Below are positions 1 through 17,157 of a stretch of DNA of 17,157 nucleotides, piece after piece. The position numbers and the translations under genes were made by a program. A model generated the notes under the pieces. That model had not been told where the DNA came from, made no database searches, and saw only the letters and a list, made by a program, of their open reading frames with translations. Position 1 is the stretch's first letter; each line of letters begins with the position of its first letter. Location: assembly GCA_044356215.1 (NCBI GenBank), contig JBIKWQ010000129.1:1-17157 (forward strand), given 5' to 3'. This DNA is from Bdellovibrionota bacterium. Its GTDB lineage: Bacteria > Bdellovibrionota_C > UBA2361 > OMII01.

Positions 1-2063
1 CCAACGGATACGCCAACTAACACACCGACAGATACGCCGACAAATACGCCAACCAATACACCTACGCAGACCGCGACAAATACGCCAACTGACACACCGA
101 CAAATACGCCAACAGATACACCGACAAATACACCGACAAATACACCAACAGATACGCCAACTAATACGCCGACCGATACGCCAACTAATACGCCAACGAA
201 TACTCCAACAAATACCCCGACAGATACACCAACAGACACGCCAACTAATACTCCAACGAATACGCCAACGGTAACACCAACTAATACTCCGACTAACACG
301 CCAACAGATACGCCAACTAATACACCGACAGATACACCGACGGATACTCCAACTAATACACCGACGAATACACCGACTAATACGCCAACAAATACACCAA
401 CTCAGACCGCAACAAATACGCCAACAGATACGCCGACAAATACGCCAACAGATACACCGACAAATACGCCAACAGATACACCGACAGATACGCCAACTAG
501 TACGCCAACCAATACACCAACTGATACGCCGACAAGCACCCCAACTAATACACCAACCGATACACCAACAGATACGCCAACTAATACTCCAACGAACACG
601 GCAACGGTGACACCGACAAATACGCCGACAAATACACCAACAGATACACCGACAAACACGCCAACAGATACACCAACAGATACACCGACATATACGCCGA
701 CAAACACTCCAACGAACACCCCAACGAATACGCCAACTCAGACAGCGACCAGTACGCCAACCGATACACCAACAAACACACCGTCCAATACACCAACCAA
801 TACACCAACCGATACACCGACAACTACTCCAACGAACACGCCTACGGATACACCTACAGAAACACCGACAAATACGCCAACCAACACGCCAACCGATACC
901 CCGACCGTAACCCCAACAAGTACGCCGACAGATACACCAACCAGCACGCCAACAGACACACCGACCGGTACGCCGACGAATACACCGACAAGCACGCCAA
1001 CTAACACCCCAACCGATACCCCAACCGATACCCCGACGAATACGCCGACGAATACACCAACCGATACACCGACAGTGACGCCAACAGATACGCCAACAGA
1101 TACACCGACGGTAACGCCAACTAATACACCGACGAGTACGGCAACCGATACGCCAACTGACACTCCAACTAATACGCCAACTGATACGCCAACAGATACA
1201 CCGACAAATACGCCGACTAACACGGCGACAGACACTCCAACTAATACACCGACAAATACACCAACCTATACGCCAACTGATACACCGACTAGCTCGCCGA
1301 CATATACGGCGACGGATACGCCGACAGTTACACCGACAGATACTCCAACTAATACACCAACTGATACTCCGACTAGCAGTCCGACATACACACCAACAGA
1401 CACACCAACCGCGTCGCCAACATACACACCAACAGATACACCAACGGCTACACCGACGGATACACCGACCGACACTCCAACTAGTAGCCCGACGGTCACA
1501 CCGACTTACACGGCGACGGACACCCCGACTGTAACTCCAACAGACACCCCAACTTACACACCAACAGACACGCCGACAGACACACCTACTGATACTCCGA
1601 CCAACACGCCAACAGCCACCGGAACATCAACGCCGACCTACACACCGACCGATACACCTACCGGCACTCCGACTAACACGCCAACTGATACCCCTACAGA
1701 TACGCCAACGCATACCCCGACGAATACACCGACCGATACGCCAACTAATACCCCAACTAATACGCCAACCAACACGCCGACGAACACACCAACATCGACG
1801 CCGACGAGCTCGCCAACAAACACACCTACCGTGACACCGACAATGACGGCTACTGATACCCCAACTAGCTCGCCAACTTACACGCCAACAGGCACACCTA
1901 CAGATACACCGACGAGTACACCAACATCGACACCGACGAACACTCCAACGGTTACACCGACCAGCACACCGACAAATACTCCAACTGTAACGCCTACTAA
2001 TACGCCGACGTACACCGCTAGTAATACGCCTACCGAGACACCGACATTTACTCCAACTCCACC
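1..2063 (+). repeat. Degenerate 12-bp coding tandem repeat (TPTN/TPTD tetrapeptide)
   Basis: Continuous 12-nt periodicity (acN ccN acN aay/gay) with synonymous third-position variation, ending at ...TPTFTPTPP near 2063. Confidence 0.95.
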
Positions 2064-3141
2064 TTCATACAACTTGAGCTTCCGAGTGGTGCGTGCATCT
2101 GGAACACCGCCTACTGGAGACCCAAGTGAACAGCAGACACCTATACCAGGCTTAAGGGTTGAGGTGGTAGAGGAGATTCAGACAACACCAGTGGCTATAC
2201 ATGAGGTGTTAACAGATAAAGACGGTAAACCGCTTACTCAGATCCAAGTTGATAGCGCATCCGACGTTACGATTCAGTCTCTCGACGCGACTATAGCCCG
2301 ATTCGCGGCGTCTGGCCCGGCCAGTGAGTTCGCGGATCCTCTAGCTCCAGCGGTAGTCGCTACTCCGATGATCGACTCGATGGTTGCTTGTCGAAGTATA
2401 GTAGCGGGCACTCCAGTTGTTGAGTTTAGATACAACAATATGAACGAGGCTCCGACAGAGGCATTGGTACCGATTACAGGCCTAAATCCAGAACTCTATA
2501 GAACACCTGAAACCCCACTGGACGATCTACGGCTCAATAGCATCAGGGGCGGCGATAGTGATGTTATACCAGATGCGAGCAATAGAGGAGCTACGCCGAA
2601 TGAGTCTAAACAGCTATTCATTAATGGTGAAGGATCGTTCCGCGTGCCATATGATACAGGATTTGGACCGCTTACATGGAGCTTCATCGGTAAGGAGACA
2701 ACTGTTGATAGCTCTACCAACCTCTGCGAAGGCGAGGGAACGATAAGATGTGATCTGCTATCACCTGAGCTAATCGAGCGTCTTGTAACCGAGCTACGTA
2801 GCACAGTGTCTGGAACTCTCAAAGCGGCTTCGAAGGTGATGAAGCTTGGAAGAAGTCCGTATCTAAAATCCAGCTCTAAAGCGATACGGGACATCCGCCG
2901 TCAGGCCAACGAACTTCTCGGAGCGTGGGTATGTCCTGCTGGAGCGACCATACCAAATAATAGCTGTGGCGCGATGAAGTTCCCGGCGAGCGCGCTGCAG
3001 AAGACTCACGAAGGTATATTCAGTAAACCAAGTCCGGTAAGACGACAGGTATTTGATAAACTCGGTAAATCTTACAACAGACGGTACCAGAGATTCCTGG
3101 CCACCACGTTCCCACAAGAGATAGTAAAGTGCGGAAAGTAA
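1..3141 (+). CDS. Very large Pro/Thr-repeat (mucin-like, probably surface or secreted) protein, 5'-truncated by the window edge
   Basis: Frame 1 is open from base 1 (cca acg gat acg = PTDT...) to TAA at 3139-3141, so the GTG at 607 in the ORF track is internal. About 687 residues of TPT[N/D/x] repeats precede a ~360-aa non-repetitive region with several Cys. Confidence 0.85.
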
Positions 3142-3154
3142 GCTCCTCTCCTCC

Positions 3155-3970
3155 CTAACCCTCGAGCCTGAAAGCGATAGGAACAATTAAAGCGAGCTTG
3201 TTTTTGCGTAGGTCGTTTGGAAAAGCGGGAAATGGCGCGGCGCGCTCAGCCATAGCCTTAAGCTCCTCATCGAGGATCTGAGTCTCTGTGGATCGTAAGA
3301 TCTCTACATTAGCCAATGAGCCGTCAGAGCTAATCTCAAGCCGTATCGATCCTTCTCCGGACATTCGGCGCTTCAATGCTCTCTCGGGGTAGCGCTTCGC
3401 TCGCGCTATAAGTGTAGCCACCATATCTTGATAACTAATCCGTGCCTGCTCGAGTGAAATATCCACTCCGTTAGCGGTTCCGAGTTTGCCTGTCGAATTG
3501 CTTTCTCTCGCTTCTGAATCTCTCGATCGCTTAGAGCTATCCTCGTTGGTCGATCGATCAAGATTATCTTTGAGCTTGAGTGTAGAAGCCGGGATGATCC
3601 TTTTCGGAGACTCTGACTTCGTTGGAGTAGCAGGAGTAATTTCCGGTTCCGGCTTTTTATCCAATTCAGAGGAAATCACGGGAGTAACAGGATCTGGCTC
3701 TCCCTTTGGAAGTAGAGTGTCTAGCGCCGATAGCGGCACTATCGTTACATCTAGGATCTGTTCCTGCGGAATACCTACGAGCTCTTCACGTTGCCAGTAG
3801 GTAATGGCTAGGCAAATCGCGACAAGAAGGGTGTGAAGAGCCAGAGAGATAGCTGCCGCGCGTTTAAATAAAGGTTGCGCGTCATCGAGTCGCGACCCTC
3901 GCGGCACTGGATGCGGCCCCGCGCCATGGCGACTACACGCAACCTGAGATGGAAGAGATAAAGCAGACAC
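3155..3970 (-). CDS. tonB: TonB-family energy transducer
   Basis: N-terminal TM helix with S-x3-H (AAAISLALHTLLVAICLAI), Pro/Glu/Lys-rich linker, TonB_C domain (YPERALKRRMSGEGSIRLEISSDG...ILDEE...AAPFPAFP). The GTG start is uncertain. Confidence 0.85.
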   Translation of the reverse strand: MSALSLPSQVACSRHGAGPHPVPRGSRLDDAQPLFKRAAAISLALHTLLVAICLAITYWQREELVGIPQEQILDVTIVPLSALDTLLPKGEPDPVTPVISSELDKKPEPEITPATPTKSESPKRIIPASTLKLKDNLDRSTNEDSSKRSRDSEARESNSTGKLGTANGVDISLEQARISYQDMVATLIARAKRYPERALKRRMSGEGSIRLEISSDGSLANVEILRSTETQILDEELKAMAERAAPFPAFPNDLRKNKLALIVPIAFRLEG

Positions 3971-4149
3971 TTTGAATCCAAATAACTTATGCCGAGTTTT
4001 TAGTATTTCGCCTACGTATTAATACTACAGAGGCAGATATATAATCAATCCCTTCGCTTGGCATATCAAACACCCGCAAGATAATTATGGAGTCCTTAAG
4101 TGCCCTGGTGTTTTAAAGCTACAAATACAGTAATTTTAGCCAGTTATCA

Positions 4150-5694
4150 TCACAGGTCCTCAATAGAACTGAGGATCCTCTGCGCCTGGAGGCGAATATC
4201 GCTCTTCTCTTTCTCAGGCATCTTCTTTAGTAACTGGTAGCCCATACCAATTCGAGGGTTCTTCGACAGCTCGTCCTCGTGGCGCATTAAAAAATCCCAG
4301 TAGAGCGAATTGAAAGGACACGCCCGCTCCCCTAAACGCTCCTTGTATCGATAGAAGCATGAGCCGCAGTAGTTAGACATCTTGTTTACATACGCTGCGC
4401 TTGAGTGATACGGCTTCGTGCCAACGATCCCTCCATCCGCAAATTGACTCATCCCTCTGGTGTTAGGAAGCTGTACCCATTCAAGGGCATCGATATAGAT
4501 CCCCAGATACCAGGCATCAACTTGGTCGGGATCGATTCCAGTCATCATAGTGAAATTACCAGTGACCATTAAACGCTGTATGTGGTGCGCGTAGCCCTCG
4601 CGAAGTGACTGAGTCACGGCGTGTTTTACACAGTTCATCTTAGTTTCACCGGTCCAAAAATAACCCGGGAGATCTCTTGATGCGCCAAGGGCGTTGAGGG
4701 TTTTGTACTTAGGCATCTCTGTCCAGTAGATCCCGCGCATAAACTCGCGCCAGCCTGCTATCTGTCTAACAAATCCTTCGACCTGAGCTAGACTTATCGC
4801 GCCTTTACTCGCTTTAAACGCGGCGACCGCGGCATCAACTACCTCTAATGGGGAGATGTGCTTAACATTTAACGAGAACGAGAGGCGCGAGTGAAAGAGG
4901 AAGGGATAATCCGTATGCATCGCGTCCTGATACGAGCCAAAGCTTGGCAGAAGCTCATTACAGAAATACTTTAGAGTGCTCAGCGCCTCGGTCCTTGTAA
5001 CGGGCCAGGTGAAACTATCAGGCTCGACTGAGCCGATAGTCTCTATTTGCTCTGATTTTATCAGTTTTATGAGATCGCTAACGTTTCGCTTAAAGAGTTT
5101 AGGTTGAGGTGGCTTTAGATCCTTAGGGAGTTTGTTGCGGTTCTCTGCGTCGAAATTCCATCGACCACCTAGGGGCTCGCCGTCCTCCATCAATATGTCA
5201 TATCGTTTCCTTACAGCCCGATAGAAGCTCTCCATCACGTAACGTTTGTGGCCCTTAAAGACATCTGCAAAAAAATCTGGCTCTACGAGGAAGTGTTCGC
5301 TAGATACGCACCTGCTTTGGAGAGATAAGGTATTACAGAGAGCTTTTAGGTTATCGCTGACGCGATATTCGTCCGGTTGCTGATACTCAAAACTTGAGTA
5401 ATTCCCAGATTCGATAATTCGCTTGATATTTCCCTCAAGAGACCTAGAGTTGTCTCGGTCGTCAAGGGTGATGTAGATAACTTTAAATCCCTTGGATTGT
5501 AATTCATCAGCAAACGCGCGCATCGCTAAAAAGAAGGCTATAACTTTCTGAATGTGGTGCTTTACATACTCGGATTCAGCATGTACCTCCATCATAAGAT
5601 AGGTGACTGAATCGGCACGTTCCTTAAACCATGAGTGATCGTGATTTAGTTGGTCGCCTAGGATTAGCCTTAAGGTTCTAGTTTTTGTACTCAT
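4150..5694 (-). CDS. Cryptochrome/photolyase family protein, Fe-S bacterial subgroup (PhrB-like, probable (6-4) photolyase)
   Basis: LRLILGDQL, HIQK, GGRWNFDAENR, LFHSRLS, EGFVRQIAGWREF, YAHHIQRLM, EWVQLPNTRGMSQFADGG; four Fe-S Cys (MNC, NYCGSC, ACPF). Start moved to ATG 5694 (MSTKTRTLRL), just after the DUF2256 stop. Confidence 0.92.
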   Translation of the reverse strand: MSTKTRTLRLILGDQLNHDHSWFKERADSVTYLMMEVHAESEYVKHHIQKVIAFFLAMRAFADELQSKGFKVIYITLDDRDNSRSLEGNIKRIIESGNYSSFEYQQPDEYRVSDNLKALCNTLSLQSRCVSSEHFLVEPDFFADVFKGHKRYVMESFYRAVRKRYDILMEDGEPLGGRWNFDAENRNKLPKDLKPPQPKLFKRNVSDLIKLIKSEQIETIGSVEPDSFTWPVTRTEALSTLKYFCNELLPSFGSYQDAMHTDYPFLFHSRLSFSLNVKHISPLEVVDAAVAAFKASKGAISLAQVEGFVRQIAGWREFMRGIYWTEMPKYKTLNALGASRDLPGYFWTGETKMNCVKHAVTQSLREGYAHHIQRLMVTGNFTMMTGIDPDQVDAWYLGIYIDALEWVQLPNTRGMSQFADGGIVGTKPYHSSAAYVNKMSNYCGSCFYRYKERLGERACPFNSLYWDFLMRHEDELSKNPRIGMGYQLLKKMPEKEKSDIRLQAQRILSSIEDL

Positions 5695-5699
5695 CAGAA

Positions 5700-5873
5700 T
5701 TACTCTTTCCGTTTCGATGCGCTGCTTCTCTGGCATCGCTCACTACAATAAATCACCCGATCCCAGTTGTTGCGCCACCTCTTTCTCCACGCGAAAACCC
5801 GCGAGCAGGTAGGGCAGATCTTTGTTGGGAGGTCACTTTTTAGCCCTTTTGGGCGATCTTTAGGGCGTTTCAT
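5700..5873 (-). CDS. DUF2256 family small Cys protein (57 aa)
   Basis: KSDLPTKICPTCSRVFAWRKRWRNNWDRVIYCSERC fits the DUF2256 pattern, a family often next to photolyase genes. Start moved to ATG 5873, which removes the overlap with lysA. Confidence 0.88.
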   Translation of the reverse strand: MKRPKDRPKGLKSDLPTKICPTCSRVFAWRKRWRNNWDRVIYCSERCQRSSASKRKE

Positions 5874-5946
5874 GGTTATTAAGGTAACAGAGAGGAGGCC
5901 AGAGTTCTTCCACAGGCGCCCTTCCTTAGCTATACTGGCCAGCGTT

Positions 5947-7206
5947 ATGAAGAGCAACCTACCTTTTTCAAAATCCGAGATAGATGATCTAACCAGCAGG
6001 CATCCCACGCCTTTTTATCTCTACACAGAGAAAGAGATCGTTGATAACGCTAAAAGACTAGTTCAGGCTTTTTCGTGGAATAAAGGCTTCAAAGAATACT
6101 TTGCTGTTAAGGCTACACCAAACCCATTTTTGATGAAGATCTTAAGAGCTAACGGTCTTGGAATGGACGCAAGCTCCTTAGCGGAGCTAAAGCTTAGTGA
6201 AGCCAGTGGCGCTCGAGGTGAGGAGATTATGTTCACCTCGAATAATACGCCAGCAGCAGAGTACTTAAAGGCGCGTGAGCTAGGCGCTATTATCAATCTA
6301 GACGACCTAACTCAGATCGATTACCTCAATGAGCATGTTGGTATTCCGGAGCTTATATCGTTTCGTTTAAATCCCGGATCGGAGCTTGGTGGGTCAGATA
6401 TAATAGGGAAGCCAGAGGAAGCTAAGTTTGGATTGACCAGAGAGCAACTTGTTGCAGCTTATCGTCAGGCGAAGGAGCTGGGAGCTAAACGTTTCGGTAT
6501 CCACACGATGCCGATCTCCAATCATTTAGAGATCGATTACTTTCAGCAAACCGTGAGAGTTCTGCTAAAGATATCGCTTGAGCTGCGCGCGGAGCTAGGA
6601 ATAAATATTGAGTTTATCAATATAGGGGGAGGGCTTGGAATCCCTTACCGTCCGGAGGAGAGGTCGCTTGATGTTGAGGCACTTAGCGGCCTGATCCAGC
6701 GAGCCTATCAAGAGACCCTGGCAGGCACCGGCCTTGAGCCACCTAAGTTATTTATGGAGTGCGGGCGATTTATCACGGGACCATACGGATACTTAATCAC
6801 CCGCGCTGTTCATACAAAAGAGATATACCGTAATTACATCGGTGTAGACGCGACGATGGCTAATCTTATGCGTCCCGGGATGTACGATGCGTATCACCAC
6901 ATAACCGTTCTTGGAAAAGAACAAGCGCCAAACACCGAAGTATACGATGTAGTAGGTTCGTTGTGTGAAAATAACGACAAATTCGCTAAAAAACGAAACC
7001 TTCCTAAGATTGAAGTTGGAGATCTGCTGGTCATTCACGACGCCGGAGCTCACGGACACTCAATGGGCTTTAATTATAACGGAAAGCTGCGCTCCGCGGA
7101 GTTGCTAAAGAGGCCAGATGGATCGGTTATCGAGATCCGCAGGGCTGAAACTTACAAGGATCTCTTCGCGACGCTGGATCTAGCTCGGGTGGGAGACTTC
7201 TCGTAA
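5947..7206 (+). CDS. lysA: Diaminopimelate decarboxylase (PLP-dependent)
   Basis: PTPFYLY, FAVKATPNP (PLP Lys), KFG, INIGGGLGIPY, ECGRFITG, GSLCENNDKF, GAHGHSMGFNYNGK. Start moved to ATG 5947 (MKSNLPF; 419 aa). Confidence 0.95.
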   Translation: MKSNLPFSKSEIDDLTSRHPTPFYLYTEKEIVDNAKRLVQAFSWNKGFKEYFAVKATPNPFLMKILRANGLGMDASSLAELKLSEASGARGEEIMFTSNNTPAAEYLKARELGAIINLDDLTQIDYLNEHVGIPELISFRLNPGSELGGSDIIGKPEEAKFGLTREQLVAAYRQAKELGAKRFGIHTMPISNHLEIDYFQQTVRVLLKISLELRAELGINIEFINIGGGLGIPYRPEERSLDVEALSGLIQRAYQETLAGTGLEPPKLFMECGRFITGPYGYLITRAVHTKEIYRNYIGVDATMANLMRPGMYDAYHHITVLGKEQAPNTEVYDVVGSLCENNDKFAKKRNLPKIEVGDLLVIHDAGAHGHSMGFNYNGKLRSAELLKRPDGSVIEIRRAETYKDLFATLDLARVGDFS

Positions 7207-7208
7207 CC

Positions 7209-9620
7209 ATGAAGTACGCCAAGTATCACGGCTTAGGAAACGACTATATCGTGATGAGCGCGAGGGATCTCTCGACGCCTCTGACGCTTGAGATGGTACG
7301 ACGGATCTGCGACCGGAATTTAGGAGCTGGCTCAGACGGGATAGTTCTCGTGGAGAAAAACACTCCAGCTGGTTTTATCGTCAGGATCTTTAATCCAGAC
7401 GGCAGTGAGGCTGAAAACAGCGGCAACGGCATGCGGATCGTAGCGCGCTATCTTTTTGATACCAAGCAAGTTGGACGCGAGCCTTTAAATTTATTGGTGA
7501 GGGGCGAAAGAAAGATTACAGCGCATGTGCTTGATGCGCGTGACGCGATCGAGGTCGACATGGGACAAGCTGTTTTCTCAAGCTCTGTTATTCCAGTCGC
7601 AGGAGAAGAGCGCGAGGTTCTCGGTGAAAAGCTCAATATCCTCGGCGAAGAGCTCACAATCAACTGCGTCAATGTTGGCAATCCGCACTGCGTTATCGTC
7701 GGACGTCCGGATATCAAGGATGGCGCGCAGAGACTGGGGCCTTGTATTGAGGTGCACGAGAAATTTCCAAAGAGAATTAACGTCCAGTTCGTTCACGTAA
7801 TTGATCGCTCAAATATTAGAATTGAGATATGGGAGCGAGGTGCTGGCTACACCTTGGCATCAGGTTCAAGTTCGTGCGCGGCGGTCAGTGTTTGCAGACG
7901 TCTCGGCTTGGTAGATAGCGATGTTACAGTGAAGATGCCGGGTGGCGAGCTTAAGATCTCTGTAAGTGATGATTACAAGATAAAGCTAACGGGGCCGATA
8001 ACCAGAGTCGCGTCAGGAGAGATAGATCCAGAGGTGTTTCTCTGGGGAGCTCAAGAAGAGAGGAGCGATTTTAGAAGACCGGTTAGCGATCTTATCCCGG
8101 ACGAGTGCTGTACTTCCGAGTCGCTATCTGTACTTCGTAGGGCCAGCGCGGATCAGTTATCTGTCACCGGCATCACCTCGGATTCAAGGGTTGTTAAGCC
8201 AGGAGATCTATTCTTCGCTATTCATGGAGCTAAGCACGACGCGAGACTCCTGATAAATGAGGCCTTTGATAAGGGCGCAAAGGCGGTTGTTTATGAGGGC
8301 TCTCTGCCTCTTCCGCCTAAGGGTGTTGTAATCCCAGTGGTTGATATCAGACGAGCGCTTTCGTACGCCGCACACAAGTTTTTTGGTGAGCCTAGTCTAC
8401 TTACCACTAATATTGGTATCACTGGAACGAGTGGCAAGACCTCTGTGGCTTGGATCCTATCGCATGCGCTGCATATCTTAGGAAAGAAGACATTCTTGGG
8501 AGGCACCCTCGGGTATGCCACATTGCAAAGTGGTGACACGCCATCAGTGAATCTTAAGGAGCTAGGTAACACCACAATTGATCCGATTACGGTGCATCGG
8601 TTTTTATCTGATGAGCTTAAGAGTGGTGTGCAGGCAGCGGTTTTTGAAGCGACCTCGCAAGGAGTTGCTCAACGCAGAATGCGTGATGTCGCGTGGGATG
8701 GGGTGATATTCACCAATTTAACCCGTGATCACATGGATCTTCACGGAACGATGGAGGCTTACGAAGCCGCAAAAAGCGAGCTCTTTACCACCGATCTTAT
8801 GAGCAGCCCAAAGCGTAATCGCTTTGCTGTGATTAATATCGATGACGTCGCAGGTCAGAGGATCGCCTCAGAATTAAAGCATAATCATAAAGAGATCTCT
8901 GTAATAACGCTCTCGTGTAATCCGGCATTAAAGAGCGATTTTTGTATAACCGATCTCACCTCAACTGCCTTGGGAATCCAGTATGATCTGAAAGGGCAGG
9001 GGGACGCTGTGCGGATCAAGGCAAATTTTATTGGCGACCACAACGCTTATAATCTTGGGTGCGCTGCGTTAGCGCTTCGCGCGCTTGGATTTAAAGGGCC
9101 TGATATAACGCGGGCGCTAGAGTTGGTTCCCGCGGTACCTGGGCGACTAGAGCCAGTTTCACGCGCAAAGATACCTGTTTTTATTGATTACGCCCATAAG
9201 CCTGATGCGTTAGAGAAGGTGCTTAAATTTTTACGGCCTGTGTGTGCTGGAAAGTTAATCTCGGTTTTTGGATGTGGTGGAGACCGCGATGCAGGTAAGA
9301 GGCCGGTGATGGGTGAGATCTCAGCCCGATTAGCTGATAAAACGATCGTTACATCCGACAACCCACGGAGTGAGGATCCAAAGGCGATTATCGAGGAGAT
9401 CGTTAGTGGTATACCAATGGAGAATCGTGAGAAATTGGTAATAGAAGCCGATCGCCGTAAAGCGATTGAGTTAGCGATCGGCATGGCTACGGAGAGAGAT
9501 ATCGTATTAGTGGCCGGCAAAGGGCACGAGACGTACCAAGAGATTCAGGGGGTGAAGTATCCCTTTTCGGATCCAGAGGTTTGCGCGGAGGTTTTGGGGG
9601 TGAGTAGGACTTCCGCGTAG
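7209..9620 (+). CDS. dapF-murE: Fusion: DapF-family diaminopimelate epimerase (res ~1-275, Ser/Ser active site) + MurE UDP-MurNAc-tripeptide ligase (res ~289-803)
   Basis: DapF motifs KYHGLGNDY, GSDG, FNPDGSEAENSGNG, VGNPHCV, FPKRINVQF, WERGAGYTLASGS, MPGG. MurE motifs DSRVVKPGDLF, GITGTSGKTS, FTNLTRDHMD, PGRLE, DYAHKPDAL, FGCGGDRD, DNPR, AGKGHETYQ. No stop between domains. Confidence 0.92.
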   Translation: MKYAKYHGLGNDYIVMSARDLSTPLTLEMVRRICDRNLGAGSDGIVLVEKNTPAGFIVRIFNPDGSEAENSGNGMRIVARYLFDTKQVGREPLNLLVRGERKITAHVLDARDAIEVDMGQAVFSSSVIPVAGEEREVLGEKLNILGEELTINCVNVGNPHCVIVGRPDIKDGAQRLGPCIEVHEKFPKRINVQFVHVIDRSNIRIEIWERGAGYTLASGSSSCAAVSVCRRLGLVDSDVTVKMPGGELKISVSDDYKIKLTGPITRVASGEIDPEVFLWGAQEERSDFRRPVSDLIPDECCTSESLSVLRRASADQLSVTGITSDSRVVKPGDLFFAIHGAKHDARLLINEAFDKGAKAVVYEGSLPLPPKGVVIPVVDIRRALSYAAHKFFGEPSLLTTNIGITGTSGKTSVAWILSHALHILGKKTFLGGTLGYATLQSGDTPSVNLKELGNTTIDPITVHRFLSDELKSGVQAAVFEATSQGVAQRRMRDVAWDGVIFTNLTRDHMDLHGTMEAYEAAKSELFTTDLMSSPKRNRFAVINIDDVAGQRIASELKHNHKEISVITLSCNPALKSDFCITDLTSTALGIQYDLKGQGDAVRIKANFIGDHNAYNLGCAALALRALGFKGPDITRALELVPAVPGRLEPVSRAKIPVFIDYAHKPDALEKVLKFLRPVCAGKLISVFGCGGDRDAGKRPVMGEISARLADKTIVTSDNPRSEDPKAIIEEIVSGIPMENREKLVIEADRRKAIELAIGMATERDIVLVAGKGHETYQEIQGVKYPFSDPEVCAEVLGVSRTSA

Positions 9621-9802
9621 GTCCGCGAGATTTGGTATGACTCCCGTACTCTTGCTCGTAGACCAAATCTTATAACGTGGACGTGAGCGTTTCACGTTTC
9701 CCGTGCACGAGCAGGAGCACGATAAACGTCTACGCGCACGGCTTTTACATGTGAAACCTACCTGTAATTGACCCTAACCCCCCTCATACCAGCAACCTCC
9801 TA

Positions 9803-9827
9803 TTTACTTTAATCTCGTTAAAGTAAA
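9803..9827. promoter_or_regulatory. Perfect inverted repeat, putative operator upstream of the 72-aa ORF
   Basis: TTTACTTTAA-tctcg-TTAAAGTAAA (10-bp arms, 5-bp spacer), 30 nt upstream of ATG 9858. Confidence 0.5.
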
Positions 9828-9857
9828 CGCCTAATAGGTGTCACATAGGGGGTAAGT

Positions 9858-10076
9858 ATGAAACTGCCAGGTTGGGAAAAGGTCGCGTCAGCCGAGGAAT
9901 ATCGACAGATGATCGAGGCTGAATATTACCGCCTTAAAGACAAGCGTGAAACGAAACCTGAGCCCACAATGGGTTTAGAGGAGGTTAAACTCAGACTCTT
10001 TTTGTCTCTCTTAGATAAGCCGATTGTTCAAGACAACGCTGCCGGATTGGATTCGGCTCATATAGGGGCGAGGTAA
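9858..10076 (+). CDS. Hypothetical small protein (72 aa)
   Basis: ATG preceded by a G-rich SD-like sequence (aggggg taagt atg); fills an otherwise empty gap; charged, helical-looking sequence; no family recognised. Confidence 0.55.
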   Translation: MKLPGWEKVASAEEYRQMIEAEYYRLKDKRETKPEPTMGLEEVKLRLFLSLLDKPIVQDNAAGLDSAHIGAR

Positions 10077-10127
10077 GGAGGCGACTTGGGGCAGGCGCTT
10101 AAGGAAGCGAGGTTTTGCCTCGTCTCC
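10077..10127. terminator. Long imperfect hairpin between convergent genes, possible bidirectional terminator
   Basis: GGAGGCG...CGTCTCC outer stem, GGGCAGG...TTTGCCT middle stem with G-U pairs, inner CGCTT-aagg-AAGCG. No clear U-tract. Confidence 0.4.
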
Positions 10128-10131
10128 CTAT

Positions 10132-11349
10132 CTACTCCAGCACCACAATCCCACGGCCAATGAGCTCTGCTAGTAAAGCAGCAGCCTTGGCGTCTTTCAC
10201 GAGCGGCTTTGCGATGCCATTCGGCACAACAACCCTATTAGCTATCTCTGCCGCCAGCAGAGCTGCTTTGCCGTCGAGATCAAACCGCTCGCCGTTAGCA
10301 TAGAACCTGATCTCGGACTCCCTTGCCTTCTTGCTTTTAGCCTTAGCCTCAGATTTATCTGATCCCTTCACAAAAGCACATCGAGCGCCTTCAGCTCTGG
10401 AGATCTCAGCTCCATCACTGATTGCTTTGCGAATCACCGAGAGTTTCGGCGCTCTGCGTTTGGCGTTTAGCTCAACATCGCAGTAGCTCTCAGTTACATA
10501 CCGACTTAGCCACGATTCAATCAAAGAATCATTAGCCACCTGCTTGGTGATAATGCCTTTTATCTTCTTTATAGTCTCTGGGGTGATCTCTCCCGGGGCC
10601 TGCGGAGCGAGCTCAGGGTCGCAGTATCTCTCTGACTCATCTCCGGTAGATAGAGCCTCAGTCACAACGCCATTTACCAGATCATGAATCGAGGGAGCTC
10701 TGAAGCCAACAGAGATCGTCATACACCGATCTCCTCGTGCTATCCCATGGTGCGGAAAACGGGGGGGTAGATACAGAATATCACCTGGCTCAAGAAGCCA
10801 ACGGTGAGTGGGTTTAAATTTTCTAAGCAGTCTAATCGGCAACCCCGGAACAAAGTCATCTTCGAGAACAGCACGGTCCTCTATCATCCATTCACGGGTT
10901 CCGTGAGCTTGCACCAGAAAAACATCGTAGTTATCAACGTGCGCTCCGACGTTACCCTGATCGTATGCGACGCTTATCATGACATCGTCGATGCGCCAGA
11001 AAGGAATAAAAGAGAAATTATCAACGAACGCGTTAATCGCCGGAACGAATCGATCGACACCATTAACAAGGATAGTCCAGTGAGTCTTAGGGAGCTTGGA
11101 GAATAAGCTAGGCTTAAATGGACCCCGGCGAAGCTCCCAAGGGGTCTTGCCACCCTTCTCCATGATAAGCCGCGACTCCACTCTCGGATCGCAGCTAAGC
11201 CCGGCCACCTCATCAGGAGAGATGAGATCTGGAAAAGGTTTAAGAGCACCTTTCATAAGAAGTGGGCGCTTCTGCCAGAATTTCTCGAGAAATTCGCGTT
11301 GAGAGTGTTTCCCAAGTACGGGCCAAGATATAGAGCTAAGATTTTTCAT
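10132..11349 (-). CDS. roxA: JmjC/cupin 2OG-Fe(II) oxygenase, ribosomal protein uL16 arginine hydroxylase family (RoxA/YcfD)
   Basis: FWQKRPLL, VESRLI, WTILV, WRIDDVMIS, GAHVDNYDVFLVQ (HxD), LEPGDILYLPPRFPHHG (distal His), TISVGFRAP. Confidence 0.88.
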   Translation of the reverse strand: MKNLSSISWPVLGKHSQREFLEKFWQKRPLLMKGALKPFPDLISPDEVAGLSCDPRVESRLIMEKGGKTPWELRRGPFKPSLFSKLPKTHWTILVNGVDRFVPAINAFVDNFSFIPFWRIDDVMISVAYDQGNVGAHVDNYDVFLVQAHGTREWMIEDRAVLEDDFVPGLPIRLLRKFKPTHRWLLEPGDILYLPPRFPHHGIARGDRCMTISVGFRAPSIHDLVNGVVTEALSTGDESERYCDPELAPQAPGEITPETIKKIKGIITKQVANDSLIESWLSRYVTESYCDVELNAKRRAPKLSVIRKAISDGAEISRAEGARCAFVKGSDKSEAKAKSKKARESEIRFYANGERFDLDGKAALLAAEIANRVVVPNGIAKPLVKDAKAAALLAELIGRGIVVLE

Positions 11350-11360
11350 ATGTGAGCGGC

Positions 11361-11389
11361 AGAATGCTGGAAAGAGGGGCGTGAGGCAA
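11361..11389 (-). promoter_or_regulatory. Putative sigma70-type promoter of roxA
   Basis: Minus strand TTGCCT-17 nt-CATTCT, 11 nt upstream of the ATG. Confidence 0.35.
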
Positions 11390-11702
11390 GTGGGGGAAGA
11401 TAGCTACGGAGCGCGCGCCTCTGGCGCGCCTGTTCAGCGGACGACATTGTCCGCAGCGGCCAATACTTCAGCGGATTGGCTGTAGTCGCCGATCAGTCTA
11501 GAGAACATGCGCCTCTCGAAGCCAGGGCACAATCTAGTCGCAGGCAAAGGGCGCGACCTAGTCGCCTGCTTAACCAGAAGTATAAGTCCAAGCCCTTATT
11601 TACTCCCATGGATAGAGTCATACCCGCTTTTTCAGGAGGCATCAGGTTACCAACTTTCCGCTCTATTCTATTAAAGGAAAGAGCTTCTGGTGTTCGTCGC
11701 CA

Positions 11703-12311
11703 CTAGCTAGGATTGACACCCGATAATATCGCTGCATTCATGAATAATTGGTACTCTGCGATCAAAGCTTCGAAGTTGGCTTGTCGATCGCTTGTCCATA
11801 ATTTGCCAACCTTGAAGCATCGGGAGCGCTCAATACTGTCTTGCTGCAATTCATTTAGTCCACAATAGGCTTTAGCCGACCTAGCTGTCCTCGGTTGACT
11901 ATGATTTGGTATGTACCTTACGCCTATCCCCAAGTCATTCCTTCCGTCAAGTCCTTTATATTCAGCTTCCGTTCGAAGTTTATCCATGAATTGGGCGACA
12001 AGCGATTGGAATCCTGTTGCAGCCTCTCCTATAGGTGTTGCAGTTACATCAACCACCATATTGTCAGGCCAGGCGACTTTTCCAACCGAATCGCGCATTT
12101 GCTGAAGTGTGCTGACTGCTCCCCATAGCTCTTTGGCTTTGGATCGATTCGCCAGAAAAACATCTAGAGCCTTATCAACTATACTTCTCGGATATTTGGT
12201 TGTTTCGACGTTATCCCAATTTGTGACGGGGAAGCCTCTTGGGTTCTTAGGATGGAAGCCGCCATTACCAAATCTTCCCTTTCTTTCTTGTTCCACAATC
12301 TCCGCTGCCAT
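11703..12311 (-). CDS. Hypothetical protein (202 aa)
   Basis: Long ORF with ATG, upstream GGGAG and its own near-consensus promoter; no family recognised. Confidence 0.75.
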   Translation of the reverse strand: MAAEIVEQERKGRFGNGGFHPKNPRGFPVTNWDNVETTKYPRSIVDKALDVFLANRSKAKELWGAVSTLQQMRDSVGKVAWPDNMVVDVTATPIGEAATGFQSLVAQFMDKLRTEAEYKGLDGRNDLGIGVRYIPNHSQPRTARSAKAYCGLNELQQDSIERSRCFKVGKLWTSDRQANFEALIAEYQLFMNAAILSGVNPS

Positions 12312-12367
12312 CTTCTATGCCGCTCCCATAAAACGTTAAATACCACCGCTGCGCGCCTCAAAACGCC

Positions 12368-12395
12368 ATTATAGAGCGGCGGCTTTCTGAATCAA
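12368..12395 (-). promoter_or_regulatory. Putative sigma70 promoter of the 202-aa gene
   Basis: Minus strand TTGATT (12395-12390)-16 nt-TATAAT (12373-12368). Confidence 0.6.
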
Positions 12396-12503
12396 GCAAA
12401 ATCGTCCATTTACGAGAAAATTTGCTTTAGCCGGTCCCCGGGGTAGTGACCTGCCAACCCTGGTATCCACCAGGTACGCCCGGTATAGTCAATTCGAGAG
12501 CTT

Positions 12504-13286
12504 ATGCCCGCAACACCCACACCCCCCAAATTCGGTGATATCCCAGTAACCTCAAAACCTGAAGTAGTAATTATCCTTGTAGAAGCCGCAGATCCACGAA
12601 ATATCGGAGCTGTCGCGCGCGCCATGAGCAATCTGGCGACAAGCGATCTAAGGCTCGTTAATACGTCAAAATTCGATCATGTCGTCGCAAAGGGAGTCGC
12701 CTGCTGGGGGCATGAGGTGATAACGAACGCCAGGCGCTTTGACGACTTAAAAGAAGCTGTGGCGGATTGTCACGAGGTAGTAGGTTTCGCGTCTGATAGC
12801 GCTAATCACAGGGTGCCACAACTTTTACTGCCAGAGTGGACTGCGCAGGTTAATAAAGCACCTAATACAAGAGTAGCGCTTGTATTCGGCTCAGAAGAGA
12901 GCGGGCTACGACGCGAGCATTTTCCTCTCTGTCAGTACCTCGTGCGTATCCCATCTGCAGGCGCTAATCCATCTTACAACTTAGCGCAGTCTGTGTTGTT
13001 GGCGCTCTATGGCATCCGTTCTGGAGCGGCGAATTATGTAGGGGCATCGCAGCCTGAGTGGCCGATCAGCTCGCAACTAGAACCATTAACTGAGATGGTT
13101 TTAGAGATCGCCTCTGACGTTGGATTTCTAAATGAGAATTCGCCTGAACACATTAAGGATCTGCTGATTAATCTAACTCGTAGAGGTCGAATTAATAAGC
13201 GTGAGTTAACGATTTTGACGGGGCTGGCTGGGATGGTGCGAAAAAAGATCAAACCCGCCCCTCCAAATACCGATAAACCTCAATAA
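12504..13286 (+). CDS. trmJ: SPOUT RNA methyltransferase, TrmJ/LasT (TrmH group 1) family
   Basis: ILVEAADPRNIGAVARAMSN, LRLV, ALVFGSEESGL, IPSAGANPSYNLAQSV, C-terminal helical domain with ELTILTG. Confidence 0.82.
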   Translation: MPATPTPPKFGDIPVTSKPEVVIILVEAADPRNIGAVARAMSNLATSDLRLVNTSKFDHVVAKGVACWGHEVITNARRFDDLKEAVADCHEVVGFASDSANHRVPQLLLPEWTAQVNKAPNTRVALVFGSEESGLRREHFPLCQYLVRIPSAGANPSYNLAQSVLLALYGIRSGAANYVGASQPEWPISSQLEPLTEMVLEIASDVGFLNENSPEHIKDLLINLTRRGRINKRELTILTGLAGMVRKKIKPAPPNTDKPQ

Positions 13287-14157
13287 GCCTAAGTCTAATC
13301 GGCCGAGCTCTCTCGCTAAGCGATCTCTGCGCAGCGATGTATTCGATCCTTCCTGCCTGATCCTCAATCTTAATCGGAGCGAATCCAAACTCGCTTAGAT
13401 CGTACGGACTGGCCCTCATATCGATCTGTCTTGCGTCGAGCGCCAATAGGAAAGCATCCATAAGAAGATCGCTAGGACACCAAGGAGCTAATTTAAAGCA
13501 ATATTTATAAAGATCCATCGTTACGTGAATGCACCCGGGTTGATCGTTTTGAGCAGTAGAGGCGCGAGAGAGCCGAATTCTGTTAAGAGGTCGAGCCTCC
13601 GGGGTGAAAAATCTATAGGCGTCATAGTGAGAGCAGCGCACCTCAGAACTCTCAACAACCTCTGAGATAGTGTCGCTAGATACTCTAAGCGGAACAGTTG
13701 TGTGTCGCGGAGTACTTTCTTTATAAAGCATCGCCCATTCGTGGAGCCCATAGCAGTTAAAGGTCGCGGGCCTATCGGCGATCCCCTCTAGATAAGATCT
13801 CGCCCAAGAGATGAAATCACGACGTTGCTTAGGGAAGGATTCTGAGGGAATTATAAATGTTCCGCGGTCATCTGCAGACACATAATCAAGGGTCCAATCG
13901 AGCTCATCTTTGTCTCTTACATCGAGCAGAGGCACATCAGCTCCCGGACTCCAACGTAAGAGATGAGCCGGTCTAAATGAGTAGTAGGTAAAAAGAAAGT
14001 CGTAAACAGGGTGCTTGCGAGCCACTCCCGCGCGCTCAACCCGGTCATCGGCCCAATAGGCTAACTTCGCGCGGTGGTTGGCTCTCCGCTCAAGCCACTC
14101 CTCCCTAGTTAAAGAAGCCAGGCGCGGCGGGTTTATTTTGGCAGCTTCATCGATCAT
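13249..14157 (-). CDS. Conserved protein of the family commonly auto-annotated '3-methyladenine DNA glycosylase' (function unverified)
   Basis: KHPVYDFLFTYYS, CYGLHEWAMLY, RH...PLR, CSHYDAYRFFTP, QPGCIHVTMDLYK, DMRASPYDL recognised from memory. Overlaps the trmJ 3' end by 38 bp, convergently. Confidence 0.75.
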   Translation of the reverse strand: MIDEAAKINPPRLASLTREEWLERRANHRAKLAYWADDRVERAGVARKHPVYDFLFTYYSFRPAHLLRWSPGADVPLLDVRDKDELDWTLDYVSADDRGTFIIPSESFPKQRRDFISWARSYLEGIADRPATFNCYGLHEWAMLYKESTPRHTTVPLRVSSDTISEVVESSEVRCSHYDAYRFFTPEARPLNRIRLSRASTAQNDQPGCIHVTMDLYKYCFKLAPWCPSDLLMDAFLLALDARQIDMRASPYDLSEFGFAPIKIEDQAGRIEYIAAQRSLSERARPIRLRLIEVYRYLEGRV

Positions 14158-14186
14158 CAGTAGCGCCCGGTAATTAACCGAGCGAC

Positions 14187-15296
14187 CTATAGTAACTTAA
14201 ACGAACTATCCCTTCTGCGAGGCTCAAAGCCCGCTTGGCGAATGTGGAGCTCAAGCTCCTCTGGGCTCATGCTCCATTTCTGAGCGGTTGGCGCGCCGGC
14301 TTGGCTTACGACGTTCTCTTCCATCATCGTGCTGCCGATGTCATCGCAGCCAGCATGGAGACCTATCTCAGCGACGTAAGCTCCGCAAGTCGGCCAGCTT
14401 GATTGATGGTGTTTAATATTGTCTAGGACCACACGGGACCATGCGACGTTTTTTAAATATTCTACAGCTCCCGCGCCGTATTTAGCGACGTGTCTACTCC
14501 GTCCCAGTGATGTTCGTTCATTAAATTGATGAGTCCACGAGATAAAGAGATTAAACCCTTCATGCCCGGCGCGGATACTCTCATCTTGTAGGTCGCGTAG
14601 CTTCTCAAGGTGCCCGAGTCGCTGCTCGATGCTCTCGCCAAAGCCGATCACCATTGTAGCGGTAGTCACTAGATCAAGCGATTGAGCCTCGCGCATAATC
14701 TCTAACCATCTAGCCGCGCCGATCTTCTTTGGACTGACACGGCGACGGATATCGTCATCGAGGATCTCCGCGCCTCCTCCTGGAAGTCCATACAGACCTC
14801 GCGCCTTAAGGTCGCTTAAAACCTGAAGTGAACTCTTTCCGGACACCAGAGTCATCTGATGGATCTCTGATGGCGAGAAGGCGTTAAGTTGAAGCGAATA
14901 ACGCGAGCTTAGCCACTCAATCATATCGAGGTAGAACTCATACGGAAGCTCGTCGTTGTGTCCACCTTGTAAAAGAATCCGCGACGCGCCTAAAGCAACC
15001 GCCTCATCTACTTTGGTGGCGAGAGCCTCACGAGATATCACATACGCCTCAGGATCACGCGGATTGTGGCGATAGAAAGCGCAGAAAGAGCAGTCGGAGT
15101 TGCAGACGTTTGTGTAGTTGATATTGCGGTCGATTAAGTATGTTACTCTCGGCTCCGGGTTGTGACGAAAGCGAATCTTCTGAGCCAGGGTGGCTAACTC
15201 TGTAAAATCAAAGAGGCGCCACGCGGCTAAAGCCTCATCGTGGTTAAGTCTTGTCCCCGAGGAGATCTTCTCTGCTATGTCTTGTTTGTTAAACAC
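14187..15296 (-). CDS. mqnC: Radical SAM CofH/MqnC family, probable cyclic dehypoxanthine futalosine synthase
   Basis: IDRNINYTNVCNSDCSFCAFYR (CX3CX2C), LLQGGHN, PGGGAEIL, TTATMVIG, DDIGSTMMEENVVSQAGA; the MEENVV tail is MqnC-like. GTG start with upstream AGGAG. Confidence 0.85.
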   Translation of the reverse strand: MFNKQDIAEKISSGTRLNHDEALAAWRLFDFTELATLAQKIRFRHNPEPRVTYLIDRNINYTNVCNSDCSFCAFYRHNPRDPEAYVISREALATKVDEAVALGASRILLQGGHNDELPYEFYLDMIEWLSSRYSLQLNAFSPSEIHQMTLVSGKSSLQVLSDLKARGLYGLPGGGAEILDDDIRRRVSPKKIGAARWLEIMREAQSLDLVTTATMVIGFGESIEQRLGHLEKLRDLQDESIRAGHEGFNLFISWTHQFNERTSLGRSRHVAKYGAGAVEYLKNVAWSRVVLDNIKHHQSSWPTCGAYVAEIGLHAGCDDIGSTMMEENVVSQAGAPTAQKWSMSPEELELHIRQAGFEPRRRDSSFKLL

Positions 15297-15329
15297 TTTT
15301 TAAATAGCTCCCTGAAAATAGTTGTCGCC

Positions 15330-15358
15330 ATTATGAATCATTTCCGGCAGCGGGGCAA
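15330..15358 (-). promoter_or_regulatory. Putative sigma70 promoter of mqnC
   Basis: Minus strand TTGCCC-17 nt-CATAAT followed by GGCG, the same downstream bases as the promoter at 12368-12395. Confidence 0.5.
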
Positions 15359-15481
15359 AAAGCAGAGGATTCAGGAGGTTATCAAAGTCTTTTCCTTATA
15401 AGCAACTTTTACCGCGCGCGTTACGAACATAGTAAATCGGGACTAATTGGTGAAGTAACCAACTACGAGGGAGGAGGATCT

Positions 15482-15934
15482 ATGGACACCTTTAATTCAA
15501 ATTCCAAACAGAGAGATATGTTAACAAAGCCAACGGAGCCAAGAGAAAAGGTATTCTGGCTAATCGATCAGATAAACAATTATCGCTCGATTTATGGAAG
15601 CCAGTGTATCTACGACAGCCTCTTAATTGAGCTAGGCAAGACGATTGAGGGGCTCTATGCTGACTGGCTGCGTCAGAAGAAGCTCACAGATGAGTTGACC
15701 AATTATCAGGTAGTCGTTTTGCCGTATGTGAGTTTTAGATTCTTAACCGCGCGAGGGAGAAAAGAGGTCGATATCTGGAGAGCTAACGCCGGCCAGATAA
15801 AGAGACTCGTTGATGGGTTGTTAGAGGAGGTGCTTGAGCTACCTGATAATCCGATTGTGAGAGCGATGGTTAAAGAGACTGTAGTGATATTTCTAAAGTT
15901 TATGCGGGAATTTCAGGAGGTGAGGGTGCAGTAG
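15482..15934 (+). CDS. Hypothetical protein (150 aa, predicted helical)
   Basis: Strong SD (GGAGGAGG atct ATG), no overlap with neighbours; no family recognised. Confidence 0.75.
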   Translation: MDTFNSNSKQRDMLTKPTEPREKVFWLIDQINNYRSIYGSQCIYDSLLIELGKTIEGLYADWLRQKKLTDELTNYQVVVLPYVSFRFLTARGRKEVDIWRANAGQIKRLVDGLLEEVLELPDNPIVRAMVKETVVIFLKFMREFQEVRVQ

Positions 15935-15964
15935 TTGCTCGGCCACCTCGTAAGGAGAGATCCG

Positions 15965-16270
15965 CTAATCCAAAGCAACTCTCTCCTTAAAGACTCCATC
16001 CCTGTAAGCTTCCGCTAAATCGGATTCTCTAACTAAGTCAATTCGAAAAGGTAGGGTGCTCTCCTCGAGTTTTTCGGAGATCCGACTGATGAGAGCTGGA
16101 TCCAAGATACCCTCGATTAAAAGATCGAGATCAGAAAACTCAGTGAAATCACCTCGAGCGCGAGAGCCGAACACCCAAAGTTTTACGCCTGCTTCCCGCA
16201 TGGGCAGCAGAAGTATCTGACCAATTAGGCTCCAATGTGCTTCGCTTATGCCGAATCTCTGAGGGCTCAT
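15965..16270 (-). CDS. Minimal nucleotidyltransferase (MNT, MntA/HI0073-like antitoxin)
   Basis: FGSRARGDFTEFSDLDL (GS-x10-DxD), LPFRIDLV; ATGA overlap with the upstream HEPN gene. Confidence 0.88.
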   Translation of the reverse strand: MSPQRFGISEAHWSLIGQILLLPMREAGVKLWVFGSRARGDFTEFSDLDLLIEGILDPALISRISEKLEESTLPFRIDLVRESDLAEAYRDGVFKERVALD

Positions 16271-16653
16271 CTAGCTTGCTCGATCGCGCGCACCAAATCA
16301 TCCGCGAAGGATGGAAGAATTAGAGCGCTAGAATACACTTCCTCAGCGAGAGACTCCTTGTATGTGTGACTGGACAAATTTCGCGCGTCAACAAATTTGA
16401 TCCATGCTTCAGGATCCTTAATCAGCCCAAGTCGAGCTCCCTCGCGAAATGTGTTCTTTGGGGTTAAAACCTCACTTATACCTGATGACCTTATGTGTCT
16501 TTGCAAAACCTTCCAGCTAAGTTCTACGGTGAATTCGAACCTTTGTATTACTGAGTCCCGAATCACATCGGATTTAGGTAGGGCTAGAGCCTCCTTCAGT
16601 CGGGTGATTGCGCGCTTTAATTCGTCTAGCTTATTTTCGGCGCCGTAGGTCAT
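16267..16653 (-). CDS. HEPN protein, HI0074 nucleotidyltransferase substrate-binding family (HepT-like toxin)
   Basis: RDSVIQRFEFTVELSWK, PKNTFREG, RNLSSHTY (R-x4-H-x-Y HEPN RNase motif). Confidence 0.9.
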   Translation of the reverse strand: MTYGAENKLDELKRAITRLKEALALPKSDVIRDSVIQRFEFTVELSWKVLQRHIRSSGISEVLTPKNTFREGARLGLIKDPEAWIKFVDARNLSSHTYKESLAEEVYSSALILPSFADDLVRAIEQAR

Positions 16654-16685
16654 TTGTAAACTCGGGTATTCAATAATCAGCCGCC

Positions 16686-16715
16686 AGATTAACCAGAATC
16701 CCCCTGGATTCGCAA
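16686..16715 (-). promoter_or_regulatory. Putative promoter of the HEPN-MNT operon with an inverted repeat over the spacer
   Basis: Minus strand TTGCGA-18 nt-TAATCT; GAATCC-ccct-GGATTC at 16696-16711. Confidence 0.4.
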
Positions 16716-16822
16716 GAAATTTTACCAGATCAGCTACTTTCTATGGACGCGTCATCAGTCTGCGCATTAGGATGTCTTTGCCCCTCTCTGACGAAATAGT
16801 TTCATAATCAAAAGTCTCTAGC

Positions 16823-17047
16823 ATGCTGCCTCCTGAAATCTCACTCGATTTTCTGCTTAAAAACATAGCTCGCAAAGGTTGCGGCGCTGCGCGCTATCTC
16901 GAGATGGAGTTTAACTTGGCAGAGGCTTTAGATCTTCGAAAGCTTATATCGTTAGAGGCAGTGGGCGAGCCTTTGCGACCTCTTAGCGAAAAGCTCGATT
17001 ATTTTACACCCCATGAATACGTAAAAGCTGGGGCGCCTTATGGCTGA
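16823..17047 (+). pseudogene. Hypothetical gene probably truncated by IS insertion
   Basis: 74-codon ORF whose TGA (17045-17047) lies inside the IS terminal repeat that begins at 17044. Confidence 0.45.
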
Positions 17048-17157
17048 CTATTACCCACATTTTCCAACCATAGATTCATAGAGTTCAGTCATAGAGGCTA
17101 GTCGTTGCCAGCCGCGCCACAAAGCGGTGCAACCGGGAGGTGGATCGAGTCTCCTTG
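17044..17157 (-). mobile_element. End of an IS4-family (IS50/Tn5-like) insertion sequence, continuing beyond the window
   Basis: 17044-17062 CTGACTATTACCCACATTT matches the IS50 outside end CTGACTCTTATACACAAGT at 14/19; the transposase stop codon lies within it. Confidence 0.85.
17051..17157 (-). CDS. IS4-family transposase, C-terminal fragment (Tn5-type dimerisation region)
   Basis: Manual translation from 17155: RRLDPPPGCTALWRGWQRLASMTELYESMVGKCG*, matching the D-x-P-P-G-x3-LWRGW-x-RL pattern of IS50-group transposases; TAA at 17053-17051. Confidence 0.85.
   Translation of the reverse strand, partial: RRLDPPPGCTALWRGWQRLASMTELYESMVGKCG

Follow-up and report, generated by a model that had tools for sequence, protein, structure and literature searches.

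A serine-type DapF fused in frame to a complete MurE beside lysA in uncultured Bdellovibrionota

The window analysed here (the whole stretch of 17,157 nucleotides of contig JBIKWQ010000129.1) carries, two nucleotides downstream of lysA, a real and conserved fusion of a serine-type DapF with a complete MurE, which is predicted to turn LL-DAP into meso-DAP by epimerisation and then, probably, to ligate the product to UDP-MurNAc-L-Ala-D-Glu; a probability of roughly 0.68 is assigned to this reading. All three makers and users of meso-DAP are thus brought together in one two-gene operon, with the following features.

5737..5946, forward strand: region between the divergent DPRP and lysA genes, presumed operon promoter
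5947..7206, forward strand: lysA, diaminopimelate decarboxylase, 419 aa plus stop (TIGR01048; Orn_Arg_deC_N and Orn_DAP_Arg_deC)
7209..9620 (stop included), forward strand: dapF::murE, a single frame of 803 codons (ATG start; co-linear homologues)
7209..8024, forward strand: DapF domain, residues 1-272 (TIGR00652)
8025..8084, forward strand: linker, residues 273-292 (DapF C-terminal tail plus ~10 extra residues, followed by the native MurE N-terminus VSDLI...)
8085..9617, forward strand: MurE module, residues 293-803 (TIGR01085; invariant motifs)
8421-8444, forward strand: MurE P-loop TGTSGKTS, T405-S412
8772-8774, forward strand: lysine K522 of the MurE AAK motif
9357-9368, forward strand: MurE DNPR motif, D717-R720

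The earlier note had placed the lysA stop at 7206 and an 803-aa frame 2 nt further on, and both the list of open reading frames (5767-7206 and 7209-9620, forward strand, the latter 803 aa from an ATG) and the letters themselves agree, the lysA TAA (7204-7206) being followed by CC and then by the ATG at 7209. Its description of a complete DapF-like domain joined to a complete MurE is borne out by the NCBIfam matches and by Pfam, which finds DAP_epimerase (PF01678, in two stretches), Mur_ligase, Mur_ligase_M and Mur_ligase_C in the protein, while the DNPR motif stands where it had been reported, as residues 717-720. The linker is indeed short, though nearer to 20 residues than to the ~14 first proposed, its extent being read from a junction alignment with the separate dapF and murE of a relative (G042). 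The fusion frame is intact, real and conserved. Across the junction (~8025-8160), which was also checked for integrity, contigs of five other studies show no insertion or deletion; four of them span it wholly (X2, 7233-8599; X5, 7898-8460; X4, 7278-8464; X7, 7942-8856) and X9, reaching 8101 only, spans it in part. An assembly or sequencing artefact joining two genes is ruled out and keeps practically no probability, because one frame is preserved across independent assemblies, species and studies, and no point in support of such an error was found.

The start of lysA is most likely the ATG at 5947, since the TIGR01048 match begins at residue 64 of the longer frame and the alignment of relatives begins at that methionine. 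The protein passes the TIGR01048 cut-off by a narrow margin of ~9 bits (306.6 against 297.9) and carries the domains of fold-type III PLP decarboxylases (PF02784 and PF00278). TonB-like, DPRP photolyase-related, JmjC, SpoU and MqnC-like genes surround the lysA-fusion unit, and Pfam searches of the flanking frames found no dcw genes in the window, as the earlier note had also stated. A sigma-70-like site (TCCACA-16-TATACT, 5909-5936) lies ~10 nt ahead of the lysA ATG and is to be taken as a mere candidate, because the promoter scan of 5600-10200 returned 2 promoter-like sites where chance alone would give 4.8. The terminator scan gave 3 terminator-like sites against 4.0 expected by chance, none of them after 9620. 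Two metatranscriptome runs contributed a single small contig apiece (X19, 7683-7850; X20, 6907-7115); transcription is barely supported by these, as they fall short of an operon transcript and could stem from DNA carry-over.

The DapF domain matches TIGR00652 at 235.5 bits (cut-off 114.65) over residues 1-272, corresponding to profile positions 1-268 of 270, and its model superposes on solved DapF structures with TM scores of 0.83-0.89, normalised to the target. The catalytic cysteine pair is absent, a point that the earlier note does not mention, Ser71 (7419-7421) and Ser218 (7860-7862) standing at positions which we take to be Cys73 and Cys217 in H. influenzae numbering; in the alignment to solved enzymes NSGNG lies opposite MCGNG, and LASGSS opposite LACGTG. 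Serine occupies both positions throughout the genus, and it was found wherever the pattern matched among the nearest 120 stand-alone homologues (118 carry it at both sites, 2 at one). Across 51 Ser/Ser sequences the motifs GNDY, NPDGS, GNG, GNPH and ERGAG, which can be aligned with those of solved DapFs, are invariant or nearly so, those around the two serines (GNG, GNPH, ERGAG) being invariant. Against NF038284, considered in the comparison with the bifunctional DapF of Chlamydia trachomatis, the score is 62.7 bits (cut-off 350).

According to passages of PMC13728532 that cite Lamer et al. 2025 (J Mol Biol 437:169375), Ser/Ser DapFs, which apart from the serine pair resemble other DapFs in sequence and fold, are active epimerases, and the enzyme of Anabaena sp. 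YBS01 becomes inactive upon a Ser-to-Cys swap. Since serine at both positions matches the variant reported as active, the domain is assigned to this sub-type rather than to the canonical Cys/Cys form and is predicted, by analogy with the enzymes described in that citing paper, to be active rather than dead. The likeness to the Anabaena enzyme is one of description, not of sequence, and there the Ser/Ser protein stands alone as a second copy next to a Cys/Cys DapF (PMC13728532), whereas here it is the sole DapF and is fused to MurE. Replacement of both cysteines, in a lineage belonging to the Bdellovibrionota, could also be read as the mark of a non-catalytic module that binds DAP, regulates MurE or dimerises it, with meso-DAP coming from elsewhere, for example from the prey wall. 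This is very unlikely, given the active Ser/Ser enzymes described in PMC13728532, the 118 of 120 homologues with serine at both sites, and the lack of any other DapF homologue in a genome that has dapA, dapB and lysA and no Ddh match.

The MurE module scores 468.5 bits against TIGR01085 (cut-off 257.3; residues 317-796) and 457.7 bits against the equivalog NF001126 (cut-off 373), while it stays below the cut-off of the L-Lys ligase equivalog NF010628 (258 against 536). Its P-loop, AAK lysine, DNPR and GKGHE motifs are invariant in the fused homologues. The AAK-motif lysine is carbamylated in E. coli MurE; here K522, invariant in 27 fused sequences, aligns to solved MurE, as does the P-loop. 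The best sequence match in the PDB is the MurE part of 8f5d (E 8.5e-90), with E. coli MurE 1e8c at E 1.6e-76, and the fold matches 1e8c, 2wtz and 4bub with TM scores of 0.80-0.86, normalised to the target. By its DNPR motif the module is predicted to be of the meso-DAP-adding type, and ligase activity is likewise predicted from the sequence. Codons 261-345 contain a single in-frame start codon, the GTG at 8034 (codon 276), which AGGAG precedes by 15-19 nt; a second Shine-Dalgarno-like string, GAGAGGAG, at 8056-8063 is a remnant of the old murE ribosome site. From these, MurE could also or mainly be made alone, leaving the fusion protein a minor product; such a course is highly improbable, as the GTG lies too far from AGGAG for an ordinary ribosome site, codons 277-345 offer no start codon behind the second string, and the former murE ATG has been lost.

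In G000, the genome of the window (96% complete), the fusion is the sole murE above cut-off and the sole DapF match, and must therefore carry the cell-wall function. A second murE was looked for in the dcw cluster and none is there: the cluster runs mraZ-rsmH-ftsL-ftsI and then passes into unrelated frames, mraY lies alone on another contig, and the usual position of murE between ftsI and murF/mraY is vacant. In the unfused genus member G001 the order is mraZ-rsmH-ftsI-murE-...-mraY. Both dapA and dapB exceed their cut-offs, whereas the dapE-like match falls below (354.6 against 361.8), as does a weak dapD-like match, and the genome profile search gave no match for Ddh. LL-DAP would be supplied by a dapA/dapB/dapD-like/dapE-like route, which we only infer because of the two sub-threshold steps.

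Fused homologues were sought among relatives: within the genus, 5 of 35 species genomes have one, and 24 metagenome protein clusters contain full-length, co-linear ones with 61-96% identity; the carriers form a small set of uncultured Bdellovibrio-like bacteria from lake water. In all five fused genus genomes, G004, G006, G007 and G050 among them, lysA is directly upstream, and it precedes dapF in G042; a TonB-DPRP pair lies upstream of the fusion unit in the three genomes examined. In G042 lysA, dapF and murE are three separate genes with 4-nt ATGA overlaps, and a fusion is obtainable from such an overlap by loss of a stop codon. The fusion would thus have arisen by loss of the dapF stop in a G042-like operon. 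G042 itself is a doubtful direct ancestor (69% identity in the MqnC-like marker, against 76-85% for other genus members) and, being the most distant genus member found by that marker, is better regarded as the operon's unfused form. The trees do not separate the two states: unfused P0027, P0038, P0042 and the G042 group are interleaved with fused forms for MurE, as are unfused P0124, P0133 and P0143 for DapF, where P0124 (282 aa), although it ends within the linker region, pairs with the fused P0006 (SH-aLRT 99). The two enzymes therefore need not be fused, and fusion may bring no kinetic advantage.

A second DapF-MurE fusion family (P0051, P0052, P0291; 776-786 aa) shares the domain order, the short linker and DNPR with the protein of the window, to which it is 33-35% identical, but its DapF is Cys/Cys where that of the window is Ser/Ser. 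Its members are identical to each other down to 47%, and its putative hosts are Bacillota-like gut organisms. A search of the ESM Atlas returned MurE clusters only, and the best score (0.87), with which the MurE part resembles Bacillota proteins, serves as a lead only. A scan of gut-metagenome contigs with P0051 found split relatives and no fused gene, the closest loci having dapF and murE apart. The Cys/Cys pair, the low identity, the Bacillota-like MurE and the split closest loci together point to an independent origin, and the existence of a second co-linear family implies that the join is viable and has been kept twice.

With this distribution in hand, a neutral history can be weighed, in which a point change removed the dapF stop of an ATGA-overlapping pair, was tolerated, and left a protein that works no differently from two unlinked enzymes. 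The 4-nt overlap in G042, the unconserved linker, the interleaving of fused and unfused forms and the pairing of P0124 with P0006 all speak for it; against it, the fused frame is kept in proteins down to 61% identity and across five species, and that of the second family down to 47%. On balance it appears rather unlikely, though it deserves to be kept in view.

In the preferred reading, the DapF domain would turn LL-DAP into meso-DAP, to be shared by the tethered MurE for the cell wall and LysA for lysine. The variable linker of ~20 residues would be a flexible tether, securing a 1:1 dose and holding the active sites near one another, with no sealed channel. DapF enzymes are usually dimers, so the fusion would carry two MurE modules per dimer. 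A tether fits better than a fixed channel because the linker columns are unconserved among 25 fused homologues, pLDDT is below 50 at residues 278-286 of the structure model, and the pTM of the whole protein is 0.67. True substrate channelling, the idea raised in the earlier note, would have DapF and MurE docked in a fixed pose, the wall served first, LL-DAP excluded and LysA left with the overflow. Consecutive enzymes fused twice independently and the gathering of all three meso-DAP enzymes in one operon favour it, and fixed interfaces are possible in Mur fusions, as described for the MurE-MurF chimera in parts of PMC10214165; the variable, low-confidence linker, the pTM and the unfused close relatives tell against it, and it is judged improbable.

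The operon's LysA, DapF and MurE differ from their counterparts elsewhere in the genus far more than the housekeeping neighbours do, which the earlier note does not mention. A careful MurE tree recovers an operon-type clade (100/100), split from the dcw-type clade by branches of 97/94 and 97/89, which suggests a horizontal origin of the MurE part alone. A common origin of the lineage's MurEs stays unrejected, because the AU test of one clade for all of them gave p = 0.08. The same LysA type occurs in 18 of 124 phylum genomes, and dapF is absent beside it in all four genomes examined outside the sub-clade (G110, G062, G082, G054). No clean insertion site is definable, because each of the five genomes inspected for an empty site (G001, G008, G024, G047, G042) has its DPRP and JmjC genes on separate contigs. 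That lysA-dapF::murE is a horizontally moving, self-contained meso-DAP module, which ousted three scattered native genes, the dcw murE among them, and whose fusion hands meso-DAP straight to the wall, would be a bold and quite doubtful proposal. If it were true, DapF would, by Rosetta-stone logic, physically belong to the cytoplasmic Mur complex in bacteria generally.

The literature search found no paper naming a DapF-MurE fusion, in keeping with the earlier note, which knew of no characterised example; the fusion proteins are already present in public databases, annotated as MurE only. The stand-alone DapFs of H. influenzae (1bwz/1gqz) and E. coli (4ijz) and the MurEs of E. coli (1e8c) and M. 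tuberculosis (2wtz) share the folds (TM 0.80-0.89), and canonical motifs match those of the window's protein except for the two cysteines. Canonical DapF and MurE are separate proteins with murE in dcw, as murE still is in G001, the one unfused genome examined. PMC10214165 surveys MurE-MurF, MurC-Ddl, MurC-MurB, MurG-MurC, MurD-FtsW and MraY-MurG chimeras, unidentified species being excluded, and neither 'DapF' nor 'epimerase' appears in its main text or in one supplement. The present fusion is likewise a Mur enzyme in frame with a peptidoglycan-pathway enzyme and conserved across species, with a partner, DapF, that the survey does not list. Such a join can be taken to hint at complexes among the cytoplasmic wall enzymes. 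The Bordetella pertussis MurE-MurF (8f5d; PMC10214165) similarly joins an essential Mur ligase to the enzyme of a neighbouring step, but here the partner is an amino-acid epimerase, lies on the N-terminal side and is not dcw-encoded, and the gene sits outside dcw, adjoining lysA. In Chlamydia trachomatis, as described in part of PMC5885031, a bifunctional DAP epimerase/glutamate racemase also ties DapF more tightly to peptidoglycan precursor supply, albeit through one active site with two substrates and no fusion.

The accepted roles of the enzymes are unchanged by the finding. Natural Mur chimeras are used as evidence and as structural handles in the question of whether cytoplasmic peptidoglycan enzymes act in complexes (PMC10214165), and a conserved DapF-MurE fusion that has arisen twice extends this logic to amino-acid supply. 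Furthermore, murE, among the most position-stable of dcw genes, is able to leave the cluster, and a serine-type DapF can be a bacterium's sole epimerase. With the fused form, a natural split form (G042) and LysA, one lineage offers a ready construct for channelling at the branch point between lysine and the cell wall.

In the window, lysA and the fused dapF::murE gene are co-directional, between a divergent gene for a DPRP (photolyase-related) protein and a convergent JmjC gene:

5947-7206, + strand: lysA; the long frame opens at 5767, but Met 5947 is where both the profile match and the alignment with relatives set in; the stop is TAA at 7204-7206
7209-9620, + strand: dapF::murE fused frame of 803 codons, its ATG two bases after the lysA TAA

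The anatomy described in the earlier note was borne out, as DapF (residues 1-272; TIGR00652, 235.5 bits vs a cut-off of 114.65) and MurE (residues 317-796; TIGR01085, 468.5 vs 257.3 bits) are both complete. MurE has its P-loop TGTSGKTS (residues 405-412), the conserved lysine of AAK (K522) and DNPR (residues 717-720), the last at the noted nucleotides 9357-9368, and all three Mur ligase Pfam domains were found in the protein. In an AlphaFold2 model with 27 fused sequences as input (mean pLDDT 84.9, pTM 0.67; pLDDT <50 at residues 278-286), the DapF and MurE parts match solved chains with TM of 0.83-0.89 and 0.80-0.86, respectively (normalised to target), and no solved chain among the matches spans both.

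The fusion is real on three lines of evidence: independent assemblies, other species and metagenome proteins. Integrity at the junction (~8025-8160), which the earlier note had left to be checked, is upheld by contigs of other studies (X2, 7233-8599; X4, 7278-8464; X5, 7898-8460; X7, 7942-8856; X9, up to 8101), which carry substitutions there but no indels. Fused homologues in relatives were likewise recovered: the genus is represented by 35 species genomes, and in five of them (the window's own, G000, with G004, G006, G007 and G050) the fusion is a single uninterrupted frame that aligns with residues 1 to ~797 of the window's protein (67-68% identity). A search of ~5.8 billion metagenome proteins gave 24 clusters (P0003-P0026) of full-length, co-linear fusions (61-96% identity), labelled MurE only where the source gives a name. 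Furthermore, lysA lies directly upstream in all five fused genomes, and a TonB-DPRP left flank is common to the three whose contigs extend that far. Record titles and run labels describe the host group as uncultured lake-water bacteria labelled Bdellovibrionota.

In G000 (96.5% complete, 131 contigs), no DapF match of any strength was found besides the fused gene, and no other murE match exceeds the profile cut-off; the second murE that the dcw cluster might have held was thus not found at that threshold. The dcw cluster itself is split into at least five pieces:

C17: mraZ-rsmH-ftsL-ftsI, then unrelated ORFs
C37: mraY, alone
C56: ddl and a murF-like gene (545 aa, extended N-terminus, 199.9 vs a murF cut-off of 288.6)
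C62: murC-murB-ftsA-ftsZ
C106 (locus L131): a MurL-like gene (178-1647; NF041275, the UDP-MurNAc-L-Ala-L-Glu epimerase model, 216.8 bits vs a cut-off of 700) directly upstream of murD (1655-3046)

The last pair hints at a possible Xanthomonas-type route, with L-Glu added and then epimerised, in place of glutamate racemase. The genus member G001 retains the usual order mraZ-rsmH-ftsI-murE-...-mraY. Among the 30 genus genomes in which the fusion is absent, 25 have a stand-alone murE match, three a stand-alone dapF match only, one (G042) adjacent but separate dapF and murE, and one (87% complete) no match at E ≤ 1e-40. Neither lysA nor murE occurs within 3 kb of stand-alone dapF at any of the 15 genus loci examined.

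G042 has the operon in unfused form. Its lysA (454-codon frame), dapF (283) and murE (511) lie on one strand with successive 4-nt overlaps, the dapF TGA overlapping the murE ATG. In the fused proteins, the DapF tail runs into the extreme MurE N-terminus (VSDLI... vs VQDLI... in G042) through ~ten extra, unconserved residues. The simplest origin would be that an overlapping pair of this kind lost its dapF stop. An SD-like GAGAGGAG remains at 8056-8063 in the window with no start codon after it, and codons 261-345 contain a single in-frame start codon, a GTG at 8034 that is badly spaced from an AGGAG. Downstream, the 510-nt gap 9621-10131 holds a 72-codon frame (9858-10076, + strand) behind a ribosome-site-like GGGGGTAAG; no terminator-like site was found after 9620.

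The operon proteins are much more distant from the rest of the genus than housekeeping proteins are: MurE is 40-47%, DapF 48-57% and LysA only 27-31% identical, whereas G000 and G001 share 65-80% (MraZ 80, RsmH 65, FtsI 73, MraY 79). To G042, identities are 65% (LysA), 57% (MurE) and 54% (DapF), and LysA is 71-74% identical among fused species. For an MqnC-like marker, the matched genus members share 76-85% identity with G000 (G042, 69%). MurE trees group the fused proteins with G042 and ~20 unfused metagenome proteins in a single clade (100/100), separate from the clade that holds the dcw-type MurEs found in the genus and order, though a single origin was not rejected by the AU test (p = 0.08). 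Under the favoured reading, a lysA-dapF-murE unit, either assembled or transferred, would have replaced the native lysA, dapF and murE. Of 124 phylum genomes, 18, from several families, have operon-type LysA, which adjoins dapF in none of the four examined outside the sub-clade. The two LysA types, which share only 27-31% identity, have a patchy distribution across genus and phylum, and 12 of 35 genus genomes lack a match to this query at E ≤ 1e-30. In another family (G082, L148), operon-type lysA (1107-2342, - strand) lies divergent beside a murE (2628-3842, + strand; 39% identical to the window's), without dapF.

Alignment to solved DapFs reveals a feature that the earlier note had missed: both catalytic cysteines are serines (Ser71, Ser218), with NSGNG vs MCGNG and LASGSS vs LACGTG. 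In the 27-row alignment of fused homologues, S71 and S218 are each present in ≥90% of rows, with P0051 and P0052 as the two Cys/Cys exceptions; therefore, all 25 window-family rows have serine at both sites. In the DapF tree, Ser/Ser is found in 15/15 stand-alone genus DapFs, G042 and seven fused sequences; it is also found in 118 of the 120 nearest stand-alone homologues (the pattern matched one site only in the other two), some labelled Opitutaceae or Planctomycetota. In other families of the order, cysteine occurs at both sites in G034 and G025 and at site 1 in G031 (where the pattern caught the site), and site 2 is Ser in G038; the pattern did not catch the G037 locus. The substitution predates the fusion and extends beyond the fused group. 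G009 carries a second DapF homologue (C155, 1964-2785; 33% identical) besides its Ser/Ser one. According to passages of PMC13728532 (2026, on P. aeruginosa DapF), DapFs with two catalytic serines were identified by Lamer et al. (2025), Anabaena sp. YBS01 carries one DapF of each type, Cys/Cys and Ser/Ser, and swapping the serines for cysteines gave an inactive enzyme. Since Ser/Ser DapFs are reported active, the domain is the sole homologue, dapA and dapB are present in G000 (with a dapE-like match, 354.6 vs a cut-off of 361.8, and a weak dapD-like one) and Ddh gave no match there, the DapF domain is read as a working serine-type epimerase, and a non-catalytic, dead module is very improbable. 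DapL models scored far under their cut-offs in G000.

Two other features of the window may be recorded:

1-3141, + strand: open 5' frame of at least 1046 residues, the first ~720 almost pure TPT[ND] repeat (TPTNTPTD...), then a ~320-residue non-repeat C-terminal domain; Pfam gave only a PT repeat, below cut-off
15965-16653, - strand: nucleotidyltransferase (MNT-like, 101 aa) and HepT-like/NTase-substrate-binding protein (128 aa) with a 4-nt overlap, which looks like a HepT-MNT type toxin-antitoxin

The repeat accounts for the very strong strand skew (GC skew -0.49, AT skew +0.63).

The best 150 matches from 1.84 billion representatives (50% clusters) included two full-length DapF-MurE fusions: P0012, representing the window's family, and P0291 (776 aa, 33% identical, Cys/Cys), representing a second family; P0051 and P0052 are co-linear with P0291 and 47% identical to it. 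In the nearest relatives found in gut-metagenome contigs, dapF and murE are apart; therefore, fusion occurred on at least two occasions and was retained. P0264 (664 aa), a MurE C-terminal piece ahead of a full MurE, is a tandem duplication or mis-assembly and not a DapF fusion. Literature searches, largely by title and abstract, found no published description of a DapF-MurE fusion; the relevant passages of PMC8657477 do not concern one, and 'DapF' and 'epimerase' are absent from the main text and one supplement of the Mur-chimera survey PMC10214165.

The interpretation of the earlier note, with channelling as its key claim, is plausible in outline. Strict channelling of meso-DAP from DapF to MurE is nevertheless unlikely, as the linker is variable and predicted disordered and, in both trees, unfused forms such as P0027 and P0124 (the latter ending within the linker region) are mixed with fused ones. 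A purely neutral fusion is a less doubtful alternative, though still on the unlikely side. The fused gene joins well-known enzymes in a domain arrangement that is new, and its product is predicted, most likely, to carry out both the DapF and MurE reactions. The tether would give a 1:1 dose and hold the two sites close, while LysA, from the same message just upstream, would compete for the same meso-DAP.
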